Below are positions 1 to 64,000 of a DNA stretch of 64,000 nucleotides, in pieces. Position numbers and translations under genes: made by a program. Under the pieces are notes generated by a model. The model did no database searches. It was not told the origin of the DNA and saw nothing but the letters and a program-made list of their open reading frames with translations. The stretch comes from Shigella phage phi25-307. Numbering within the stretch: position 1 is the first letter of the stretch; every line of letters starts with the position of its first letter. Location of the stretch: sequence record MG589383; one strand, 5' to 3'.

Positions 1-356
1 TTCAAAGGCATTTTACACTGTTCACGACCGAACAAATCAGTACGTCCTAGATTACGCAGGATGTTGTTAGAGTTAATCATCGACAGAACGTTAAGTTTAT
101 TCAGCGCGCTGAAGATTCCATCGGCCATTGATTTTCCGTAACCTTTACACGCTTTAATAAGCGCTCGCGGTAGATTAGTATAGATTTCAGACGGCATATG
201 AAAATCAAATTTACTAGTCAGTAATTGATGAACTTGGATAGCAATTTGCTCATAATTAAGTGCTCTGCGATCATTATGGTCTTTAAACCACACTTTAATC
301 TGTGAAGCACATAAACCGTTAATTTCATGTTTTACCGCATCAGATGTAATGCTCAT
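1..356 (-). CDS. hypothetical protein (partial; C-terminus lies beyond left window edge)
   Basis: Minus-strand frame opens at ATG 354-356 (GAGGAAA RBS upstream) and stays open to position 1; N-term MSITSDAVKHEINGL; no motif recognised. Confidence 0.4.
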   Translation of the reverse strand, partial: MSITSDAVKHEINGLCASQIKVWFKDHNDRRALNYEQIAIQVHQLLTSKFDFHMPSEIYTNLPRALIKACKGYGKSMADGIFSALNKLNVLSMINSNNILRNLGRTDLFGREQCKMPL

Positions 357-418
357 AACTATTTCCTCAGATTGAATTGGAACTCAAAACCATTATAACC
401 CGTCCTTGGGTAAAGCGT

Positions 419-946
419 TTATGCGTGAACCGTCTTTAAACGTTCTTCAAATTTCCGAAGAGTACTAATACGTTCTGCTTTCTGTTTTGTATAGTTTGCA
501 ATACGTTCTGAAGTGAGAGCGTATCGTTCGTTTACTGTTTCTTTCATGAAGTCAGGGATTTCACGAGAAGCTTTAATTTCATCAAACTTATCGAGTACTG
601 CCTGGTCTTCAGCGATTAAATTTTCGTACATCTCGATATCTTTCTTGATAAACTCGATATCTTCCTGGGTTACTTTGGATAAACGAGATGCTTTATCCTT
701 TTTGTACTGCTCGTTAGTTTCACGAGACCAGAATAATGTACGTTTTTTGTTAGTGTTTTTGTAGACTTCCACAATTCCAACTGAATCGATGATAACAATC
801 CAATTCCAGCGAGATTTGAAAATCTGACCTCCGTCCACGGTAATCTCGTTACCATAAGCAATGTCATTAAAGAACTTGCTTTGTGCTTCAGATTTAAATT
901 TACCGTCGTTATAATTTACCAGGTTGAAAATATCTTTAGCGTTCAT
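419..946 (-). CDS. hypothetical early protein, 175 aa
   Basis: ORF track; ATG at 944-946 preceded by GGAGG RBS and early promoter at 974-1002. Confidence 0.6.
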   Translation of the reverse strand: MNAKDIFNLVNYNDGKFKSEAQSKFFNDIAYGNEITVDGGQIFKSRWNWIVIIDSVGIVEVYKNTNKKRTLFWSRETNEQYKKDKASRLSKVTQEDIEFIKKDIEMYENLIAEDQAVLDKFDEIKASREIPDFMKETVNERYALTSERIANYTKQKAERISTLRKFEERLKTVHA

Positions 947-973
947 GTTTTACCTCCAGTAGTTGATAGGTCT

Positions 974-1002
974 ATAATAACATAACCATAGACCTTGTAA
1001 AC
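974..1002 (-). promoter_or_regulatory. early sigma70-type promoter (-35 GTTTAC, -10 TATTAT, 17-nt spacer)
   Basis: Plus strand shows gtaaac at 997-1002 and ataata at 974-979; -10 flanked by inverted repeat ggtctat/atagacc. Confidence 0.6.
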
Positions 1003-1004
1003 AA

Positions 1005-1292
1005 CTAAAAGAAACTTTTTTCGGTATTTTTTCCACTGAACCAAACCGATTTCGGAATTTTCTGTAATTTTTCAGATTTAAGTTTCTCTTCCTGTTCTTT
1101 CTTATATGCATCCTTGTCGTACTGGAACAACTCTAGGGCATTCTTTTGTAGACGGTCTAAGGTAATTAAGGCTTTAGTTTTTCCTTTCAAGGAAGAGTCC
1201 TGGCGAACCTCCTCGCTATATTGCATCGTAGAACTAACTATACGATGAGCATAGAGTTCGACTGCTGCTTTAATTTTTTGCATAAAATCCAT
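1005..1292 (-). CDS. hypothetical protein, 95 aa
   Basis: ORF track; ATG at 1290-1292 with AGAGGA RBS. Confidence 0.55.
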   Translation of the reverse strand: MDFMQKIKAAVELYAHRIVSSTMQYSEEVRQDSSLKGKTKALITLDRLQKNALELFQYDKDAYKKEQEEKLKSEKLQKIPKSVWFSGKNTEKSFF

Positions 1293-1430
1293 AACATATC
1301 CTCTTTGATTTGTACATCATTATTTTTAAATATTTCTATGCCCTCAGTAGGTTCCTGGTGTCCTTCTTTGAGGTAAGCCATATGATTATTCATCTTTATG
1401 GCTTTTGTTACCTCAGAACTTCCTATAAGC

Positions 1431-2432
1431 TTATTTCAGTAAAGTTACTTCAGAGATTTCCTCCCAACCATCTTTATCAGTTGAAATAAAATCTGCTACG
1501 TAAAGAGCCGTACGTAATGATACATTGCGAAGACGAGATACGTTAGCCTTCATCCAGGACAATGCTTTATACGTTTCTGCATCCGTCAGACCACGTTTCT
1601 GCATCATGTCAGTAGATAATATTACATCTTCAACTCGAACCATAATCTCTTCATTAGAGTGTACTCCAAGGTCGAGATACACTGAACGAGATACTAAAGC
1701 TTGAAGGTGTGGGGCAAGTTTCGAACCGCGTTCTAACTCTTTATCGATATCAACGTTAGTAATGAAAACGATAGTACCTTCAAACTCAAATTCTTTATCA
1801 ATACCCTTATCATCGAGATAAGATGACGCAGTGCTCCAACAAACTTTGCGTTTATCTCCGGTATCTAATGCTGCTTTAAGAAGGTTCAAGATGTCCATAT
1901 CTGAGAATACGTCAACGTCGTCGATTAAGAGAACGCTGTCTGCATCACGGTTGAGCCAAAGTTGTTCGTAAAGGCCAATACCAGAGATTTTACCATTAAT
2001 GCTTTTGTATTTGATGAAACCGTTATCATTAGCATTATTAAGTGCTTTATCCAGAGAATACGTCTTACCAATACCAGCTGCACCTGAAATAATGAGTGAA
2101 CGAATTTTACCATCGATAATGCCATTCGTCATCATGTTCATTACTTTAAAGCGTTTGTTGATACGAGTTTTCATATCTTCAGTGCTTTCAACAACTGCAA
2201 CTGGTGACGTCTCAACTCTTTCCATTACGATGTCTGATTTGAAGACCCATACTCCACGTTCAGAACCATCAATCATAACGAAAATTTTACCATCACCTAA
2301 GTGGGAACATTCAGGATTAAGCTTTGCCGGGAACCAGGTCTTTGTGGCAACATAAGAACCAGAGATTTCGTTATTACGATAGATACCTTTTTTGATTTGA
2401 ACGTTGAACATTTTATTCTCCAATTTACTCAT
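1431..2432 (-). CDS. P-loop NTPase (AAA+-like) with N-terminal domain of unknown function
   Basis: Walker A GAAGIGKT, Walker B-like VLLIDDVD, sensor-like TIVFITN in translation; ATG 2430-2432; early promoter 2450-2478. Confidence 0.7.
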   Translation of the reverse strand: MSKLENKMFNVQIKKGIYRNNEISGSYVATKTWFPAKLNPECSHLGDGKIFVMIDGSERGVWVFKSDIVMERVETSPVAVVESTEDMKTRINKRFKVMNMMTNGIIDGKIRSLIISGAAGIGKTYSLDKALNNANDNGFIKYKSINGKISGIGLYEQLWLNRDADSVLLIDDVDVFSDMDILNLLKAALDTGDKRKVCWSTASSYLDDKGIDKEFEFEGTIVFITNVDIDKELERGSKLAPHLQALVSRSVYLDLGVHSNEEIMVRVEDVILSTDMMQKRGLTDAETYKALSWMKANVSRLRNVSLRTALYVADFISTDKDGWEEISEVTLLK

Positions 2433-2449
2433 TTCGTTTCGATAGGTCT

Positions 2450-2478
2450 ATAATAACATGTTTAAAGCAAAAGTAAAC
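2450..2478 (-). promoter_or_regulatory. early sigma70-type promoter
   Basis: gtaaac 2473-2478, ataata 2450-2455 on plus strand; 17-nt spacer. Confidence 0.6.
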
Positions 2479-2480
2479 AA

Positions 2481-2699
2481 TTATTTGCGACGAGATTTTT
2501 TGGTAAGAGGTTGAAAGAACACTGCTTTACCGGCTGGGGTTAAGGTGACTCGTAATGCATTACCGATTCCTAAGGATGCTTTAACTAAACCTTTAGCTTT
2601 CAGTTCACCGAATGCTTGACGTTGTTCTGCATCACGAGTGTTAACCATAAGACCTTTATCACCTGCTTCACGAATCATTTCTAACATTTTGGTTTTCAT
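2481..2699 (-). CDS. small basic protein, 72 aa
   Basis: ORF track frame; start refined to ATG 2697-2699 with GAGGAG RBS (track start at 2756 is a GTG inside the promoter); early promoter 2728-2756. Confidence 0.5.
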   Translation of the reverse strand: MKTKMLEMIREAGDKGLMVNTRDAEQRQAFGELKAKGLVKASLGIGNALRVTLTPAGKAVFFQPLTKKSRRK

Positions 2700-2727
2700 T
2701 TTGTTCTCCTCTTGTTTTGATAGGTCT

Positions 2728-2756
2728 ATAGTATCATATCCTAAAAGCATGTACAC
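2728..2756 (-). promoter_or_regulatory. early sigma70-type promoter
   Basis: gtacac 2751-2756 and atagta 2728-2733 on plus strand (GTGTAC/TACTAT on minus). Confidence 0.5.
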
Positions 2757-2774
2757 TACTTTTTAAAAATATTT

Positions 2775-2803
2775 TAACCCCCTAAAGGGACCCGAAGGTC
2801 CCC
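2775..2803 (-). terminator. intrinsic terminator-like hairpin
   Basis: gggacc-cgaa-ggtccc stem-loop after the stop of 2808-3089, followed by U-rich run on minus strand. Confidence 0.4.
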
Positions 2804-2807
2804 ACAT

Positions 2808-3089
2808 TTACTTATCGCACTTAGCAACATAATTAGGCATATCACAGAATACGGAGCGAGTAACTACTCGGCCCTTTGACCATGCTTCAGTTGCTTGTCC
2901 GGCCGTGCTATTAATATAGCTTGATCTAATGTTCTCAATACCCTGAGAATGTGATGCATTTACCGAACCATTAGAAGGCCCAGAAGACTGGTTACCACCA
3001 GCTCCTGCACTACCGCCAGCAGCACCCGTGGTAGCACCAACAGAGAATGCCATCATTACTGCGAATAAACCAATTACTAATTTTTTCAT
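2808..3089 (-). CDS. secreted Gly/Ser-rich small protein (N-terminal signal peptide, C-terminal Cys pair)
   Basis: MKKLVIGLFAVMMAFSVGA hydrophobic leader, GAAGGSAGAGG tract, CDMPNYVAKC; GAGGT RBS. Confidence 0.55.
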   Translation of the reverse strand: MKKLVIGLFAVMMAFSVGATTGAAGGSAGAGGNQSSGPSNGSVNASHSQGIENIRSSYINSTAGQATEAWSKGRVVTRSVFCDMPNYVAKCDK

Positions 3090-3120
3090 ATTTACCTCAA
3101 GTTAATGGTTATTTATCTAC

Positions 3121-4110
3121 TTATTTATAGTAAGAATTATGATTTTCGAGATAGACTTGTTCAAGGAAGTCATCCCAGAAACTCATATCTACTTTTTGTT
3201 GCATGCCGTTCTTGGCAGCTTGTTCTGATGCTTGTTCAACTTGGTCAACGATATCTTCTAGGAATTCTTGTACAGTTTTAAATGTATGTTTACCAAGCTT
3301 AACATCGAGAATAAATGGAGCATCCTGAAGTGGGTAAACCAGGTCGCCTGTTTTGTAAATTTCCAATAATTGAAGTCCACCACGACATGCATGACTCAAT
3401 GCTTTCCAGTCAATACCTTCGTTAGCTTCTGCCTTACGAGCACGTTCACCATAGTTCTCTTCCAGTTTAACCAGGATGGCATTGAACTCTTTATTGGTTA
3501 ACGTGTCTTGGAATTTACGGTCTAACAGATTATAGAATGTTTGCTTACCTGTTTTCTCGTTTTCAGTTTCAATCCACGAAGCAAATTCACCTACGGGCAG
3601 AACATTCTTCATATGTGATAAACGAATTACTGCACCATTATCAAAGTATTGTCCCCATTCATTAGAACGTTTAAGGGCTTGACGAAGAACAGCCAGTCGA
3701 GAACCCTTGACGCCGTATTTAGAAGCTTGCTTACGAACATACCCTAAATAAGATTTCATGTTAGTAGTATAGAAACGAGACCTGTTGTCTTGAATATACT
3801 TCCACACGTCAGGCAAATCAGATTTAACTACTAAACTTGGTGGAGTGTGAAGCATATCTAATGCGACGGTTTCACCATCCGCAGCTAGTTTAAAGAAATA
3901 TTTGAGACTATACAACTCATGGTCCACGTCGTCTTTTGTGTTCTTAGAAGATGTGTTATTCGTGTTCTTGCTCATATGTTCTTTAACGTTACCGGTCAAG
4001 ATGTCACGAGCATGAGGGACGTAAATTTCTTTAAAATCAACGTCAGATTCAGGAGTAGACGTTCCATAAAGGTGGCTACCAAAGTAGCCTTTCATAATTG
4101 TTTTCATCAT
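3121..4110 (-). CDS. Pol-beta superfamily nucleotidyltransferase-like protein, 329 aa
   Basis: GSHLYGTSTPESDVDF matches the hG[GS]x9-13Dh[DE]h nucleotidyltransferase signature; ATGATGA overlap with upstream membrane-protein gene. Confidence 0.7.
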   Translation of the reverse strand: MMKTIMKGYFGSHLYGTSTPESDVDFKEIYVPHARDILTGNVKEHMSKNTNNTSSKNTKDDVDHELYSLKYFFKLAADGETVALDMLHTPPSLVVKSDLPDVWKYIQDNRSRFYTTNMKSYLGYVRKQASKYGVKGSRLAVLRQALKRSNEWGQYFDNGAVIRLSHMKNVLPVGEFASWIETENEKTGKQTFYNLLDRKFQDTLTNKEFNAILVKLEENYGERARKAEANEGIDWKALSHACRGGLQLLEIYKTGDLVYPLQDAPFILDVKLGKHTFKTVQEFLEDIVDQVEQASEQAAKNGMQQKVDMSFWDDFLEQVYLENHNSYYK

Positions 4111-4580
4111 TTAGCCTTATATTCAAGAGTAGGACAGACTTTTTCTTTACGAGCTTTAAGGTATTCGCCTATTAATGATTTCTTACGTTCAATAGGCTCA
4201 AGTCCATTTTTAATTCGTTCTTGGTTTTGCGCAATGAACTCAATTTCTTTATAATATTTTCTGTCGTTATATTTGTCTAACAACCAAGATGGACCAATTA
4301 TCAACCCGGCAGAAATAAAAGCCATGACTGATACCATTAAAATGCCTACGCCAATTGAGGCCGGAACTAATGTCCATAGACTGCTAAAAACAAAGAATCT
4401 AGTTAAAATTTCCTGGCCAATGATTACGACTGCTGCTAAAATCGCAAATCCAATAATTGAAACAGACAATACTGGGATTAACGTTTTCCAAAAATAAGCA
4501 CACAACGTTTTAGGGCGATTCCATGTACTATTGAACGCGGCATAAATTTTAAAGTGCCAAGAGTTTTCATTGATAATCAT
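4107..4580 (-). CDS. membrane protein, 157 aa
   Basis: Two long hydrophobic segments (LIPVLSVSIIGFAILAAVVIIG; GVGILMVSVMAFISAGLIIG); AAGGAA RBS; stop overlaps downstream start. Confidence 0.6.
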   Translation of the reverse strand: MIINENSWHFKIYAAFNSTWNRPKTLCAYFWKTLIPVLSVSIIGFAILAAVVIIGQEILTRFFVFSSLWTLVPASIGVGILMVSVMAFISAGLIIGPSWLLDKYNDRKYYKEIEFIAQNQERIKNGLEPIERKKSLIGEYLKARKEKVCPTLEYKAK

Positions 4581-4589
4581 AATAATTCC

Positions 4590-5120
4590 TTATTTCAAAG
4601 TCGGGATAATAGAATCAAGATAAGCTTTAAGAGCAACTGCTTCATCTTTGTCTAATGTAATGATATGCTGACGAAGGTCATCAATTTGACGAATAACTAC
4701 GACATCACCATCTTCATACGAAGGATTAACGCCTAGGACTGTTGTATAGTCAGGGCGGTCCTGATTTGTAATAAAAGCATTACGGCATTTAGCCCATTGA
4801 AGTTTGGCCTTTTTGGCTGTTTCAGATTCCACGAATTCTTTCACCTTAGTGACGAATGTTTTCCAATTATTAATAGAAAAACATTCGTCTTCAGTTTCGA
4901 TATTAACCCCACTATAAAGTCCATGATAAAAACGAACTTGGAGGTCTTCACCAATGTTAATTACAGATGCATGTCCCGGTGGATTGAGTTTCAAAATCTT
5001 GTCCAGTTCCATAGGAAGAATAGTAGCAGCATCATCTTCTTGTGTCAGAACATACACATAACCACGTTTTTCGATACATAAATCACCAAACAACTCGGTT
5101 GTTTCAATTACAGTTTTCAT
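4590..5120 (-). CDS. hypothetical protein, 176 aa
   Basis: ORF track frame; first ATG is at 5118-5120 (track start is TTG), 1 nt after upstream stop. Confidence 0.55.
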   Translation of the reverse strand: MKTVIETTELFGDLCIEKRGYVYVLTQEDDAATILPMELDKILKLNPPGHASVINIGEDLQVRFYHGLYSGVNIETEDECFSINNWKTFVTKVKEFVESETAKKAKLQWAKCRNAFITNQDRPDYTTVLGVNPSYEDGDVVVIRQIDDLRQHIITLDKDEAVALKAYLDSIIPTLK

Positions 5121-5121
5121 A

Positions 5122-5301
5122 TTATTCACCAATTAAAGTTTCAACAAAATTCACCAAAGCATTCTGGCAAGCATCAACCTGATTTTCATAAAAGTCTTCG
5201 TTATCATTTACCGCATGATAAGCTACATCATTCAAATCTGAATCAGCTTCACGTAAGTCACGGATAAGGTCCATCAATTTATTAGCTTGTTCACGGGTCA
5301 T
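5122..5301 (-). CDS. hypothetical small protein, 59 aa
   Basis: Hand-translated MTREQANKLMDLIRDLREADSDL...; ATGA overlap with upstream small ORF; below ORF-track size cutoff. Confidence 0.4.
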   Translation of the reverse strand: MTREQANKLMDLIRDLREADSDLNDVAYHAVNDNEDFYENQVDACQNALVNFVETLIGE

Positions 5302-5408
5302 TTTACCATACTCGTTTCAATAAGATTCACTATGCCGTTTACCATGTTATAAGTAAACATCGGATAATTGTATTGTACTACAACATAAGCGATAAGCAAA
5401 AGTTTCAT
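5298..5408 (-). CDS. hypothetical small hydrophobic protein, 36 aa
   Basis: Hand-translated MKLLLIAYVVVQYNYPMFTYNMVNGIVNLIETSMVK; GGAG RBS; sits between early promoter 5437-5466 and next gene. Confidence 0.25.
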   Translation of the reverse strand: MKLLLIAYVVVQYNYPMFTYNMVNGIVNLIETSMVK

Positions 5409-5436
5409 TTTGTTCTCCATTTGTTTTGGTAGGATT

Positions 5437-5466
5437 ACTATATCATAGTCCTACCAAGACGTAAAC
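5437..5466 (-). promoter_or_regulatory. early promoter with flanking inverted repeat
   Basis: gtaaac 5461-5466, actata 5437-5442; -10 flanked by ggtagga/tcctacc. Confidence 0.5.
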
Positions 5467-5672
5467 TACCGATTGTGTTTTAAATGTTGATAAAGTTCTT
5501 CAACTTGTTTAGGGTCCAAAACAATTAAGTCATTTTCTTGGCGAAGATAAATCCATCCCTTATCCCCACGGCCATTTTTACAAAACATCACCACCATATC
5601 ATCATCTTCAGCGCTTTCAGGTAAAAGTTCAAGTACACCGTCTTCAGATTTTCCAGTATAATCGTAAAGCAT
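5466..5672 (-). CDS. hypothetical small acidic protein, 68 aa
   Basis: ORF track frame; start refined to ATG 5670-5672 with GAGGA RBS. Confidence 0.5.
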   Translation of the reverse strand: MLYDYTGKSEDGVLELLPESAEDDDMVVMFCKNGRGDKGWIYLRQENDLIVLDPKQVEELYQHLKHNR

Positions 5673-5679
5673 AATGTCC

Positions 5680-5859
5680 TCACATAATCTCGTTAACATA
5701 CATTTGCAATTCGGTGTGGGCATCTGCCATCTTTTTCATAGCTCTGTTAATGTCGATGTCTCCATCTTCGCAACCATGAGCATTTTCCCAATCAGATACC
5801 GCATTAGCGTACTCTTCAATCAAAAACATCAACTTAGAAATCTTTTCTTTACGTGTCAT
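5680..5859 (-). CDS. hypothetical small protein, 59 aa (T4 rI.-1 position)
   Basis: ORF track frame; start refined to ATG 5857-5859 with GAGGAG RBS; early promoter 5887-5915. Confidence 0.5.
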   Translation of the reverse strand: MTRKEKISKLMFLIEEYANAVSDWENAHGCEDGDIDINRAMKKMADAHTELQMYVNEIM

Positions 5860-5886
5860 AACGTTCTCCTCTAGTAAGTAAGGACT

Positions 5887-5915
5887 ACTATAACACAACC
5901 TGAGGAAAAGTAAAC
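5887..5915 (-). promoter_or_regulatory. early sigma70-type promoter
   Basis: gtaaac 5910-5915, actata 5887-5892; follows the terminator at 5924-5954. Confidence 0.55.
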
Positions 5916-5923
5916 TGATAGAT

Positions 5924-5954
5924 GCCAAAAAGCCCCAACCATAAGGAAGGGGCT
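5924..5954 (-). terminator. intrinsic terminator after rI
   Basis: gcccc...ggggc hairpin followed by TTTTTGG on minus strand. Confidence 0.55.
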
Positions 5955-5960
5955 AGTAAA

Positions 5961-6263
5961 TTAGATAGATGTAGGCTCTAATTTTATTTTCATGAACTCG
6001 GCAAATTGTCTGGCAGTTTTTATGCCTTGTTCATGACATTCAAATGCATCATCACAGGGGCTATTTTTGTAATGCTTTGCCATATACTTATAGAATTTTT
6101 CAGAATTCTCGACATTTTGAATTTCAAACAAAGTATATACGTTTTTAATCCCTGATTCCATAAAGTTATCAAAATATGGGTCAGTGTACGCAGTACCAAC
6201 GATAGGAGTTGTTGCTGCAAAAAACCCCAGCATCGCCATGACAGCTATCGCTCTTAAGGCCAT
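5961..6263 (-). CDS. rI: lysis inhibition regulator rI (periplasmic antiholin-binding protein)
   Basis: Translation MALRAIAVMAMLGFF...DPYFDNFMESGIKNVYTLFE...CHEQG matches T4 RI as recalled; signal-anchor N-terminus. Confidence 0.85.
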   Translation of the reverse strand: MALRAIAVMAMLGFFAATTPIVGTAYTDPYFDNFMESGIKNVYTLFEIQNVENSEKFYKYMAKHYKNSPCDDAFECHEQGIKTARQFAEFMKIKLEPTSI

Positions 6264-6281
6264 ATAGGCCTCCTGTTAATT

Positions 6282-6488
6282 TTAGCCAGTATTTATTTTT
6301 CGCCTTTGGACGGCCTTAACATCTGTGAGGTATTTTTCCAGCTTGCGCTTGCGTGTATAATCAGCTTTAGAACCAGTTTGACGGATATCCTCGTTTAAAT
6401 GAGAAATAGAATGTCCTAATTCTCTTCGGATTTCATCCAATTGGGTTACAGTAAGATTACGAAGTTGTTTTTCGTTTAATTGCTGCAT
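6282..6488 (-). CDS. hypothetical small protein, 68 aa (T4 rI.1 position)
   Basis: ORF track; ATG 6486-6488, AGAGGT RBS; late-promoter-like TATAAATA on minus strand at 6513-6520. Confidence 0.5.
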
Positions 6489-6512
6489 ATATACCTCTTG
6501 GTTAGATATTAG

Positions 6513-6520
6513 TATTTATA
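6513..6520 (-). promoter_or_regulatory. late promoter motif TATAAATA (minus strand)
   Basis: Plus strand tatttata; ~25 nt upstream of the ORF starting at 6488. Confidence 0.35.
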
Positions 6521-7097
6521 ACAACCCTGTCAAATCATTCCAATGCTTCCGGCATAATGACACATATCTATCAGTATCACCAATTTCAATTTGACTGCCA
6601 TCTGTAATTGGAAGTCCGTCTTCAGTGACTCTAGCTACCATTGTGGCCTTTTTACCACAATGACAGACACCTTTAAGTTCAACAAGCTTATCGGCAATAG
6701 CCATTAATGCTTGAGAACCTTCAAATAGATTACCTTTAAAATCTGTTCGTAGTCCATATGCCATTACCGGCACATTGTATACGTCAACAATACGACTAAG
6801 TTGATACACCTTTTCAGTAGTTAAGAACTGAGCTTCGTCAACAAATACACAATGAATATCCTTTTGTGCTGTAGCCCATTTATAGAATTCAAAGATATCC
6901 ATGTCTTTTGTAATTATATTGGCGTCCTGACGAATACCAATACGAGAGACTATTTCACCTTTTGAATCGCGAGTATCAATAGCCGGTTTAAGAACTAATA
7001 CACCCATGCCACGTTCTTTATAGTTATGGGCGGCAGTCAAAAGAGAAGCAGATTTTCCAGCATTCATTGCTGCATAAGTAAAAATTAAACTCGCCAT
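6516..7097 (-). CDS. tk: thymidine kinase
   Basis: P-loop AMNAGKS, VDEAQF, Zn-ribbon CxxC...CRKH; 193 aa as in T4 Tk. Confidence 0.9.
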   Translation of the reverse strand: MASLIFTYAAMNAGKSASLLTAAHNYKERGMGVLVLKPAIDTRDSKGEIVSRIGIRQDANIITKDMDIFEFYKWATAQKDIHCVFVDEAQFLTTEKVYQLSRIVDVYNVPVMAYGLRTDFKGNLFEGSQALMAIADKLVELKGVCHCGKKATMVARVTEDGLPITDGSQIEIGDTDRYVSLCRKHWNDLTGLL

Positions 7098-7098
7098 C

Positions 7099-7287
7099 TT
7101 AGTCCTTAGTTAAATTTTCTAAATATGTTTCTAAATCATTTTCAGCTTTATCGATAGATTTTACTAATTCGTAGTATGTTTCAGCATCTCCATAATCCGA
7201 AGCCAATTCAAAAGATAAATCTCGTTCTAAACTAATAATTTCACTGATTAAAAATCGTATTTCATTCTTTTGTTCGCGAGTAATCAT
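7099..7287 (-). CDS. hypothetical small acidic protein, 62 aa
   Basis: ORF track; ATGA overlap with upstream gene. Confidence 0.5.
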   Translation of the reverse strand: MITREQKNEIRFLISEIISLERDLSFELASDYGDAETYYELVKSIDKAENDLETYLENLTKD

Positions 7288-7475
7288 AAGGAATTTATAT
7301 AATCAATAAGTTCTTGTTCTTTATCGTCGAAATCTTTACACAGTTCTTCGTATTCGTCGGTATTAAAAGGACCGCATTCATCGCAAACTTTTTCCAATTC
7401 ACTATTTTTATCAATAACTTCGTGAATAAGAGAAAACAGTCTGTCTTTTTGTTCTTTACTTAAACTCATAACCAT
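7284..7475 (-). CDS. hypothetical small protein, ~63 aa
   Basis: ORF track frame; first ATG at 7473-7475 (track start is TTG); alternative ATG at 7469. Confidence 0.5.
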   Translation of the reverse strand: MVMSLSKEQKDRLFSLIHEVIDKNSELEKVCDECGPFNTDEYEELCKDFDDKEQELIDYINSL

Positions 7476-7678
7476 GTAACCTTTAAGCAATATTCTTCTA
7501 CATGTTGTTTACGACCTTTCTTATCAATAAAGGTATATTCAACGAATGTTCCAATATAGTCTTTATCTACATCATGTGGACTATTAATTGGGCATTTAGT
7601 ACGGCAAATGCGTTCCCATTGACGAATAATTACTGCCTTATTCTTTGGGTCATATGGATGTGGATAATGTATATTCAT
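7466..7678 (-). CDS. hypothetical small Cys-containing protein, 70 aa
   Basis: ORF track frame; start refined to ATG 7676-7678 overlapping upstream stop (ATGA). Confidence 0.5.
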   Translation of the reverse strand: MNIHYPHPYDPKNKAVIIRQWERICRTKCPINSPHDVDKDYIGTFVEYTFIDKKGRKQHVEEYCLKVTWL

Positions 7679-8172
7679 AATAATGGTTCCCAATCAACAA
7701 TCACAATTTCTAGTTTAGTGGAATACGTATCTAAAATCTCTTCGATGACGTCCCAGTTTCCACCACCAATACCTGCACCAATTCTTGGCATATAAATTAC
7801 AGGCTTTGTTATCTTATTCTTTCCGAATTCATTTAATTCTATTATACAATTCATTAAAGCATAGTACTCAAAATTAGGTCCCGGCTCAAACTGCGTATAA
7901 AGATTAAAGCAATAAGCTTTATGGGTCTTAAAATATTTTTCATAAACCGAATAAGTCCCGAGTTTAGACTCGTCTCCGAATTCGGTTTGAAGTTTATCGG
8001 CTTCCAGAATTTTTGGATAAGCCTTTGCTAATTGTCCTGCCACACCGGCGCCCATTGTATGAAAACAATTACACCCGTGAGCAATATTATTACCTTTAGA
8101 AAACAGGGCGACAATATCGCCCTTGATATAGTTTTTAATCACTTGCTGCAAGTCCTCTAGTATAAGAGTCAA
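7675..8172 (-). CDS. macro-domain (ADP-ribose binding/processing) protein
   Basis: NIAHGCNCFHTMGAGVAGQL resembles the macro-domain glycine-rich ADP-ribose pocket; no in-frame ATG near 5' end (TTG at 8172 or GTG at 8142 after GAGGA). Confidence 0.6.
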   Translation of the reverse strand: MTLILEDLQQVIKNYIKGDIVALFSKGNNIAHGCNCFHTMGAGVAGQLAKAYPKILEADKLQTEFGDESKLGTYSVYEKYFKTHKAYCFNLYTQFEPGPNFEYYALMNCIIELNEFGKNKITKPVIYMPRIGAGIGGGNWDVIEEILDTYSTKLEIVIVDWEPLL

Positions 8173-8482
8173 CTAGACGGTCCACCATAGAATTGCATGC
8201 TGCCTTATCTTTAGGTTCCGCCACCGAGCATTCTAATATTTGCCATTTTTTATAGTATCTTTTAATTAAGGTAGACGCCTTGAACCTACTAGACGCCCCA
8301 TCTTTTTCTCCGTCTTTATACGCATATAACAATTTTTGTGAAAAATCTACTTTACACTCTTGACTTTTACCACAATAATCAGACGCCGTTCTGTTTGTAT
8401 ACTCCGTTACATCAGTATATGTAGTATTAGCAAGAGCGCTAAATGAAACCAAGCCAACTATTAAAGCCAACATTTTGGTCAT
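8135..8482 (-). CDS. secreted Cys-containing protein, 115 aa
   Basis: Signal peptide MTKMLALIVGLVSFSALA; four Cys; ATGA coupling to upstream gene. Confidence 0.55.
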   Translation of the reverse strand: MTKMLALIVGLVSFSALANTTYTDVTEYTNRTASDYCGKSQECKVDFSQKLLYAYKDGEKDGASSRFKASTLIKRYYKKWQILECSVAEPKDKAACNSMVDRLVDSYTRGLAASD

Positions 8483-9021
8483 TCTTTTATTTCCAGTAGT
8501 TTATTTGATTTAAGGTAATTAGCCTTTTCTAGGACTTCAGAAGCATATTTACTTCCAGCACTTGTCTTCCATCCCGCATTATATGAGGATATAGCTTTTC
8601 TTATATCCCCGTTATGTATATTTAACCAATAAGAAAATTCGATATAAGCCCATCTGGCTGAATTAGACCGCTTAGATAGCATTTTCTTAATTTGGGCATC
8701 AGTCATATTATAACCAAGCTGGTTAATTCTTGCCCTCATTGTTGGTAGATAATTTTGGAACATTCCATACGCATGGTGACCTTTCTTATCTTTAAGATTA
8801 ATACCTGCAGATGATTCCTGCCATAGTATTGCGGCCATTATGTATCCAAGTCCTTTCTTATGCATATTTTCATGCGTTTTAAATTTTCCATCCTTAGAAA
8901 ACTGTTCCCCAAACTGATAAGCATAATTCAAGTTATCGAGTTGGACATTACTAAAAGTATGCTCGGAGCTATGTGCTGATAATGAAAGAGCAAATAGACC
9001 AGCGAGTAGTGCTTTTCTCAT
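8479..9021 (-). CDS. secreted lytic transglycosylase-like (SLT-domain) protein
   Basis: Signal peptide MRKALLAGLFALSLSAHS; ILWQESSAG, GMFQ and SYNAGW motifs resemble the SLT catalytic Glu region. Confidence 0.6.
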   Translation of the reverse strand: MRKALLAGLFALSLSAHSSEHTFSNVQLDNLNYAYQFGEQFSKDGKFKTHENMHKKGLGYIMAAILWQESSAGINLKDKKGHHAYGMFQNYLPTMRARINQLGYNMTDAQIKKMLSKRSNSARWAYIEFSYWLNIHNGDIRKAISSYNAGWKTSAGSKYASEVLEKANYLKSNKLLEIKE

Positions 9022-9029
9022 GTTTACCT

Positions 9030-9488
9030 CTAGATTTTAATCACTGCTTTAGAAGCTTTTCCTGGTAGTCGTTTACTGTTAATAATAGCCATTCTGCATT
9101 GAAGAGTCTTCATTTTGAATGCTGGACTTTCGCGACAAACTGTAAGTCCTAACCAAAGATTTCCATCAGTTATTTCTAAACGGCCTGGACGATATTCGAC
9201 ACCTTCGACAAAATCTTCATCAACATCCGGACGTGCCGGCATTGATAAAAATTCTGCAACTTCTTTAACATGATTTTTTACTTTACGAAATAATTCAAAA
9301 ACGTAGTTCTCATCTATTTCTCTCTGTATAGCACGATCTAAGAGATGTTGAGAATACTTGATATGAAAGCCTGGTAGTCCAAGAGACTTTGCAGCATCTT
9401 TTATACCGGCATTTATTTTGCGGAACTCCGTTTCAAAGATTCGACGGAGTTTATTACGGCGGATAAAAACGTCAGAATTGATAGTCAT
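9030..9488 (-). CDS. regB: RegB site-specific endoribonuclease
   Basis: Translation MTINSDVFIRRNKLRR...FHIKYSQHLLDRAIQREIDE...GRLEITDGNLWLG...QCRMAIINSKRLPGKASKAVIK matches T4 RegB as recalled. Confidence 0.9.
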   Translation of the reverse strand: MTINSDVFIRRNKLRRIFETEFRKINAGIKDAAKSLGLPGFHIKYSQHLLDRAIQREIDENYVFELFRKVKNHVKEVAEFLSMPARPDVDEDFVEGVEYRPGRLEITDGNLWLGLTVCRESPAFKMKTLQCRMAIINSKRLPGKASKAVIKI

Positions 9489-9517
9489 TTTTGATTTCTC
9501 CTCTAGTTGACAGTTCT

Positions 9518-9546
9518 ATAGTAACACATCTAGAGGAGAAGTAAAC
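9518..9546 (-). promoter_or_regulatory. early promoter of regB with flanking inverted repeat
   Basis: gtaaac 9541-9546, atagta 9518-9523; flanked by ctcctctag/ctagaggag. Confidence 0.55.
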
Positions 9547-9550
9547 TACT

Positions 9551-9766
9551 TTATTGATAAAATGGAGTTAAAGCCCAAGATTCTTTAGATACCATATCGG
9601 CGAAATGCCTCATCTCTTCGATTTGGCGACGACGCTGGTCAGCATAGTCTTCTTCGCCTTCTTCCTTACAATCTTCAAGGTCTTCTTCAAGATACTTTAA
9701 GTATTCACTACAAATTTTGTTGACCTTTTCTTGAAAGTCCAATAACCCGGTAATAGTAGAAGCCAT
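9551..9766 (-). CDS. hypothetical small acidic protein, 71 aa
   Basis: ORF track; TAATG overlap with upstream gene. Confidence 0.5.
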   Translation of the reverse strand: MASTITGLLDFQEKVNKICSEYLKYLEEDLEDCKEEGEEDYADQRRRQIEEMRHFADMVSKESWALTPFYQ

Positions 9767-10032
9767 TAGTATTTTTCCTCAGGTCGAAATACCGCACGGC
9801 ATGCCCACATGCTGGCTTCTTTTAGATGTTGCTTAGCATACTTAAGAGCCTGCACTGCATCCATATCTTCTTTGGTTTGTTGCTCTGATTCATTTTCTTT
9901 CAAGATATATGCTTCTTCAATCAGAGCATCAAACATCAATCCAAGACGGACTTCTGCGTCTTTAATAGCGTTCACTTTACTGATTTTATCATCGGTATGT
10001 GGCTTGTAGCCTTTGATGTCTTCAATCGACAT
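9766..10032 (-). CDS. hypothetical small protein, 88 aa
   Basis: ORF track frame; start refined to ATG 10030-10032 with GAGGAAA RBS (track start 10200 would overlap the upstream gene by 180 nt). Confidence 0.5.
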   Translation of the reverse strand: MSIEDIKGYKPHTDDKISKVNAIKDAEVRLGLMFDALIEEAYILKENESEQQTKEDMDAVQALKYAKQHLKEASMWACRAVFRPEEKY

Positions 10033-10246
10033 AAGGAATTTCCTCATCGGTGGCAAGGTCATATTCAACCAATTGGATAGGCTCATTAATACCATATCCA
10101 CGTACAGTGATATCGGTTGACGGATATTTTCCAGTAATATCACCCGTTCTAAATGCTTCAATGAATGATTGCTCGCCTGAGCAACTAAACCAGGCGGCAA
10201 AACATTTTAAAACATCTTCAGACCCTTCTATAATCAATTTAGCCAT
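10022..10246 (-). CDS. hypothetical small acidic protein, 74 aa
   Basis: ORF track; start overlaps stop of GrcA-like gene. Confidence 0.5.
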   Translation of the reverse strand: MAKLIIEGSEDVLKCFAAWFSCSGEQSFIEAFRTGDITGKYPSTDITVRGYGINEPIQLVEYDLATDEEIPYVD

Positions 10247-10608
10247 TATAGACTCTCAGTAAAGGTACGAGCGATAACATCGCGCTGCTGTTCCGGAGTC
10301 AGAGAGTTAAAGCGAACTGCATAACCGGATACACGGATGGTCAGCTGTGGATATTTTTCAGGATGCTTAACTGCATCTTCCAGAGTTTCGCGACGCAGAA
10401 CGTTAACGTTCAGGTGTTGACCACCTTCAATTTTAACTTTAGGTTGATGTTCAATTTCAATTTCACGGGCATTCAAACCGTAGAAAATTTCCGGGTCTAC
10501 AATAGCGTCTTCTTTAAAAGTCTTAGAGACGATAATCCGGGCTTGAGTACCGTCTTCAAAATAAATAGTGCCTTTATGTACACCTTCAAGAATTTGATAT
10601 GCTTTCAT
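10246..10608 (-). CDS. autonomous glycyl-radical cofactor (GrcA/YfiD-like)
   Basis: C-terminal ~60 aa [60 protein letters not shown] is the glycyl-radical domain (RVSGY), near-identical to enterobacterial GrcA as recalled. Confidence 0.85.
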
Positions 10609-10614
10609 ATAACC

Positions 10615-10923
10615 TCAATTAGAAAATAAATTTATCCAAGATTTTTCTTTAATCAAAAATGGGTCGGAATTAAACGCCATTAAACTTTGAGTAATTAATC
10701 CCTTAAATGACCCATCAATAAATTCCATTTTGAAATGTGGAATACTAGTCATCAACCGTGCATTAGGAGCAGTACAAAGAACATGCTGCCCTGCGAACGG
10801 ACCTTTAGTCAAACGATATCGTTTAGGTTTAAAATGGTAAATCTCATAATTTTCTACAAGAGCCCTTTTATTGCATACTGGGCTGTTATAACAATACTCA
10901 AAAACTTCAATAGTGGTCATCAT
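10615..10923 (-). CDS. hypothetical protein, ~102 aa
   Basis: ORF track frame; start refined to ATG 10921-10923 within ATGATGA overlap with upstream stop. Confidence 0.5.
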   Translation of the reverse strand: MMTTIEVFEYCYNSPVCNKRALVENYEIYHFKPKRYRLTKGPFAGQHVLCTAPNARLMTSIPHFKMEFIDGSFKGLITQSLMAFNSDPFLIKEKSWINLFSN

Positions 10924-11459
10924 TGCATTCCAATCACAAAAAATTGAGGACGAGCAATACCGCCGATGCAATATTTGCTTTTGCAGCAGTGCTGTACTGA
11001 TTTAATATGGACATTGTAAATCTTATCCATATCAGGAGCTTTAATAGGCTCGTCAATTATATACAGAATACGAGAAAGCGTTAATCCACGGAATTTAGAA
11101 CCTTCATTGCCAATAAAACTACGGACAGAATCAGTAAATAAACGGAATCGAATATCATCGCTAGAATAACGAGAAAATTCTTTTTTAATGTTGCCAACAG
11201 AAATTTTAGCATAAGCTGAAGTATTAGAAAGAACAATAACTGTTCCACCATCGAGCAGCCAATTAGCGGCAAAATTAGTTACTGCAGTTGATTTACCAGA
11301 TTGTCTGCCACCATCTAAACGAAGTGTACAGTACTGCTTGAGTACGTCTTCAAATGGTGGGGCATAACCGTTCTTACAAATTTCTTCTACTCTAGCATCA
11401 GAATGGTGTGTAAAAGCATTCATCAGGGATAGATAAGGTCCAGTTAAAAATGTTCTCAT
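10920..11459 (-). CDS. P-loop kinase-like protein, 179 aa
   Basis: Walker A GGRQSGKST and hydrophobic strand TVIVLSNTS (cf. T4 polynucleotide kinase GCPGSGKST / VIISDTN); Walker B-like ILYIIDEP. Confidence 0.6.
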   Translation of the reverse strand: MRTFLTGPYLSLMNAFTHHSDARVEEICKNGYAPPFEDVLKQYCTLRLDGGRQSGKSTAVTNFAANWLLDGGTVIVLSNTSAYAKISVGNIKKEFSRYSSDDIRFRLFTDSVRSFIGNEGSKFRGLTLSRILYIIDEPIKAPDMDKIYNVHIKSVQHCCKSKYCIGGIARPQFFVIGMQ

Positions 11460-11632
11460 TTAGTTTCTCTTAAGGTTGGGGCCATTCCGTGGCACATGTT
11501 AGGTCCTTCGACTCGCTATGTAAACCCATTACCGCACTTGGGCTCGACCTTATTACAGGTTGGAAAAGGTACATCACTCAGAGGACTCGACGTTCATAAG
11601 GAGAGGTTGCGTTTCCCTTTATTAGACAAGAA
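11460..11632 (-). other. 173-nt GC-rich untranslated element with internal repeats
   Basis: No ORF on either strand; three copies of a GACTCGAC-like motif; 3' part shares a ~40-nt leader with the region upstream of the 11633-11962 gene. Confidence 0.4.
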
Positions 11633-11962
11633 TTATACTCTAGGCTTTTGAGCTTGTTTGGTATTGGATTCCCATGCGGCTTTGGTAATTTTGTTAGCGG
11701 CATAACCAAAGGCACTAGATAGAACACCTTTAGAGTTGAATACATCCAATCCAATAAGTACACCTGCTGTGTTAAATTTAGGAGCAAAGTACGCATTAGT
11801 TTTAGAAAGAGCTTTTTTCAATTCAGGGTCTTGAACCAAGCCATCAAAAACGCCTTTACCATTTACTTTATATGTTACTTTGGGATTTTTAGCTTCTTCG
11901 ATAGCAGCTTTCTGTTCCGCAGATAATGTAACTTCAGTGATAAACTCTTGATATGTTTTCAT
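11633..11962 (-). CDS. internal-protein-like protein with capsid targeting sequence, 109 aa
   Basis: Starts MKTYQEFITEV (T4 internal-protein CTS); start refined to ATG 11960-11962; long leader carrying promoter 12044-12073. Confidence 0.7.
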   Translation of the reverse strand: MKTYQEFITEVTLSAEQKAAIEEAKNPKVTYKVNGKGVFDGLVQDPELKKALSKTNAYFAPKFNTAGVLIGLDVFNSKGVLSSAFGYAANKITKAAWESNTKQAQKPRV

Positions 11963-12043
11963 TTTGTTCTCTCTAGGTTTAGACCATTCCATGGCCCATG
12001 AATTGTCCATTTTCCGTATTTACCACTCCAAGTAATTATGAAT

Positions 12044-12073
12044 ATACTATCACAATTCTAGGAGAAAGTAAAC
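12044..12073 (-). promoter_or_regulatory. early sigma70-type promoter
   Basis: gtaaac 12068-12073, atacta 12044-12049. Confidence 0.45.
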
Positions 12074-12075
12074 TG

Positions 12076-12378
12076 TTATTTACCTTTAATTACTTTAGCT
12101 GCTTCGATAGCCGCTTGCTGAAGGTCGTCCATAGACATACCGAATTTAGAAGCAAAGTTATCAATTTTCTTTTCGACCGCATTCAAAGGCTTGGCCTGTT
12201 TACCTTCATTAGCGCCTGGAAGAGCGAGAATACGCTCTTTGTCAATATAAAGGCTTACAAGTTTCTTACGGTCTTTATCGGACAAATCATGAAATGAATG
12301 GGCCTTTTTATTTATAGCGGCTTCTAATTTACCTGCACTCACTCGAGCTTCAGTAATAAATTCTTGATATGTTTTCAT
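12076..12378 (-). CDS. ipII: internal protein II-like
   Basis: CTS MKTYQEFITEA; 100 aa; adjacent to ipIII as in T4. Confidence 0.75.
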   Translation of the reverse strand: MKTYQEFITEARVSAGKLEAAINKKAHSFHDLSDKDRKKLVSLYIDKERILALPGANEGKQAKPLNAVEKKIDNFASKFGMSMDDLQQAAIEAAKVIKGK

Positions 12379-12419
12379 ATGTTTCCTTTAAATGTAAATA
12401 GGCCTAAGTACAGGCCTTA

Positions 12420-12998
12420 TTAATTACCACGGGCTGCATTAGCAACGGCATAAGCGTACTGAACATTAGCGTCTTTAAACGTACCTTTAGAGGTATCTAT
12501 TTCTGCCTTAAAGCCGCCTTTAGCCATAACATCAGCAAATTCTTTACGGAAAGCCATTGCGTCAAGACCTTTCCATGATGATTTGTGCTTGGCGAATTCA
12601 AGACCAGCGTAGTTGACAGCCTTAGCTAATTTATTATCAATAACCCATTTACCGGCTTTAGGCACAAACTTCGGTCCTTTTTGTTTAGAGAACAGTTTTA
12701 AATTCCAGCGACGAAGATCACTGTCGGCTTTAACAAAAGCTGCATCTAAGTTACTAGCAACAACATCTTCAATATGAGCAAATTTAAGTCCGTCAACTTC
12801 AATATTTAGGTCGGTACGCCAGCGAAGTCCTTCCCAAGCGAAAGCTTTAAAGTCGGAAGCTTTTGTAGCTAAGTATCGTTCAAGTGGAGCAGTTTTAGGG
12901 TCAAAGCCGTTTCCACCACGATAAGTCCACTCGTCCTTATTAATGCCTTGAGCTTTTCCTGCAAAGGCCTCGGCGATAAATTCTTTATATGTTTTCAT
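12420..12998 (-). CDS. ipIII: internal protein III
   Basis: CTS MKTYKEFIAEA; 192 aa; GINKDEWTYRGGNGFDPKTAP...KAEIDTSKG matches T4 IPIII as recalled. Confidence 0.85.
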   Translation of the reverse strand: MKTYKEFIAEAFAGKAQGINKDEWTYRGGNGFDPKTAPLERYLATKASDFKAFAWEGLRWRTDLNIEVDGLKFAHIEDVVASNLDAAFVKADSDLRRWNLKLFSKQKGPKFVPKAGKWVIDNKLAKAVNYAGLEFAKHKSSWKGLDAMAFRKEFADVMAKGGFKAEIDTSKGTFKDANVQYAYAVANAARGN

Positions 12999-13024
12999 TT
13001 TTGTTCCTATTGTTTTAATTCATG

Positions 13025-13339
13025 TTATTCTTTAGGGAAGTTTTTAGAGTATGCGTCATAAAGTTTATTGCCGATGCGACGGAAGACTCTAGCTGCAAAA
13101 CGGTTTTCAGGGTTTTTAATCATGATTTGCATCATGTAAGTTCCTGCATCCGAAAGAGCTTCTTCATAGTACCCATTAATTTCTTTAAGAGTCCTACGTT
13201 TACCACCAGGACCATCAACAGTAATTTTCCATTTACCTGTAGAAGTGCGGCTCGGTGGCTCAACTTGTTCAATCCAAATATAACCACCTTCAACGCGTTG
13301 ATTGGCGGATTCTGCAATAAATTCTTTATACGTTTTCAT
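13025..13339 (-). CDS. internal-protein-like protein with CTS, 104 aa
   Basis: Starts MKTYKEFIAES; no match to IPI/II/III recognised. Confidence 0.7.
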   Translation of the reverse strand: MKTYKEFIAESANQRVEGGYIWIEQVEPPSRTSTGKWKITVDGPGGKRRTLKEINGYYEEALSDAGTYMMQIMIKNPENRFAARVFRRIGNKLYDAYSKNFPKE

Positions 13340-13369
13340 TTTTGTTTCCTTGTTTGTTTTGATAGAGTA

Positions 13370-13399
13370 ATTATACCATATTAATACTTAAGCGTAAAC
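13370..13399 (-). promoter_or_regulatory. early sigma70-type promoter (-10 TATAAT)
   Basis: gtaaac 13394-13399, attata 13370-13375. Confidence 0.5.
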
Positions 13400-13402
13400 T
13401 GT

Positions 13403-13663
13403 TTAAGCTTTACCGCCAGAAATAATTCCGAAGTTGTTAAAATCATATCCAATATCGTCAACATCTACTTTAGGGCTTGCTACAACATAAGCAATTTCAC
13501 CACGTTTTGCATAGGTGTTGATTTCTTTACCATCGCCGCCTAGGAAAGAATACCCATTACGTTTTAATGAGCCAAAGTCTTCCGCATCACCAATGAAAGC
13601 TTTAACTTTAAATTTATGACCTTCGGCATCTGCTTCAGCGATAAATTCTTGATACATTTTCAT
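13403..13663 (-). CDS. internal-protein-like protein with CTS, 86 aa
   Basis: Starts MKMYQEFIAEA; early promoter 13370-13399 just downstream. Confidence 0.7.
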   Translation of the reverse strand: MKMYQEFIAEADAEGHKFKVKAFIGDAEDFGSLKRNGYSFLGGDGKEINTYAKRGEIAYVVASPKVDVDDIGYDFNNFGIISGGKA

Positions 13664-13669
13664 TTTTCC

Positions 13670-14083
13670 TTAGTAAATTGATTTACCATAGTATTTGTAC
13701 CAAGTAGGACGCTGAGCAATTTTTTCATCTAAGCGTGCTTGACTTATCGCAATGGACGCTTCGGACGGGACATAATTATTACGAAATTCGGCAGGGATGT
13801 CGGAAATATCCTGGACAGTCGTGTCCTTGATTTTGAAACCACGTTTCAAGCATTCAGCGATTAACTCGATTTGACGTAAACGTAAAAATTCGAGTTTGTC
13901 GTAAAAGAATGTTACATGACCTGTGCCTAAGATAAATGTTGGAGAGATTTTAAAATCCTTTACACGTTTACCGTTTTGAACATGTTTACGGACTGCACCA
14001 AATACACGTGGTAATTCACGATACTCGGCCATAAGATGTTGGTCGGTCAGTTCAGAAACAAGTGTTAAATTGATACGGGTCAT
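13670..14083 (-). CDS. denV: endonuclease V (pyrimidine-dimer DNA glycosylase/AP lyase)
   Basis: [12 protein letters not shown]...[18 protein letters not shown]...TWYKYYGK matches T4 DenV as recalled; start refined to ATG 14081-14083 with GGAGG RBS. Confidence 0.9.
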
Positions 14084-14110
14084 AATTTCCTCCAAGTAGT
14101 TGATGAATGT

Positions 14111-14140
14111 ATAGTATCAAAACCCTTGGAGGAAGTAAAC
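14111..14140 (-). promoter_or_regulatory. early promoter of denV with flanking inverted repeat
   Basis: gtaaac 14135-14140, atagta 14111-14116; flanked by cctccaag/cttggagg. Confidence 0.55.
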
Positions 14141-14141
14141 A

Positions 14142-14423
14142 CTATTTTTCTGAAGCGCCTGAAATATATTTTTCAAGACGTTGTTTCATCAACGAGCCGT
14201 TCTTAGCGATTTCTTCTGGTTTATCGCACATACGCAACAAGGCTTCAAGCTTAACGATATCACTGGTGCGCTCAAATTTGCGAGTATCTATCTTACTAGC
14301 AAGTTCAGAAATACGTGCTAATAGACTTTCAGCTTCAACCAAAGCTGCACCTAGCTTAGTTGCAAATGTGTCAGTAGCTTCGTTAAGAATAGATTCTGAT
14401 AAAAATTCACTATATGTTTTCAT
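14142..14423 (-). CDS. internal-protein-like protein with divergent CTS, 93 aa
   Basis: Starts [11 protein letters not shown] from ATG 14421-14423 (ATGA overlap with e stop); lies between e and denV. Confidence 0.65.
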
Positions 14424-14908
14424 ATATACGCTTTCCAAGTTCCTGTTTTAAATGTCGAGATTACGCGTTTCGCGCGATTAGGTGTCTGACGATACCATTT
14501 AGATTGGGCTAGATTTACTGCCGCTTCGTCCCAACGTTTCTGTTGAAGCATACGAAGAGAATTAGTAAAACCAGCGACGCCTGCTACACCCATTTGGAAG
14601 ACCATATTGACCAATGCACATCGACGAACTGCATCTAAAGAATCATATACCGGTTTAAGTTTAGCATTACCCAAGATTCCGCGAACAGCTTTATCAACGT
14701 CTTCATTAAATAACTTTTCAGCCTCATCAAGGGTAATTGTACCGTTGCATTTACGTCCGATCATTCTGTCAAGTTCAGCTTTAGCTACGGCTAAAGACGG
14801 GTTCTTTGTTACTAAATGACCTATGCCAATCGTCCAAAAGCCTTCAGTGTCTTTGTATAAAGTCAGTCTAAGACCTTCGTCATTACGAAGCATTTCAAAT
14901 ATATTCAT
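14420..14908 (-). CDS. e: lysozyme (endolysin)
   Basis: [29 protein letters not shown]...[27 protein letters not shown] matches T4 lysozyme; start ATG 14906-14908 with GGGAGG RBS inside a hairpin. Confidence 0.9.
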
Positions 14909-14910
14909 AA

Positions 14911-14934
14911 TACCTCCCACGTTTATAGGAGGTA
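14911..14934 (-). promoter_or_regulatory. RBS-sequestering hairpin in the lysozyme e leader
   Basis: Inverted repeat tacctcc / ggaggta with a 10-nt loop; the GGAGG RBS of e lies in one arm; TATAAAC late-promoter-like motif in the loop. Confidence 0.5.
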
Positions 14935-14942
14935 TTTATTAC

Positions 14943-15401
14943 TTATAGGATGGTAGTGAGCACCTTATATAATGATTTGCCCATTACATATTCCCATTGA
15001 GAAGGTTTAATTAAAGCGAATGCATCAAATTCAGGAATCTGTCGTCCGTCTGGGAATGTATGATAGGAATTACAAACACTGTTTCTGAATTGCTCGTGCT
15101 CTACAGGGATGGTATATAGGAACAGATGAATATTCTTATTGTCTGAGTAACGATGTTCACCTAGGTCTTTCAGGAAGGCAGGGTCATATTGTGTAAACCC
15201 AGTTTCTTCTTCGCATTCACGAATAGCTGCTTCAATAGGAGATTCACCGGGCTCGACACGACCTTTAGGAATATCCCACCGATGAGCTAAAGAACCTTTA
15301 GGACGAGAACCAGTTACACGCCCCATGAATAATTCTTTATCTTCGGTAAGGAAAATAATACCAGCTGATAGTTCTTTCACTTTATTTTTCTTACTCATCA
15401 T
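14943..15401 (-). CDS. nudE: Nudix hydrolase NudE
   Basis: Nudix box GRVEPGESPIEAAIRECEEETG; start chosen at ATG 15399-15401 (AGGAA RBS; ATGATGA overlap with upstream stop). Confidence 0.85.
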   Translation of the reverse strand: MMSKKNKVKELSAGIIFLTEDKELFMGRVTGSRPKGSLAHRWDIPKGRVEPGESPIEAAIRECEEETGFTQYDPAFLKDLGEHRYSDNKNIHLFLYTIPVEHEQFRNSVCNSYHTFPDGRQIPEFDAFALIKPSQWEYVMGKSLYKVLTTIL

Positions 15402-15796
15402 CTCAAATTCCTGCATTCGGTAATAAAACGTTCAACTTCATTATTCTTGGCCTTTATCTTGTCTTTACGTTCCTGTAAACTACTTTTAACAAGATTAATA
15501 ATGATGCCTACAGTACCTCCACCAATTATACCACCAATAATACTTACGATAGTAGATGCTAATAAGATGGCGATAATATCTAGTACAGCAAAGGCACTTA
15601 CTTTAGTACTAAAAAACCATATAGACGGTACAAATATAATCCATCCTGTTATCCATTGGCACTTATTGAAAAACCTTTCAAGCTCAGCTTGAGTTGTTCG
15701 TATTACTTCATCAATAGGTTGATATCCATTAATGTATCTGTTCACGATAATACCTGCTGGCTGGTCGATTTTAAATTCTTGGCAAATATGTTTCAC
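15398..15796 (-). CDS. membrane protein with C-terminal ERFITECR motif, 132 aa
   Basis: Hydrophobic segments incl. GGIIGGGTVGIIINL; only a GTG start at 15796 with no obvious RBS, so 5' end uncertain. Confidence 0.45.
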   Translation of the reverse strand: MKHICQEFKIDQPAGIIVNRYINGYQPIDEVIRTTQAELERFFNKCQWITGWIIFVPSIWFFSTKVSAFAVLDIIAILLASTIVSIIGGIIGGGTVGIIINLVKSSLQERKDKIKAKNNEVERFITECRNLR

Positions 15797-15867
15797 TAAG
15801 TAGGATGGACAGGATGTCCAATCTACTGAATAGTATGAAATACCTTCATTGCCATCAACTATTCATA

Positions 15868-16173
15868 TTATTTTCCTCGACATTCTTTAATGAAATTTTC
15901 TAGATTGGTAGATTCAATAGCTTTTTTACGAGCTTCTGCGTGTTCTTCTTCAGACAATTTACATTTATAATTGACCCAGACATTATGGTCGAAACTAGTC
16001 GTGGCATATAATAACAATGCTCCAACGAATAGCAAAAACGGTGATAAGAATACAAAACCAGGAACACCATCCATATCGTAAGCCTTTTGTAATACTGCAA
16101 CAGAAAGAGCTGCGTAAAAAGGTGATGCAAATATTGTTAAAAGACCAATTCGGTTGGTTTCGCCTAATTTCAT
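15868..16173 (-). CDS. membrane protein with C-terminal ENFIKECR motif, 101 aa
   Basis: Two hydrophobic segments; ATG 16171-16173, GAGGAG RBS; early promoter 16202-16231. Confidence 0.6.
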   Translation of the reverse strand: MKLGETNRIGLLTIFASPFYAALSVAVLQKAYDMDGVPGFVFLSPFLLFVGALLLYATTSFDHNVWVNYKCKLSEEEHAEARKKAIESTNLENFIKECRGK

Positions 16174-16201
16174 AATATTCTCCTCATGTTTTAATAGGAC
16201 T

Positions 16202-16231
16202 ACTATAACATAGTCCTATCATGTTGTAAAC
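16202..16231 (-). promoter_or_regulatory. early promoter with flanking inverted repeat
   Basis: gtaaac 16226-16231, actata 16202-16207; flanked by ataggact/agtcctat. Confidence 0.55.
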
Positions 16232-16243
16232 AGTTTTGCGAAA

Positions 16244-17200
16244 CTATTTGAAAGGTTTTACCATATGGAAATTTTGTTTGAAACGTTTGACATAATCATC
16301 ATGTCCTAAGCTTTGGTACATACTTACTACTTTGCTGTAGTTTTCCCAGGCATACTCACGGAACCAACCAGAGGTGATGCTTGTACAGACTTTTTCTAAT
16401 GCCATCATAAAACTGGCTTCAGGGTTAATTTTAAAGTCATTAGGAATCTGAGAACGTTCTAATGCTAGTACACATGATTCTTCGTATACACCGGCCAATT
16501 TGACCATTTCTGGTAATGATTCGAACTTCTCACGTGAGGTCATGACTTCAGAACCGTCTTTCATATAAAATGTATACGCTGGACGGTCTGTTAGTGCAAT
16601 GGCTTCATGAATAGTATCATGGTCATATGTATAGATATCATCTTTAAAGAACGCACTTTTAGAAGTGTCAAGAACCGGGTGAGCATAGTTCAAGGTTTCT
16701 TTCTGGCGTTTCAGCATAATTTCAGTAAGTTCATCGTTCAGTGTAACACCTTTACCACGAAGATACTGAATATGGTTCATAGTCTTTAAAAAGAACGGAT
16801 TATTTTTCTTGAAACGATGAGACATCTTAATTGCAAGACATATCTCAGGAGTTGCCCAGTAAAACCCATTCAAACAGTCTTTAGACAAATGTTTCTTGGC
16901 GTATTTTAAAAGGTCATAAGAAGACGTGAAATCTTCAGGAGTGAGTTCACCGACTAATTCACGGACATTAGTGATTGCCGGAACAATATACGCTTCAAAA
17001 TGAGTTTCGCGTCCATTATGGAAGCATTTGAAAACTTGGACATCAGGGTTATCTTGATGAACATATACACCCATCATTTGATTTTTGAATGTATTCCAAG
17101 AACCTTGGTCTGCAATAAAGTCCCAGTCACTATTTTTGATAGCGTTAGAATCAATAAGACCATGATAGTGAAGTGCACGAGAACCAATAACTAACATCAT
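16244..17200 (-). CDS. nucleotidyltransferase-like protein, 318 aa
   Basis: N-terminal IGSRALHYHGL...NSDWDF resembles the GS...DxD Pol-beta nucleotidyltransferase signature; GAGGAAA RBS. Confidence 0.55.
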   Translation of the reverse strand: MMLVIGSRALHYHGLIDSNAIKNSDWDFIADQGSWNTFKNQMMGVYVHQDNPDVQVFKCFHNGRETHFEAYIVPAITNVRELVGELTPEDFTSSYDLLKYAKKHLSKDCLNGFYWATPEICLAIKMSHRFKKNNPFFLKTMNHIQYLRGKGVTLNDELTEIMLKRQKETLNYAHPVLDTSKSAFFKDDIYTYDHDTIHEAIALTDRPAYTFYMKDGSEVMTSREKFESLPEMVKLAGVYEESCVLALERSQIPNDFKINPEASFMMALEKVCTSITSGWFREYAWENYSKVVSMYQSLGHDDYVKRFKQNFHMVKPFK

Positions 17201-17228
17201 AATATTTTCCTCGGATTAATTCATTAAC

Positions 17229-17468
17229 TTAAATTTCACGACATGCGATATCATATTCATCCCAGAGGTCATCGTGTGAAGCCTCTACCAATGGAACGAT
17301 TGTACCATTTATGTCTTCATTATAAGGGCAAATTGTACAGTGTGCATCTTCGAATCGAATGCCTTTGTGTTCAGATTTTTTATAACGCATATCGAATATC
17401 TTTGCAAACTTTTCACGAGTAATGGTTTTACCAACCACTTTGGTTCCGATACTTTCGTAATAAATCAT
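17229..17468 (-). CDS. hypothetical small Cys-rich protein, 79 aa
   Basis: ORF track; GGAG RBS; early promoter 17497-17526. Confidence 0.55.
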   Translation of the reverse strand: MIYYESIGTKVVGKTITREKFAKIFDMRYKKSEHKGIRFEDAHCTICPYNEDINGTIVPLVEASHDDLWDEYDIACREI

Positions 17469-17496
17469 TGTGGACTCCGTTTAATTTGATAGGACT

Positions 17497-17526
17497 ACTA
17501 TAACATAGCCCTATCTTGTTGTAAAC
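17497..17526 (-). promoter_or_regulatory. early promoter with flanking inverted repeat
   Basis: gtaaac 17521-17526, actata 17497-17502. Confidence 0.55.
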
Positions 17527-17554
17527 TGTTTTAGCAAGAATAACTAGATGATAC

Positions 17555-17728
17555 TCAGCCTTGAACAGTAATACTATTATTTGATACCGAGATTGCGTTC
17601 TGGAGATTCAGTCCTGCGGTATCTTCAATCCATAATGTAACTTCTTCGCGTTCTTCTGTTGCAATTTGGAACAGGTTTTCCAGGGCAGCTACTGCCGTAC
17701 GTACAGCACAATCTAATTCACGAGACAT
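17555..17728 (-). CDS. hypothetical small acidic protein, 57 aa
   Basis: Hand-translated MSRELDCAVRTAVAALENLF...; AAGGAAATCAT-ATG RBS; below ORF-track cutoff. Confidence 0.4.
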   Translation of the reverse strand: MSRELDCAVRTAVAALENLFQIATEEREEVTLWIEDTAGLNLQNAISVSNNSITVQG

Positions 17729-17737
17729 ATGATTTCC

Positions 17738-18010
17738 TTAGCAAGTGTGAGAAGACGCAATCCAACCGCCAGTTTCGAGGCTCAGATTGTAGTCGTATTG
17801 GTAAACGTCAGCCCATTCAGCATAGCCGTTTTTTGTACAACGTTCAAGATCGGCTTTAAGCTGTCCGGGTGAATGATAGGTTCCACCCATACCATAAGCT
17901 GGATACAAGTCGAATGTTGTGTTTTGTTTATCAGCAATTTCTTTGGCAGCATCAATAGCTGCATAGATTTTTGCTACAGCTTCAGCCAATTCGGTTTGTT
18001 CTTTAGACAT
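17738..18010 (-). CDS. small protein ending GGWIASSHTC (paralog of 18020-18325)
   Basis: ORF track; shares N-terminal MSK and C-terminal G-W-x-x-SS-x-x-C with the adjacent gene. Confidence 0.6.
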   Translation of the reverse strand: MSKEQTELAEAVAKIYAAIDAAKEIADKQNTTFDLYPAYGMGGTYHSPGQLKADLERCTKNGYAEWADVYQYDYNLSLETGGWIASSHTC

Positions 18011-18019
18011 AGTGATTCC

Positions 18020-18325
18020 TTAGCACAACGCAGAAGACGAAACCCAAGCACCTTCAGTAATAACGTAACCGTTACCTTCACGCTTAACATCGCCACCATT
18101 ATTTTCAATTTCATCTTTCATCCACTGGGATACGATTTCACCCTTAGGATAATAAGTACGACCGCTACCATAATCACCTACAGAAAATGATACGGCATAT
18201 TGGTCTGCGATCTTTGTTGCTTCTTCTTCGATACGTTCAGCTTGATTCAGAAGTTTATAAATTGCATCTGAAGCGGATTCGGCATCATTAAACTCTGGTA
18301 CTTTAATTTCAATAATCTTACTCAT
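18020..18325 (-). CDS. small protein ending GAWVSSSALC (paralog of 17738-18010)
   Basis: ORF track; tandem paralog. Confidence 0.6.
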   Translation of the reverse strand: MSKIIEIKVPEFNDAESASDAIYKLLNQAERIEEEATKIADQYAVSFSVGDYGSGRTYYPKGEIVSQWMKDEIENNGGDVKREGNGYVITEGAWVSSSALC

Positions 18326-18681
18326 TTTCTACATTCCTTAATAAAGTTTTCGATTGTTTCATTTTCACGTCTAGCTAGGAGTTCATTATAACTAATCATT
18401 TGAGAAGCGTAAATCTTTTTATTTTTCTTGTTATGGTTTATAAAATCGTAGTAAAAATAGACTACAGTACAAAATGATGCGATGGATGCAAAGGCTTGGG
18501 TATACCGTAAGTCCTGCCATTGGTCTGTGAATCCACCAGTGTTCCCTATAAATCCTAACACAACGCCGTCAATAAGAAATCCGACTAATCCAAAGGCAAA
18601 TCCCATGCCAATACTCATAATAAAAATTAGAATGTTCTCGCCAAGAGAAGGCCATACGGTTAAGAGTTGAGGCTTTTGCAT
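18322..18681 (-). CDS. membrane protein with C-terminal ENFIKECR motif, 119 aa
   Basis: Hydrophobic N-terminal two-thirds; AAGGAG RBS. Confidence 0.6.
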   Translation of the reverse strand: MQKPQLLTVWPSLGENILIFIMSIGMGFAFGLVGFLIDGVVLGFIGNTGGFTDQWQDLRYTQAFASIASFCTVVYFYYDFINHNKKNKKIYASQMISYNELLARRENETIENFIKECRK

Positions 18682-19055
18682 CTTATCTCCTTAACGAATT
18701 CCATAGCTTCTTCATATTCATACTTTTTAACAGCTTCATCATACTGAGCTTGGGCTTTTGCGCACTGAACTTTCCATTCTCTTAATCGGGCTCTGTGATG
18801 ACGTCCTTGGTACCAATATCCCACCCAGTTAATAGGCATTAATAAAAATGGTACAATAAACGACCCGGCTATAATAAGTAAAAACACTGCATCAGACGAT
18901 ATAACTTCACTAGAATCTAAAACAGCTCCTATAATCATAAAGATTAAAAATGCTAAAGCTAAAATAGGGCCAAATAGTACTTCGTTTGGGATTAATTTAC
19001 GCTTGTATTCATACGCCCAGGGCTTACTTGGCATGTATAGGGTTGGCTTTGACAT
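18660..19055 (-). CDS. membrane protein with C-terminal EFVKEIRCK motif
   Basis: ORF track frame; track start is TTG; first ATG at 19053-19055 used, 5' end uncertain. Confidence 0.5.
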   Translation of the reverse strand: MSKPTLYMPSKPWAYEYKRKLIPNEVLFGPILALAFLIFMIIGAVLDSSEVISSDAVFLLIIAGSFIVPFLLMPINWVGYWYQGRHHRARLREWKVQCAKAQAQYDEAVKKYEYEEAMEFVKEIRCKSLNS

Positions 19056-19620
19056 ATTCTCTACATTCCATAATAAATTGCTCAAGGATTAAATTGTTAG
19101 TGAAATTAGGACTAACAACCATGGTTTCATAAAGCGCATCAATAGCACTTAAAGCATCAGCTCTTTTAAGCAAAGGCTTGCCTTCATACATAGTTTCAGA
19201 ATCGACGATTAACGTAAAGTAATATTTTTTATTATCGACTAGAACTTCAGTATCGATATAAAACATGTTAGACCTTAAGAGCTTATCTCTAAAACCATAA
19301 TAATCTTCAGAGCGTTCGCTGATATAGTCCCGTTCAGTGTTTAAACAACAAACAGACCATGTAGGAGCAATGAAATCAGTGAATCTAATATCATGGTCTG
19401 CAACTAGTTTAGCAATAGCTCTGATATCATGAATCATAATACCTGGGGCTAATAAAGATTTTCGGTTATTTGCATATTCAGTTGTCTCATAAGAAGACGA
19501 CCAGTACCATTTACGTCCAGTTGCAACATATCGTAATGAATCAACTAAAGACGTAGGTGGATTTACCTTATTTCGGAACTCTTCGAACATTGAGTCAATA
19601 TCATTATTTTGGTTTCGCAT
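19024..19620 (-). CDS. hypothetical protein with C-terminal EQFIMECREY motif, 198 aa
   Basis: ORF track frame; start refined to ATG 19618-19620 with AAGGAG RBS. Confidence 0.55.
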   Translation of the reverse strand: MRNQNNDIDSMFEEFRNKVNPPTSLVDSLRYVATGRKWYWSSSYETTEYANNRKSLLAPGIMIHDIRAIAKLVADHDIRFTDFIAPTWSVCCLNTERDYISERSEDYYGFRDKLLRSNMFYIDTEVLVDNKKYYFTLIVDSETMYEGKPLLKRADALSAIDALYETMVVSPNFTNNLILEQFIMECREYVKANPIHAK

Positions 19621-19637
19621 GTTAACTCCTTTATTAT

Positions 19638-19661
19638 CCAAAAGGAGGACCGGAGTCCTCC
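19638..19661 (-). terminator. intrinsic terminator
   Basis: ggaggac-cgga-gtcctcc hairpin followed by TTTTGG on minus strand. Confidence 0.55.
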
Positions 19662-19669
19662 GTATTATT

Positions 19670-20263
19670 TTATTTCAAAGAGTTAATATATTCTTGTACA
19701 TCAGCAGAAGTGGTTTCGACACCAGCTGGAGTGCCATTGAACGTTTCAACACGAGTCAGAGTGTCTTCGATATCAACCTTAGTCAGTGCAGCGATTTCAA
19801 TTACATCATCAGCCGTAGAGATACCAAGGGCATTGGCTGCTCGAGTTTCACGAATGTATTCGAGTTTGATTGCCAGATTCTGACGAGCATCGTCAAGTTC
19901 AACCACCTTACGAGCAATTTCAATTCGCATAGCGGCATACCCGTCAGCTTTTGTATTAAGTTGTTCGGCAGTTCGACGATACAGAAGACCAAGCTTGGCA
20001 TGCATGGTAACATCTTGTCCTTCAGCCAGGAGCTTACGAATTTCACGTTCCTTAGAAGCGGCTTGCTTGTTCTTTTCATTAACAAGTTCGCGAATACGTT
20101 TTTCTTCATTAATAGATTTAACAGAAGCCGTTTTTAGTTCTTTGATTTGGGTAATCAACTTATCTGCAGCTGCGTTATACTGTTCTTCGACAGTCAGATT
20201 TTTAGCCATAGCAGTACTCAGTTTAGTGCGGATGAATTCAACAAGTTTCTTCAGTGTGTTCAT
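19670..20263 (-). CDS. coiled-coil protein, 197 aa
   Basis: Heptad-rich K/E/A/L composition; start refined to ATG 20261-20263; promoter 20305-20334 upstream, terminator 19638-19661 downstream. Confidence 0.55.
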
Positions 20264-20304
20264 ATTATTACCTTTCAATTGGTGGTTTATTATCCAATGA
20301 GAGC

Positions 20305-20334
20305 ATTATACTCTGCTCTCAAGAGTTTGTAAAT
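20305..20334 (-). promoter_or_regulatory. early promoter with flanking inverted repeat
   Basis: gtaaat 20329-20334, attata 20305-20310; flanked by gagagc/gctctc. Confidence 0.45.
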
Positions 20335-20561
20335 TATTTTTTAATCAAATTGACATAAAACTCGGCGTCTTCCGGGTGCATGCCTTCACAGTATTCTTCA
20401 ACCATGAACTTCTTAACAGCTTCATAAGGACCACTCAGATTAAGCTCAGTTGTCCAGAACTTGGAATCTTGGGCTGAATCGATACGAACTTCAGGGTGAC
20501 GGTTGCGAATAACTTCTTCGGTGTATTCATAATCAACGACATCAATACTAACTTTAGCCAT
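20334..20561 (-). CDS. hypothetical small acidic protein, 75 aa
   Basis: ORF track; AGAGGAAAAC RBS; early promoter 20590-20619. Confidence 0.55.
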   Translation of the reverse strand: MAKVSIDVVDYEYTEEVIRNRHPEVRIDSAQDSKFWTTELNLSGPYEAVKKFMVEEYCEGMHPEDAEFYVNLIKK

Positions 20562-20589
20562 TTTGTTTTCCTCTTGATTTGATGTGATT

Positions 20590-20619
20590 ACTATAACATA
20601 AACTTACTTAGATGTAAAT
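20590..20619 (-). promoter_or_regulatory. early sigma70-type promoter
   Basis: gtaaat 20614-20619, actata 20590-20595. Confidence 0.45.
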
Positions 20620-20772
20620 TATTTCAACGTCACCTTTAGCTGCTTTATAACCTTCAGCCCAAGATACAACAGAGTTTTTATCTGAGGATTCAAATTCAGG
20701 CATTGGACTTTCACCAATATTCACACAATATGTTTCTTCATTTTCATCGAACCAAATAATTAAAGTAATCAT
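20608..20772 (-). CDS. hypothetical small protein, 54 aa
   Basis: Hand-translated MITLIIWFDENEETYCVNIGESPMPEF...; GAGGAG RBS; early promoter 20803-20832. Confidence 0.4.
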   Translation of the reverse strand: MITLIIWFDENEETYCVNIGESPMPEFESSDKNSVVSWAEGYKAAKGDVEIIYI

Positions 20773-20802
20773 TTTGTTTACTCCTCTGTAGTTGATAAGT
20801 CT

Positions 20803-20832
20803 ATAGTATCACCATCCTTGGTGCTTGTACAT
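20803..20832 (-). promoter_or_regulatory. early sigma70-type promoter
   Basis: gtacat 20827-20832, atagta 20803-20808; conserved leader gttgataagtctatagtatcac. Confidence 0.5.
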
Positions 20833-20840
20833 CATTATTT

Positions 20841-21146
20841 TTAATTTTTCCAACTTAACAACTTGTAGTGTCCTTCATTAACACGTGGTTTATCCCAAGA
20901 AATACTAATATATGATTCACTGTCAATAGAAGTCGCCGGGTTTTTCTCTACCGTAAGACCTTCACTTTCTAGCCATTCAATAGTATTTGCGCATAAATCG
21001 GAAGAACACCTAATCGGAAACTGGCAAGATTTTTCACCTTTAGATGCAGCGTTATACATCTTTTCTAAAATACGCTTTTGCACGTTTTTAAAAATAGTTT
21101 CAGCGGATTCTTCAGATTTTTTATTCAGTTCAGTATAAAGATTCAT
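20841..21146 (-). CDS. hypothetical protein, 101 aa
   Basis: ORF track frame; start refined to ATG 21144-21146 directly after GAGGAG RBS; early promoter 21172-21201. Confidence 0.55.
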   Translation of the reverse strand: MNLYTELNKKSEESAETIFKNVQKRILEKMYNAASKGEKSCQFPIRCSSDLCANTIEWLESEGLTVEKNPATSIDSESYISISWDKPRVNEGHYKLLSWKN

Positions 21147-21171
21147 AATATTCTCCTCATTAATAGGGCTC

Positions 21172-21201
21172 ATAATATCTCAATCATAAGCCCGTGTAAA
21201 C
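21172..21201 (-). promoter_or_regulatory. early sigma70-type promoter
   Basis: gtaaac 21196-21201, ataata 21172-21177. Confidence 0.5.
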
Positions 21202-21203
21202 AA

Positions 21204-21467
21204 TTATTTCATATTATTGAAATAATCTTCCGCATCAAAATCGTTATCATGGTAAACTTTGGTAGACGATTTGGCGTAACCTTCAGCTGAGAACATATTA
21301 ATCACAACTTTAATTGTATACCACTGTCCGTCTTCATTACCCATTACTGCATAGGTTTCATACACCGGGTGTTCGGGTCCAATAACTTTAATATCATTCA
21401 CCGTACGTCCGAAATCTTCTGGAACGCATTTCATAAAGAAGTTGAACAGTTCACCGTAATTATCCAT
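21204..21467 (-). CDS. hypothetical small acidic protein, 87 aa
   Basis: ORF track frame; start refined to ATG 21465-21467 with GGAGA RBS; early promoter 21511-21540. Confidence 0.55.
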   Translation of the reverse strand: MDNYGELFNFFMKCVPEDFGRTVNDIKVIGPEHPVYETYAVMGNEDGQWYTIKVVINMFSAEGYAKSSTKVYHDNDFDAEDYFNNMK

Positions 21468-21510
21468 TTCATTCTCCAAGTTATTTTCTGTATCGGTAGT
21501 TGATAGTTGT

Positions 21511-21540
21511 ATAGTACCACGGAAGAACAGGGATGTAAAC
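21511..21540 (-). promoter_or_regulatory. early sigma70-type promoter
   Basis: gtaaac 21535-21540, atagta 21511-21516. Confidence 0.5.
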
Positions 21541-21666
21541 AGTTTTGTGAAAAAAAAAGTTTTTGTGGAATTCTAGGGCAGGGAGAGGAAATTAAAAAGT
21601 AGGATAATATATTATAAAGGGTATAAACTAAATGATGTGCCTAGAGAGGTCCAGAAAGGCCTAGAT

Positions 21667-21697
21667 ACCAAAAAGCCCCAACCTTTCGGAAGGGGCT
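21667..21697 (-). terminator. intrinsic terminator closing the tRNA/small-RNA transcription unit
   Basis: gcccc...ggggc hairpin plus TTTTTGG on minus strand; near-duplicate of the 5924-5954 terminator. Confidence 0.55.
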
Positions 21698-21748
21698 ATG
21701 CCTTGCGGCAACCTTGTCGGGGTTCCACCTGCTAAGGCAAGTGTTTGT

Positions 21749-21840
21749 ACGAAACGCCGGGATTCGAACCCGGTTATTAAGCAGTTGACGCTACTCAATA
21801 TTTTTAAAAGGCCATATCTCGACCATATCCGAACGTTCCG
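21749..21840 (-). ncRNA. tRNA-like element (possible degenerate tRNA or small stable RNA)
   Basis: Canonical T-arm CCGGGTTCGAATCCCGG followed by 7-nt strand CGTTTCG that pairs with upstream CGGAACG; no convincing D or anticodon arm found by eye; in untranslated stretch downstream of the tRNAs. Confidence 0.3.
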
Positions 21841-22008
21841 TCAAAAACGCTACTCGGCTTACGGCAAAGATATTTCCTCGAATCGATAATTCTGTGCGCC
21901 GTTTCTGCTGTGATGTAAGGGGATATTAACGAATCATAAAGATTTATTAAGACCAGTCCTTACTCAGGGAACATCAGTCCGACGACTTGCCGGTAGCGAC
22001 CCGGCTTC

Positions 22009-22353
22009 TTATTTTGGCATATCATCAATTTGTTCTCGACGCCGACGCCATAGATTAATCGCTTCATAAACACATTCTGCGTTTGGTATATGACGGCAAT
22101 AATATAATGATTCGCGTTTCTGGAACCGATGTTGTAATGGAATTTCGTTTAAAAGGTCTTTACGATCAAAGTATTCAAAACTAGTTAACCCAGAACGATT
22201 TTTAAGGAACTTCCAATGGCCAAATTCATTTTGGAAATAAACGTAATCAGCGTGTTGATATAACGAATTAATCAACCGGTCAGAAATAACTGTATCCTGT
22301 TCATTAAAATAAAACGTTAAATCATGAACTACCAGATAAATATTACCTTTCAT
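22009..22353 (-). CDS. hypothetical protein, 114 aa
   Basis: ORF track frame; start refined to ATG 22351-22353 with GAGGAAAAT RBS so it does not overlap tRNA-Arg. Confidence 0.5.
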   Translation of the reverse strand: MKGNIYLVVHDLTFYFNEQDTVISDRLINSLYQHADYVYFQNEFGHWKFLKNRSGLTSFEYFDRKDLLNEIPLQHRFQKRESLYYCRHIPNAECVYEAINLWRRRREQIDDMPK

Positions 22354-22371
22354 ATTTTCCTCACTTAAAGT

Positions 22372-22448
<77 letters not shown>

Positions 22449-22454
22449 AATATA

Positions 22455-22528
22455 TGACCCAGACCAGATTCGAACTGGTAACCTTTCCCTTATGAGGGGA
22501 CTGCTGCTAACCGTTGAGCTACAGGGCC
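22455..22528 (-). tRNA. tRNA with CAT anticodon (Met or lysidine-Ile type)
   Basis: Acceptor GGCCCTG/CTGGGTC (one mismatch), D-loop with GG, anticodon loop CTCATAA, T-arm ACCAG-TTCGAAT-CTGGT; D and anticodon stems imperfect. Confidence 0.55.
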
Positions 22529-22607
22529 TAAATAACTTTCTATTATGAAAGGCACTTTAGAGCACCTTTGGTAATAGAGTGTATGAATTAATAATAACAC
22601 ATAATTC

Positions 22608-23123
22608 TTAAAGCAAATCAATCATTTTAACGGTTGGCAAAACGATTTCTTCTTCAATATAAGCAAATTCGACACGTTCAACTACACGCAAGAAATCATA
22701 ATCATAATATTCAGAAGCATGGCCAAGAATATCAGTGAGACCTTCTGATACCAAATATCCGTTCTCACGGAACAGGTCAAATACACGTGATTCGTCTTCT
22801 TCAGATTTATTACCGAGGTCGACTTCAATATCAAAGACCTTTTTAATGAATTCTGGATAAAGCTGGTCTGAGAACAGTCCTTCAACCAAGTATTCATAGA
22901 TTAAAAGCGAGCAATCACTGAATAGTGTATTACCACAGTAACGTTCAGCTTTAGTACTAGAATGACGACTCTTAAATTTCTTCAAGAGATATTTAAACTG
23001 TTGGAGCTCATGCTCTTCTACACCAAATAATGTTTTGGTTTTATAGTTGTCACCGTCATTTTCCCAAGTAGTGACATCAATTACATAACCTTTAGGAATT
23101 GTACTGCCTAAACAAATATTCAT
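22608..23123 (-). CDS. hypothetical protein, 171 aa
   Basis: ORF track; immediately upstream of the tRNA pair. Confidence 0.55.
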   Translation of the reverse strand: MNICLGSTIPKGYVIDVTTWENDGDNYKTKTLFGVEEHELQQFKYLLKKFKSRHSSTKAERYCGNTLFSDCSLLIYEYLVEGLFSDQLYPEFIKKVFDIEVDLGNKSEEDESRVFDLFRENGYLVSEGLTDILGHASEYYDYDFLRVVERVEFAYIEEEIVLPTVKMIDLL

Positions 23124-23127
23124 TTAC

Positions 23128-23418
23128 TCACCGTACCATATTAATGTAATTATATTCAATGCAACGTAATTTCAAAGGATTCTTGAAAATATCATATTCA
23201 AGAGGACCTTTTTCTGTTTCAATAAAGAAATCAAAGTTAACTGTGTTAAATTTATCATCTTCACAGAGTAATTTAACCTGTGAAGACGAACGGTCGATGT
23301 AAACCTTTTCAACTTCAAAACATGTTAAAATGCCATAATCATCAATCAAGGCTTTAGCTGCTTCTTGATCATATTTATATCCATTTTCAATGGATGATAC
23401 TTTCGCATAAAGAATCAT
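23128..23418 (-). CDS. hypothetical protein, 96 aa
   Basis: ORF track; tightly packed in operon. Confidence 0.55.
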   Translation of the reverse strand: MILYAKVSSIENGYKYDQEAAKALIDDYGILTCFEVEKVYIDRSSSQVKLLCEDDKFNTVNFDFFIETEKGPLEYDIFKNPLKLRCIEYNYINMVR

Positions 23419-23420
23419 TA

Positions 23421-23795
23421 TTAACCTTTATCAACAATAGTATGTGTATGGGCATTTACGATTTGCCACCAGTCAAAACTATCGCCAAATCGTTTTGATT
23501 TATTGTCTTCAATAATTTGGCGTAATTCATCTTCAGTAGCGGCTTTCGCGATTAAATCAGCATATCCACCACGAGGATAATAATTATCACCTGCAAAAAG
23601 TAAAAAGTTTGGTTTAATATTATTAAACTCTTCAAGAGTAATAACTGTTCCACCAGGTTGAACAATATCTACATAACTATATCCTAATTTTTGAGCAGCA
23701 TCTACTGCTTCAAGCAGGGTATCATGAGCCCATCCAATTTGGCAATCTGGCTTTTCAGATGGATTAGCCTGATAATCCGCGTACACTTTATACAT
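23421..23795 (-). CDS. hypothetical protein, 124 aa
   Basis: ORF track frame; start refined to ATG 23793-23795 with AAAGGTGA RBS, 1 nt after upstream TAG. Confidence 0.55.
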   Translation of the reverse strand: MYKVYADYQANPSEKPDCQIGWAHDTLLEAVDAAQKLGYSYVDIVQPGGTVITLEEFNNIKPNFLLFAGDNYYPRGGYADLIAKAATEDELRQIIEDNKSKRFGDSFDWWQIVNAHTHTIVDKG

Positions 23796-23796
23796 T

Positions 23797-23982
23797 CTAT
23801 TCACCTTTTGCAATTTTATCCATAACGATAGCGATTAAGCCGATTAGAAATGCTACTACCAATGAGATAGAATTTTCTGTTGTTGTCAGTAGTCCACAAA
23901 TGAATCCTACAAACATCGAAAAACTAAAAGCCATTGAAGCAATTACTACAGCAACATTACGAATCAGTTCAGCACGTTTCAT
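23797..23982 (-). CDS. small membrane protein, 61 aa
   Basis: Two hydrophobic helices; GAGGAG RBS; early promoter 24011-24040. Confidence 0.5.
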   Translation of the reverse strand: MKRAELIRNVAVVIASMAFSFSMFVGFICGLLTTTENSISLVVAFLIGLIAIVMDKIAKGE

Positions 23983-24010
23983 TTTATTCTCCTCAGTAGT
24001 TGATAGGGTA

Positions 24011-24040
24011 ATAGTATCACTACCCTATCTAAAAGTAAAC
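24011..24040 (-). promoter_or_regulatory. early promoter with flanking inverted repeat
   Basis: gtaaac 24035-24040, atagta 24011-24016; flanked by gatagggta/taccctatc. Confidence 0.55.
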
Positions 24041-24051
24041 GGTTTTATAAA

Positions 24052-24360
24052 CTATTTTATTCCGCGTGATGCAATCGTATTCTGCCGTTTAACGCCAGTT
24101 TGTTTAAAGTTATGATTGTCGAGTTGATCGGTACGAGCAACTCCAAACGATGATTTAATCTTAGCTTTAGATCCTTTAGTTATAGAAATAAACATCTCGG
24201 GAGCCCCTTTCTTAAAGTCCGAAGCAATTACTTCAACACCGTTCTTAGCAAGTGACCTCAGAATTGCTTCCGCATACTCATCATCAAGACCCGCTTGAGT
24301 ATGAATAACGAATGTCTTTGGTGCAGCTGCTTCACAGATAAATTCTTTGAAAGTTTTCAT
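24052..24360 (-). CDS. internal-protein-like protein with CTS at the ipI locus, 102 aa
   Basis: Starts MKTFKEFICEA; directly upstream of 57B where T4 carries ipI; early promoter 24391-24420. Confidence 0.7.
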   Translation of the reverse strand: MKTFKEFICEAAAPKTFVIHTQAGLDDEYAEAILRSLAKNGVEVIASDFKKGAPEMFISITKGSKAKIKSSFGVARTDQLDNHNFKQTGVKRQNTIASRGIK

Positions 24361-24390
24361 TTTATTTTCCTAATTAATTTTGATAGGACT

Positions 24391-24420
24391 ACTATAACAT
24401 AGTCCTATCAGCATGTAAAC
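24391..24420 (-). promoter_or_regulatory. early promoter with flanking inverted repeat
   Basis: gtaaac 24415-24420, actata 24391-24396; flanked by ataggact/agtcctat. Confidence 0.55.
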
Positions 24421-24433
24421 TGTTTTGTGAAAA

Positions 24434-25119
<686 letters not shown>

Positions 25120-25123
25120 TTTA

Positions 25124-25858
25124 TTACCTTAAGATTGTTTCAATTTTAGAATAAAGCTCTTCTAAAGAGCCGTCGTTTGTAATAACTAAATCGCCTTCTT
25201 CAATAGGCAACCCAGCTTCTGTAATATGTTTATCAACGGATTCCGTACCAGAGCGAACCACATGAATAACTGTAGCACCCATCGCTCTAGCGGTTTCCAT
25301 TTCATGGACTTGACGTGTATCGGTTACAACATAGTAATCGAAATCACTTCCAATATAATCCATATAGTTTAATGCAAAAAGTTTAACCCAATACATACGG
25401 TCAAATAAATTAACGACAACATCCGTACCGAGGGCTTGCATAAGACGGCGGATTGACCATGTGTCGTTGATATTATTTATAGCTTCACGCAGGGCTTCAT
25501 ATGGTTTAATATCTAGATATGAATACCCACCTTCTAATGATGATAATACTTTAACATTATTAATTGGTAAATATTGACTTTGTAAATAAATTAGCGCTTC
25601 TTCTATTAATTCAATAACATCCAACTTATTGATATTTAATGGTGTTTCACGGTCATATCCAACACCTTCAAAGTATTCATATTTCAACTCAGTGAATACA
25701 TCAGGATTTTCAGCATGCCTACGTCCCCAGGCTATTGCTAGAGCGTCTTTAATCGGATATGCCAATTGGTATTTTACGGATTTAAAGTTTGAATTGATGT
25801 AATCGGCAGTAGTGTCTTTACCACTACGTTTGATGCCGCTTAAAAAGATTAGCTCCAT
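25124..25858 (-). CDS. 1: deoxynucleoside monophosphate kinase (gene 1)
   Basis: MELIFLSGIKRSGKDTTADYI P-loop; 244 aa; matches T4 gp1 as recalled. Confidence 0.9.
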   Translation of the reverse strand: MELIFLSGIKRSGKDTTADYINSNFKSVKYQLAYPIKDALAIAWGRRHAENPDVFTELKYEYFEGVGYDRETPLNINKLDVIELIEEALIYLQSQYLPINNVKVLSSLEGGYSYLDIKPYEALREAINNINDTWSIRRLMQALGTDVVVNLFDRMYWVKLFALNYMDYIGSDFDYYVVTDTRQVHEMETARAMGATVIHVVRSGTESVDKHITEAGLPIEEGDLVITNDGSLEELYSKIETILR

Positions 25859-25911
25859 AGGTTTTCCTCATATAATTTATGAATGATTATAACATACGGA
25901 GCTAGAAGCGA

Positions 25912-26496
25912 TTAACGCAAGGAAGGGTGTCTAGAAATGGATTTAGATTCGACCGCTTGACGTGGCTGTTGAGATACAATGACTTCACCATCCTTTTCTA
26001 TCGTCATATACGCGTAGTGAATAGTTGCTACGCACGTAACGGCAGGGTCAGAGTCTTCGGTGTAACTAAATTCAATTTCACTCAAATCAGAAATCCATGG
26101 TTTATAGAAATTTGCCGTCAAAACTACTTCGGTCTTATTGTTGTTTAAAATGTGCAAAGTAACAAACTCGGGACCATCTGAGTGGGCCGTATTATGTCCG
26201 GTTATATAGTTATTAGTGCTGAGCATCCATTTATACATGTTCATCCAGGACGTCATGTCTTCATCAACTATAAATCGTACAACAAAAGGGTCATATTCAA
26301 ATGTGGTGCCTGCACGCATTGCACGTCCTAACCCCATTGTGCCTGTCACAGTTTCAACAACAGGAATTCTCACACCTGGTAATGGAGCCGTTTGGGCATT
26401 GAGCACAAAACCTGAAGTTCGTGTACTATCTGGGATATCCACAACAAAGTTTGTTATATTTGTTTGGTTAAAAATCTGTCTCGCTGGACGAGTCAT
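25912..26496 (-). CDS. 3: gp3 tail completion / sheath stabiliser
   Basis: MTRPARQIFNQTNITNFVVDIPDSTRTSGF matches T4 gp3 N-terminus as recalled; start refined to ATG 26494-26496 (track start is GTG). Confidence 0.8.
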   Translation of the reverse strand: MTRPARQIFNQTNITNFVVDIPDSTRTSGFVLNAQTAPLPGVRIPVVETVTGTMGLGRAMRAGTTFEYDPFVVRFIVDEDMTSWMNMYKWMLSTNNYITGHNTAHSDGPEFVTLHILNNNKTEVVLTANFYKPWISDLSEIEFSYTEDSDPAVTCVATIHYAYMTIEKDGEVIVSQQPRQAVESKSISRHPSLR

Positions 26497-26598
26497 AAGC
26501 ACCTCAAAAACGCTTTAATAAAAATGCAGTATAATGGTTTTAGGTCTCTTCCATTAATCCGGTTCAACAGAATATCAGAAGAACGGAAGAGAATAGAA

Positions 26599-27420
26599 TT
26601 AAGATTTCCAAACAGTATTCGCAGAGAAACGTTTTCCTTTTGACATAAACTGCTGAGTAGGTAACATGATTATGTTAGCCCAGTCTTTAGGAGCTATTTC
26701 TGTTATTGTTCCTCTAATGTGGCCTGGCAGGTATGCTTTAATCATTTTGTCAGCACCTTGAAATCCTTTCACCTTGCTCCAGTCTATCTTCAACTTTGTG
26801 TTATTAGTAATAGTAGTTGTGCTAGCATATTGCTTCAGCAATTCTTCAAGAAACTGTTGTCGTGCTTTAGGTGGGATATAGTGCAAGTTTAACCCATACA
26901 TCAAATTATGTTTACCTAATCCTAAATAAATAATCAAAGGATATCGGTCCCAGTACGGCAGAGTATCTTTATGTTTAGCATCATACACGTAAGTATAAAT
27001 TTTGCCTGGCGTAGGCTTGACTACTTTATGACCTTTTACACTTTTCTTAATTGTTTCAACAAACCACTTAGATGATTTGTTGTTTACTGCTGCGCCTTCA
27101 TTTCTAATCTTTTCTCGTATTGAACTGCGAAACGAGTTTATCATCAGAAGTTGACGTTCTTGCTTATTGAGTTTATTTTTAGGTTTAGATTCAAGCGTTT
27201 CAATTTTCTGTTCAGTTTTAATAGCTGATGCATATTTAGACATTGCAGACTTAAACGTCGAGTATTTTATTCCTTTTGATTCTGCAAATGCTTTTGCAGT
27301 GATTCCTTTCTCTTTAGCTTTCTTGTATTCTAATCCTACCTTAATCCATTTTCTTTCGTTAATAGACCTTGCGATCTTAACGACTTGTACCCCTTCAGAT
27401 ATAACTTGGAATATGCTCAT
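26599..27420 (-). CDS. 2: gp2 DNA end-protector protein
   Basis: 273 aa; synteny 1-3-2-4; AAGGGG RBS. Confidence 0.8.
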
Positions 27421-27422
27421 AA

Positions 27423-27872
27423 TTACCCCTTGTATCCGAGTTTTCTAAGACCATCTTCGGTTAGAACTCGGAATTTTATATTTCTCTTTTCAGCAACAGC
27501 TGAGGCAGCTTTCCATTTGTCACAGTTCACAGACCAGGTATATATTTCATTCATATAACGTTTCTTTGCTGCGGTAGTAAGATTTGCAGGCTTAATAGGT
27601 GGTTGAGTTTCTTTCTTTGGTTTTATTTCTACAAAGAACTCTTGACCTGATGCATCTTTCATCCATATGTCCATATAGTACCGACGTTTTTTACCTTCAG
27701 CATTACAAAAATATGGAATTACTGCTGTTTCACTACCCCATGCAATAATTTCTGGATTTTTATCTAACCATTCGAAAAAGAATTTTTCCCAGTTTGAACG
27801 ATACGTTATTTTGGTATGGTCTCCACGGTATTTTTTTAAATTTTTTGGGACCCATTTACCAGAGTAGGCCAT
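27423..27872 (-). CDS. 4: gp4 head completion protein
   Basis: [11 protein letters not shown]...[27 protein letters not shown] matches T4 gp4 as recalled; start refined to ATG 27870-27872 with AAGGAGG RBS. Confidence 0.9.
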
Positions 27873-27883
27873 GTTGTCCTCCT

Positions 27884-27891
27884 TATAAATA
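27884..27891 (+). promoter_or_regulatory. late promoter TATAAATA for gene 53
   Basis: Exact TATAAATA 43 nt upstream of the gp53 start. Confidence 0.6.
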
Positions 27892-27898
27892 GTATTAT

Positions 27899-27906
27899 TA
27901 TTTATA
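27899..27906 (-). promoter_or_regulatory. late promoter TATAAATA for gene 4 (divergent)
   Basis: Plus strand tatttata, 27 nt upstream of the gp4 ATG on minus strand. Confidence 0.6.
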
Positions 27907-27933
27907 CCAATTTCATATTGGAAGGAGACTATC

Positions 27934-28509
27934 TTGTTATTTACATTCTTCGACCCAATAGGATATAGTGCTAAAACAGTTAATAAGAACGCACCTACTA
28001 TTCCTATGACAGACATATTTCGTAACTATAAAGAGTACTTTAAGCGTGTTGCTGCCAATTATAGATTACGTTCTTATTACATTAAAGGCTCTCCGCGTCC
28101 TGAAGAACTAGCAAACATAATTTATGGCAACCCTCAATTATACTGGGTCCTTTTGATGTGTAATGACAACTATGATCCGTATTATGGTTGGATTACATCT
28201 CAGGAAGCAGCGTATCAAGCTTCTATTCAGAAATATGCTAATGCTGGCGGTGACCAAGTTCTTTATCATATTAATGAAAATCGTGAGAAATTTTACAATT
28301 TGGTTTCATATCCGGACGAGCCTTTAGTGTGGTACGATAAAGGTGATGAAGCTCGTAAGTATCCGCAATATAAAGGACCTTTAGCTGCAGTAGATACTTA
28401 TGAAGCGGCAGTATTAGATAATGAAAAACTTCGTAAAATAAAAATTGTTGCAAAAGAAGATATAAACTCGTTTATCACAGATTTGATTCGTGAGATGGAG
28501 ATTGCATAA
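27934..28509 (+). CDS. 53: gp53 baseplate wedge subunit
   Basis: MLFTFFDPIGYSAKTVNKNAPTIPMTDIFRNYK matches T4 gp53 as recalled; initiation codon is TTG at 27934 after GGAAGGAGA RBS, no in-frame ATG. Confidence 0.9.
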   Translation: MLFTFFDPIGYSAKTVNKNAPTIPMTDIFRNYKEYFKRVAANYRLRSYYIKGSPRPEELANIIYGNPQLYWVLLMCNDNYDPYYGWITSQEAAYQASIQKYANAGGDQVLYHINENREKFYNLVSYPDEPLVWYDKGDEARKYPQYKGPLAAVDTYEAAVLDNEKLRKIKIVAKEDINSFITDLIREMEIA

Positions 28510-30242
28510 TGGAAATGATTAGCAGTAGCCTTAATTGGTTCGTGGGTGTTGTCGAGGACAGAATGGACCCATTAAAACAAGGGCGAGTTCGAGTTCGAGT
28601 CGTTGGTCTTCATCCGGCGCAGAGAACACAAGGTGATGTACAAGGTATTCCTACAGAAAAACTTCCATGGATGACTGTTATTCAACCTATTACGTCTGCA
28701 TCAATGTCAGGTATTGGTGGTTCTGTTACAGGACCTGTTGAAGGAACTCGAGTATATGGTCATTTCTTAGACAAATGGAAAACAAACGGGATTGTACTTG
28801 GTACATACGGCGGAATAGTACGTGAAAAGCCTAATAGACTTGAAGGTTTTTCAGACCCGACAGGCCAATATCCGCGACGTTTAGGTAGTGATACGAACGT
28901 ATTAAACCAAGGTGGTGAAGCTGGTTATTATTCGAACTCTAACGTAATTCAAGATAACAACTTGGATTATGGTATAAACCCAGATGATACAGATTTAGCA
29001 AATATTCCAGAAGATGATGACCCTAATTTTACAATAACAGAAATGTTACGTCGTGACGAAGGTCTTCGTGATAAAGTGTATTGGGACCATCTCGGGTATC
29101 CTACAGTAGGTATTGGACACCTTATAGTAATGGAAAAAACCCGAGATATGTCTCGAATTAATAAATTATTATCTGATCAAGTAGGGCGTGAAGTAACAGG
29201 AAATCCGGGAACTATTACATTAGAAGAAGCAACAGCGTTATTTGAGAAGGACCTTGCTAAGATGCAGAAAGACATTCGTTCTAATTCTAAAGTAGGTCCT
29301 GTTTATGCTAAAATGAACAGATCTCGCCAAATGGCATTAGAAAACATGTGCTTCCAGATGGGCGTAGGCGGTGTAGCAAAATTCAATACTATGCTTAAAG
29401 CAATGGCCACAGGTGATTGGAAAACCGCATACAAATCTGGACGCGATTCGTTATGGTTCCAACAGACTAAAGGACGCGCTTCACGTGTAACAACAATTAT
29501 TTTAACCGGTAACATGGAATCATACGGTGTTCCTGTTAAAACACCACCTTCACCAGGAGTTGGTGCCGATTTAGTTACTAGAAATACCGATCCAGAAGAC
29601 CCAGCTGGTCCTCCTGTTCCGTTAGATTCACGTATCCTTTTTAAAGAACCTGAATCAAGTTATCGTGGTGAGTATCCATATGTTCATGCTATGGAAACAG
29701 AAAGCGGTCACATCCAAGAATTTGACGATACTCCAGGTAATGAACGTTATCGCTTAGTTCATCCAACAGGGTCATATGAGGAAGTTTCTCCGTCTGGGCG
29801 TCGTACTCGTAAAACTGTAGAAGACCTTTTTGACATCACTAATGGCGATGGGAACTTCTTGATTTCTGGTGATAAGCTTGTTAACGTTGGTGCTAATGAA
29901 ATATATTATAACATGGCAGACCGCCTCCATCAAATAGACGGCAATGACACAATCTTTATTCGTGGTAACCAATCTAAAACTGTTGAAGGCGATGGAACTC
30001 TTTACGTTAAGGGTAATATCAAAATAGTTGTTGACGGAAATGCAGATATTCTTGTTAAAGGTGATGCTAAAACTCAGGTCGAAGGGAATCATGATTACAC
30101 CGTCAACGGAAACGTTAAATGGACTGTTAATGGTAATGTTGATATGACTGTTGCCGGGGATTGGGCAGAAACAATGTCTACAATGAGCTCAGTAGCTTCA
30201 GGACAATACACTGTTGACGGATCTCGTATTGATATTGGGTAA
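28509..30242 (+). CDS. 5: gp5 baseplate hub subunit and tail lysozyme
   Basis: T4-lysozyme-like domain (GLRDKVYWDHLGYPTVGIGHL) plus C-terminal VxGxxxxxV beta-helix repeats; 577 aa. Confidence 0.95.
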   Translation: MEMISSSLNWFVGVVEDRMDPLKQGRVRVRVVGLHPAQRTQGDVQGIPTEKLPWMTVIQPITSASMSGIGGSVTGPVEGTRVYGHFLDKWKTNGIVLGTYGGIVREKPNRLEGFSDPTGQYPRRLGSDTNVLNQGGEAGYYSNSNVIQDNNLDYGINPDDTDLANIPEDDDPNFTITEMLRRDEGLRDKVYWDHLGYPTVGIGHLIVMEKTRDMSRINKLLSDQVGREVTGNPGTITLEEATALFEKDLAKMQKDIRSNSKVGPVYAKMNRSRQMALENMCFQMGVGGVAKFNTMLKAMATGDWKTAYKSGRDSLWFQQTKGRASRVTTIILTGNMESYGVPVKTPPSPGVGADLVTRNTDPEDPAGPPVPLDSRILFKEPESSYRGEYPYVHAMETESGHIQEFDDTPGNERYRLVHPTGSYEEVSPSGRRTRKTVEDLFDITNGDGNFLISGDKLVNVGANEIYYNMADRLHQIDGNDTIFIRGNQSKTVEGDGTLYVKGNIKIVVDGNADILVKGDAKTQVEGNHDYTVNGNVKWTVNGNVDMTVAGDWAETMSTMSSVASGQYTVDGSRIDIG

Positions 30243-30245
30243 TAT

Positions 30246-30761
30246 ATGGCACAAATACTTCCTTTAAATACCGACTTAGGAGAAGACATGGAAGGGGCGT
30301 CTATTGACGTCCTTTTTACTCCACAGTTAGAAACAACCGAAACTTTAGTGTCAATAAATATAACAGATTATGAACCGACACAAGGCATTACGGTAGATGG
30401 TAATCGTTTATATGGAACATATGAAAGTGTGTTTAGCTTTTCTTCGGATGCATTGAAATACCGATTAAATGACGATTTTGAAACCGCATCTTCATGGGAT
30501 GATTTACCAAAAGATGAATCCGCACAGTTATATTTGTGGAGAGCTCCTCAGAATCTTCGTAAAGTGTTTAGTTATACGGTTGAAATGATTTATAACTACC
30601 AAGAAGAAAGTTCATCAGGCGGTTCTAGAAGTGACTCTGGTACAGAACCTCCACCGGCTCCAGTACAAAAAACTCTTACTAAGGTTTATACAAAAACTAT
30701 AGTAGGAAATTGGAGCAAATGGGCTCAACAATTACGAAACTATGTTTATGTGAGGCCGTGA
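30246..30761 (+). CDS. 5.1: gp5.1-like protein
   Basis: ORF track; position between 5 and 5.4. Confidence 0.7.
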
Positions 30762-30763
30762 AA

Positions 30764-31057
30764 ATGTCTGGTTTAAGTTACGACAAGTGCGTTACAACAG
30801 GTCATGAAGCATGGCCTCCTACTGTAATAAATGCTTCCCAATCTAAAGTGTTCACCGGCGGTATTCCTGTTCTTGTGGCAGGAGACCAAATAACACCTCA
30901 TACAGAAATTAAAAAACCATACGAGACTCATGGAGGTGTTACTGAACCTCGTACATCTAAAGTATACGTCACTGGTAAAAAGGCTGTTCAAATGGCTGAC
31001 CCAATTTCATGCGGGGATACTGTTTCTCAGGCCTCGTCAAAAGTCTTTATAAAATAG
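30764..31057 (+). CDS. 5.4: gp5.4 PAAR-repeat spike-tip protein
   Basis: [19 protein letters not shown]...PISCGDTV matches T4 gp5.4 as recalled; start refined to ATG 30764. Confidence 0.85.
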
Positions 31058-31065
31058 GAATTAAA

Positions 31066-33039
31066 ATGGCAAACACTCCTGTAAATTATCAATTAACACG
31101 AACAGCGAATGCTATTCCCGAGATTTTTATCGGGGGCACATTTGCCGAAATCAAACAGAACATTATCGAATGGCTCAACGGGCAGAATGAATTTCTTGAT
31201 TATGATTTTGAAGGTTCGCGTTTAAACGTATTGTGTGACCTTTTAGCATATAACACTCTTTACATCCAACAGTTCAGTAATAGTGCAGTGTATGAAAGTT
31301 TTATGCGTACTGCAAACTTGCGTAGTTCTGTTGTACAAGCGGCTCAAGATAACGGATATCTGCCTTCATCTAAATCAGCAGCACAAACAGAAATTATGCT
31401 CACATGTACGGATGCATTAAATAGAAACTATATCACCATTCCACGTGGCACTCGTTTCTTAGCATACGCTAAAGATACTTCTGTTAACCCGTATAACTTT
31501 GTTTCTACTGAAGATGTCATTGTAGTTAAAGACAAAAATAACCAATATTTTCCACGTCTTCGATTAGCTCAAGGACGTATTGTTCGCACTGAATTAACAT
31601 TTGATAGATTAAAACCTATCATTATTCGTGATAAGAATATTGACCGTAATTTGGTTAAGTTGTATGTTGACGGAGCAGAATGGATTAACTGGACTCGTAA
31701 GTCGATGGTTCACGCTGGTTCTACGTCAACAATCTATTATATGCGTGAAACAGTTGATGGGAACACTGAATTTTATTTTGGTGAAGGTGAAATCTCTATT
31801 AACACATCAGAAGGCGCGTTAACATCTAACTATATTGGTGGCCTTAAACCTGTTCAGGGTTCTAAAATCGTAATTGAGTATATTTCTACTAATGGCGCAG
31901 ATGCTAACGGTGCTGTAGGATTTTCTTATGCTGATACATTAGCTAATATCACGGTAATCGGTATTAACGAGAACCCTAGCAATAACCCAGACTTTGTTGG
32001 GGCCGATGGTGGTGGTGACCCTGAAGATATTGAACGTATCCGCGAATTAGGCACAATTAAACGCGAAACTCAACAACGTTGTGTAACCGCTTCCGATTAT
32101 GACACATTCGTCTCTGAGCGGTTTGGTTCTATTATTCAAGCGGTTCAAACATTCACGGATTCATCTAAACCAGGGTACGCATATATTGCTGCTAAGCCTA
32201 AATCTGGATTGTATTTGACTTCTGTCCAACGTGATGATATCAAAAACTATTTGAACGATTATAACTTAGGGACTATTACACCTGTTGTTATTTCGCCTGA
32301 TTATTTGTTTATCAAAATGAATATCAAAGTTACATACGCGTTGAATAAACTCCAAGAATCAGAACAATATCTTGAAGGGCAAATTATTAATAAAATTGAC
32401 CGATACTATATTGAAGATGTAGAAATTTTTAACTCATCGTTTGCAAAATCTAAAATGCTAACTTATGTCGATGATGCAGATATTTCTATTATTGGTTCTT
32501 CAGCTACTATTCAAATGGTTCGCGAAGTACAAAACTTCTATAAAACGCCTGAGGCCGGTATTAAATACAATAATCAGATTAAAGATAGATCGATGGAATC
32601 TAATATATTCTCGTTTGATTCGCACAGACCTAATCCAGAAAATGCAAACGAAACTATTAAATACGGTGTTCGCATAGTATCTTCTGACCGTAATGACCGT
32701 GGCATAGGTCAAGTTATTATTGGTCCATTTGCAGACGGTGATGTTGTTGAAAACGAAAATATACAACCTTATACAGGTAATGATTTTAATAAACTTACTG
32801 TTACTGACGGACGAAACAAATACTATTCAATTGGTGAAGTGAATTATCCCGCCGATTCGATTTATTGGAACATTGCTAAAATTGACCTCACTTCAGACCG
32901 TTTTGAAGTTCAAACAATTGAACTTTATTCCGACCCTGCAGATGATATTATTTTTACAAAGGATGGTTCTTTAATCGTATTCGAAAATGACTTACGTCCT
33001 CAGTACTTAACTATAGATTTGGAGCCTATTTCACAATGA
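31066..33039 (+). CDS. 6: gp6 baseplate wedge subunit
   Basis: MANTPVNYQLTRTANAIPEIF matches T4 gp6; start refined to ATG 31066. Confidence 0.9.
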   Translation: MANTPVNYQLTRTANAIPEIFIGGTFAEIKQNIIEWLNGQNEFLDYDFEGSRLNVLCDLLAYNTLYIQQFSNSAVYESFMRTANLRSSVVQAAQDNGYLPSSKSAAQTEIMLTCTDALNRNYITIPRGTRFLAYAKDTSVNPYNFVSTEDVIVVKDKNNQYFPRLRLAQGRIVRTELTFDRLKPIIIRDKNIDRNLVKLYVDGAEWINWTRKSMVHAGSTSTIYYMRETVDGNTEFYFGEGEISINTSEGALTSNYIGGLKPVQGSKIVIEYISTNGADANGAVGFSYADTLANITVIGINENPSNNPDFVGADGGGDPEDIERIRELGTIKRETQQRCVTASDYDTFVSERFGSIIQAVQTFTDSSKPGYAYIAAKPKSGLYLTSVQRDDIKNYLNDYNLGTITPVVISPDYLFIKMNIKVTYALNKLQESEQYLEGQIINKIDRYYIEDVEIFNSSFAKSKMLTYVDDADISIIGSSATIQMVREVQNFYKTPEAGIKYNNQIKDRSMESNIFSFDSHRPNPENANETIKYGVRIVSSDRNDRGIGQVIIGPFADGDVVENENIQPYTGNDFNKLTVTDGRNKYYSIGEVNYPADSIYWNIAKIDLTSDRFEVQTIELYSDPADDIIFTKDGSLIVFENDLRPQYLTIDLEPISQ

Positions 33040-36000
33040 CAGTAAAAGCGCCAGCAGTCACAAGTCTCAGAATATCCAAGTTGTCCGCTAACCAAGTTCA
33101 AATACGCTGGGATGACGTTGGTGCTAATTTCTACTATTTCGTAGAAATTGCTGAGACTAAAACGGCAGACGGGGAAATAATTCCCCCTGCCAGCTACAAA
33201 TGGACAAATTTAGGATATACTCCTAATAGCAACTGGTTCGAAAGTAGCTTAGACCCATTAACTTCTTATATTATTCGTGTATCAACTGCCGCCGAAGGCT
33301 TCGAGAGATCTGATTGGGTATATACCGAAATATTTGAATCATTTCAGACCAACGCGTATACATTTCAACATATGATTGAAATGCAATTGGCTAATACTTT
33401 TATTAGAGAAAAATTTACAAATAACAACACGGCTTATGTCGATTTTAATAACGACACTATAATGGCAGCTCTAATGAATGAATCGTTCCAATTTAGCCCT
33501 GCTTATGCGGATATTTCATCTATTAAAAATTTCATTATTGGTGAAAATGAGTATCATGAAATTCAAGGTTCGATTCAACAGGTGTGTCATGATATAAACC
33601 GTGTTTATTTGATGGAATCCGAAGGAATTCTTTATTTGTTTGAACGGTATCAGCCTGTGGTTAAAGTCTCTAATGATAAGGGACAAACCTGGAAATCGGT
33701 TAAATTGTTTAATGACCGTGTAGGGTACCCTGTATCAAGAACAGTGTATTACCAGACAGATTACACCACGTATGTTCTTGGGTATGATAAATTATTTTAC
33801 GGCCGTAAATCAACAGACGTTCGTTGGTCTGCTGATGATGTGAGATTTAGTTCTCAAGATATAACATTTGCTAAAATTGGTGACCAGTTAAATTTAGGAT
33901 TTGATGTAGAAATATTTGGTAACTACGCATCATTACCTGCTAACGTATCACGTATTGCAGAAGCTATCGTTTGCAATGACGATTATGTATATGTTGCTGC
34001 TCGAGATAAAGTCCGTTTTATTAAAACTAGTAATGCCCCTATTGATTCAGACCCGTTATCTCCGACATATTCCGAACGTTTGTTTGAACAAGAAACATTT
34101 AACATCACAGGTAACCCTAAGGCAGTTTGCTATAAAATGGATTCTGTCGGTGGTAAAATATTTGCACTGATTATCGGTGAAGTTGTTAATCTTAATGACG
34201 ACCCGAGGACCACTCCTATTGTTGATTCTGCTGATAAAGGTGTTTACGTTCTAGACCATGATGCTGGCACATTTAAACGTGTGTTTGGTAATACTGAAGA
34301 AGAACGCCGTCGTATTGAACCTGGGTACACCAGTATGTCTACTGATGGTGTTGAGTTATCTATTTCATCTAGTAATTTTAAATTTTTAGAATCAGATATT
34401 GTTGATGACCAAAAAACACAAGCCAAGTACGGTTTAATCGGTGCTGTTAAATACGAGTATCCTCGCGAATGGTTGGCTGATAAACATTATCATATGATGT
34501 CATTTATTTCAACCGAAGACTCTCAATGGGAATCATTCACTCCTCAACCGATGGAATACTATGCTGAGCCATTCTTTAGTTATTCTAGAAAGTCTGGTAC
34601 TCGTTGTTGGATTGATAACTCAGACAAGGCCGTTGTAATTTATTCTGATTTACTTTACACTAAGGTTATTGAGAGTCGTCCACTTAGTTCTTCAGACCGT
34701 GAAGTTCATGAATATTGGAAGGACGGTGACTGTACAATAGTGATGCCTAACGTAGATTTCACCGGATTTAAAAAATATGCATCCGGCATGATTTTCTATA
34801 AATCATCAGGTGAGATTATTTCTTATTATGATTTTAGTTATCGTGTTAGAGATAATGTTTCTATAATTTGGAAGCCTACTAATATATTCTTAACAGCATC
34901 GTTACAAAACCAAGAAAAAGATACCACATGGTCTCCTGTGGAAGAGAATGGTATTGCGGACCCAGATTTACGACCATTGCTCACTACAATGATGCCGGAG
35001 TCTTATCTTTTAGATAATACAAACTTCGAAGCATTCTGCGAGGCTTATATTCAGTATCTTTCTGACGGCTATGGGACCCATTATAACAACCTTTTAAATC
35101 TTATTAAAAATCAATATCCACGAGAAGAACATGCGTGGGAATATTTATGGTCTGAGATTTATAAACGAAACATTTACTTAAACGCCGAAAAACGCGATTT
35201 AGTGTCTCGTTTCTTTGAATCAAGAAGTTATGACTTCTATTCAACTAAAGGAACTGAAGCATCATATAAATTCTTGTTTAAAGTGCTTTATAATGAAGAT
35301 GTTGAAATTGAAATTGAATCTAGTTCCGGGACCGAATATGATATCATCATTGAATCTGATTCGTTGACAGAAGATTTGGTCGGTCAAACCATATACACCG
35401 CTACAGGACGTTGTAATGTTACGTATATCGAGAGAAGTTACTCTAAAGGTAAATTACAATGGGCTGTAACAATTCACAACCTCTTAGGTCGTTTAATCCA
35501 AGGACAGGAAGTTAAAGCTGAAAGACTCCCTGGTTTTGAAGGTGAAATTGTTCGTGGTATTAAAGGTAAGGAGCTTTCTCAGAACAACATCGATTACATA
35601 AATCGTGGTAGAGCATACTACGTAATGAAGATTAAATCTAAACTTCCATCATCTCGTTGGAAATCAGACGTATTACGTTTTGTTCATCCAGTTGGATTTG
35701 GATTTATCGCAATTACCCTTCTCACAATGTTTATTAACACTGGATTAACACTTAAACATGTTGAAACCATTATTAATAAATACAAAAACTATAAGTGGGA
35801 TTCTGGATTACCGACTAAATATGCAGACCGAGTGGCTAAATTAGACCCACAAGGAAATGTTGAGTTTAACCCTATTACAGGTGAAGCGATATATGAAATA
35901 GGCCCTATGGCTGGTCAAGATTATCCATTGCCTGAAGATTATAACGCTGAAAACAATAACTCCATATTTCAAGGTCAACTTCCATCGGAACGACGTAAAC

Positions 36001-36134
36001 TGATGAGCCCATTATTTGATGCGTCCGGAACAACATTCTCTAGATTTAGAGATTTGGTTGAACAACGGTTAATCGATAATGTAGGAAATCCAAGAGACCC
36101 CGTGAATCCACCACAGGTTAAATTAGATGAATGA
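33036..36134 (+). CDS. 7: gp7 baseplate wedge initiator
   Basis: 1032 aa as in T4 gp7; synteny. Confidence 0.9.
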   Translation: MTVKAPAVTSLRISKLSANQVQIRWDDVGANFYYFVEIAETKTADGEIIPPASYKWTNLGYTPNSNWFESSLDPLTSYIIRVSTAAEGFERSDWVYTEIFESFQTNAYTFQHMIEMQLANTFIREKFTNNNTAYVDFNNDTIMAALMNESFQFSPAYADISSIKNFIIGENEYHEIQGSIQQVCHDINRVYLMESEGILYLFERYQPVVKVSNDKGQTWKSVKLFNDRVGYPVSRTVYYQTDYTTYVLGYDKLFYGRKSTDVRWSADDVRFSSQDITFAKIGDQLNLGFDVEIFGNYASLPANVSRIAEAIVCNDDYVYVAARDKVRFIKTSNAPIDSDPLSPTYSERLFEQETFNITGNPKAVCYKMDSVGGKIFALIIGEVVNLNDDPRTTPIVDSADKGVYVLDHDAGTFKRVFGNTEEERRRIEPGYTSMSTDGVELSISSSNFKFLESDIVDDQKTQAKYGLIGAVKYEYPREWLADKHYHMMSFISTEDSQWESFTPQPMEYYAEPFFSYSRKSGTRCWIDNSDKAVVIYSDLLYTKVIESRPLSSSDREVHEYWKDGDCTIVMPNVDFTGFKKYASGMIFYKSSGEIISYYDFSYRVRDNVSIIWKPTNIFLTASLQNQEKDTTWSPVEENGIADPDLRPLLTTMMPESYLLDNTNFEAFCEAYIQYLSDGYGTHYNNLLNLIKNQYPREEHAWEYLWSEIYKRNIYLNAEKRDLVSRFFESRSYDFYSTKGTEASYKFLFKVLYNEDVEIEIESSSGTEYDIIIESDSLTEDLVGQTIYTATGRCNVTYIERSYSKGKLQWAVTIHNLLGRLIQGQEVKAERLPGFEGEIVRGIKGKELSQNNIDYINRGRAYYVMKIKSKLPSSRWKSDVLRFVHPVGFGFIAITLLTMFINTGLTLKHVETIINKYKNYKWDSGLPTKYADRVAKLDPQGNVEFNPITGEAIYEIGPMAGQDYPLPEDYNAENNNSIFQGQLPSERRKLMSPLFDASGTTFSRFRDLVEQRLIDNVGNPRDPVNPPQVKLDE

Positions 36135-37131
36135 TTCAAGTGTTATCTATCGTGCAATAGTTACATCAAAATTTAGAACAGAGAAAATGCTGAATTTTTA
36201 TAATTCAGTTGGGGATGGAGATGATAAGAACTCCATTTATATTACGTTTGGACGTTCAGAGCCTTGGGCGTCAAATGAAAATGAGGTGGGCTTCGCCCCA
36301 CCTTATCCTACAGATTCTGTTCTTGGTGTTACTGATATGTGGACCCATATGATGGGTACCGTTAAAGTTTTACCTTCAATGTTAGATTCTGTTATTCCTA
36401 GACGTGATTGGGGAGATGTGCGATATCCAGACCCTTACACGTTTAGAATTAACGATATAGTCGCATGTAATACTGCTCCTTACAACGCGACAGAAGTTGG
36501 AGCTGGTTGGTTAATTTACCGTTGTTTAGATGTCCCTGACGTAGGGCTCTGTTCAATAGAATCTTTAGATAATAAAGATGAATGTCTTAAATTAGGTGGT
36601 AAATGGACTCCGTCTGTTCGTTCTATGTCTCCTCCTGAAGGCAGAGGCGATGCTAATGGGGTTATCGAAACCGGTGATGGATATATTTGGGAATACCTTT
36701 ATGAGATTCCTGCCGATGTGTCAATTAACCGTTGCACTAATGAATATCTTGTAGTTCCATGGCCGGAAGAAATTAAAGAAGACCCCGCCCGTTGGGGATA
36801 TGAAAATAACTTAACTTGGCAACAAGATGACTACGGCTTGATTTACCGTGTTAAAGCCAATACGATGCGGTTTAAAGCATATTTTGATTCTGTTTATTTC
36901 CCTGAGGCAGCTTTGCCTGGTAACAAGGGTTTTAGACAGATATCAATTATCACAAACCCGTTAGAAGCTAAGAAAAATCCAAATGACCCTAATGTTAAAG
37001 CAGAAAAGGATTATTACGACCCTAGAGACCTGCAGCGTCATTCCGGTGAAATGATTTATATGGAAAACCGACCACCTGTTATTATGGCAATGGACCAAAC
37101 AGAAGAAATTAACATTTTGTTTATGTTTTAA
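36127..37131 (+). CDS. 8: gp8 baseplate wedge subunit
   Basis: 334 aa; synteny; terminator follows. Confidence 0.9.
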   Translation: MNDSSVIYRAIVTSKFRTEKMLNFYNSVGDGDDKNSIYITFGRSEPWASNENEVGFAPPYPTDSVLGVTDMWTHMMGTVKVLPSMLDSVIPRRDWGDVRYPDPYTFRINDIVACNTAPYNATEVGAGWLIYRCLDVPDVGLCSIESLDNKDECLKLGGKWTPSVRSMSPPEGRGDANGVIETGDGYIWEYLYEIPADVSINRCTNEYLVVPWPEEIKEDPARWGYENNLTWQQDDYGLIYRVKANTMRFKAYFDSVYFPEAALPGNKGFRQISIITNPLEAKKNPNDPNVKAEKDYYDPRDLQRHSGEMIYMENRPPVIMAMDQTEEINILFMF

Positions 37132-37134
37132 TTA

Positions 37135-37160
37135 GGGAGCCTTCGGGCTCCCATTTTTGT
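37135..37160 (+). terminator. intrinsic terminator after gene 8
   Basis: gggagcc-ttcg-ggctccc hairpin followed by atttttgt. Confidence 0.7.
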
Positions 37161-37163
37161 ATC

Positions 37164-37171
37164 TATAAATA
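37164..37171 (+). promoter_or_regulatory. late promoter TATAAATA for gene 9
   Basis: Exact motif after the gp8 terminator, 33 nt before the gp9 ATG. Confidence 0.6.
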
Positions 37172-37203
37172 GAATATAATATCGGACAACAAAAGGCAGA
37201 ATT

Positions 37204-38076
37204 ATGGCATTTTTTAAGCAAACTCCTAAACAATTAATCGATACCGGCGAAATTGGTAATGCCTCAACAGGTGATATCTTATTCGACGGTGGTAATAAAA
37301 TAAATGACGATATCAACGCTATTTACAATGCATTTGGCGATCAACGTAAAATGGCCGTAGCAGATGGAACCGGACCTACAGGTCAAACTATTCATGCCAC
37401 AGGCTATTATCAAAAAGGAAAGGCTGTCGATTATCAAACTCCTATTAAACCTGGCACCATGCATGATATTGATGCTTCTGATGGCGGTGTGATTGTTATT
37501 ATTGACCGTCCTGAATTAGGTGACTCTGTAGAATTCATAAACTCTAATGGGTCTATTTCTGTTAACAATCCTTTAAGTATCCAAGTAACCGATGGTTCAA
37601 TTAAAGGCGTTCTTAATAATCTTGTTATTTCCACCCCTTATACCCATGTTGTTCTTCGTTGTATTGAAATTAATGGGCCAACTTCAGTATGGAATTATTC
37701 TACTGATAGCATGTTTGGGCAGAAAGAATCTCCTGTCGATGGGACTTGGAGTCTTACAGGAAACACAGTTTCTATTCCTCTCTTTTATCGTACAGATTAT
37801 AACATGGCTAAATTGCTTGTTACATGCCAATCCGCTGACGGTAGAAAAATAAAAACATGCGAAATAAATATTCTAATAGATACAATTAACTCAGAAGTTC
37901 TTTCTACCGAATTTGCAGTAATGCGAGTTGGTAATGTAGATGAAACCGACGAGATTGCTAATATTAGCTTTAGTATTATTAACAACTTTGTTACTATGAC
38001 GATTACATCTGATATTATTGGATTACGTTCGGCAGTTAAAATTATCTCAACTCAGAAAATTGGGGTCGCTCAATAA
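37204..38076 (+). CDS. 9: gp9 baseplate wedge / long-tail-fibre socket
   Basis: 290 aa; late promoter 37164-37171; synteny. Confidence 0.9.
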   Translation: MAFFKQTPKQLIDTGEIGNASTGDILFDGGNKINDDINAIYNAFGDQRKMAVADGTGPTGQTIHATGYYQKGKAVDYQTPIKPGTMHDIDASDGGVIVIIDRPELGDSVEFINSNGSISVNNPLSIQVTDGSIKGVLNNLVISTPYTHVVLRCIEINGPTSVWNYSTDSMFGQKESPVDGTWSLTGNTVSIPLFYRTDYNMAKLLVTCQSADGRKIKTCEINILIDTINSEVLSTEFAVMRVGNVDETDEIANISFSIINNFVTMTITSDIIGLRSAVKIISTQKIGVAQ

Positions 38077-39881
38077 TGAAACAAAATATTAAAATTGGTA
38101 ACGTCGTTGATGACGGACAAGGCGATTACCTTCGTCGAGGTGGTGAAAAAATAAATGAGAACTTTGACGAAATCTATTATGAATTAGGTGATGGTGAAGT
38201 TCCTTATTCCGCTGGCGCATGGAAGACTTATGATGCGGCTGATGGTCTTAATCTTAATGCCGCTTGGGGTAAATCTTATGCAATTAATACTACTTCTGGA
38301 CGAGTTTCAGTAAATCTTCCTAAAGGGACAATTGCAGACTATAATAAAGTTATTCGTGCTCGTGACGTATTTGCAACTTGGAACATTAACCCTGTTACTT
38401 TAATTCCGGCAAACGGAGACACGATTAAAGGTTCTTCATCTCCGGTAGAAATTAACGTTCAGTTCTCTGATTTAGAATTAGTTTATTGTGCTCCTGGACG
38501 TTGGGAATACATCAAGAACAAACAAATTGATAAAATAGTTAGCTCTGACATTAGTAATGTCGCTCGTAGAGAATATCTGGTTGAAACCCAAGGTCAGACC
38601 GATTTCATGGATGTTTTTAACGGGACCTCTTATAACGTTAATAACATTCGCGTAAAACATCGTGGCAACGAATTGTATTATGGTGATGTATTCAGTGATA
38701 ATAGTGATTTTGGTTCTCCAGGCGCTAATCCTGGTGAACTGGTTGCACTCGATGGATTTAATATTAGATTACGCCAACCGTGTAATGTTGGGGACACTGT
38801 ACAAATTGAGACATTCCTAGATGGTGTTTCTCAGTGGCGTAGTTCATATACTCGTCGCCAAGTTCGCATTTTAGATAGTAAATTGACTGCTAAAAAGTCT
38901 ATTGATGGAAGTATTTACGTCACTGATTTGAGTACATTCCGGTCTATTCCATTTACAGCATTTGGTATTAATCCTACAGAACCACCTAACCCGAATTCGT
39001 TAGAAGTTCGCTTCAATGGTATTCTCCAAGAATTAGCTGGTACTGTTGGAACTCCTATTTTCCGCTGTGAAGGTGTAGATGCTGATTCTGAAGAGTCATG
39101 TGCTAATCTCGGCGGGACATGGACTCAATCGTATACAGATTATGCGATTGAATATACTGATAATATCCCTAGCGCAATTCTGTTTGACCGTCAATTTGAA
39201 GACCAAGACATTATTACCATCACATGGTTTAATAACGATTTAGGAACTCTTCTTGAAATGGACGAAATCCTTGATGTCGCTGATGAGAAATATGTTTCTC
39301 AAGGGTCTAACATTGAAATTACTGGTGACGTGGCATTAACCGATTTCGATAAAATTGGATGGCCTAATGTAGAACCTGTTCCTAAGTATGAACGTGAATT
39401 CTCGACTATCTCAGCAATATTTGATACAATTTATCCTGTCGGGACTATTTACGAAAATGCGGTTAACCCTAATAATCCGGCCACTTATTTAGGTTTTGGT
39501 TCGTGGAAAATTTGGGGACAAGGCAAAGTATTAGCAGGTTGGAATGATGACGCGTCAGATCCTAATTTTGCATTAAATAATAATGACCTTGACGTCAATG
39601 GTAACCCTACTCATACCGCAGGTGGGACCGTTGGTGTAACAACCATCACATTAGAAAATGCTGATTTACCAGCTACACAAACCGATGAAAAGGTTCTTAT
39701 TTCTGATGATAATGGTACAGTAATTATAGGCGGATGCCAATACGACCCAGATGAAGAAGGTCCTATTTACACTAAATATCGTGAAGACCATGCAAAGACT
39801 AATGGATCTCATGTTCCAGCGCGTTCTATAACTAATATTCAGCCATCTATAACTGTATACCGTTGGGTAAGGATTGCATAA
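38076..39881 (+). CDS. 10: gp10 baseplate wedge subunit and tail pin
   Basis: 601 aa; synteny. Confidence 0.9.
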
Positions 39882-40540
39882 TGACTGTACTTAATACAAA
39901 GGCGGGAGTTATTTCCCGTCATGCTGATTTTTTGAATTACAGAAAAAATCCAGCTCAAATTGATGTTTTAAACAACCAAGCTGTAGGTTCCGTGACTATT
40001 TCTCAGTTAGCTCGTGGTTTTTATGATGCTAACGTAGAATCTGCAATAAATGATGTCCATAATATGGCACGAGCTGATATTGGTACTGTTGTCACAAACA
40101 CTTCAGGCGTATCGCCTGAAGGTACAGCACAAGTTGATTATTGGACTTTTTCTGGCGATGTTCTCGACGATACTTTGGCCCCTGGAACGCCGGTCGTTAT
40201 TAACGTATTTGGACTTGCTGTTAAAGCAACAATCGGTATGACTGATAACGAATTAACGGCACAAGTTCGTATAGCTTTACAAGAAGCCATTGCTAATCAA
40301 ATCGCTATTTCTTCTTATAAAGACCATCCGACCGAAGGTAATAAACTTCAGGTGACATATTTGGATAACCAACGTCATGTGTTGCCAACATATGCTTCGT
40401 TTGGTGTAACAATTTCGCAAGAAATTTTGTCTGAAGCAAAATCCGGATACGGAACATGGAATTTATTGGGTGCCCAAACGGTTACTCTTGATAACCATAG
40501 CACTCCTACCGTTTTCTACCACTTTGTGAGAGCCTCATGA
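39881..40540 (+). CDS. 11: gp11 baseplate wedge subunit and tail pin
   Basis: [18 protein letters not shown] matches T4 gp11; start refined to ATG 39881 in TAATG overlap with gp10. Confidence 0.9.
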
Positions 40541-42120
40541 GTAATAACAATACATACCAACACGTTTCAAACGAATCCATTTACGTTGAATTCGACCCTA
40601 CGGGGTCGAATTTTCCAGATACAGTCACTAATGTCCAAGCCGCATTAGCTGCTATTTCTCCTTCAGGTGTTAACGGCGTACCGGAAGCAACAACTACTAC
40701 ACCAGGAATTATTCAAATAGCTACTCCACAAGAAGTTATTGATGGATTAGATAATAGTAAAGCTGTTACTCCGGCAACACTGAATGCTCGTCTACAATAT
40801 CCTAATGCAACCGAAACTCAATATGGCTTAACTCGTTATGCTACTGAAGACGAAGCAGTAACCGGAGCTATTGACGATGCATCAATTACTCCGCTTAAAT
40901 TGAATCAAAAAATAGACAATGTATTTCAGACAAAAGTGTCAACAGAAGCAACAAATGGTGTAATTAAAATTTCAACTTCTGCCGCGGCATTAGCTGGTTC
41001 TGACGATACAACGGCAATGACTCCGTTAAAAACGCAACAATTAGCAATTAAACTTATTTCGCAAATTGCTCCAAATAATAGTGACGCCACCGAATCTATT
41101 ACAGGTGTTGTTCGTTTGGCTACAGTCGCTCAAGCACAACAAGGCACCCTGCGTGAAGGCTATGCAATTTCACCTTATACCTTTATGAATTCAGTAGCAT
41201 CAGAAACTAATAAAGGCGTCGTTAAACTAGGGACACAGACTGAAGTAAATAGTAACAACTCTTCAGCTGTAGTGACCGGCGCAACATTAAACGGGCGTGG
41301 GGCTACAACTTCTTTACGTGGAGTTGTTCGTTTAACTACACAAGCGGGTAGCCAATCAGGTGGCGATGGTTCTTCTGCCCTTGCTTGGAATGCTGATGTT
41401 ATCCACCAACGAGGTGGGCAAACTATTAATGGCACGCTTCGCATTAATAATACGTTGACGGTTGGTTCTGGTGGAGCTAATATAACTGGTAATGTCAATA
41501 TGACAGGTGGTTATATTCAAGGCAATCGTATTGTGACTCAAAATGAATTAGACCGAATTCTTCCAGTTGGCGCTATTACAATGTGGGCTGCAGATAGTTT
41601 ACCGAGTTCTGACTGGCGCTTCTGTCATGGTGGGACCGTTTCTGCTTCAGAATGTCCAGTATATGCTTCCAGAATTGGGACACGATATGGTGGTAGTTCT
41701 TCTAACCCAGGTTTGCCTGATATGCGTGGACTATTTGTTCGTGGCTCAGGTCGTGGTAATCATTTAACTAACCCTAATGTTAATGGTAATGACCAATTTG
41801 GTAAGCCTCGTCTGGCGGTAGGTTGTACCGGTGGATATGTCGGTGAAGTGCAAAAACAACAGATGTCATATCATAAGCATGCTGGCGGTTTTGGTGAACA
41901 TGACGATTCCGGTGCATTTGGTAATACTCGTCGTTCAAACTTTGTTGGTACTCGTAAAGGACTTGACTGGGATAACCGTTCATATTTTACTAACGAGGGA
42001 TATGAAATTGATCCAGCGTCTCAGCGTAACTCTAAATATACCATGAATCGTCCAGAATTAATTGGAAATGAAACTCGCCCATGGAATATTTCTTTAAACT
42101 ATATCATTAAGGTAAAATAA
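40537..42120 (+). CDS. 12: gp12 short tail fibre
   Basis: 527 aa as in T4 gp12; repetitive beta-rich middle. Confidence 0.9.
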
Positions 42121-43568
42121 TGACTGATATAACTCTGGTAGATTTACCATATGTTGACGGCCCGCCAGACGCGGGTCAGAGTCGTATTGAATGGATTAAA
42201 AACGATGAAGAAATAACAGGTGCTGACACAAAATACGGTTCTGAAGGTGTAATGAACCGTCCTATTGTTGAAGTTCAACGTAACGTAGAAGCGTTAGATG
42301 TTAATATTAAAACTATAGCATCTTCTTTGAATACGGCCAATGAAGATATCAAAGCTATTCAAGGTATTTTAGATGTTTCTGGGGATGTTGATGCTCTTGC
42401 ACAGATAGGCCAGAACACCCAAGATATCGATGTCATTAAAGTCACAGTTCAAACCCATGCTAGTGAATTGAATGATTTGAATGAACATATTGATGCGAAT
42501 ACTGATGATATTGGTGTTTATAATCAGGAAACAGATTCAGTTTATAGAACTGTTCGTAACGACCTGCTTTGGATTAAAAATGAATTAGGACAATATACCG
42601 GTCAAGATATTAACGGGGTTCCTACTCCAGGAAATGATAGCACTGGTATGAAACGCCGTATTATGACTAATAGCTCCGTAATTGTTGACCACGGTGTTCG
42701 ATTAACTGATTTAGAAACTAAATTTGCTGATTCTGACGTCGGCTCTTTAACTAATGAAGTCGAACACTTACGCGAAGAAATGGGGCCTCGCACTTCTTTC
42801 ACTACTCCAGTATTTAGTCGTCTTTCTGGTATTGATTTAACTTTGTCGCGTCAAAATGCTGACTTAGATGGCATTAAACAGTCTATTGGGTATCCTAATA
42901 CGACTTCTATTATTACTACAACTAATGCAAATAGTTCAGCAATAAACGACATTAATCTTGAGCTCAATCAATCAGGTGGTATTAAACCTCGTTTGACTAC
43001 AGTAGAAACTGCCATTGGCGCTGATGATTTGCCTACTACAATCCAAGGACGTATTAAACTCAATACTGATGCTATCGGAGCATTGAACACTGTTGTCGGC
43101 TCTGATTCTTCGTCAGGATTGCGTTTTAATGTGTCATGGTTAAATAACGTAGTCGGTGTTGACGCTTCAGGTGGGAAACCGGAACCAGAAGGCTCTTTGC
43201 TTTATCGTACTAGAGCGCTTGAAGGATCTATCGGTGAGATGAGTAATGACATTCAGAACATTCAAACTGATGTTGGGACTAATAGCACAGGAATTAAGGG
43301 TTCTGTAAACACATTAAATACTCTTATAAATGGCACCAACCCAAATGGTTCGACTGTTGAAGAACGTGGTATATTGCCTACAGTTAAAAGTCATGATACG
43401 ACAATTAATGGTTTAACTTCTAGAATTGCTACTCTTGAAACTGATTTGGCCGCTGCAGAAGCTGAAATCCAAACTCTTAAGGAAGCTGGATATATTGAAG
43501 ATGCTCCTTCAGACGGTAAATTCTATGTTCGCAAAGATGGTGCATGGGTTGAACTTCCTACAGCTTAA
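42120..43568 (+). CDS. wac: fibritin (whisker antigen control) Wac
   Basis: Coiled-coil body and C-terminal foldon GYIEDAPSDGKFYVRKDGAWVELPTA. Confidence 0.9.
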   Translation: MTDITLVDLPYVDGPPDAGQSRIEWIKNDEEITGADTKYGSEGVMNRPIVEVQRNVEALDVNIKTIASSLNTANEDIKAIQGILDVSGDVDALAQIGQNTQDIDVIKVTVQTHASELNDLNEHIDANTDDIGVYNQETDSVYRTVRNDLLWIKNELGQYTGQDINGVPTPGNDSTGMKRRIMTNSSVIVDHGVRLTDLETKFADSDVGSLTNEVEHLREEMGPRTSFTTPVFSRLSGIDLTLSRQNADLDGIKQSIGYPNTTSIITTTNANSSAINDINLELNQSGGIKPRLTTVETAIGADDLPTTIQGRIKLNTDAIGALNTVVGSDSSSGLRFNVSWLNNVVGVDASGGKPEPEGSLLYRTRALEGSIGEMSNDIQNIQTDVGTNSTGIKGSVNTLNTLINGTNPNGSTVEERGILPTVKSHDTTINGLTSRIATLETDLAAAEAEIQTLKEAGYIEDAPSDGKFYVRKDGAWVELPTA

Positions 43569-43600
43569 TGAAAAGGGCCTTCGGGCCCTAAAGGATTTAT

Positions 43601-44527
43601 ATGTCAGGTTATAATGCACAAAACCCTAAAGAATTAAAGGACGTAATATTACGTCGTTTAGGCGCTCCTATTGTAAATGTTGAATTAACTACAGATCAAA
43701 TTTATGATTGTATTTCACGAGCGTTAGAACTTTATGGCGAATACCATTTTGACGGGTTGAATAAAGGTTTCCATGTATTTTTTGTTGATGACGAAGAAAA
43801 ATACCGTCACGGCGTATTTGATATGCGCGGTTCTAACGTATTTGCTGTAACAAGAATTATAAGAACAAATGTTGGCTCTATTACTTCAATGGATGGTAAT
43901 GCAACTTATCCATGGTTCACTGATTTCCTTTTAGGAATGGCCGGTGTTTCAGGTGGTATGGGTAGTAATTGCGGTAAATTCTACGGCCCGAACGCTTTTG
44001 GCGCTGATCTAGGGTATTATTCTCAATTAGTATCTTATATGGGTATGCTTCAAGATATGATTGCTCCTCTTCCAGATTTTTGGTTTAACTCTGCAAACGA
44101 GCAATTAAAAGTAATGGGTAACTTTAGACAGAAAGACGTCATTATCGTTGAATCGTATGTTCGCTCTTATATCGAGACCCATAAGATGGTAGGAAATACA
44201 GTAGGGTACGGTCAAGTAGGTCCTCGTGATTCATGGTCTATTTCTGAACGTTATGATAATCCAGACCATAATTTGGTCGGACGTCGAGTTGGTGAAGATC
44301 CTGCAACTAAACAAGGCGCATATAACAACCGCTGGGTTAAAGATTATGCAACTGCATTAGCTAAAGAGCTTAATGGGCAAATTCTTGCTAAACATCAAGG
44401 TATGATGTTACCGGGTGGCGTCACTGTTGATGGCGTTCGATTAATTGAAGAAGCTCGTTTAGAGAAAGAAGCTTTACGAGAAGAGTTATATTTACTGGAC
44501 CCTCCTGCAGGTATTTTGGTAGGTTAA
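43601..44527 (+). CDS. 13: gp13 neck protein
   Basis: 308 aa; synteny. Confidence 0.9.
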
Positions 44528-44528
44528 T

Positions 44529-45293
44529 ATGGCAACTTATGATAAAAATCTTTTCGCCAAACTAGAAAATCGCGGTGGGTATTCTCAGACAAATGAGACC
44601 GAAATCCTCAATCCATTTGTCAATTTTAATAACTATGAGAATAGTCAGACATTAGCCGATGTTCTAGTGGCAGAAAGCATACAGATGCGCGGTATTGAAT
44701 GTTTTTATGTTCCACGTGAATATGTTGCCGTGGACCTTATCTTTGGTGAGGACCTTAAAAATAAATTTACTAAAGCATGGAAATTTGCTGCATATCTGAA
44801 CTCTTTTGAAGGTTATGAAGGAGCGAAATCGTTCTTCAGCAACTTCGGAATGCAAGTTCAAGACGAAGTTACATTATCTATTAACCCGGGTCTTTTCAAA
44901 CACCAGGTCAACAATCAGGAGCCCAAGGAAGGTGATTTAATATACTTCCCAATGGACAACAGTTTGTTTGAGATTAACTGGGTTGAACCATATGACCCAT
45001 TCTATCAAGTAGGTAAAAATGCGATTCGTAAAATTACTGCAGGCAAGTTTATTTACTCTGGCGAAGAAATCAATCCGGTGCTTCAGAAAAATGAAGGTAT
45101 CAATATACCTGAATTTAGTGACTTGGAACTTAACCCTGTTAGAAATCTTGACGGTATCCATGACATTAATATCGATGAATATTCTGAAGTTGAGCAAATC
45201 AATTCAGAGGCAAGTGAATACGTTGAGCCGTATGTAGTAGTTAACAACCGTGGTAGACAAAATTCACCATTTGACGATGGGTTTATGAATTAA
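44529..45293 (+). CDS. 14: gp14 neck protein
   Basis: 254 aa; synteny. Confidence 0.9.
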
Positions 45294-45345
45294 TAAATAG
45301 ATAAGATAAAGCAAACACCGGTCGAAAGGCCGGTTAGGAGAAATG

Positions 45346-46167
45346 ATGTTTGGTTATTTTTACAACTCGTCGTTCAGGCGATATATCACAATGATGGGCG
45401 ATTTGTTTTCAAATATCCAAGTTATCCGTCAATTGTCTACAGGCAATAAATTAATTAGAGTTCCTATTACGTATGCATCTAAAGAGCACTTTATGATGAA
45501 ACTTAATAAATGGACCTCTATAAACTCACAAGAAGATGTGGCCAAAGTCGAAACTATTCTACCACGTATAAATCTCCAAATGGTAGATTTCGTTTATAAC
45601 CCAACGTTTAAAACGAATATATTGAATAACTCTCTTTTGAGTAAATCGACTAAGGATATTGTAGACCAATACAACCCATCACCAATTAAAATGATTTTTG
45701 AACTGAGCATCTTTACTCGTTATGAAGATGATATGTTCCAAATCGTTGAGCAAATTATTCCATATTTTCAGCCGCATTTTAATACGACTATGATTGAGCA
45801 ATATGGGCAGGATATTCCATTTGAAAGGGATATTAAAGTCGTATGGATGGCAGCATCAATGGATGAACAAATAGACGGTGATAATTTATCTCGTCGACGT
45901 TTAGAGTGGTCATTAACATTTGAAGTAAATGGATGGATGTATCCTCCGGTAGGCGCAGCAGAAGGCCTTATTAAAACGACTTATCTTGATTTTCATGCTA
46001 ATGAACGAGACCTTCAATCAGCCGCCAGCGTTTTTGAATCAGTTGATACAGAAATTAAACCGAGAGACGTTGAAGCACAAGATTGGAATGGCGAAGTTGA
46101 ACAAACTTATACTCACGATATTCCAATCCCGACTCCACCAACCCCTCCTGGTCCTAGAAAACAATAA
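45346..46167 (+). CDS. 15: gp15 tail sheath stabiliser / tail terminator
   Basis: MFGYFYNSSFRRY matches T4 gp15; second ATG chosen for RBS spacing. Confidence 0.9.
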   Translation: MFGYFYNSSFRRYITMMGDLFSNIQVIRQLSTGNKLIRVPITYASKEHFMMKLNKWTSINSQEDVAKVETILPRINLQMVDFVYNPTFKTNILNNSLLSKSTKDIVDQYNPSPIKMIFELSIFTRYEDDMFQIVEQIIPYFQPHFNTTMIEQYGQDIPFERDIKVVWMAASMDEQIDGDNLSRRRLEWSLTFEVNGWMYPPVGAAEGLIKTTYLDFHANERDLQSAASVFESVDTEIKPRDVEAQDWNGEVEQTYTHDIPIPTPPTPPGPRKQ

Positions 46168-48493
<2,326 letters not shown>

Positions 48494-48520
48494 AAATAAA
48501 GCAAATTAAGAGGAATTAAA

Positions 48521-50503
48521 ATGGCACTTCTCTCTCCGGGCGTTGAGCTCAAAGAAACTACCGTACAGAGTACTGTAGTTAATAACTCCACTGGTACTGC
48601 TGCCCTGGCTGGAAAATTCCAATGGGGACCGGCATTCCAGATTAAACAAATCACTGATGAAGTTTCATTAGTTGATATGTTTGGTACTCCTAATACGGAT
48701 ACAGCAGATTATTTCATGTCTGCTATGAACTTCCTTCAATATGGTAATGACCTTCGTGTTGTACGCGCAGTTGATCGTGATACTGCTAAGAACTCATCTC
48801 CTGTAGCAGGCAATATTGAATTCACAATCTCTGCCACTGGTAGTAACTATGCAGTTGGCGATAAAATTATCGTTAAGTATTTGACCGAAACTGTTGAAGC
48901 AGATGGTTATGTCACTTCAGTTGATGTCGATGGTAAAATTCTTAACATTTATATCCCAACCGGTAAAATTATTGCTCGTGCAAAAGAAATTAATGAATAT
49001 CCGGCATTGGGTTCTAATTGGACCGCCGAAGTTGCCAGTTCTTCTTCTGGACTTTCTGGCGTTATTACAATTGGTTCTATCGTAACCGATTCGGGTATTC
49101 TGTTAACTGAAGTTGAAACTTCTGAAGAAGCTATTACTTCTCTAACTTTCCAAGAATCTATTAAAAAATATGGTGTCCCAGGCGTAGTTGCTCTTTATCC
49201 TGGTGAACTTGGCGACCAGCTTGAAATTGAAATCGTATCTAAAGCAGACTATGACAAAGGTGCTTCAGCACAGTTAAAAATTTATCCTGATGGTGGTACT
49301 CGTGCATCTACTGCTAAAGCAGTGTTTGGATATGGCCCACAAACTGATGACCAATATGCAATTATCGTTCGTCGTAACGATGCTGTAGTTCAGAGCGTAA
49401 TTCTTTCTACTAAGCGTGGTGAACGCGATATTTATGGTAGTAATATCTTTATTGATGATTTCTTTGCTAAAGGCGCAAGCAATTATATTTTCGCTACTGC
49501 ACAAGGTTGGCCAAAAGGTTTCTCTGGCGTAATCAAACTGAGTGGTGGCTTATCATCTAATGAAACGGTTGACGCTGGTGATTTAATGGAAGCTTGGGAT
49601 TTGTTTGCTGACCGTGAATCTGTTAATGCGCAGTTGTTTATTGCTGGTTCTTGTGCAGGTGAATCTTTAGAAGTTGCTTCTACAGTTCAGAAACATGTTG
49701 TAGCAATTGGTGATTCTCGCCAAGATTGTTTGGTTCTTTGCTCACCGCCACGTGCAACTATAGTCGGTATTCCTGTTAATCGTGCAGTTGATAATCTGGT
49801 TGATTGGCGTACTGCGTCAGGAACTTACACTGATAATAACTTTAATATAAGTTCTACTTATGCTGCTATTGACGGTAACTATAAATATCAATATGACAAA
49901 TATAATGACGTGAATCGTTGGGTTCCATTAGCTGCTGATATTGCTGGTCTTTGTGCTCGCACAGACAATATTTCTCAGCCTTGGATGTCTCCTGCCGGTT
50001 ATAACCGTGGACAAATTCTTAACGTTATTAAGCTTGCAATTGAAACTCGCCAACCACAGCGTGATCGTTTGTATCAGGAAGCTATTAACCCTGTTACTGG
50101 TACCGGTGGTGATGGGTATGTTCTGTATGGTGATAAAACTGCCACTTCTGTTCCTTCACCATTTGACCGTATTAACGTTCGTCGTTTGTTCAATATGGTT
50201 AAAACGAACATTGGTTCAGCATCTAAATATCGCCTGTTTGAATTGAACAACGCATTTACCCGTTCTTCTTTCCGTACAGAGACTTCTCAATATCTACAGG
50301 GTATTAAAGCTCTCGGTGGTGTATATAACTTTAAAGTTGTTTGTGATACTACCAATAACACACCAGCAGTTATCGACCGTAATGAATTTGTAGCTACTTT
50401 CTACTTACAACCTGCCCGCTCGATAAATTATATTACGTTGAACTTTGTAGCAACAGCAACGGGTGCCGATTTCGACGAACTAATTGGTACTGTAAGTGGC
50501 TAA
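48521..50503 (+). CDS. 18: gp18 tail sheath protein
   Basis: 660 aa; late promoter 48486-48493. Confidence 0.95.
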   Translation: MALLSPGVELKETTVQSTVVNNSTGTAALAGKFQWGPAFQIKQITDEVSLVDMFGTPNTDTADYFMSAMNFLQYGNDLRVVRAVDRDTAKNSSPVAGNIEFTISATGSNYAVGDKIIVKYLTETVEADGYVTSVDVDGKILNIYIPTGKIIARAKEINEYPALGSNWTAEVASSSSGLSGVITIGSIVTDSGILLTEVETSEEAITSLTFQESIKKYGVPGVVALYPGELGDQLEIEIVSKADYDKGASAQLKIYPDGGTRASTAKAVFGYGPQTDDQYAIIVRRNDAVVQSVILSTKRGERDIYGSNIFIDDFFAKGASNYIFATAQGWPKGFSGVIKLSGGLSSNETVDAGDLMEAWDLFADRESVNAQLFIAGSCAGESLEVASTVQKHVVAIGDSRQDCLVLCSPPRATIVGIPVNRAVDNLVDWRTASGTYTDNNFNISSTYAAIDGNYKYQYDKYNDVNRWVPLAADIAGLCARTDNISQPWMSPAGYNRGQILNVIKLAIETRQPQRDRLYQEAINPVTGTGGDGYVLYGDKTATSVPSPFDRINVRRLFNMVKTNIGSASKYRLFELNNAFTRSSFRTETSQYLQGIKALGGVYNFKVVCDTTNNTPAVIDRNEFVATFYLQPARSINYITLNFVATATGADFDELIGTVSG

Positions 50504-50535
50504 TAAGACGCCTGATGGGCTATTTCGGTAGCCCA

Positions 50536-50543
50536 TATAAATA
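50536..50543 (+). promoter_or_regulatory. late promoter TATAAATA for gene 19
   Basis: Exact motif following the hairpin at 50517-50534. Confidence 0.6.
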
Positions 50544-50616
50544 TAACTATATCGTTTAAAAATTAATTCTATGGGCATCCGGTTAATCCTAAGCCCATAT
50601 TACTACAGAGGCTAAT

Positions 50617-51108
50617 ATGTTTGTAGATGACGTAACTCGCGCCTTCGAATCAGGTGATTTCGCTCGCCCTAACCTGTTTGAAGTAGAAATCTCTTATCTT
50701 GGGCAAAACTTTAGCTTCCAGTGTCGTGCTACGGCTCTTCCTGCTGCGATCGTTGAAAAGGTTCCTGTTTCTTATATGAACCGTAAAATTAACGTGGCTG
50801 GTGATCGTACATTCGATGATTGGACTATTACAGTAATGAACGATGATGCTCATAGCATTCGTCAGAAATTTGTTGATTGGCAAGGTATTGCAGCAGGACA
50901 AGGTAATGAAATTACCGGTGGTAAACCTGCTGAATATAAAAAGACTGCTATCGTTCGTCAATTTGCTCGTGATGCTAAAACGGTCACTAAAGAAGTTGAA
51001 ATTGTTGGCTTGTGGCCTACTAACGTTGGTGAAGTATCTCTTGACTGGGACAGCAATAACGAGATTGAAACGTTCGAAGTAACTCTTGCTCTTGATTGGT
51101 GGGAATAA
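50617..51108 (+). CDS. 19: gp19 tail tube protein
   Basis: 163 aa; late promoter 50536-50543. Confidence 0.95.
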   Translation: MFVDDVTRAFESGDFARPNLFEVEISYLGQNFSFQCRATALPAAIVEKVPVSYMNRKINVAGDRTFDDWTITVMNDDAHSIRQKFVDWQGIAAGQGNEITGGKPAEYKKTAIVRQFARDAKTVTKEVEIVGLWPTNVGEVSLDWDSNNEIETFEVTLALDWWE

Positions 51109-51156
51109 TCTGGTTGGGGAGAAATCCCCAGCTTCCCGTGATGACGGAGAAGTCCA

Positions 51157-51164
51157 TATAAATA
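51157..51164 (+). promoter_or_regulatory. late promoter TATAAATA for gene 20
   Basis: Exact motif following the hairpin at 51115-51130. Confidence 0.6.
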
Positions 51165-51192
51165 TAACTATAATTCCCATTCGGAGAATACA

Positions 51193-52764
51193 ATGAAATT
51201 TAATATCTTAAGTTTGTTTGCTCCATGGGCAAAAATGGACGAACGTGATTACAAAGACCAAGAAAAAGAAAATTTAGAATCTATCACCGCACCAAAATTG
51301 GACGACGGCGCTAAAGAATATGAAGTATCTGAAAATGAAGCACAGCAAACATATAATGCTATGTTTCAGAGAATGTTCGGTAGTCAAGAACCAGGGCTCA
51401 AATCAACCCGTGAATTAATCGATACGTATCGAAATTTGATGACGAACTATGAAGTGGATAACGCGGTCTCTGAAATAGTTTCCGATGCTATCGTGTATGA
51501 AGATGATACAGAAGTCGTTTCTATAAATTTAGACAACACAAAATTTAGTCCAAATATCAAATCAATGATGTTGGATGAATTTAATGAAGTGTTAAATCAT
51601 TTATCTTTCCAACGTAAAGGTTCAGATCATTTTAGACGTTGGTATGTGGATTCTCGAATTTTCTTCCATAAAATTATTGACCCTAAACGCCCTAAAGAAG
51701 GTATTAAAGAGCTTCGTCGTTTAGACCCACGTCAAGTTCAATATGTCCGTGAAGTTATTACAACCACTGAAGCCGGTGTTAAAATAGTCAAGGGTTATAA
51801 AGAATATTTCATTTATGACACATCACACGAATCTTATGCTTGTGATGGTCGCATATATGAAGCTGGCACAAAAATAAAAATCCCTAAAGCCGCGATTGTT
51901 TATGCCCATTCTGGTTTAGTTGATTGCTGTGGTAAAAATATCATCGGTTATTTGCATCGGGCTATTAAGCCAGCGAACCAATTAAAACTTCTTGAAGATG
52001 CCGTCGTAATTTATCGTATTACTCGTGCTCCCGATCGTCGTGTATGGTACGTTGATACAGGTAATATGCCTTCAAGAAAAGCAGCAGAACATATGCAACA
52101 TGTTATGAATACGATGAAAAACCGTATTGCATATGATGCTACTACAGGCAAGATTAAAAACCAGCAGCATATTATGTCGATGACCGAAGATTATTGGTTA
52201 CAACGACGTGATGGTAAAGCAGTAACAGAAGTTGACACATTACCAGGTGCAGATAATACCGGAAATATGGAAGATGTACGTTGGTTCCGTAATGCGCTTT
52301 ATATGGCTTTACGTATTCCTATTACCCGTATTCCAAGTGACCAAGGTGGTATACAGTTTGATGCTGGCACTTCTATTACACGAGATGAATTGTCATTTGG
52401 TAAATTTATTCGTGAGCTGCAACATAAATTTGAAGAGATATTCCTAGACCCGCTTAAAACTAATTTAATTCTTAAAGGAATTATTACAGAAGATGAGTGG
52501 AATGATGAAATAAATAATATTAAGATAAAATTTCATCGGGATAGTTATTTCTCGGAATTAAAGGATGCTGAGATTCTGGAGCGTCGCATTAATATGCTTC
52601 AGATGGCCGAACCATTTATTGGTAAATATATTTCTCACAGAACAGCTATGAAAGATATTCTTCAGATGTCTGACGAGGAAATTGAACAAGAGGCTAAGCA
52701 AATTGAAGAAGAGTCGAAAGAGGCTCGTTTCCAAGACCCCGACCAAGAACAAGAGGATTTTTAA
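51193..52764 (+). CDS. 20: gp20 portal vertex protein
   Basis: 523 aa; late promoter 51157-51164. Confidence 0.95.
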
Positions 52765-52994
52765 TGGACGATTTAATTCAAGCTATTAAATCAAACGACC
52801 TCGTTGCTACTCGAAAGTTTTTTGAAAGTGCAATGGCAGAAAAAACGGTTCGTTTGATTGAAGCACGCAAAGCAGAAATCGCTTCTCAATTTTTGATTGA
52901 AGGCGAAGAACCTGAAGAAGAGAAAGCTTCGGAAGACGACGAAGACGAAGATGATGACGATGAAGACGAATATGATGATGAGGACGATGAATAA
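52764..52994 (+). CDS. 67: gp67 prohead core protein
   Basis: 76 aa with acidic D/E tail; synteny. Confidence 0.8.
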
Positions 52995-53419
52995 TGTATC
53001 TTATCCCTGAATCTTATGAATTGGTACTCGAAAATGTCGAAGCACTTATTCCTGAAGCACAGGGCCGAATCGATGCATTGTCTTCTGCTCTCGATATTGA
53101 CGATATAAATACTATTATCGAGAACATGCTTGAAACTGAAACGGATTTAGCTGTTGCAATGGCTTCCATTATTAATGAAGAACAGTTAAATGAGTTTATC
53201 GTTAAACATGTTTCTTCTCGTGGTGAAGTCACTCGCACTAAAGACCGTAAAACTCGTGAACGTAACGCGTTCCAAACAACCGGTCTTTCTAAAGCAAAAC
53301 GTAGACAAATCGCTCGTAAGGTCGTTAAAGCTAAAAAAGCTAACCCTTCAGGCCAAGTTAAAGGCTTGCGTAAGCGTAAAAAAGCTCTTAAACGTCGTAA
53401 AGCATTAGGATTAAGCTAA
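52994..53419 (+). CDS. 68: gp68 prohead core protein
   Basis: 141 aa with basic C-terminus; synteny. Confidence 0.8.
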
Positions 53420-54060
53420 TGAATAAACCCGAGTTACTTATTGAAACTTGGGGTCAACCCGGTGAGATTATTGATGGCGTTCCAATGTTGGAATCTCATG
53501 ATGGAAAAGATTCTGGCTTAAAACCAGGGCTTTATATAGAAGGTATTTTTCTTCAGGCAGAGGTTGTTAACCGAAATAAACGTTTATATCCTAAACGCGT
53601 TTTGGAAAAAGCAGTAAGTGACTATATTAAAGAACAAGTCGCAACCAAACAAGCCCTTGGAGAATTAAACCATCCACCTCGTGCAAATGTTGACCCCATG
53701 CAAGCCGCTATCATTATTGAAGATATGTGGTGGAAAGGAAACGATGTATATGGACGTGCTAGAATTATTGAAGGCGACCATGGTCCCGGCGATAAATTAG
53801 CTGCTAATATACGAGCTGGTTGGATTCCAGGTGTTTCCTCTCGTGGTCTTGGTTCTTTAACCGACACCAATAAAGGGTACCGTATCGTGAACGAAGGATT
53901 TAAATTAACCGTCGGCGTAGATGCCGTATGGGGACCTTCTGCTCCAGATGCTTGGGTTACTCCTAAACAAATATCAGAATCAGAAAATTCGGTGGAAATC
54001 ACCAAAAACAGTGCTGACGAAGCATTTAAAGCTCTCGCAGAGAGTTTAAAAGCATTATAA
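53419..54060 (+). CDS. 21: gp21 prohead core scaffold protein and protease
   Basis: [12 protein letters not shown] matches T4 gp21 as recalled; 213 aa. Confidence 0.9.
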   Translation: MNKPELLIETWGQPGEIIDGVPMLESHDGKDSGLKPGLYIEGIFLQAEVVNRNKRLYPKRVLEKAVSDYIKEQVATKQALGELNHPPRANVDPMQAAIIIEDMWWKGNDVYGRARIIEGDHGPGDKLAANIRAGWIPGVSSRGLGSLTDTNKGYRIVNEGFKLTVGVDAVWGPSAPDAWVTPKQISESENSVEITKNSADEAFKALAESLKAL

Positions 54061-54063
54061 ATA
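54056..54063 (+). promoter_or_regulatory. late promoter TATAAATA for gene 22
   Basis: Exact motif overlapping the gp21 stop. Confidence 0.6.
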
Positions 54064-54093
54064 ATAATGTAATCTAAACCACAGGACACTAAA

Positions 54094-54906
54094 ATGATCA
54101 AAGAACAACTTTTGAAAGAAGCTCAGAACATCGAGACTTCAGTTGCTCTTAATAGTGTTTTCGAATCAGTAGAACTGTCTCCGGACGTTAAAGCTAATTT
54201 CAGCACTGTATTCGAAGCCACCGTTAAGCAGGAAGCAGTCAAACTGGCTGAATCTCATATCAAAGCCATCGCCGAAAAGGCCGAAGAAGAAGTTGAAAAG
54301 GCTAAAGAAGATGCTGAAGAGAAAGCTGATAAAAAATTGGCTGAACAAGCTTCTAAATTCCTAGACCATCTTGCAAAAGAATGGCTCGCAGAAAACCAAA
54401 TCGCAGTTGATAAAGGCATTAAAGCTGATTTGTTCGAATCCATGCTTGGTGGTCTGAAAGAACTGTTTGTTGAACATAACGTTGTTGTTCCAGAAGAATC
54501 TGTAGATGTTGTAGCAGAAATGGAAGAAGAGCTGGCCGAACATAAAGAAGAAACCGCTCGTTTGTTCGAAGAAGTTACCAAACGTGATGCATATATCAAT
54601 TACGTTCAGCGTGAAACCGCTATTATTGAAAGCGTAAAAGACCTGACTGAATCTCAGAAAGAAAAAGTTATTGGCCTGGTTGAAGGTATGGATTATTCTG
54701 ACGCATTTGGTACTAAGTTAACTGCTATTGTAGAAATGGTTAAAGGTTCTACTAAAGAAGAAGCCGCTATTACCGAAGGTATAAATACAGTTGACAATGA
54801 CGCTGCCGGTCTTAATTTTGTTGCCGAAGCAGTTGACACTACCACAACTCAGGTAGAACAGAATTCTAATGTAAGTTTATATGCGAAAGTCGCATCTCGT
54901 TTCTAA
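54094..54906 (+). CDS. 22: gp22 prohead core scaffold protein
   Basis: Acidic coiled-coil 270 aa; late promoter 54056-54063. Confidence 0.9.
   Translation: MIKEQLLKEAQNIETSVALNSVFESVELSPDVKANFSTVFEATVKQEAVKLAESHIKAIAEKAEEEVEKAKEDAEEKADKKLAEQASKFLDHLAKEWLAENQIAVDKGIKADLFESMLGGLKELFVEHNVVVPEESVDVVAEMEEELAEHKEETARLFEEVTKRDAYINYVQRETAIIESVKDLTESQKEKVIGLVEGMDYSDAFGTKLTAIVEMVKGSTKEEAAITEGINTVDNDAAGLNFVAEAVDTTTTQVEQNSNVSLYAKVASRF
54780..54787 (+). promoter_or_regulatory. late promoter TATAAATA for gene 23 (inside gene 22)
   Basis: Exact motif ~140 nt upstream of the gp23 ATG. Confidence 0.5.
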
Positions 54907-54923
54907 TTTAAAGGTTAACACAA

Positions 54924-56492
54924 ATGACTACTATCAAAACTAAAGCTCAGCTCGTAGACAAATGGAAAGAACTGCTGGAAGGTGAAGGCCTGCCGGAAAT
55001 CGCTAATAGCAAGCAGGCTATTATCGCTAAAATCTTCGAAAACCAGGAAAAAGATTTCGAAGTATCCCCTGAATATAAAGACGAGAAAATCGCTCAGGCG
55101 TTTGGTTCTTTCTTGACCGAAGCTGAAATTGGCGGTGACCATGGTTATAATGCTCAGAACATCGCAGCGGGTCAAACCTCTGGTGCAGTAACCCAAATTG
55201 GGCCGGCAGTTATGGGTATGGTTCGACGTGCTATTCCTAATCTGATCGCTTTTGATATTTGTGGTGTTCAGCCTATGAACAGCCCTACCGGTCAGGTATT
55301 TGCTCTCCGTGCAGTATATGGTAAAGACCCTATCGCTGCTGACGCTAAAGAAGCTTTCCATCCGATGTATGCTCCGGAGGCGATGTTCTCTGGTCAGGGT
55401 GCTGCTAAGAAATTCCCAGCTCTGGCTGCTGGCACACAAACCACAGCAGGTGATATCTATACTCACTTCTTCCAGGACACTGGTACTGTGTATTTGCAGG
55501 CTTCTGTTCAAGTAACAATTGATGCTGGCGCTACCGATGCAACTAAATTAGATGCTGAAATTAAGAAACAAATGGAAGCTGGTGCACTGGTAGAAATCGC
55601 TGAAGGTATGGCTACTTCTATCGCTGAACTTCAGGAAGGCTTCAATGGTTCTACCGACAACCCGTGGAACGAAATGGGCTTCCGTATCGACAAACAAGTT
55701 ATTGAAGCTAAATCTCGTCAGCTGAAAGCAGCTTACTCCATCGAATTGGCACAAGACCTCCGTGCAGTACACGGTATGGATGCTGATGCTGAACTGAGTG
55801 GTATTCTTGCTACTGAAATTATGCTGGAAATCAACCGTGAAGTTGTTGACTGGATTAACTACTCCGCTCAGGTTGGTAAATCTGGTATGACTAATATCGT
55901 TGGTTCTAAAGCTGGTGTATTTGACTTCCAGGACCCGATTGATATCCGTGGTGCTCGTTGGGCCGGTGAAAGCTTTAAAGCTCTGTTGTTCCAGATTGAT
56001 AAAGAAGCAGTTGAAATTGCTCGTCAAACCGGTCGTGGTGAAGGTAACTTCATTATCGCTTCCCGTAACGTAGTTAACGTACTGGCTTCAGTTGATACTG
56101 GTATTTCTTACGCTGCACAGGGTCTGGCTTCTGGTTTTAATACCGACACTACTAAATCTGTATTTGCCGGTGTACTTGGTGGTAAATACCGCGTATACAT
56201 CGACCAGTATGCTAAACAGGATTACTTCACCGTTGGTTACAAAGGCGCCAACGAAATGGATGCAGGTATTTACTATGCTCCTTACGTTGCACTTACCCCA
56301 CTGCGTGGTTCCGATCCTAAGAACTTCCAGCCGGTAATGGGCTTTAAAACTCGTTACGGTATCGGTGTTAACCCGTTTGCTGAAAGTTCCCTGCAGGCTC
56401 CAGGTGCTCGCATCCAGTCCGGTATGCCGTCTATCCTGAACAGCCTTGGTAAGAACGCTTACTTCCGCCGTGTATATGTAAAAGGCATCTAA
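54924..56492 (+). CDS. 23: gp23 major capsid protein
   Basis: Near-identical to T4 gp23 along its length as recalled. Confidence 0.97.
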   Translation: MTTIKTKAQLVDKWKELLEGEGLPEIANSKQAIIAKIFENQEKDFEVSPEYKDEKIAQAFGSFLTEAEIGGDHGYNAQNIAAGQTSGAVTQIGPAVMGMVRRAIPNLIAFDICGVQPMNSPTGQVFALRAVYGKDPIAADAKEAFHPMYAPEAMFSGQGAAKKFPALAAGTQTTAGDIYTHFFQDTGTVYLQASVQVTIDAGATDATKLDAEIKKQMEAGALVEIAEGMATSIAELQEGFNGSTDNPWNEMGFRIDKQVIEAKSRQLKAAYSIELAQDLRAVHGMDADAELSGILATEIMLEINREVVDWINYSAQVGKSGMTNIVGSKAGVFDFQDPIDIRGARWAGESFKALLFQIDKEAVEIARQTGRGEGNFIIASRNVVNVLASVDTGISYAAQGLASGFNTDTTKSVFAGVLGGKYRVYIDQYAKQDYFTVGYKGANEMDAGIYYAPYVALTPLRGSDPKNFQPVMGFKTRYGIGVNPFAESSLQAPGARIQSGMPSILNSLGKNAYFRRVYVKGI

Positions 56493-56516
56493 TCTTAATT
56501 GATTAAATCTTATTTT

Positions 56517-56545
56517 GGGAGACTTCGGTCTCCCATTTTTGGTTT
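56517..56545 (+). terminator. intrinsic terminator after gene 23
   Basis: gggagac-ttcg-gtctccc hairpin followed by atttttggtttt. Confidence 0.7.
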
Positions 56546-56814
56546 TATTTCTGTGCAATTTCGATGTAAGTTTTCAAAATATTTTGCCAATTAGGCATAC
56601 CTTCTTGGACATATGCAGGAGAACCGTCTTTGTTTTTGAATGATGCAAGTTTATCAGTGGCCCAATAACCTTTAGCTCGAGCTTCAGAATCAACTTTCAT
56701 CCATACTTTGTTGAAGGCATTACCATTAACTTTTGCACCATATTTTTCTACTAACTTAACTGCTTCAGCTTCCAGAACTTTTAAAGTATCTCGTAAGAAA
56801 CGTGCTTTAGTCAT
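56545..56814 (-). CDS. hypothetical early protein, 89 aa, antisense to the flanking late genes
   Basis: ORF track; ATG 56812-56814, GAGGAG RBS, early promoter 56845-56874. Confidence 0.6.
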   Translation of the reverse strand: MTKARFLRDTLKVLEAEAVKLVEKYGAKVNGNAFNKVWMKVDSEARAKGYWATDKLASFKNKDGSPAYVQEGMPNWQNILKTYIEIAQK

Positions 56815-56844
56815 TTTGTTTACTCCTCTGTAGTTGATAAGTCT

Positions 56845-56874
56845 ATAGTATCACATACCAAATACGTTGTAAAC
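56845..56874 (-). promoter_or_regulatory. early promoter inside the late capsid gene cluster
   Basis: gtaaac 56869-56874, atagta 56845-56850; leader identical in style to the early-region promoters. Confidence 0.55.
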
Positions 56875-56880
56875 AATCTT

Positions 56881-56888
56881 TATAAATA
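56881..56888 (+). promoter_or_regulatory. late promoter TATAAATA for gene 24
   Basis: Exact motif 28 nt before the gp24 ATG. Confidence 0.6.
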
Positions 56889-56915
56889 ATCTATATCACA
56901 TAAGGAAAAAATGCA

Positions 56916-58199
56916 ATGAGTAAAATCCAAAAATTATTGCGTGAATCTACAACGTCTACTAGCAACTCAATTGGTCGCCCAAATCTCGTTGCTTTGACTC
57001 GCGCTACGACTAAATTAATATATTCTGACATTGTAGCAACACAAAGAACTAATCAACCTGTTGCTGCTTTTTATGGTATCAAATATCTTAACCCAGATAA
57101 CGAATTCACATTTAAAACTGGTGCTACTTATGCGGGTGAAGTTGGATATGTAGACCGAGAAAAAATTACTGAGCTCACAGAAGAATCAAAAGTCACACTA
57201 AATAAAGGCGATTTTTTCAAATATAATAATATCGTCTATAAAGTGTTAGAAGATACACCGTTTGCAGATATTCAAGAAAGTGATCTAGAATTAGCTCTTC
57301 AGATTGCAGTCGTTCATTTAAAGGTACGGTTATTTTCAGATGCAGCGGTAACAAGCAAATTTGAAAGCTCTGATAGCGAAATTTCTGATGCAAGATTCCA
57401 GATTAATAAATGGCAAACTTCAGTCAAATCTCGTAAACTTAAAACTGGCCTCACGGTCGAATTAGCGCAAGATTTGGAAGCGAATGGATTTGATGCCCCT
57501 AACTTCTTAGAAGATTTGCTTGCTACTGAAATGGCAGATGAAATTAATAAAGATATTCTTCAGTCTTTAATTACTGTATCGAAACGTTATAAAGTTACTG
57601 GAATTACTGACACTGGATTTATTGACTTGAGCTATGCATCCGCTCCAGAAGCAGGTCGTTCATTATATCGAATGGTGTGTGAAATGGTATCACACATTCA
57701 AAAAGAGACAACTTATACTGCAACGTTTTGTGTAGCCTCAGCTCGTGCAGCTGCTATTCTTGCTGCTTCCGGTTGGTTAAAACATAAGCCAGAAGATGAC
57801 AAGTATCTTTCACAAAATGCTTATGGATTCTTGGCAAATGGATTACCTCTTTACTGCGATACCAACAGCCCGTTAGATTATGTTATTGTGGGTGTTGTAG
57901 AAAATCTCGGCGAAAAAGAAATTGTAGGGTCCATCTTTTATGCTCCATACACTGAAGGAGTAGATTTAGATGACCCGGAACATGTCGGTGCATTTAAAGT
58001 CGTAGTTGATCCAGAAAGCTTGCAACCATCTATCGGATTATTGGTTAGATATGCTTTATCTGCGAATCCTTACACAGTAGCAAAAGATGAAAAAGAAGCG
58101 AGAGTAATTGATGGTGGGGACATGGATAAAATGGCAGGACGTTCAGACTTGTCTGTTTTACTCGGTGTTAAATTGCCTAAAATTATTATAGATGAATAA
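56916..58199 (+). CDS. 24: gp24 capsid vertex protein
   Basis: Matches T4 gp24 as recalled; late promoter 56881-56888. Confidence 0.95.
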   Translation: MSKIQKLLRESTTSTSNSIGRPNLVALTRATTKLIYSDIVATQRTNQPVAAFYGIKYLNPDNEFTFKTGATYAGEVGYVDREKITELTEESKVTLNKGDFFKYNNIVYKVLEDTPFADIQESDLELALQIAVVHLKVRLFSDAAVTSKFESSDSEISDARFQINKWQTSVKSRKLKTGLTVELAQDLEANGFDAPNFLEDLLATEMADEINKDILQSLITVSKRYKVTGITDTGFIDLSYASAPEAGRSLYRMVCEMVSHIQKETTYTATFCVASARAAAILAASGWLKHKPEDDKYLSQNAYGFLANGLPLYCDTNSPLDYVIVGVVENLGEKEIVGSIFYAPYTEGVDLDDPEHVGAFKVVVDPESLQPSIGLLVRYALSANPYTVAKDEKEARVIDGGDMDKMAGRSDLSVLLGVKLPKIIIDE

Positions 58200-58227
58200 A
58201 AAAAGGGACCTTACGGTCCCTTTTTTG
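58199..58227. terminator. bidirectional intrinsic terminator between convergent gene 24 and rnlB
   Basis: aaaaa-gggacc-ttac-ggtccc-tttttt: A-tract and T-tract flank a GC hairpin. Confidence 0.7.
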
Positions 58228-59226
58228 TTATGATACTAATTCAATCCATGCAGGACGCAGAACATCTTGCACCATTCGGACCAATTCTTTCTTAACAAGA
58301 TTCGGATTATCAGATGATGTTAATACAATACCTTCACGAGAAGTTTCTTCCAGAATATCTTGAACAGTCAATCCCATCACTTTGCCAAAATCTTTTGGCG
58401 TTACAGCACCAATCTTAGAAATAACATTATTAACACGGTTTAATGTAACATAACAAGCTAGAACATCAAGCAAGTTTTTGTCAGTTTCTGTTAATGGAAC
58501 CTGAGTTTTAATAGGCTTATCAGACTTTTTCTTTTCACTGAATTTAGAGTTCTTGCACTTAATAGCTACACGAGTACCGTTTGGCAACCATTTAGGGAAA
58601 CAAGGCTTCAGAACATAACCTTCTGCCGTATTATCGCCAATAACATTAGCATCAAATACACAATTATTTGCTTCTACAAGGTCTTCTGACGCAGTAGCAT
58701 TATAAGCGGCTAAGACGGAATCAAGGTCGTTTGGAATCATGATAAGAGCATCAAATGTTCCACGACCAAGCATTGGTGCCATTTTAAAACCGAATTCATT
58801 ACAGAAATCTTGCATTTCGTAATCGGTCAAATACGTATTATCACCACTTTCTGTATTGATAAGGATATCGAACACATAAAAATCTTTTTCACCGTAGTCA
58901 ACACCTTTCTGGATTCCACCACCAGCGAATTCACCAAATACTTGATATGATACTGCTCGAGCTTCGTGCATTAATTCCTGAACGGCTTTAATAGCTTTAT
59001 CATACTTCTTGAGTACGATTTCATAGCCGTAAAAATCTTCTGCTGGAAGAATAGGGCCTGTGCGCTTGGCGCATGTGACGTTGTCACGTTCAATTATTAA
59101 CGAGAAGTTAGTCCCATGGATTTTCTCACGTGCTACCCAAACACCAGTAATCAAACCATTAGTGTAGAGTTTTTCAATAAACTTAGAGTTGTAGTGGTTT
59201 TCAAGACTGCTGTATTTCTTAAACAT
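58228..59226 (-). CDS. rnlB: RNA ligase 2
   Basis: [21 protein letters not shown]...EKIHGTN (KxHGxN motif I) matches T4 Rnl2 as recalled. Confidence 0.9.
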
Positions 59227-59317
59227 AAATCACCATTATAAATAATAATATCAAAATAATTAGCAGAGACTCTATCTCCGGTCCAATGTTTAATTTGAAT
59301 GGATAGAACCTAGATTC

Positions 59318-59343
59318 ATTATACCATCAAAAAATGTAAAGCA
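59318..59343 (-). promoter_or_regulatory. MotA-dependent middle-type promoter candidate upstream of rnlB
   Basis: Minus strand reads TGCTTTA (MotA-box-like) then 13 nt then TATAAT. Confidence 0.35.
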
Positions 59344-59345
59344 TA

Positions 59346-59597
59346 CTAGAACTTGATTTCTATCCAGTGCCCATCACGCTGGTCGTGATTAATTTTGTAC
59401 TGAAAGCCGTTATCACGGAACCACTCCCCGATTTGCTCGGTGATAGTTAAATCGTTCTTTGACGGATAGTACGTAAATTGTGTCTGGCCTTTGTCAGCGG
59501 CTTTCTCTGCCATCACAGAGAAGTTAGTAATAAAATCTTTCAACAAATTGGCTTTAGTGGCCAGCGCCCTTTCTCTTAATTCCTGTGCAAAACTCAT
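59346..59597 (-). CDS. hypothetical protein, 83 aa (T4 24.2 position)
   Basis: ORF track; ATGA overlap with upstream gene. Confidence 0.6.
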   Translation of the reverse strand: MSFAQELRERALATKANLLKDFITNFSVMAEKAADKGQTQFTYYPSKNDLTITEQIGEWFRDNGFQYKINHDQRDGHWIEIKF

Positions 59598-59788
59598 TTC
59601 TTCACCTTTTTGTTAATCAAACGTTTACGGTATACAACTTTTTCTTTTGCTTTAAACTTTGACCGAGCTGTCTCGGCTTTAGTCCATAGTAATCCAACTT
59701 CTTTAGGTTGTAAACCGATTTTTTGAGCAATTTCTACGAATGAAAATCCCGCCTCATGTAATGTATAAACTTCAACTTCAGCTCTCAT
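59594..59788 (-). CDS. small putative helix-turn-helix protein, 64 aa (T4 24.3 position)
   Basis: GFSFVEIAQKIGLQPKEVGLLW HTH-like; start refined to ATG 59786-59788 (track start is TTG). Confidence 0.55.
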   Translation of the reverse strand: MRAEVEVYTLHEAGFSFVEIAQKIGLQPKEVGLLWTKAETARSKFKAKEKVVYRKRLINKKVKK

Positions 59789-59850
59789 AATCAATCCCGT
59801 ATTATTTGGTTTGTGCCATTATATACATCAATCTCAAGATGTGTTTGTAT

Positions 59851-59883
59851 GCTTTAAAAACGAAGAAAGGGGCCGAAGCCCCT
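59851..59883 (-). terminator. intrinsic terminator after hoc
   Basis: aggggc-cgaa-gcccct hairpin followed by U-rich run on minus strand. Confidence 0.55.
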
Positions 59884-59888
59884 TACGA

Positions 59889-61019
59889 TTATGGATATGT
59901 ATAGATGATACCAGTTTCCAAAGCAGTTTTATGGATAATGTATCCATTACGTGATTCTTGAACATCAACTTCTGGATAGTCTTTCAACATCTTCTGAAGA
60001 GTGTAACGATGCAGGTAGTATTTACTATCCGGATCTTCAGTTTTCCAATCTTTACCTTCTTCAGTCATTTTTTGGATTTCATCCATAACCCACCAACCGC
60101 ACCAGATATAAGCTGAAGTACGATGTGGAAGAGGATGAACATAAGGTAGTTCACCTTCTGGTTCTGGAGCAACTTTATCAGTCACTTGAACTTGACCTTC
60201 TGCTGTAATAGTTTTGCTATCGTAATCAGTTGCAGTAATAGTTGCAGTCACTTCAATAGTTTGACTTCCAATAGATGATGTATCAACGGTGTATACATTA
60301 GTTGATCCTTCTACAGGAGAAGAATCTTTCTTCCATGAATACGTAATTTGCGCTTCTTCCGGGGCATCAGTGACATTAGCAGTAAATGTAGCCGAAGCAT
60401 CTTGCTGAACATTAATAGAAGGAGGAGTCAATGTAACCTGTGGATTCATTGTCTTCTTATTAACTGCCAATGATACTTCATTAGAAGTAACTTCTTTTGC
60501 ATCATAATCTGCCGCGGTTACTTGAGCTACGCATTTAATTCTTTTTACTCCACTTGTAGTTGGAGTGTAATTGAATGTAACACTAGTTGCTTCGCTCACA
60601 GGAGAATCATCTACATACCATTGATACGTAGCAGATGCACCTGATGGCTGCGAAGCTAAAGCAGCAGTAAATTCAACAGCTGTTCCGATTACTCCTTCTG
60701 GAGGACTATTAGGAGTTACAGCTAAGGTAGTTGTTTGTGTCTTATTTTGAACTGTGATAGTTGTACTAATTTCAGCTGTTTCAGCTTCAGAATCAGGAAT
60801 AGTATTTGTTGCAACTACCTTAATAGTCTTTTGACCAGCAGGTCCTTTTAACACATAATCAAAAGTTTCTGCTGATCCTACTTGAGGAGCATCGTCTACA
60901 CTCCATGCATAGGTAATAGTTCCACCTCCAGTTTCACCACTGGGAGTAGCAGTAAACTGCTTAGTCTCATCTATAACTCCAGTAGGGGTTTTAGGAGTTA
61001 TATCAACTGTAAAAGTCAT
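59889..61019 (-). CDS. hoc: Hoc highly immunogenic outer capsid protein
   Basis: Three Ig-like repeats plus C-terminal YVHPLPHR...IWCGWWVMDEIQKM capsid-binding domain; matches T4 Hoc as recalled. Confidence 0.9.
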   Translation of the reverse strand: MTFTVDITPKTPTGVIDETKQFTATPSGETGGGTITYAWSVDDAPQVGSAETFDYVLKGPAGQKTIKVVATNTIPDSEAETAEISTTITVQNKTQTTTLAVTPNSPPEGVIGTAVEFTAALASQPSGASATYQWYVDDSPVSEATSVTFNYTPTTSGVKRIKCVAQVTAADYDAKEVTSNEVSLAVNKKTMNPQVTLTPPSINVQQDASATFTANVTDAPEEAQITYSWKKDSSPVEGSTNVYTVDTSSIGSQTIEVTATITATDYDSKTITAEGQVQVTDKVAPEPEGELPYVHPLPHRTSAYIWCGWWVMDEIQKMTEEGKDWKTEDPDSKYYLHRYTLQKMLKDYPEVDVQESRNGYIIHKTALETGIIYTYP

Positions 61020-61028
61020 AAGTTATCC

Positions 61029-61697
61029 TTATTTTAATGTTACGAAAGAAGAATTACGAGATTCACGAATTAGAACTGATCCATCGCGATTAATATAATA
61101 AATTAAGCTAAATAATGTTTGGTGAGCAGAAGCATGCACAAAACTAGTTGGACGAGATTTCCAATCCGGGGTTTCGGCTATCCATTGATAAATCCACCAA
61201 GGAACAGTAACATATCCTGGGGCTTTGCCTAATTTAATGAGTGTAGGACTAAAATTTTCAGGCAGAACAAATTTTACTTCTTTATTTACCTCTGTCTCAG
61301 GCTCTTTTTCAGATTCAACAACCTGAGTAATTGCTTCTTCGAATTTATCATGGTCGAATTCTTTTTCTTGTTCGACAACTTCTAATACTTCAACTTGTTC
61401 TGTTGGAGAATCAAACAACAGAATAGCTTCTTCTTTAACTTCTTCGTTGGTGAAATTAACACCGTCCACATCATCTGCGGCAGTAATTAAATCGGTGATA
61501 GATAATCCATCAGTTTCAGGTAATGGTTCATCAGCCAGTGCGTTAAGAGCTTCTTCGATATCAATAACAATATTATCGAATGATTTTGTTTTCTTAACAC
61601 TAATGCCAAATTGTTCCGCGTATTCAAACAGTTTAGCTTTGGCTTCCTTTTTATCAGAAAGAGCACGTAACTCTTCAATATAGTCTTTATCGATCAT
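61029..61697 (-). CDS. inh: Inh inhibitor of prohead protease
   Basis: 222 aa acidic; position between hoc and uvsW; assigned by synteny. Confidence 0.75.
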   Translation of the reverse strand: MIDKDYIEELRALSDKKEAKAKLFEYAEQFGISVKKTKSFDNIVIDIEEALNALADEPLPETDGLSITDLITAADDVDGVNFTNEEVKEEAILLFDSPTEQVEVLEVVEQEKEFDHDKFEEAITQVVESEKEPETEVNKEVKFVLPENFSPTLIKLGKAPGYVTVPWWIYQWIAETPDWKSRPTSFVHASAHQTLFSLIYYINRDGSVLIRESRNSSFVTLK

Positions 61698-61710
61698 GGT
61701 ATTTCCTCAT

Positions 61711-61718
61711 TATAAATA
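61711..61718 (+). promoter_or_regulatory. late promoter TATAAATA upstream of uvsW
   Basis: Exact motif 30 nt before the uvsW ATG, in the divergent inh/uvsW intergenic. Confidence 0.5.
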
Positions 61719-61747
61719 TAACTATATTTATTACATGGTAATTTGAC

Positions 61748-63262
61748 ATGACTGACATTAAAGTACATTTTTATGATTTTAGTCACGTGCGCATTGAATG
61801 CGACGAAAGTACGTTTTACGAACTTCGTGACTTTTTTAGCTTTGAAGCTGACGGGTATAAATTTAACCCAAAATATCGCTATGGGCAATGGGATGGTAGA
61901 ATTCGACTTTTAGATTACAATCGTTTGTTACCATATGGACTTGTAGGACAAATAAAAAAGTTCTGTAACAATATGAGTTATTCTGTATGGATTGACCCTA
62001 AAATCTTTGAGACTGAAGACCTTACCAGGGAAGATTTTGACGCATGGCTTTCTAAACAAGAAATTTATTCTGGCAACGCCAAAATCGAACCACATTGGTA
62101 TCAAAAAGATGCAGTATATGAAGGACTAGTTAACCGTCGTCGAATTTTAAACCTTCCGACATCAGCAGGTAAATCACTAATCCAAGCACTTTTAGCTCGA
62201 TATTATCTAGAGAACTATGAAGGTAAAATTCTCATTATCGTCCCTACAACAGCATTGACAACCCAGATGGCTAATGATTTTGTTGATTATCGCTTGTTTA
62301 GCCATTCGATGATTAAGAAAATTGGCGGTGGTGCTGATAAAGCAGACAAATCTAAAAACGACGCTCCAATTATTGTTGGCACATGGCAAACTGTAGTTAA
62401 GCAGCCTAAAGAATGGTTCTCTCAGTTCGGTATGATGATGAATGATGAATGTCACTTAGCAACAGGCAAAAGTATTTCTTCAATCATCTCAGGATTAAAT
62501 AATTGCATGTTTAAATTCGGTTTATCTGGCTCATTAAGAGACGGAAAAGCCAATGTAATGCAGTACGTAGGTATGTTCGGTGAAATCTTCCGTCCTGTTA
62601 GCACGTCTAAATTAATGGAAGACGGACAGGTAACTGAGCTTAAGATTAATAGTATTTTCCTTCGTTATCCGGACGAATTCACTGTTAAATTAAAAGGTAA
62701 AACATACCAAGAAGAAGTTAAAATTATTACCGGACTAAAACGACGTACAAAGTGGATTGCTCAACTTTCAGTCAAATTGGCTAAGAAAGACGAGAACGCC
62801 TTTGTAATGTTTAAACACGTTACACACGGTAAAGAAATATTTGAAGCTATTAAAGAGCTTGGATACGAAAAAGTTTATTACGTATCAGGTGAAGTTGATA
62901 CTGAAACACGTAACGCGCTTAAAGTCATGGCAGAAAATGGTAAAGGCATTATTATTGTCGCATCATATGGAGTATTCTCTACTGGTATTTCAGTCAAGAA
63001 TCTTCATCATGTTATTTTCGCCCATGGTGTTAAATCAAAAATTATCGTACTTCAAACCGTAGGTCGCGTGCTTCGTAAGCATGGTTCTAAAGCTGTTGCT
63101 ACAGTTTGGGATCTCATAGATGACGCAGGTGTAAAACCTAAATCATTAAATACTAAAAAGAAGTATACTCATCTTAATTACTTGTTAAAACACGGTATTG
63201 ATCGTATCCAACGTTACGCTGATGAGAAATTTAACTATGTAATGAAAACAATTAATTTATAA
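61748..63262 (+). CDS. uvsW: UvsW DNA/RNA helicase
   Basis: SF2 motifs PTSAGKS, DECH, TVGRVLR; matches T4 UvsW as recalled. Confidence 0.9.
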   Translation: MTDIKVHFYDFSHVRIECDESTFYELRDFFSFEADGYKFNPKYRYGQWDGRIRLLDYNRLLPYGLVGQIKKFCNNMSYSVWIDPKIFETEDLTREDFDAWLSKQEIYSGNAKIEPHWYQKDAVYEGLVNRRRILNLPTSAGKSLIQALLARYYLENYEGKILIIVPTTALTTQMANDFVDYRLFSHSMIKKIGGGADKADKSKNDAPIIVGTWQTVVKQPKEWFSQFGMMMNDECHLATGKSISSIISGLNNCMFKFGLSGSLRDGKANVMQYVGMFGEIFRPVSTSKLMEDGQVTELKINSIFLRYPDEFTVKLKGKTYQEEVKIITGLKRRTKWIAQLSVKLAKKDENAFVMFKHVTHGKEIFEAIKELGYEKVYYVSGEVDTETRNALKVMAENGKGIIIVASYGVFSTGISVKNLHHVIFAHGVKSKIIVLQTVGRVLRKHGSKAVATVWDLIDDAGVKPKSLNTKKKYTHLNYLLKHGIDRIQRYADEKFNYVMKTINL

Positions 63263-63287
63263 GGGCTTCGGCCCTTAGGAGATAAAA

Positions 63288-63521
63288 ATGGTACTTGAAT
63301 TTAAACAATTTTTATACGAAGCATCTATTGACGAATTCATGGGTAAAATTGCTAGTTGTCATACCTTAGAAGGGCTTGAAGAATTGGAAGCTTATTATAA
63401 GAAACGTATAAAAGAAACGGAATTAAAAGATACAGATGATATTTCTGTCAGGGATGCCTTAGCAGGTAAGCGTGCCGAACTTGAAGGCGACGATGATGAG
63501 GATGAGGAAGAAGACTTCTAA
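63288..63521 (+). CDS. uvsW.1: UvsW.1
   Basis: 77 aa with acidic tail; follows uvsW as in T4. Confidence 0.8.
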   Translation: MVLEFKQFLYEASIDEFMGKIASCHTLEGLEELEAYYKKRIKETELKDTDDISVRDALAGKRAELEGDDDEDEEEDF

Positions 63522-63577
63522 TTAAAAAAGGCCCGACCTTTTTGGAAGGGCCAAAACCATAGGCAAAAAAGGTAACA

Positions 63578-63745
63578 CTATAGTAAAAGTTGGGTTTCAT
63601 TCAATTGCTCTTCTGAACTTTCTGAAACCGGCATTTGTTGGACATAATTATAACAAGGACCAGGATGTGCTGGTCCTTTGTCTGTTTCAACAACCAATGC
63701 AGAATCGATTGGAGTTTTACAGACAACACAAATCTTATCTGACAT
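63578..63745 (-). CDS. UvsY.-2-like small Cys-containing protein, 55 aa
   Basis: Hand-translated MSDKICVVCKTPIDSALVVETDKGPAHPGPCYNY...; AGGAGG RBS; TATAAATA on minus strand at 63775-63782. Confidence 0.55.
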   Translation of the reverse strand: MSDKICVVCKTPIDSALVVETDKGPAHPGPCYNYVQQMPVSESSEEQLNETQLLL

Positions 63746-63774
63746 GATTGCCTCCTAAGTTGAAATTACATATC

Positions 63775-63782
63775 TATTTATA
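63775..63782 (-). promoter_or_regulatory. late promoter motif TATAAATA (minus strand) upstream of uvsY.-2
   Basis: Plus strand tatttata, ~30 nt upstream of the ATG at 63745. Confidence 0.4.
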
Positions 63783-64000
63783 CTATTCGCATACACATAT
63801 CGATACCCATATCTTTTGTATAAAAATACTCGTCGATATACCCAGCAAACTTCCCTTTAATATAAAGGACGTCTTCGCCACAAGGATGGTCCGCCAGAAT
63901 AAGAATATCCTGGCAACGTAGACGATACTTTTCCATTAAGAATTTAATTTCGGTTTCAAATTCTTCATCGTTATTAAAGGCATCTTCAATTGAATAACGC
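63778..64000 (-). CDS. hypothetical protein (partial; N-terminus beyond right window edge)
   Basis: Open minus-strand frame from window edge to TAA at 63778-63780; ...DHPCGEDVLYIKGKFAGYIDEYFY... Confidence 0.45.
   Translation of the reverse strand, partial: RYSIEDAFNNDEEFETEIKFLMEKYRLRCQDILILADHPCGEDVLYIKGKFAGYIDEYFYTKDMGIDMCMRIV

Follow-up and report, generated by a model that had tools for sequence, protein, structure and literature searches.

An open reading frame of Shigella phage phi25-307 was found to encode a protein with a nucleotidyltransferase (NTase) fold and an intact catalytic triad, an assignment supported by motif conservation and structure prediction. The product is very probably a real, active enzyme, and its family forms a separate branch of the Pol-beta NTase fold that is specific to viruses and whose C-terminal lobe is unique and highly conserved. 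Our tentative proposal is that of a stand-alone, two-lobed NTase that transfers NMP onto a universal acceptor, for which an RNA 3'-OH is the likeliest candidate, with the tRNA end leading. The family is large, has a strikingly conserved putative active site and has so far been given DUF names only. The solved structures closest to it belong to bacterial toxins whose extension of tRNA ends poisons translation. A virus-wide, antitoxin-free relative of such tRNA-extending toxins would therefore point to an unrecognised viral editing or repair of host RNA or of the nucleotide pool; if the protein acts on small molecules or is redundant with RlaP, it would be one more accessory NTase. RB69-type phages are genetically tractable, so the question is directly testable.

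The window, meaning the whole stretch of DNA analysed here, comprises 64,000 nucleotides of sequence record MG589383, and all positions refer to it (Table 1). The ORF at 16244..17200 spans 957 bp, starts with ATG and encodes 318 aa. A preliminary description had given these coordinates and this length, which were confirmed; the strand, absent from that description, is minus. The N-terminus of the 318-aa protein is MMLVIGSRALHYHGLIDSNAIKNSDWDF, and the product opens MMLVIGSRALHYHGL...NSDWDF. The genome is of the T4 type and falls in the RB69 group (Mosigvirus). Over its 957 bp, the ORF has 97-98% DNA identity to RB69, HX01, S143_2 and about 60 more phages, and it is intact in 180 of the 202 phage records with a DNA-level match. 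The RB69 orthologue, RB69ORF134c, is annotated as 'hypothetical protein' and lies between e.3 and e.2/nudE. Homologues in M5.1, DP45 and Kimel carry the GenBank label 'putative nucleotidyltransferase', and no publication on the family emerged from a literature search by DUF, PHROG and locus names. The gene is one of the two in a cassette that lies in a hyperplastic region and has promoter/stem-loop repeats at its borders. Gene content around RB69ORF134c varies even between RB69 and the phi25-307 window.

Table 1. Features of the NTase gene, its product and the surrounding cassette.
Feature	Position	Strand	Remarks
CDS, 318 aa	16244..17200	(-)	RB69ORF134c (RB69p134) orthologue; Pfam DUF7277 + DUF7275
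N-terminal lobe, aa 1-105, Pol-beta-type nucleotidyltransferase core	16886..17200	(-)	DUF7277 = aa 2-101
G6-S7 codons, hG[GS] motif between beta1 and first helix	17180..17185	(-)	100% / 98% conserved; invariant in A1
D25-W26-D27 codons (GAC TGG GAC), [DE]h[DE] metal-binding motif, start of beta2	17120..17128	(-)	98% / 100% conserved
E69 codon (GAA), third carboxylate, strand 64-73	16994..16996	(-)	Invariant in A1; 88% in the wider set; AF2 strand
C-terminal helical lobe, aa 106-318, best-conserved part	16247..16885	(-)	DUF7275 = aa 120-305 (Pfam E = 5e-79); AF2
K125-M-S-H128-R129, end of helix 118-127	16814..16828	(-)	K125 and H128 invariant
H194-D195-T-I-H198 (CAT GAT ACT ATT CAT), invariant HDxxH, start of helix 194-201	16607..16621	(-)	100% conserved
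E240-E241...E248-R249, invariant acidic/basic residues, long helix 231-254	16454..16483	(-)	
GAGG Shine-Dalgarno/ribosome-binding site, 8-9 nt 5' of the ATG	17209..17212	(-)	Read from sequence
79-aa ORF, RB69ORF135c-like, upstream	17229..17468	(-)	Probably co-transcribed with the NTase gene
PeSL-like element preceding the two-gene unit	17489..17526	(-)	T4-early-type promoter (TTTACA-N17-TATAGT with TG); overlaps 11-bp stem-loop
Second, near-identical PeSL-like copy, 13 nt past the stop codon	16194..16231	(-)	End of the cassette; drives the following gene

The preliminary description had noted a GS...DxD arrangement at the N-terminus and had proposed structure prediction as the check on a Pol-beta fold. 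The arrangement is not a chance match, since its five motif residues are 88-100% conserved in a broad set of 153 sequences that is harder to align (G6 100%, S7 98%, D25 98%, D27 100% and E69 88%). The set consists of the query, 50%-identity cluster representatives and three phage homologues, at 28-55% identity to the query. All five residues are invariant in a narrower alignment of 68 sequences (A1). In the AF2 model, V-I-G6-S7 comes after strand 2-5 and starts helix 6-12, D25-W-D27-F lies at the start of strand 26-31, and E69 falls within strand 64-73. The motifs are therefore placed where the fold demands, and the protein shows the features of the Pol-beta superfamily: hG[GS], [DE]h[DE]h, a third carboxylate and an overall fold like that of solved NTases. 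Structure prediction did not refute the assignment, and the protein has a confident NTase fold with its triad intact.

Sequence searches assigned both lobes to DUF families. Pfam DUF7277 matched residues 2-101 (E = 3e-27, 95.5 bits) and DUF7275 residues 120-305 (E = 5e-79, 265 bits), both above the gathering score (27 bits for each) and in the expected order, and PHROG 2141 (function unknown) was matched with E = 8.9e-150. With the query and 68 relatives, Pfam searches at E <= 10 returned noise only and no known NTase, AbiE, MntA or HD family; PF08843 (DUF1814) was unmatched in all of them at the same threshold. A lone Polbeta match occurred in one of the 68 relatives (E = 0.098). NCBIfam and PADLOC (E <= 1) gave no meaningful match and no MntA. 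A HisJ match (E = 0.0019) scored 17.9 bits against a 90-bit cut-off and was dismissed as noise, and when the PDB was searched by sequence, first with the query alone and then with a 68-sequence profile, the only match, to PsaB, was spurious. By every sequence criterion, the protein lies outside DUF1814/MenT, MNT, RlaP and ANT/Lnu.

Structure comparison ranked MenT1 first (10.0, 145 residues aligned), followed by ANT(2'')/AadB (8.7), MenT3/TglT (8.4), MenT4 (7.8), TM1012 (7.7), 5uvd (7.6), JHP933 (7.5) and LnuA (7.2). Foldseek against the PDB gave the same ranking with weak E-values, the best being 1.4e-3, and no cGAS/OAS or CD-NTase structure was among the best structural matches. The likeness to 'minimal' NTases of the ~100-aa MNT/MntA type that had been suggested could not be upheld, as the bi-lobed MenT/AbiEii proteins and the ANT(2'')/Lnu group stand closest to the phage protein. 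MNT/MntA proteins are HEPN-paired single domains of ~100-130 aa, whereas the phage protein has 318 aa and two lobes; no HEPN gene was found among the annotated neighbours. The spacing from GS to SDWD is 16 residues, compared to nine in the phage MNT-like motif. ANT(2'')-Ia (AadB; 175 aa) and LnuA (158 aa) are about half the size of the phage protein and show no sequence similarity to it, and their aminoglycoside and lincosamide substrates have no evident relevance for viruses of so different hosts.

The closest parallels are found with MenT/AbiEii, the type IV/VII toxin-antitoxin NTases that include the M. tuberculosis toxins MenT1, MenT3 and MenT4 as well as AbiEii (DUF1814, PF08843). In its AF2 model, the phage protein shares their bi-lobed plan, the N-lobe being the NTase and the C-lobe helical. 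MenT1, MenT3 and MenT4 align over 145-150 of its residues, exceeding the 105 residues of the N-lobe, and MenT3 (290 aa) and MenT4 (292 aa) resemble it in size and two-lobe layout. MenT enzymes extend tRNA 3' ends with nucleotides, and the catalytic C-lobe residues of MenT1 are K137 and D152 (PMC10435456). K125 and K139 are invariant in the phage family, and K125 is a candidate counterpart of the MenT catalytic C-lobe Lys, any residue correspondence with the MenT Lys/Asp being putative. Position 143, possibly that of the MenT catalytic Asp, is Asp in 91% of the DUF7277 + DUF7275 family and His in the phi25-307 clade. The phage family differs from MenT/AbiEii in that it is viral rather than bacterial and has no antitoxin or conserved neighbour. 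Its C-lobe is also larger, and the invariant H/HDxxH/EE/ER cluster found there is not among the reported MenT catalytic residues (PMC10435456).

This helical C-lobe makes up two thirds of the protein. Ten of its residues are 100% conserved in the 153 sequences (K125, H128, K139, H194, D195, H198, E240, E241, E248 and R249), and K270, S274, S277, G278 and R281 almost fully so. Even the shortest and most divergent versions, Smoothie gp16 from a Gordonia phage and Blueeyedbeauty gp205 from a Streptomyces phage, keep the core residues K125, H128, K139, H194-D195-H198, E240-E241, E248-R249, K270 and G278; the N-lobe residues G6, S7, D25 and D27 are likewise retained in the most divergent actinophage versions. 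Past its first helices, the C-lobe had no solved-structure match in the PDB. The H128/H194-D195-H198/E240-E241/E248 cluster may form either an acceptor pocket or a second metal site. The proteins of the family are mildly acidic, with a median pI of 6.2 and a net charge of -4. An HD-domain phosphohydrolase (H...HD...D metal site) was considered for the C-lobe, and this fold assignment was not borne out by structure comparison; as an analogy, the bacterial class II CCA-adding enzyme consists of an NTase head joined to an HD phosphohydrolase domain.

The family is virus-specific and essentially absent from cellular genomes. It comprises 2,212 clusters at 90% identity and about 1,577 at 50% identity; nearly all of the best 150 of these 1,577 representatives are about 300 aa long and match the profile over essentially its full length. 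Longer homologues, looked at for domain fusions, merely show unannotated N-terminal extensions or miscalled starts. Members are present in 732 phage records, with hosts that include Escherichia, Klebsiella, Aeromonas, Acinetobacter, Pseudomonas, Vibrio, Gordonia and Streptomyces, and they extend from T4-type phages to Escherichia phage ukendt (Phapecoctavirus) and Pseudomonas Otagovirus. In BFVD, the giant viruses Sylvanvirus and Satyrvirus carry the family as well. Zero matches were found in 5,426 complete E. coli genomes. Three were located on large actinobacterial or Brevibacillus replicons, and 185,579 species genomes yielded five matching MAG contigs. The one MAG contig examined is phage-like, with phage replication genes and a T4-type RNA ligase (RNA ligase 1 by Pfam).

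Gene neighbourhoods were surveyed at 97 loci with flanks of up to 10 kb, representing 54 lineages at 80% target identity, by calling ORFs and clustering the neighbours. No conserved partner gene was found across the 54 lineages, and the NTase gene is stand-alone. The genes next to it change from lineage to lineage with few exceptions, no shared cluster spans more than 4/54, the downstream ORFs of the lineages are unrelated to one another, and the RB69ORF135c-like ORF is not kept as a neighbour in other lineages. The commonest neighbour, a small unknown protein, occurs in 17/54 lineages, followed by RNR alpha (13), Metallophos (11), RNR beta (10), ThyX (10), T4-type RNA ligase 1 (7), PNKP (6) and Nampt (6). 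Rnl1 and PNKP lie 4-6 kb upstream in 6-7 of the 54 lineages, and both lie upstream on a 341-kb phage contig; the proximity stems mainly from related jumbo-phage contigs. In Streptomyces phage Blueeyedbeauty, the fourth gene upstream is annotated as 'RNA ligase', the homologue of Gordonia phage Smoothie has a tRNA cluster 1.2 kb away, and the phi25-307 tRNA-Met gene has no encoded CCA; together with Rnl1/PNKP and the RNA ligase of the MAG contig, these are weak contextual hints to RNA. tRNA genes occur within 10 kb in 13 of the 54 lineages; because eight of the 13 belong to one enterobacterial synteny group, they are not considered enriched, their frequency being about chance level by estimate. 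In Vibrio phage K460, the homologue follows about 650 bp after a Prs-like / macro-like / Nampt cluster, and the Nampt gene of the six lineages lies about 2.3 kb upstream. In the phi25-307 window, NudE, a Nudix hydrolase (NADH, ADP-ribose, Ap3A), is encoded two genes downstream. A link to the RB69 arabinosyl-5-hydroxycytosine pathway was considered and rejected, since that pathway is assigned to gp45-55 and gp3 and the NTase gene is unmentioned (PMC13326640).

The window encodes a second NTase at 3121-4110, which belongs to the RlaP family (PF10127, E = 1.1e-12); its sequence GSHLYGTSTPESDVD fits GS-x-AY[GAN]T-x4-SDxD, the motif of the phage NTases of Ho et al. 2022, which are reported to produce cyclic dinucleotides, and its T4 homologue shares 78% identity with it. 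The two genes are 12 kb apart. The preliminary description called the two proteins otherwise unrelated, which holds at the sequence level (BLASTP best E = 0.79). It also considered the presence of two NTases unusual, a view that does not stand, as RlaP-type proteins occur in 1,566 phage records, T4 included, and the target family in 732. Large phages with one or more such NTases have been reported (PMC7824862), and the co-occurrence is unsurprising because both families are common in T4-type phages. Like the target protein, RlaP is a Pol-beta-superfamily protein encoded by T4-type phages with a GS...SDxD arrangement, whereas motif spacing and C-terminal domains are different and the target protein has no PF10127 match. 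RlaP enzymes put 1-2 NMPs on RNA 3'-OH ends (bioRxiv 10.64898/2025.12.29.696909), a reaction of the kind proposed here for the target protein. RlaP is also found in bacteria, with two characterised enzymes from Pseudomonas (bioRxiv 10.64898/2025.12.29.696909), and in T4; the matches listed for the target family include no Tequatrovirus record.

In the proposed mechanism, D25, D27 and E69 would hold two Mg2+ in the N-lobe, the NTP would be bound by G6-S7 and the basic C-lobe residues K125, R129 and K139, and the NMP would pass to a hydroxyl of the acceptor in the inter-lobe cleft, all by homology of fold. The enzyme may thereby reshape or protect the tRNA pool, or undo damage. The acceptor must be universal because viruses of Proteobacteria, Actinobacteria and amoebae have all retained the family; RNA, nucleotides or cofactors are therefore expected in preference to a protein of one particular host. 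An RNA 3' end is ranked first among these because the nearest structures are MenT and because MenT3 and MenT4 match the phage protein in size and in their two lobes, and we hold it tentatively as the acceptor. Several observations count against it. Sequence searches connected the protein neither to DUF1814/AbiEii nor to any RNA NTase family, the mildly acidic median pI of 6.2 is atypical of RNA-binding enzymes, the candidate catalytic-Asp position (143) is His in this clade, and the phage already has in RlaP an NTase that adds NMPs to RNA 3' ends. That the acceptor is specifically tRNA is a good deal more doubtful; the tRNA-gene proximity at about chance level also counts against the proposal. 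A more elaborate version appears improbable: a pan-viral enzyme of MenT/AbiEii stock whose NTase lobe would extend RNA or tRNA 3' ends and whose C-lobe would first trim or dephosphorylate damaged ends at a second, previously unseen metal site, serving as a one-protein 'heal-and-extend' counter to host nucleases or toxins that attack RNA 3' ends, or else selectively disabling host tRNAs.

The close second to an RNA 3' end is a small-molecule or nucleotide-metabolite acceptor, a somewhat unlikely but serious competitor. In this case an ANT(2'')/Lnu-like enzyme would NMP-ylate a hydroxyl or phosphate of a universal metabolite (e.g. NAD+/ADP-ribose-related or a dinucleoside polyphosphate), the acidic, His-rich C-lobe pocket would hold the ligand, and the virus would gain in nucleotide/NAD+ economy or by destroying an immune signal. 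The ANT/Lnu structural matches, the acidic pI and the acidic/His pocket agree with this, as do the K460 cluster, Nampt in 6/54 lineages, nearby NudE, Metallophos phosphoesterases near the gene in 11/54 lineages, and RNR and ThyX in several. However, each of these neighbours is confined to about 25% of lineages or fewer, and the loci in question are early regions for nucleotide metabolism in general. The K460 cluster also resembles what we take to be a complete two-enzyme NAD+ pathway (NARP1), for which an extra NTase would be unneeded, and we know of no NMN/NAD enzyme with a Pol-beta NTase fold; both points count against a small-molecule acceptor. A protein acceptor is distinctly unlikely. The NTase fold would allow AMPylation or NMP-ylation of a host or phage protein, as by MntA on HepT, GlnE or GlnD, the large conserved C-lobe could recognise a protein, and early expression would suit takeover of the host, but conservation of that lobe across Gram-negative, actinobacterial and eukaryotic viruses is hard to square with a host-specific target and no MntA, GlnE or Fic-type family was matched.

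Synthesis of signalling or decoy nucleotides has a comparably low probability; here a CD-NTase/OAS-like enzyme would make cyclic or linear oligonucleotides that jam or mimic host immune signals. Synthesis of 3'3'-cGAMP and c-di-AMP and inhibition of TIR-STING have been reported for phage Pol-beta NTases, and the BCP1 enzyme also has an SDWD catalytic motif (bioRxiv 10.1101/2022.06.09.495361), which, with the NTase fold and intact triad, speaks for such an activity. The target protein, however, misfits GS-x-AY[GAN]T-x4-SDxD and is without PF10127, while the other NTase of the window fits, the best structural matches lack any cGAS/OAS or CD-NTase, and the very different hosts, including those of giant viruses, argue against a single bacterial immune target. 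Given MenT1 as the top structural match and MenT3 and MenT4 within the top four, a MenT-like toxin that would block host tRNA charging, either for host shut-off or within a phage-borne toxin-antitoxin pair where a small neighbouring protein restrains it, was also weighed and is similarly unlikely. The 79-aa ORF lies directly upstream in the same cassette, reminiscent of menA1-menT1 (PMC10435456), but neighbours vary with the largest shared cluster at 4/54, downstream ORFs are unrelated, the AbiE/MenT models of PADLOC and Pfam were unmatched, and a virulent phage requires ongoing translation. In its toxin-antitoxin form this explanation is ruled out, since the flanking genes are rarely the same from one lineage to the next and no neighbour is conserved in the 54. 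Least probable by far is a fortuitous GS...DxD match or a catalytically dead scaffold; no NTase HMM matched and Foldseek searches of the PDB gave weak E-values, but this explanation is already largely refuted.

The NTase gene has no promoter of its own, and the elements that bracket its cassette are two of three PeSL-like copies, the third lying at 24383-24420. Chance expectation for these 38-nt elements is none. Each combines a T4-early-type promoter with a stem-loop of 11-12 bp, at -16 to -17.7 kcal/mol and z of about -4.2 to -4.9. PeSL ('promoter-early stem-loop') cassettes have been described in hyperplastic regions of T4-type genomes (PMC2839356, PMC4122927). Because the bracketing elements resemble such cassettes, it is plausible, going by promoter-like elements only, that the NTase gene is made early.

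The element that recurs around the NTase gene (16244-17200) is 38 nt long and occurs three times in the window, whereas no copy is expected by chance. It consists of an early-type sigma-70 promoter and an 11-12-bp stem-loop, which overlaps the -10 box. Two of the three copies flank the ORF135c-ORF134c unit, made up of the NTase gene and the adjoining 79-aa ORF, one on each side. They resemble the PeSL shuffling cassettes known from T4-type phages (PMC2839356, PMC4122927).

Features discussed in this part, with positions in the window unless a comparison locus is named
Feature	Position	Strand	Detail
38-nt element, copy	16194-16231	-	GTTTACA...GATAGGRCTATGTTATAGTAGTCCTAT
38-nt element, copy	17489-17526	-	GTTTACA...GATAGGRCTATGTTATAGTAGTCCTAT
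38-nt element, copy	24383-24420	-	GTTTACA...GATAGGRCTATGTTATAGTAGTCCTAT
Small ORFs with a similar C-terminal motif	15398-15796, 15868-16173, 18322-18681, 18660-19085, 19024-19641	- (all)	translated sequence
Small protein, 90 aa	17738-18010	-	paralogue of adjoining 18020-18325 protein
Small protein, 101 aa	18020-18325	-	paralogue of adjoining 17738-18010 protein
Codon of NTase residue 143	16772-16774	-	Asp to His in this clade
RlaP-family enzyme (first NTase)	3121-4110	-	PF10127, E = 1e-12
Prs-like, weak macro-like and Nampt-like genes	L012 (Vibrio phage K460 locus) 1210-5603		upstream of DUF7277/DUF7275 homologue
Extended NTase homologue, 411 aa	L091 (Acinetobacter phage locus) 9365-10600		IMG/VR 650627003
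tRNA-Met gene	22455-22528	-	ends ...CTGGGTCA, then TATATT

Gene content was compared between 14943-16173 and the corresponding part of the RB69 locus (L001 9027-11192). From the RB69ORF133c-like gene to nudE there is a single ORF (132 aa) here versus three in RB69 (ORF132c, e.2 and ORF130c), a difference that amounts to a local indel polymorphism within the hyperplastic region. The two paralogous small proteins share ...YG(M/S)GGTY(H/Y)(S/P)... and a C-terminal end GGW(I/V)(A/S)SS..C, and neither has a match in Pfam. Their relatives are the commonest neighbours of the NTase gene, being present in 17 of the 54 lineages of NTase-family loci and always lying within 3 kb upstream of it. A further five small ORFs carry the motif (N/R/Q)FI(K/T/M)ECR at or near the C-terminus; one has the variant FVKEIRC, and in the 19024-19641 ORF the motif stands about 13 residues ahead of the stop. 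These ORFs may form a paralogous family; alternatively, the motif may stem from a DNA signal that is conserved where genes end. By eye, several of the five appear to be membrane-spanning.

Within the NTase itself, residue 143 falls in the motif K-T-M-x-D-I, and 91% of the family have Asp there. The protein from this phage, like most of its closest relatives (>60% identical, from enterobacterial T4-type phages), has His instead, in the contexts KTMNHIQYL and KTMHHIRFL. The change is specific to this lineage and affects a nearly invariant position, possibly a catalytic one.

In Vibrio phage K460, about 650 bp separate the Prs-like, weak macro-like and Nampt-like genes from the downstream homologue, and the three look like an NAD+ reconstitution cluster. 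The Acinetobacter phage homologue is extended by about 100 aa at its N-terminus, and Pfam gave no match for the added part; either a genuine fusion or a start codon wrongly called too far upstream could account for it. BFVD entry E5EYJ0 is of equal length (411 aa) and may represent a similarly extended form.

The motif of the first NTase, GSHLYGTSTPESDVD, matches the phage-NTase pattern GS-x-AY[GAN]T-x4-SDxD. Phage NTases with this pattern have been reported to synthesize cGAMP and c-di-AMP, against TIR-STING (bioRxiv 10.1101/2022.06.09.495361), and a 2025 preprint shows that RlaP extends the 3' ends of RNA by 1-2 NMPs (bioRxiv 10.64898/2025.12.29.696909). Because the T4 homologue is 78% identical and the family is present in 1,566 phage records, the gene is widely kept by T4-type phages and is not a sporadic accessory gene.

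The tRNA-Arg gene adjoining tRNA-Met is ambiguous as to an encoded CCA (...GTCTCGACCAA). The end of the tRNA-Met gene shows that its CCA is not encoded and has to be added post-transcriptionally.

Follow-up and report, generated by a model that had tools for sequence, protein, structure and literature searches.

MenT nucleotidyltransferases (NTases) are controlled by small proteins encoded upstream of them and can phosphorylate the Ser or Thr hydroxyl of a protein (PMC10435456, PMC11375011). The MenA1 protein of the MenA1–MenT1 pair is 68 residues long, and a long helix suffices for neutralization (PMC10435456). Phages also encode MNT-like NTases, which are reported to make competitor cyclic dinucleotides and share the motif GS-x-AY[GAN]T-x4-SDxD, followed ~60 residues later by NP-x-h2[DE] (Ho et al., bioRxiv 10.1101/2022.06.09.495361). 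The phage sequences analyzed here establish a module of two gene families, an array of acidic small proteins with an invariant C-terminal tail and a catalytically intact NTase-fold enzyme. The tail is probably the means by which the small proteins work with the enzyme encoded downstream.

The locus lies in a 64,000-nucleotide stretch of Shigella phage phi25-307 DNA (MG589383), hereafter the window. It is Mosigvirus DNA (RB69/HX01/JS09-type T4-like coliphages), and over positions 17400-18800 it shares 97-98% identity with upwards of 130 Mosigvirus genomes. An earlier note, made from the letters of the window, had proposed that two adjacent small genes are tandem paralogues with a common tail. 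Both open reading frames (ORFs) are present on the minus strand and both products begin with MSK. Paralogue 1 (18020..18325), an RB69ORF139c-like protein of 101 residues, is acidic (pI 4.4, net charge −8) and ends in ...TEGAWVSSSALC; paralogue 2 (17738..18010), of 90 residues, ends in ...ETGGWIASSHTC. Their paralogy is borne out by BLASTP, which aligned them with E=9e-6 and 27% identity over 73 residues including the N-terminal helix region, and by the matches of both to PHROG 899 (E=2.4e-22 and 1.4e-18, respectively, at profile positions ~134-221 of 221). Searches of Pfam, NCBIfam, PADLOC and PDB sequences with the small proteins gave no match, and no extra copy was detected elsewhere in the window at E<10. 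In the RB69 reference (NC_004928.1 69737-70040), the 101-residue gene is split into RB69ORF139c (71 residues, ending ...SQWYEK) and ORF138c, and the tblastn match to this copy comes in two pieces; the split reflects a frameshift or a pseudogene, or else an error in the reference sequence.

In the annotated relative SA79RD, the region of the pair is located between e.2 and e.3, within a plastic stretch that extends from the lysozyme gene e to the tRNA genes; in Mosigvirus, tRNA genes lie ~5 kb from the small-protein genes. In T4, e.2 abuts e.3, and a search covering 129 kb of that genome (1-80 kb and 120-169 kb) detected neither a member of the small-protein family nor the enzyme.

Proteins were assigned to the family, termed F, by a terminal W-x-[S/A/P]-S-S-x-x-C, a Y-G-x-G-x-T-Y loop and an N-terminal helix with A-D. 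Both window proteins carry all of these (A40-D41, Y52-G53-x-G55-x-T57-Y58, or equivalents, and the tail), and the family HMM matched them with E=1e-22 (101 residues) and 3e-19 (90 residues). A HMMER profile search of 1.84 billion representative proteins returned 237 clusters at E<=1e-3, nearly all of 70-120 residues and with alignments reaching the last residue, and the similarity extends well beyond the T4-type phages in which the earlier note had advised looking for the tail. The two findings that it had named as speaking against its reading, a tail absent from relatives and unrelated N-terminal regions, were both contradicted. Members share a layout in which an N-terminal amphipathic helix is followed by a Y-G-(M/S)-G-(G/R)-T-Y-x-P loop, by an insert that varies and is often acidic, and by the tail, with the consensus ...EAExIADExGxxFxF..YGMGGTYxP...(variable, often acidic)...G-W-x-S-S-S-x-x-C. 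In the aligned members, W94, S97, S98 and C101 are invariant, and A40, Y52, G53, G55 and Y58 nearly so. The family as a whole is acidic (median pI 4.5, net charge −8). An AF2 model of the 101-residue protein is confidently folded (pLDDT 91.5) and the tail in it is largely ordered rather than floppy, with W94 in a strand at 93-96, a short helix at 97-100, a pLDDT of ~87, and low confidence for the last residue alone.

The tail is more strongly conserved than the earlier note had supposed, being almost invariant across the family as W-x-S-S-S-x-x-C-COOH. A terminal Cys is present in 136 of the 152 sequences retrieved, and most exceptions are truncated or one residue longer. In the 136-member set picked by the end W-x-[S/A/P/T/G/C]-S-[S/N/T/G]-x-x-C, which fixes Ser at −5 and Cys at −1 and restricts −4, Ser occupies −4 in 133 members; 69 of the 136 contain a single Cys, and Cys101 is the only conserved one. 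Some members contain the W-x-S-S unit two or three times. Tails of the F type were also observed on upstream ORFs of 52-147 residues that the family HMM matches weakly or misses (contigs L008 6666-7094; L048 2915-3349 and 2061-2219; L052 3335-3559; L053 1462-1905), with the ends ...DWNSSRC, ...HGWISSSICW, ...VSWRSSSYDC, ...SVWVTSSC and ...DWDSSSMYC; the tail seems to have been grafted onto more than one protein body.

In the window, the tail codons of paralogue 1 (W-V-S-S-S-A-L-C, 18023..18046, minus strand) are followed by a stop at 18020-18022 and then by GGA, the ribosome-binding site (RBS) of paralogue 2. Those of paralogue 2 (W-I-A-S-S-H-T-C, 17741..17764, minus strand), at which a 48-nt junction repeat (D2) is located, are followed by a stop at 17738-17740 and the GGA that is the RBS of a 57-residue ORF. 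GGA stands directly 3' of both stops, with the next ATG 10-11 nt further on (TGCTAAGGAATCACTATG, TGCTAAGGAAATCATATG). The overlap of stop and RBS (TAAGGA) that the earlier note had pointed out is thus present at both genes of the pair, and in the wider family it was found in 39 of 126 distinct tail DNAs. Across these DNAs, all six Ser codons are used at the invariant Ser positions and the Cys is encoded by TGC (82) or TGT (44), which shows that selection acts on the protein and that the tail is conserved at that level. An origin of the tail by chance, or as a DNA-level by-product of the RBS overlap, was rejected on the basis of this codon diversity and of the minority of tails with TAAGGA.

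Relatives of F were detected by tblastn in 394 phage records, largely T4-type (Straboviridae), from phages of Escherichia, Aeromonas, Enterobacter, Klebsiella, Serratia, Citrobacter, Yersinia and other hosts. Two further scans used the loop peptide YGMGGTY[YF] and capture peptide-carrying members only; their query was the 24-sequence YGMGGTY subset, the 131-sequence alignment being too divergent, and they are biased towards that subset. The scan of bacteria and archaea, with one genome for each of 185,579 species, returned a single 1.2-kb MAG contig, and the scan of viral contigs returned 42 F loci, on contigs of up to 390 kb. As far as scans with one loop-peptide pattern reach, F appears to be confined to large virulent phages.

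When every ORF at the 42 viral loci was searched with the family HMM, tandem copies proved to be the rule in the family, with 1-6 per locus. Clustering of these ORFs identified one partner, of ~300-340 residues, in 39 of the 42 loci, the remaining three being cut by the contig end; the next commonest neighbor cluster occurs in 9 loci only. The partner gene invariably shares the strand of the F genes and follows the last of them at a distance of 9-1372 bp. In the window, it encodes an RB69ORF134c-like protein of 318 residues (16244..17200, minus strand; DUF7277 + DUF7275, PHROG 2141) and lies 538 bp downstream of paralogue 2 on the same strand.

The linkage is reciprocal. Among 80 viral loci chosen by homology to the enzyme alone, 71 have at least one upstream same-strand F gene at E<1e-3 (one copy in 23 loci, two in 30, three in 16 and five in 2). 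At another four, the small ORFs are divergent but end in ...W-x-S-S-C, for a total of 75, and the other five, four of which belong to one clade, have no F gene within 4 kb. Upstream F copies are also present on three contigs reached from distant enzyme homologues, and in phiPsa374 (Otagovirus), Acinetobacter phage DLP2 and the Ralstonia jumbo phage RsoM2USA. No natural F–enzyme fusion was found among ~125 loci. The pairing holds across T4-type, rV5-type, Otagovirus and jumbo phages, in which the other neighbors differ. Within the part of the neighbors that was annotated, recurrent ones include replication proteins, RNA ligase, PNKP, phosphoesterase, Nudix and lysozyme, with an Rnl1-type RNA ligase and PNKP a few kb upstream in jumbo-phage loci.

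Two rV5-type contigs encode a SIR2-domain protein ~2 kb downstream of the enzyme (L048 7015-7830; L052 7040-7918) and a calcineurin-like phosphoesterase ~4 kb upstream of it; in jumbo-phage loci a phosphoesterase of this type comes after the enzyme. In the Escherichia phage Av-05 (KM190144.1; Vequintavirinae), a block at ~102.8-114.1 kb has the gene content and order of Mosigvirus and T4-type phages, with ORFs of 306, 687 and 492 bp followed by nudix, lysozyme, denV, internal head protein, regB-like, vs, tk and rI genes, which suggests a chimeric assembly or a mixed lysate.

The partner enzyme belongs to a family of 2212 homologue clusters, the best 120 of which are unnamed or 'hypothetical', with one spurious 'prohead assembly scaffold' label among them. 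In the 318-residue protein, DUF7277 covers residues 2-101 and the helical DUF7275 residues 120-305; a Pfam scan at E<=1 returned these two domains alone, with no DUF1814/AbiEii, and sequence and profile searches of the PDB returned nothing. DUF7277 is a Pol-beta-type NTase core with G6-S7, D25-x-D27 and E69. In 40 diverse enzymes, G6-S7-x-A9, D25-x-D27 and E69, the Pol-beta NTase signature, are invariant, as are K125, H128, K139, H174, H194-D195, H198, K225, E240-E241, C243, E248-R249 and C272 in the helical domain. The best PDB structural matches of an AF2 model (pLDDT 92.7) are all NTases, the top one being MenT1. These results demonstrate that the enzyme has an NTase fold with intact catalytic motifs. 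Its identity across very different phages is 45-75%, far above the conservation of the small proteins. As regards a possible HD nature of DUF7275, the only match was a weak one to a PHP-type HisJ phosphatase model (17.9 bits, with the cut-off at 90.2).

Phages of Streptomyces, Gordonia and Vibrio encode distant homologues of the enzyme that are shorter (248-297 residues), lack profile positions 32-95 as well as H174, C243, C272, R129, R165 and Y172, and are not preceded by a small gene of the F type. Their neighbors, a polynucleotide kinase gene in Streptomyces phage Circinus, a five-tRNA cluster in Gordonia phage Yvonnetastic, and adjoining NAD-salvage genes (NAMPT, PRPP synthetase) in Vibrio phage K460, may hint at the substrate class of the enzyme.

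Between paralogue 2 and the enzyme gene, the window contains two further minus-strand ORFs with PHROG matches. One, of 57 residues (17555..17728; PHROG 4882), is translationally coupled to paralogue 2, and the other, of 79 residues (17229..17468; PHROG 3723), lies directly upstream of the NTase gene, a position conserved in T4-type loci (cluster c27). The idea that the two are degenerate F paralogues was rejected (hhalign probability <1% each). A σ70-like promoter, TTTACG-17-TATAAT (18385..18413, minus strand), which is a consensus match only, lies upstream of paralogue 1 and within e.3, towards the 3' end of that gene, and a T4-type middle promoter is annotated at the equivalent place in the record of a close relative. 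The promoter-like sites, together with this annotation, suggest early or middle expression.

An 89-nt intergenic repeat, D1 (17444..17532, minus strand), detected by repeat search and promoter scan, carries TTTACA-17-TATAGT overlapping a stem-loop (ATAGG(G/A)CTA...TAGTCCTAT) and sits between the small-protein genes and the unit formed by the 79-residue ORF and the NTase gene. A second copy with 73% identity (16149-16237) is found downstream of the NTase gene, such that the two copies bracket this unit. A terminator is annotated in a relative at the site equivalent to 17444..17532. D1 resembles the 'promoter-early stem-loop' cassettes described for T4-type hyperplastic regions. Since a promoter/stem-loop element and two unrelated ORFs intervene in the window, the F and enzyme genes need not be co-translated.

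A different motif, E-x-F-I-x-E-C-R, is common to five neighboring proteins of predicted membrane or e.3/e.4/e.5 type (15398-15796, 15868-16173, 18322-18681, 18660-19085 and 19024-19641, all minus strand), where it is at or near the C-terminus (...ENFIKECRGK, ...ENFIKECRK, ...ERFITECRNLR; internal ...EQFIMECREYV...). Three junctions among these genes carry a 22-nt DNA repeat, D3 (TTTATTAAGGAATGTAGAAAAT, coding strand), and e.5-like proteins encoded at other T4-type loci have this tail too (IEEFIKHCREAVNG). The pattern could be a motif of the proteins, or a cassette that serves recombination or translational coupling.

Taking sequence, fold and synteny together, we propose a model, to which we assign a probability of roughly 0.4, where F and the downstream NTase-fold enzyme operate as a two-component module and the conserved tail, recognized by the enzyme, enters its active site as an acceptor or as a pseudosubstrate and metal ligand. 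Once there, a Ser hydroxyl of the tail would accept a nucleotidyl or phosphoryl group or, alternatively, the terminal Cys thiolate and carboxylate would ligate the catalytic metals as a pseudosubstrate, while the fast-evolving bodies of the paralogues could confer differing targets, specificity or timing. The model is suggested by the asymmetry of conservation, one slow enzyme being paired with many fast partners that have just the loop and the tail in common, by the need for Cys as the very last residue, by the association of the small proteins with that clade of enzymes in which the NTase domain is complete, and by the precedent of MenT, with its small upstream-encoded controllers and its Ser/Thr phosphorylation. 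The earlier note had suggested that the tail could be a modification or targeting signal; the tight linkage to an NTase-fold enzyme makes a role in modification or docking plausible. Several observations weigh against the model. The ordered tail predicted for the monomer would fit a built-in ligand or metal site, or a docking peptide, equally well; the F genes are split from the enzyme gene in the window by the promoter/stem-loop element and two ORFs; and the five enzyme loci without F within 4 kb retain every invariant enzyme residue.

A more specific proposal is that the enzyme covalently modifies the F tails, by O-nucleotidylylation or phosphorylation of Ser at −4 or −5, to produce 'armed' effectors. 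Elimination from the modified Ser and attack by the terminal Cys could possibly then yield a cyclic thioether cap. We consider this proposal possible but doubtful; if it were true, it would constitute an undescribed protein-modification system, specific to large virulent phages, in which a single enzyme serves many substrates. As to the biological role, the F and enzyme genes occupy early- or middle-transcribed accessory regions of large virulent phages, often near tRNA genes, RNA ligase or polynucleotide kinase, and this setting suggests that the module is most likely a host-takeover or counter-defense device acting on RNA, tRNA or nucleotides. The hints at RNA or tRNA as the substrate come only from gene neighborhood and are weak.

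The main rival to the tail-in-active-site model is that F proteins, by analogy with MenA1 acting on MenT1, are antitoxin-like inhibitors or regulators of the phage NTase, in which case the tail would be an unmodified auxiliary contact. The long N-terminal helix would block or reshape the active site and so restrain an enzyme with toxic potential until its activity is required. The arrangement of a small protein upstream and an NTase downstream is that of MenA–MenT and AbiEi–AbiEii, MenT1 is the best structural match of the enzyme, the long helix of the 68-residue MenA1 suffices for neutralization, and residues 15-43 of F form a conserved amphipathic helix on which A/I/L make up a heptad-like stripe. 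The way in which conserved residues are distributed, like the diversification in tandem, speaks against this role, which we regard as unlikely, if deserving of serious attention. A fold search with the F model matched no antitoxin.

F proteins might instead be independent effectors that mimic nucleic acids, or that inhibit or act as decoys for proteins of the host, such as AbiEii/MenT-type toxins or other defense enzymes. Their position next to the enzyme would then stem from a common pathway or from joint regulation and not from direct contact. The acidity of the family is in keeping with such a function, as are its rapid evolution, its tandem amplification, which recalls arms-race genes, and its location in early or middle accessory regions. 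The reciprocal linkage maintained from T4-type to jumbo phages, however, would be difficult to account for if the two were not directly tied in function, and neither a PADLOC match nor similarity to known anti-defense proteins was detected; we regard independent effectors as improbable. Still another reading, quite improbable in our view, assigns the tail and the Gly-rich loop to an intrinsic metal- or ligand-binding or oligomerization site, such as an inter-subunit metal site of terminal Cys residues, with a structural function and no signal. It draws on the predicted order of the tail, with W94 in a strand, on the sole conserved Cys and the many single-Cys members, and on the loop and tail being the only invariant polar elements, but leaves unexplained both the linkage to the enzyme and the presence of Cys as the very last residue in ~90% of members.

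Finally, it is highly improbable that F proteins are RiPP-like substrates in which Ser is converted to dehydroalanine and the terminal Cys adds to form a lanthionine/AviCys-type ring, with the S-x-x-C-COOH spacing of epidermin and a bifunctional partner enzyme as the possible catalyst: the fixed Ser at −4/−5 and Cys at −1, the several substrate-like genes per highly conserved enzyme, and the invariant C243, C272 and several His of the F-linked enzyme clade, absent from F-less distant homologues, would suit this chemistry, but the recurrent neighbors examined include no gene of the LanB/LanM/LanKC/LanD, YcaO or radical-SAM kinds, F is a folded ~90-residue domain whose 'core' is invariant and not variable, and we know of no NTase-driven dehydration. 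The C243, C272 and His set may resemble the Cys-Cys-His zinc site of LanC cyclases.

The F–enzyme module is present in hundreds of isolated large virulent phages; in the phage genome collection, 394 records match the small protein and 732 match the enzyme. Its carriers include T4-type, rV5-type, Otagovirus and jumbo phages of Escherichia, Klebsiella, Acinetobacter, Pseudomonas, Aeromonas and Ralstonia, and many have been used or proposed for therapy. Both gene families are annotated only as hypothetical proteins, and their linkage turns two anonymous families into one testable system, with the invariant terminal Cys and two Ser of F and the catalytic D-x-D of the enzyme as handles. If the enzyme acts on tRNA like its MenT relatives, or modifies F, the module would represent a new phage strategy of host takeover or counter-defense; it could also represent a new protein-modification chemistry.

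How, then, does this locus compare with systems already described? PHROG 899, to which both small proteins belong, and PHROG 2141, that of the enzyme, are both labelled 'unknown function', and a full-text literature search for RB69ORF137c-139c, phrog_899, DUF7275/DUF7277 or this module found nothing, including on the tail motif and on the linkage. Precursors of lanthipeptides and AviCys peptides share with F the ring-forming spacing of Ser/Thr and Cys (in the set picked for that end). In contrast to those systems, the gene universally linked to F is the NTase-fold enzyme alone, with no dehydratase, cyclase or decarboxylase (LanB/C/M/KC/L/D) or radical-SAM gene among the neighbors that were annotated. 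Their precursors are short and combine a conserved leader with a core that varies, whereas F is a folded domain of ~90-100 residues in which the C-terminal segment is the invariant part.

Aminoglycoside and lincosamide NTases (ANT(2'')-Ia, LnuA) act on small molecules without a partner protein, and have no detectable sequence similarity to the window enzyme. A conceptual likeness, and only that, exists to GlnD–PII, where a Pol-beta NTase is fused to a metal-dependent helical domain and acts on a small protein: GlnD, a bifunctional NTase and HD enzyme, reversibly uridylylates the ~110-residue PII on a loop Tyr and not at the C-terminus. The enzymes of Ho et al. are likewise phage Pol-beta NTases in accessory or anti-defense neighborhoods, and the SDWD tetrad of the window enzyme is identical to that mutated in the BCP1 enzyme (bioRxiv 10.1101/2022.06.09.495361). 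The spacing from GS to SDxD is 9 residues in their motif and 16 in the window enzyme, which reads G6-S7-R-A-L-H-Y-H-G-L-I-D-S-N-A-I-K-N-S24-D-W-D27, and a profile of the window enzyme had no match at E<0.01 in the Av-05 regions with Av05_0062. Identity with the published cyclic-dinucleotide synthases was rejected on these two grounds; no F-type partner has been described for them.

The MenA1–MenT1 (MenAT) and AbiEi–AbiEii systems are toxin–antitoxin pairs with DUF1814 NTases. The predicted fold of the window enzyme is that of MenT, and motifs I and II of MenAT/AbiE (G-S, D-x-D, E) are present, yet in sequence it lies outside the DUF1814/AbiEii family with its four signature motifs, and it has an additional helical domain of ~190 residues rich in invariant His, Asp, Glu and Cys. 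The F proteins differ from MenA1-, MenA3/COG5340- and AbiEi-type antitoxins, being distinguished by their invariant C-terminal motif and their arrays of 1-6 copies, and the module resides in the genomes of virulent phages rather than in bacterial chromosomes. The partner family, its terminal motif, its arrays and its restriction to phage sequence are without a described counterpart, while an NTase with a small upstream partner is of a known kind.

What the first reader, a model, noticed from the sequence alone, without database searches (positions are those of the whole stretch)
56545..56874. Early-type gene on the opposite strand between capsid genes 23 and 24
An 89-aa ORF (56545-56814) with a GAGGAG RBS and a full early promoter cassette (56845-56874) is on the minus strand between gp23 and gp24, with the gp24 late promoter only 7 nt away. 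Such slots in T4-type genomes often hold mobile endonuclease genes; here the occupant is an unrecognised small protein carrying its own promoter cassette, consistent with cassette-mediated insertion.
Basis: partly seen in the sequence, partly recalled or inferred. Interest (0 to 1): 0.45.

Follow-up and report, generated by a model that had tools for sequence, protein, structure and literature searches.

The report
Small early gene between capsid genes
Between the two capsid genes of this RB69-like T-even phage lies a real, selected, early-promoter-driven 89-aa gene of unknown function, long annotated as hypothetical and sitting in a spot that related phages leave empty, fill with a divergent version, or fill with a homing endonuclease; it is an ordinary accessory gene, not a fresh insertion.

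Summary
The window is a Mosigvirus (RB69-like) genome. On the minus strand at 56545-56814 there is an 89-aa ORF with SD GAGGAG (56823-56828) and a T-even early promoter (TTTACA-N17-TACTAT with TG, 56845-56874). The gp24 late promoter TATAAATA (56881-56888) begins 6 nt beyond it.

The ORF is the RB69ORF188c homologue (phrog_6003). Its dN/dS is about 0.13-0.16. It is present in essentially every Mosigvirus. Copies 30-38% identical occupy the same slot in Dhakavirus and Gaprivervirus. Distant copies lie in small-ORF arrays of Vequintavirinae-like phages and on one siphovirus-like contig.

The slot is empty in Tequatrovirus G50, Karamvirus, Jiaodavirus and Winklervirus. It holds segD in T4 and other homing endonucleases in Slopekvirus and Lazarusvirus. 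About 35 Mosigviruses carry the Dhakavirus-type allele plus a SegD-like endonuclease; identity to the window breaks inside the SD on one side and at or near the shared hairpin on the other.

The protein is basic and folds confidently (pLDDT 89) as helix-helix-beta-hairpin-helix. It matches no known family or fold.

Best reading: a long-resident early accessory gene, probably acting on the host or a host defence, in a recombination hot spot. Function is unresolved. Interest is modest.

The parts
56516..56545 (+). gp23 intrinsic terminator: hairpin TGGGAGAC-TTCG-GTCTCCCA plus T-run. It also forms at the 3' end of the minus-strand ORF transcript, but there it is followed by A-rich sequence. It is the left homology arm of the exchangeable slot.
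   Evidence: hairpin z = -4.7 on the minus strand; the core GGGAGACTTCGGTCTCCC is identical in the window, LF82-9 and JS98.
56545..56814 (-). 89-aa ORF (stop codon 56545-56547), the RB69ORF188c homologue of family phrog_6003. Basic (pI 9.6). Predicted fold helix-helix-beta-hairpin-helix.
56823..56828 (-). Shine-Dalgarno GAGGAG, 8 nt upstream of the ATG. The crossover point in LF82-9-type Mosigviruses lies inside it.
56830..56838 (-). Leader motif ATCAACTAC, shared with three other early promoter cassettes of the window (at 14111, 21511 and 24011).
56845..56874 (-). T-even early (sigma-70 type) promoter: G-TTTACA, 17-nt spacer, TG-n-TACTAT.
   Evidence: It matches the PST/T4 PeSL promoter consensus TTTACW-N17-TAYWAT (PMC4122927). 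The same element is conserved upstream of the homologues in JS98, VR7, 04086 and L012, and upstream of T4 segD.
56881..56888 (+). gp24 late promoter TATAAATA, divergent from the early promoter and abutting it. DNA homology with empty-slot Tequatrovirus G50 resumes here.

Best explanation
The feature is a genuine protein-coding accessory gene (RB69ORF188c family). It has been resident in the gene 23-24 slot of the Mosigvirus, Dhakavirus and Gaprivervirus group for a long time.

Expression (inferred from sequence): host RNA polymerase with sigma-70 transcribes it in the first minutes of infection. The promoter is a standard T-even early promoter/leader/SD cassette that sits back to back with the gp24 late promoter. 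The transcript runs antisense to the capsid operon and ends at, or is stabilised by, the gp23 hairpin.

Product: a small, basic, soluble cytoplasmic protein with a helix-helix-beta-hairpin-helix fold and an invariant NGNxxN loop. It has no known relatives.

Function (inferred from context only): it is not needed for building the particle. It most likely binds a host or host-defence component (protein or nucleic acid), as other small early T-even accessory proteins do.

The slot: it is a recombination hot spot. The conserved hairpin on one side and the promoter/leader/SD on the other act as homology arms. Between them the coding payload is swapped, either by homologous exchange or by SegD-like endonuclease-driven co-conversion.

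Shown here: the gene is real, is under purifying selection, has promoter/SD/terminator anatomy, is syntenic across genera, and has mapped exchange boundaries.
Inferred: early timing, cytoplasmic effector role, dispensability.
For: Gene reality:
- Full-length match to phrog_6003 at E = 2e-45.
- 238 phage records carry it.
- Alignments with invariant positions.
- dN/dS of 0.13-0.16 for unsaturated pairs.
- AF2 model with pLDDT 89 and pTM 0.76. The only significant BFVD match is a 31%-identical 88-aa viral protein with TM 0.77, taken to be the JS98-type allele.

Early expression:
- Promoter hexamers, spacing and TG.
- The pattern is enriched 7 against 0.33 expected, all on the minus strand.
- An extended -10/ATCAACTAC/SD cassette is shared with three other early genes of the window.
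- The promoter is conserved upstream of homologues in three genera and upstream of T4 segD.
- T4 segD, in the same slot, is 'early RNA' in time-resolved omics (PMC9697503 supplementary files).

Long residence:
- Same slot and strand in JS98, VR7 and 04086 and in two metagenomic T-even contigs.
- Counts of 119 RB69-type plus about 35 JS98-type copies against about 150 Mosigvirus-like gp24 records.

Accessory nature:
- The slot is empty in G50, Karamvirus, Jiaodavirus and Winklervirus.
- Distant members sit in long arrays of small ORFs of Vequintavirinae-like phages.
- It is not marked as a virion protein in the PhAPEC2 annotation, whereas its neighbours are.

Exchange boundaries:
- (identity breaks at window 56548 and 56823).
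Against: - No expression data exist for this gene in any Mosigvirus. The AV110 early-protein screen chose candidates by homology to T4 early proteins, and no Tequatrovirus homologue of this ORF was found, so it should not have been among the 45 tested.
- No homology or fold match gives any functional handle, so the 'host or defence effector' role rests on context only.
- Near-universal presence within Mosigvirus could mean the gene is more important than 'accessory' implies.
- The one apparent knock-out (phage mogra) is a 1-nt deletion in an A5 run and may be a sequencing error.
- On the minus strand the hairpin is followed by A-rich sequence, not a U-tract. Termination there is therefore doubtful, and read-through antisense to gene 23 is possible.
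Confidence: 0.6

Rival explanations
1. Mobile promoter-cassette (PeSL-type) module. On this reading the Pe-ORF unit is a shuffling module that entered the slot by recombination between regulatory cassettes and is effectively a passenger.
For: - The promoter matches the PeSL consensus for T4-type phages.
- The cassette is repeated in the window.
- The CDS is replaced precisely between the hairpin and the SD in LF82-9-type phages. This resembles the crossovers between SD and -10 reported for PeSL mini-circles (PMC2839356).
- The slot is empty in four genera, and homology resumes exactly at TATAAATA.
- Allele lineages do not follow genera: P0006 is 61% identical to the window's protein but lies in a genome with duplicated gp24.
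Against: - It is not recent. The gene is present in essentially all Mosigviruses and is syntenic in at least three genera, with saturated synonymous divergence between alleles.
- The composite stem-loop-then-promoter unit that defines a PeSL is absent. The sequence upstream of the promoter is the gp24 late promoter, not a stem-loop.
- In Mosigvirus the replacement allele always travels with a SegD-like endonuclease, an alternative driver.
Confidence: 0.25
2. Endonuclease-linked function. The ORF is the homing target or co-converted flank of a SegD-like endonuclease, or it supplies that endonuclease with a promoter. Its persistence would then reflect selfish-element dynamics rather than a benefit to the phage.
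For: - 38 records carry a SegD-like gene 3 nt downstream of the JS98-type ORF, so the two would be co-transcribed.
- In the sampled Mosigviruses that allele is only seen together with the endonuclease.
- T4 keeps segD and the promoter but has no ORF.
- The LF82-9 endonuclease is 57% identical to T4 SegD.
Against: - All 119 RB69-type copies, most Dhakavirus and Gaprivervirus copies, and the members outside T-even phages have no adjacent endonuclease.
- Purifying selection acts on the protein itself.
- The T4 SegD target is listed as unknown (PMC2988022).
Confidence: 0.1
3. Capsid-related or regulatory role. Either the protein assists or modulates head assembly, or the early antisense transcript reading into gene 23 damps premature capsid gene expression.
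For: - Position between genes 23 and 24, with divergent overlapping early and late promoters.
- The hairpin lacks a U-tract on the minus strand, so read-through antisense to gene 23 is plausible.
- A weak PHROG hit to an internal virion protein family (E = 0.09).
Against: - Several genera with close gp23/gp24 homologues lack any gene here.
- Family members occur far from capsid genes in other phages.
- It is not flagged as a virion protein in PhAPEC2.
- The PHROG hit is not significant.
Confidence: 0.05

Closest known systems
RB69ORF188c / JS98 orf173 / VR7ORF190c (PHROG phrog_6003, function unknown)
   Same: Full-length homology (E = 2e-45 to the PHROG; 100% identical proteins in many Mosigvirus records). 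Same slot, strand, promoter and terminator.
   Different: Nothing: the window's ORF is a member. The family itself has no assigned function, fold class or publication beyond genome annotation.
T4 segD and SegD-like free-standing GIY-YIG homing endonuclease genes in the 23-24 slot
   Same: Same intergenic slot and same minus-strand orientation. The same TTTACA-N17-TAYWAT element next to the gp24 late promoter lies upstream.
   Different: The window's protein has 89 aa, no GIY-YIG or any other nuclease domain, and no similarity to SegD. In LF82-9 and IME08 the endonuclease is an additional gene downstream of the ORF homologue.
PeSL promoter-early/stem-loop shuffling cassettes of T4-type phages (Arbiol 2010, PMC2839356; Comeau 2014, PMC4122927)
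   Same: The promoter fits the PST/T4 PeSL consensus. An ORFan-like payload is bounded by a promoter and a stem-loop. There is presence/absence and replacement polymorphism, with crossovers between the -10 and the ATG.
   Different: The stem-loop is not fused upstream of the promoter. It is the gp23 terminator at the other end of the ORF. The site lies inside the conserved capsid module, not in a hyperplastic region. No mini-circle evidence exists.
Small early host-takeover and anti-defence proteins of T-even phages (for example Emp/Gp94 of Mosigvirus AV110, bioRxiv 10.64898/2026.09.14.751387)
   Same: Small size, early-type promoter, phage-only distribution, no known fold, and variable presence among genera.
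   Different: No sequence or structural similarity. No toxicity, target or phenotype data exist for this ORF. It should not have been in that screen, which selected candidates by homology to T4 early proteins.

Membership tests
RB69ORF188c / phrog_6003 family | Full-length sequence similarity to the family profile | tested here: met
   phrog_6003 E = 2.1e-45, residues 1-89 against profile positions 1-90 of 90. The PhAPEC2 orthologue is annotated 'similar to RB69ORF188c'.
RB69ORF188c / phrog_6003 family | Location between genes 23 and 24 on the opposite strand | tested here: met
T-even early (sigma-70) promoter class | -35 GTTTAC(A/T), 17-nt spacer, -10 TAnnAT-like hexamer with TG, on the early-transcribed strand | tested here: met
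   (9 of 12 matches, with TG). (7 sites against 0.33 expected, all on the minus strand).
T-even early (sigma-70) promoter class | Transcription within the first minutes of infection | not testable with these tools
   Indirect only: T4 segD in the homologous slot is classed as early RNA (PMC9697503 supplement).
PeSL regulatory cassette | Early promoter matching the clade's PeSL consensus (TTTACW-N17-TAYWAT) | tested here: met
PeSL regulatory cassette | Stem-loop terminator immediately upstream of the promoter, forming one composite motif | tested here: not met
   Upstream of the -35 lies the gp24 late promoter and gene. The only hairpin (56516-56535) is about 310 nt away, beyond the ORF.
PeSL regulatory cassette | Association with insertion, deletion or replacement differences between related genomes, with crossovers inside the cassette | tested here: met
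   Empty against occupied slots. The LF82-9 crossover lies inside the SD and at or near the hairpin.
PeSL regulatory cassette | Formation of excised mini-circles | not testable with these tools
   Needs inverse PCR on infected cells (PMC2839356).
Free-standing homing endonuclease (Seg/Mob) | GIY-YIG or HNH nuclease domain | tested here: not met
   No such Pfam hit for any of 14 family members at E <= 1. The protein has only 89 aa.
Known DNA-binding folds (HU/IHF, winged helix) | Significant sequence or structural match | tested here: not met
Known defence-system proteins (PADLOC) | Match to a defence-system model | tested here: not met
   No family for the window protein or the JS98 allele. 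Anti-defence libraries were not available.

The most novel reading that the evidence does not exclude
The RB69ORF188c/orf173 family could be a new-fold early effector, for example an inhibitor of a host defence or of a competing phage. Its two deeply diverged allele classes (about 33% identity) would be functionally distinct and would be moved between T-even genera as cargo of SegD-like homing endonucleases. The endonuclease would use the ORF's early promoter and would replace the resident allele during mixed infection, so that a selfish nuclease drives exchange of a host-interaction gene inside the capsid module.
Probability: 0.15. Interest if true: 0.55.

Novelty: new member of a known kind. 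Interest (0 to 1): 0.3.

Why it matters
The gene is one of many uncharacterised early accessory genes of T-even phages, so on its own it is ordinary. Three points give it modest value:

1. It is a confidently folded, selected protein with no known fold or family. Because no Tequatrovirus homologue was found, screens based on T4 homology miss it.
2. The 23-24 slot offers a compact natural example of payload swapping between fixed regulatory arms (terminator hairpin, and early promoter/SD), with endonuclease-linked allele replacement across genera.
3. The same promoter element sits upstream of T4 segD, a gene for which a review reported no promoter.

For phage-therapy Mosigviruses it is a candidate host-interaction determinant worth a knock-out test.

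Tried and rejected
**Function by homology (nothing usable)**
- Pfam gave only DUF4859 at E = 0.0029, below the cut-off, and it was matched by just 2 of 14 members.
- NCBIfam and PADLOC gave nothing.
- A PDB sequence-profile search gave no hit below E = 0.026, and those hits were unrelated proteins.

**Function by fold (nothing specific)**
- Foldseek against the PDB gave E >= 0.49.
- BFVD returned only a 31%-identical 88-aa protein, taken to be the JS98-type allele.
- The afdb50 library was unavailable.

**Exhaustive HMM search of 1.84 billion representatives**
- It gave 9 hits.
- The multi-repeat hits P0022 and P0024 fall on Big_2-like Ig repeats of a Bacteroidetes-type surface protein. I judged them spurious, because weak matches sum over 9-11 repeats and the all-beta domains are incompatible with the helical model.
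- P0020 looks like a chimeric short contig.

**HU/IHF idea**
- Prompted by similar size, basic pI, an MNK start and alpha-alpha-beta-alpha order.
- Rejected: no Pfam, PDB or fold support.

**Literature**
- No paper mentions RB69ORF188c, its accession or the PHROG beyond unrelated ORF numbers.
- The AV110 early-protein screen picked candidates by T4 homology, so it should not include this gene.

**Other checks**
- Rfam found no known RNA family in 56300-57100.
- The mogra 'pseudogene' turned out to be a 1-nt homopolymer deletion, too weak to prove dispensability.

Full report
**1. What is in the sequence**

The window is a Mosigvirus (RB69-like T-even phage). Positions 56400-57000 are 99.8% identical to Escherichia phage PhAPEC2, and more than 100 records match at 99% or better.

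The local layout is as follows.
- gp23 lies at 54924-56492 (+) and gp24 at 56916-58199 (+).
- Downstream come rnlB, 24.2, 24.3 and hoc on the minus strand, as in T4.
- After gp23 comes a hairpin terminator at 56516-56535 with a T-run.
- On the minus strand lies an 89-aa ATG ORF at 56545-56814.
- It is preceded by GAGGAG (56823-56828), the leader motif ATCAACTAC (56830-56838), and a promoter: TTTACA (56868-56873), 17-nt spacer, TACTAT (56845-56850), with TG.
- Six nucleotides beyond the promoter, on the plus strand, is the gp24 late promoter TATAAATA (56881-56888).

**2. More than chance**

The T4-type early pattern TTTACW-N17-TAYWAT is the PST/T4 PeSL promoter consensus of Comeau et al. 2014 (PMC4122927). 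It occurs 7 times in the window, always on the minus strand, against 0.33 expected.

Four of these sites (14111, 21511, 24011 and 56845) share a longer cassette: TG(A/G)TACTAT-N6-ATCAACTAC, then the SD, then the ATG.

The ORF is a real gene.
- It matches phrog_6003 over its full length (E = 2e-45).
- tblastn finds it in 238 phage records.
- Codon-level comparisons give dN/dS of 0.13-0.16 for unsaturated pairs: JS98 against LF82-9, 04086 and IME08, and the window against P0006.

**3. Identity and distribution**

The PhAPEC2 orthologue is annotated 'similar to RB69ORF188c'.

Two allele classes exist.
- RB69-type: at least 80% identical to the window, 119 records.
- JS98 orf173-type: 30-38% identical, 119 records.

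The JS98-type allele lies in exactly the same slot and orientation in several phages.
- Dhakavirus JS98 and 04086, and Gaprivervirus VR7.
- Two metagenomic T-even contigs with duplicated gp24. One of these (P0006) carries a 61%-identical RB69-type copy.

About 150 records have Mosigvirus-like gp24, at least 95% identical over the first 200 aa. The 119 RB69-type copies plus about 35 JS98-type copies account for essentially all of them.

An exhaustive HMM search of 1.84 billion representatives found only 9 hits. A broadened profile added two more. The distant members fall in other phage types.
- P0021, P0025, P0026 and Acinetobacter phage ABPH49 sit in long co-directional arrays of small unannotated ORFs of Vequintavirinae-like phages.
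- P0023 lies after the tail genes of a siphovirus-like contig.

The family is thus small, phage-only, and typically found among early or accessory ORFs.

**4. The slot across Straboviridae**

| State of the 23-24 slot | Phages | Calls |
|---|---|---|
| Empty (81-89 nt between the gp23 stop and the gp24 start) | Tequatrovirus G50, Karamvirus, Jiaodavirus, Winklervirus | 21-23, 73 |
| segD on the minus strand | T4 | 39 (listed as 23/24 in PMC2988022) |
| GIY-YIG gene on the plus strand | Slopekvirus Miro | 70 |
| Large homing endonuclease | Lazarusvirus KARL-1 | 71 |
| Small unrelated ORFs | Krischvirus, Tulanevirus | 69, 72 |

Against the empty G50 slot, DNA homology stops 4 nt after the gp23 stop and resumes exactly at TATAAATA (window 56881). 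The terminator hairpins are analogous. The extra segment in the window is therefore essentially the ORF with its SD and early promoter.

**5. Payload swapping**

Thirty-eight records carry a SegD-like gene placed 3 nt downstream of the JS98-type ORF. The LF82-9 protein is 219 aa and 57% identical to T4 SegD. These records include about 35 Mosigviruses (the LF82 series, ATK48, AV114/116, JK45, F2 and others) and the Dhakaviruses IME08 and 04086.

In LF82-9 the flanks are 93-95% identical to the window, but identity vanishes between window 56548 and 56823.
- On the promoter side, LF82-9 is JS98-like up to the SD and window-like from the SD onward.
- On the other side, the sequence after the shared hairpin core GGGAGACTTCGGTCTCCC is JS98-like. 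The last ~100 alignment columns, covering the end of gp23 and the spacer, match none of the sampled donors well.

The exchanged unit is thus bounded by the hairpin and by the promoter/SD. These are the elements that the PeSL model uses as homology arms, and that model reported crossovers between the SD and the -10 (PMC2839356). The constant linkage to a homing endonuclease in Mosigvirus offers an alternative or additional driver: double-strand-break repair with co-conversion.

T4 keeps a TTTACA-N17-TATTAT element abutting TATAAATA upstream of segD. In T4 time-resolved omics segD is 'early RNA, middle protein' and SegD protein is detected (PMC9697503 supplementary files 4-6). An earlier review found no segD promoter. 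This supports, by homology only, early activity of the window's promoter.

**6. The protein**

- It has 89 aa and pI 9.6. All family members are basic (pI 8.0-9.8) and hydrophilic.
- AlphaFold2 on a 14-sequence alignment gives pLDDT 89 and pTM 0.76. The elements are H3-25, H31-48, a beta-hairpin at 56-60/66-70, and H76-88.
- Positions invariant across all lineages are K3, F6, G31, N32, N35 and Q70. N30, A45 and S57 are nearly invariant. This describes a conserved NGNxxN loop at the N-cap of helix 2.

No informative match was found in any library.
- Pfam, NCBIfam and PADLOC.
- PDB sequence profile.
- Foldseek against the PDB: E >= 0.49. The top hits are sub-threshold winged-helix-like domains, which I do not rely on.
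- BFVD: only a 31%-identical 88-aa protein, taken to be the JS98-type allele.

No paper discusses the gene. The AV110 Mosigvirus early-protein toxicity screen chose candidates by homology to T4 early proteins, so it should have missed this ORF.

**7. Interpretation**

Best explanation (confidence about 0.6): a long-resident, early-transcribed accessory gene. It encodes a small basic cytoplasmic protein of unassigned fold that most likely acts on a host or host-defence component. It sits in a recombination hot spot whose regulatory arms are fixed while the payload varies.
- Shown: gene reality, purifying selection, anatomy, synteny and exchange boundaries.
- Inferred: early timing, effector role and dispensability.

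The single apparent frameshift, in phage mogra, is a 1-nt deletion in an A5 run and may be a sequencing error.

Rivals:
- A PeSL-type mobile cassette. This is partly right for how alleles are exchanged, but it does not hold as a recent insertion, and the composite stem-loop-then-promoter motif is not met.
- A role tied to the SegD-like endonuclease. Most copies have no endonuclease next to them.
- A capsid-related or antisense regulatory role. The gene is absent from genera with close capsid genes, and it occurs elsewhere in other phages.

**8. Verdict**

The gene is an already annotated hypothetical gene and a member of the known kind 'small early accessory ORF of T-even phages'. Its function and fold are unknown. 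Interest is modest (0.3). The most interesting by-products are the endonuclease-linked allele replacement between genera and the conserved divergent promoter pair, which also precedes T4 segD.

Noticed in passing
L005 (LF82-9) 1471-2400; L016 (IME08) 2530-3486; corresponds to window 56548-56823: About 35 Mosigviruses carry the Dhakavirus-type ORF allele together with a SegD-like GIY-YIG endonuclease 3 nt downstream of it. Identity to the window breaks inside the SD and at or near the gp23 hairpin. This looks like endonuclease-driven co-conversion between genera.
   Followed up: partly
L015 (T4 strain 147) 2411-2500, upstream of segD: T4 has TTTACA-N17-TATTAT abutting the gp24 late promoter upstream of segD, homologous to the window's early promoter. 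A 2010 review reported no segD promoter (PMC2988022). T4 omics class segD as early RNA and detect the protein.
   Followed up: partly
window 14111-14139, 21511-21539, 24011-24039, 56845-56873 (all minus strand): Four early promoters share an extended cassette: TG(A/G)TACTAT-N6-ATCAACTAC, then the SD, then the ATG. The leader as well as the promoter is conserved between unrelated early genes.
   Followed up: partly
window about 55375-55900 (inside gp23): The central part of the window's gp23 is only 80-94% identical to LF82-9, whereas PhAPEC2 is 96-100% identical to LF82-9 there. The gp23 3' end is 97-100% identical. This suggests a mosaic patch in the major capsid gene.
   Followed up: no
L002, L003, L010, L012, L016 (JS98, VR7, IME08 and two metagenomic contigs): Dhakavirus, Gaprivervirus and related contigs carry two tandem gp24 copies downstream of the ORF slot. 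The window has one.
   Followed up: no
P0022 (1347 aa) and P0024 (3916 aa): The family HMM scored 9-11 repeated weak matches on Big_2-like Ig repeats of large surface proteins (E = 1e-15 and 5e-7). I judged this a repeat-summing artefact, because the fold is all-beta while the phage protein is helical.
   Followed up: partly
P0006 (JGI name) and PQ341120.1 (phage EAWsc9) 9994-10254: Homologues carry implausible source names ('NADPH-dependent curcumin reductase CurA', 'glycosyl hydrolase family 25'). These are probably annotation errors.
   Followed up: no
L025 (phage mogra) 301-569: The orthologue is split into two ORFs by a 1-nt deletion in an A5 run. It is otherwise identical to the window apart from one substitution. 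This is either a real frameshift or a homopolymer sequencing error.
   Followed up: yes
window 56480-56560, minus strand: On the minus-strand transcript the gp23 hairpin forms (z = -4.7) but is followed by AAAAUAAG rather than a U-tract. Early transcripts may therefore read antisense into gene 23.
   Followed up: no
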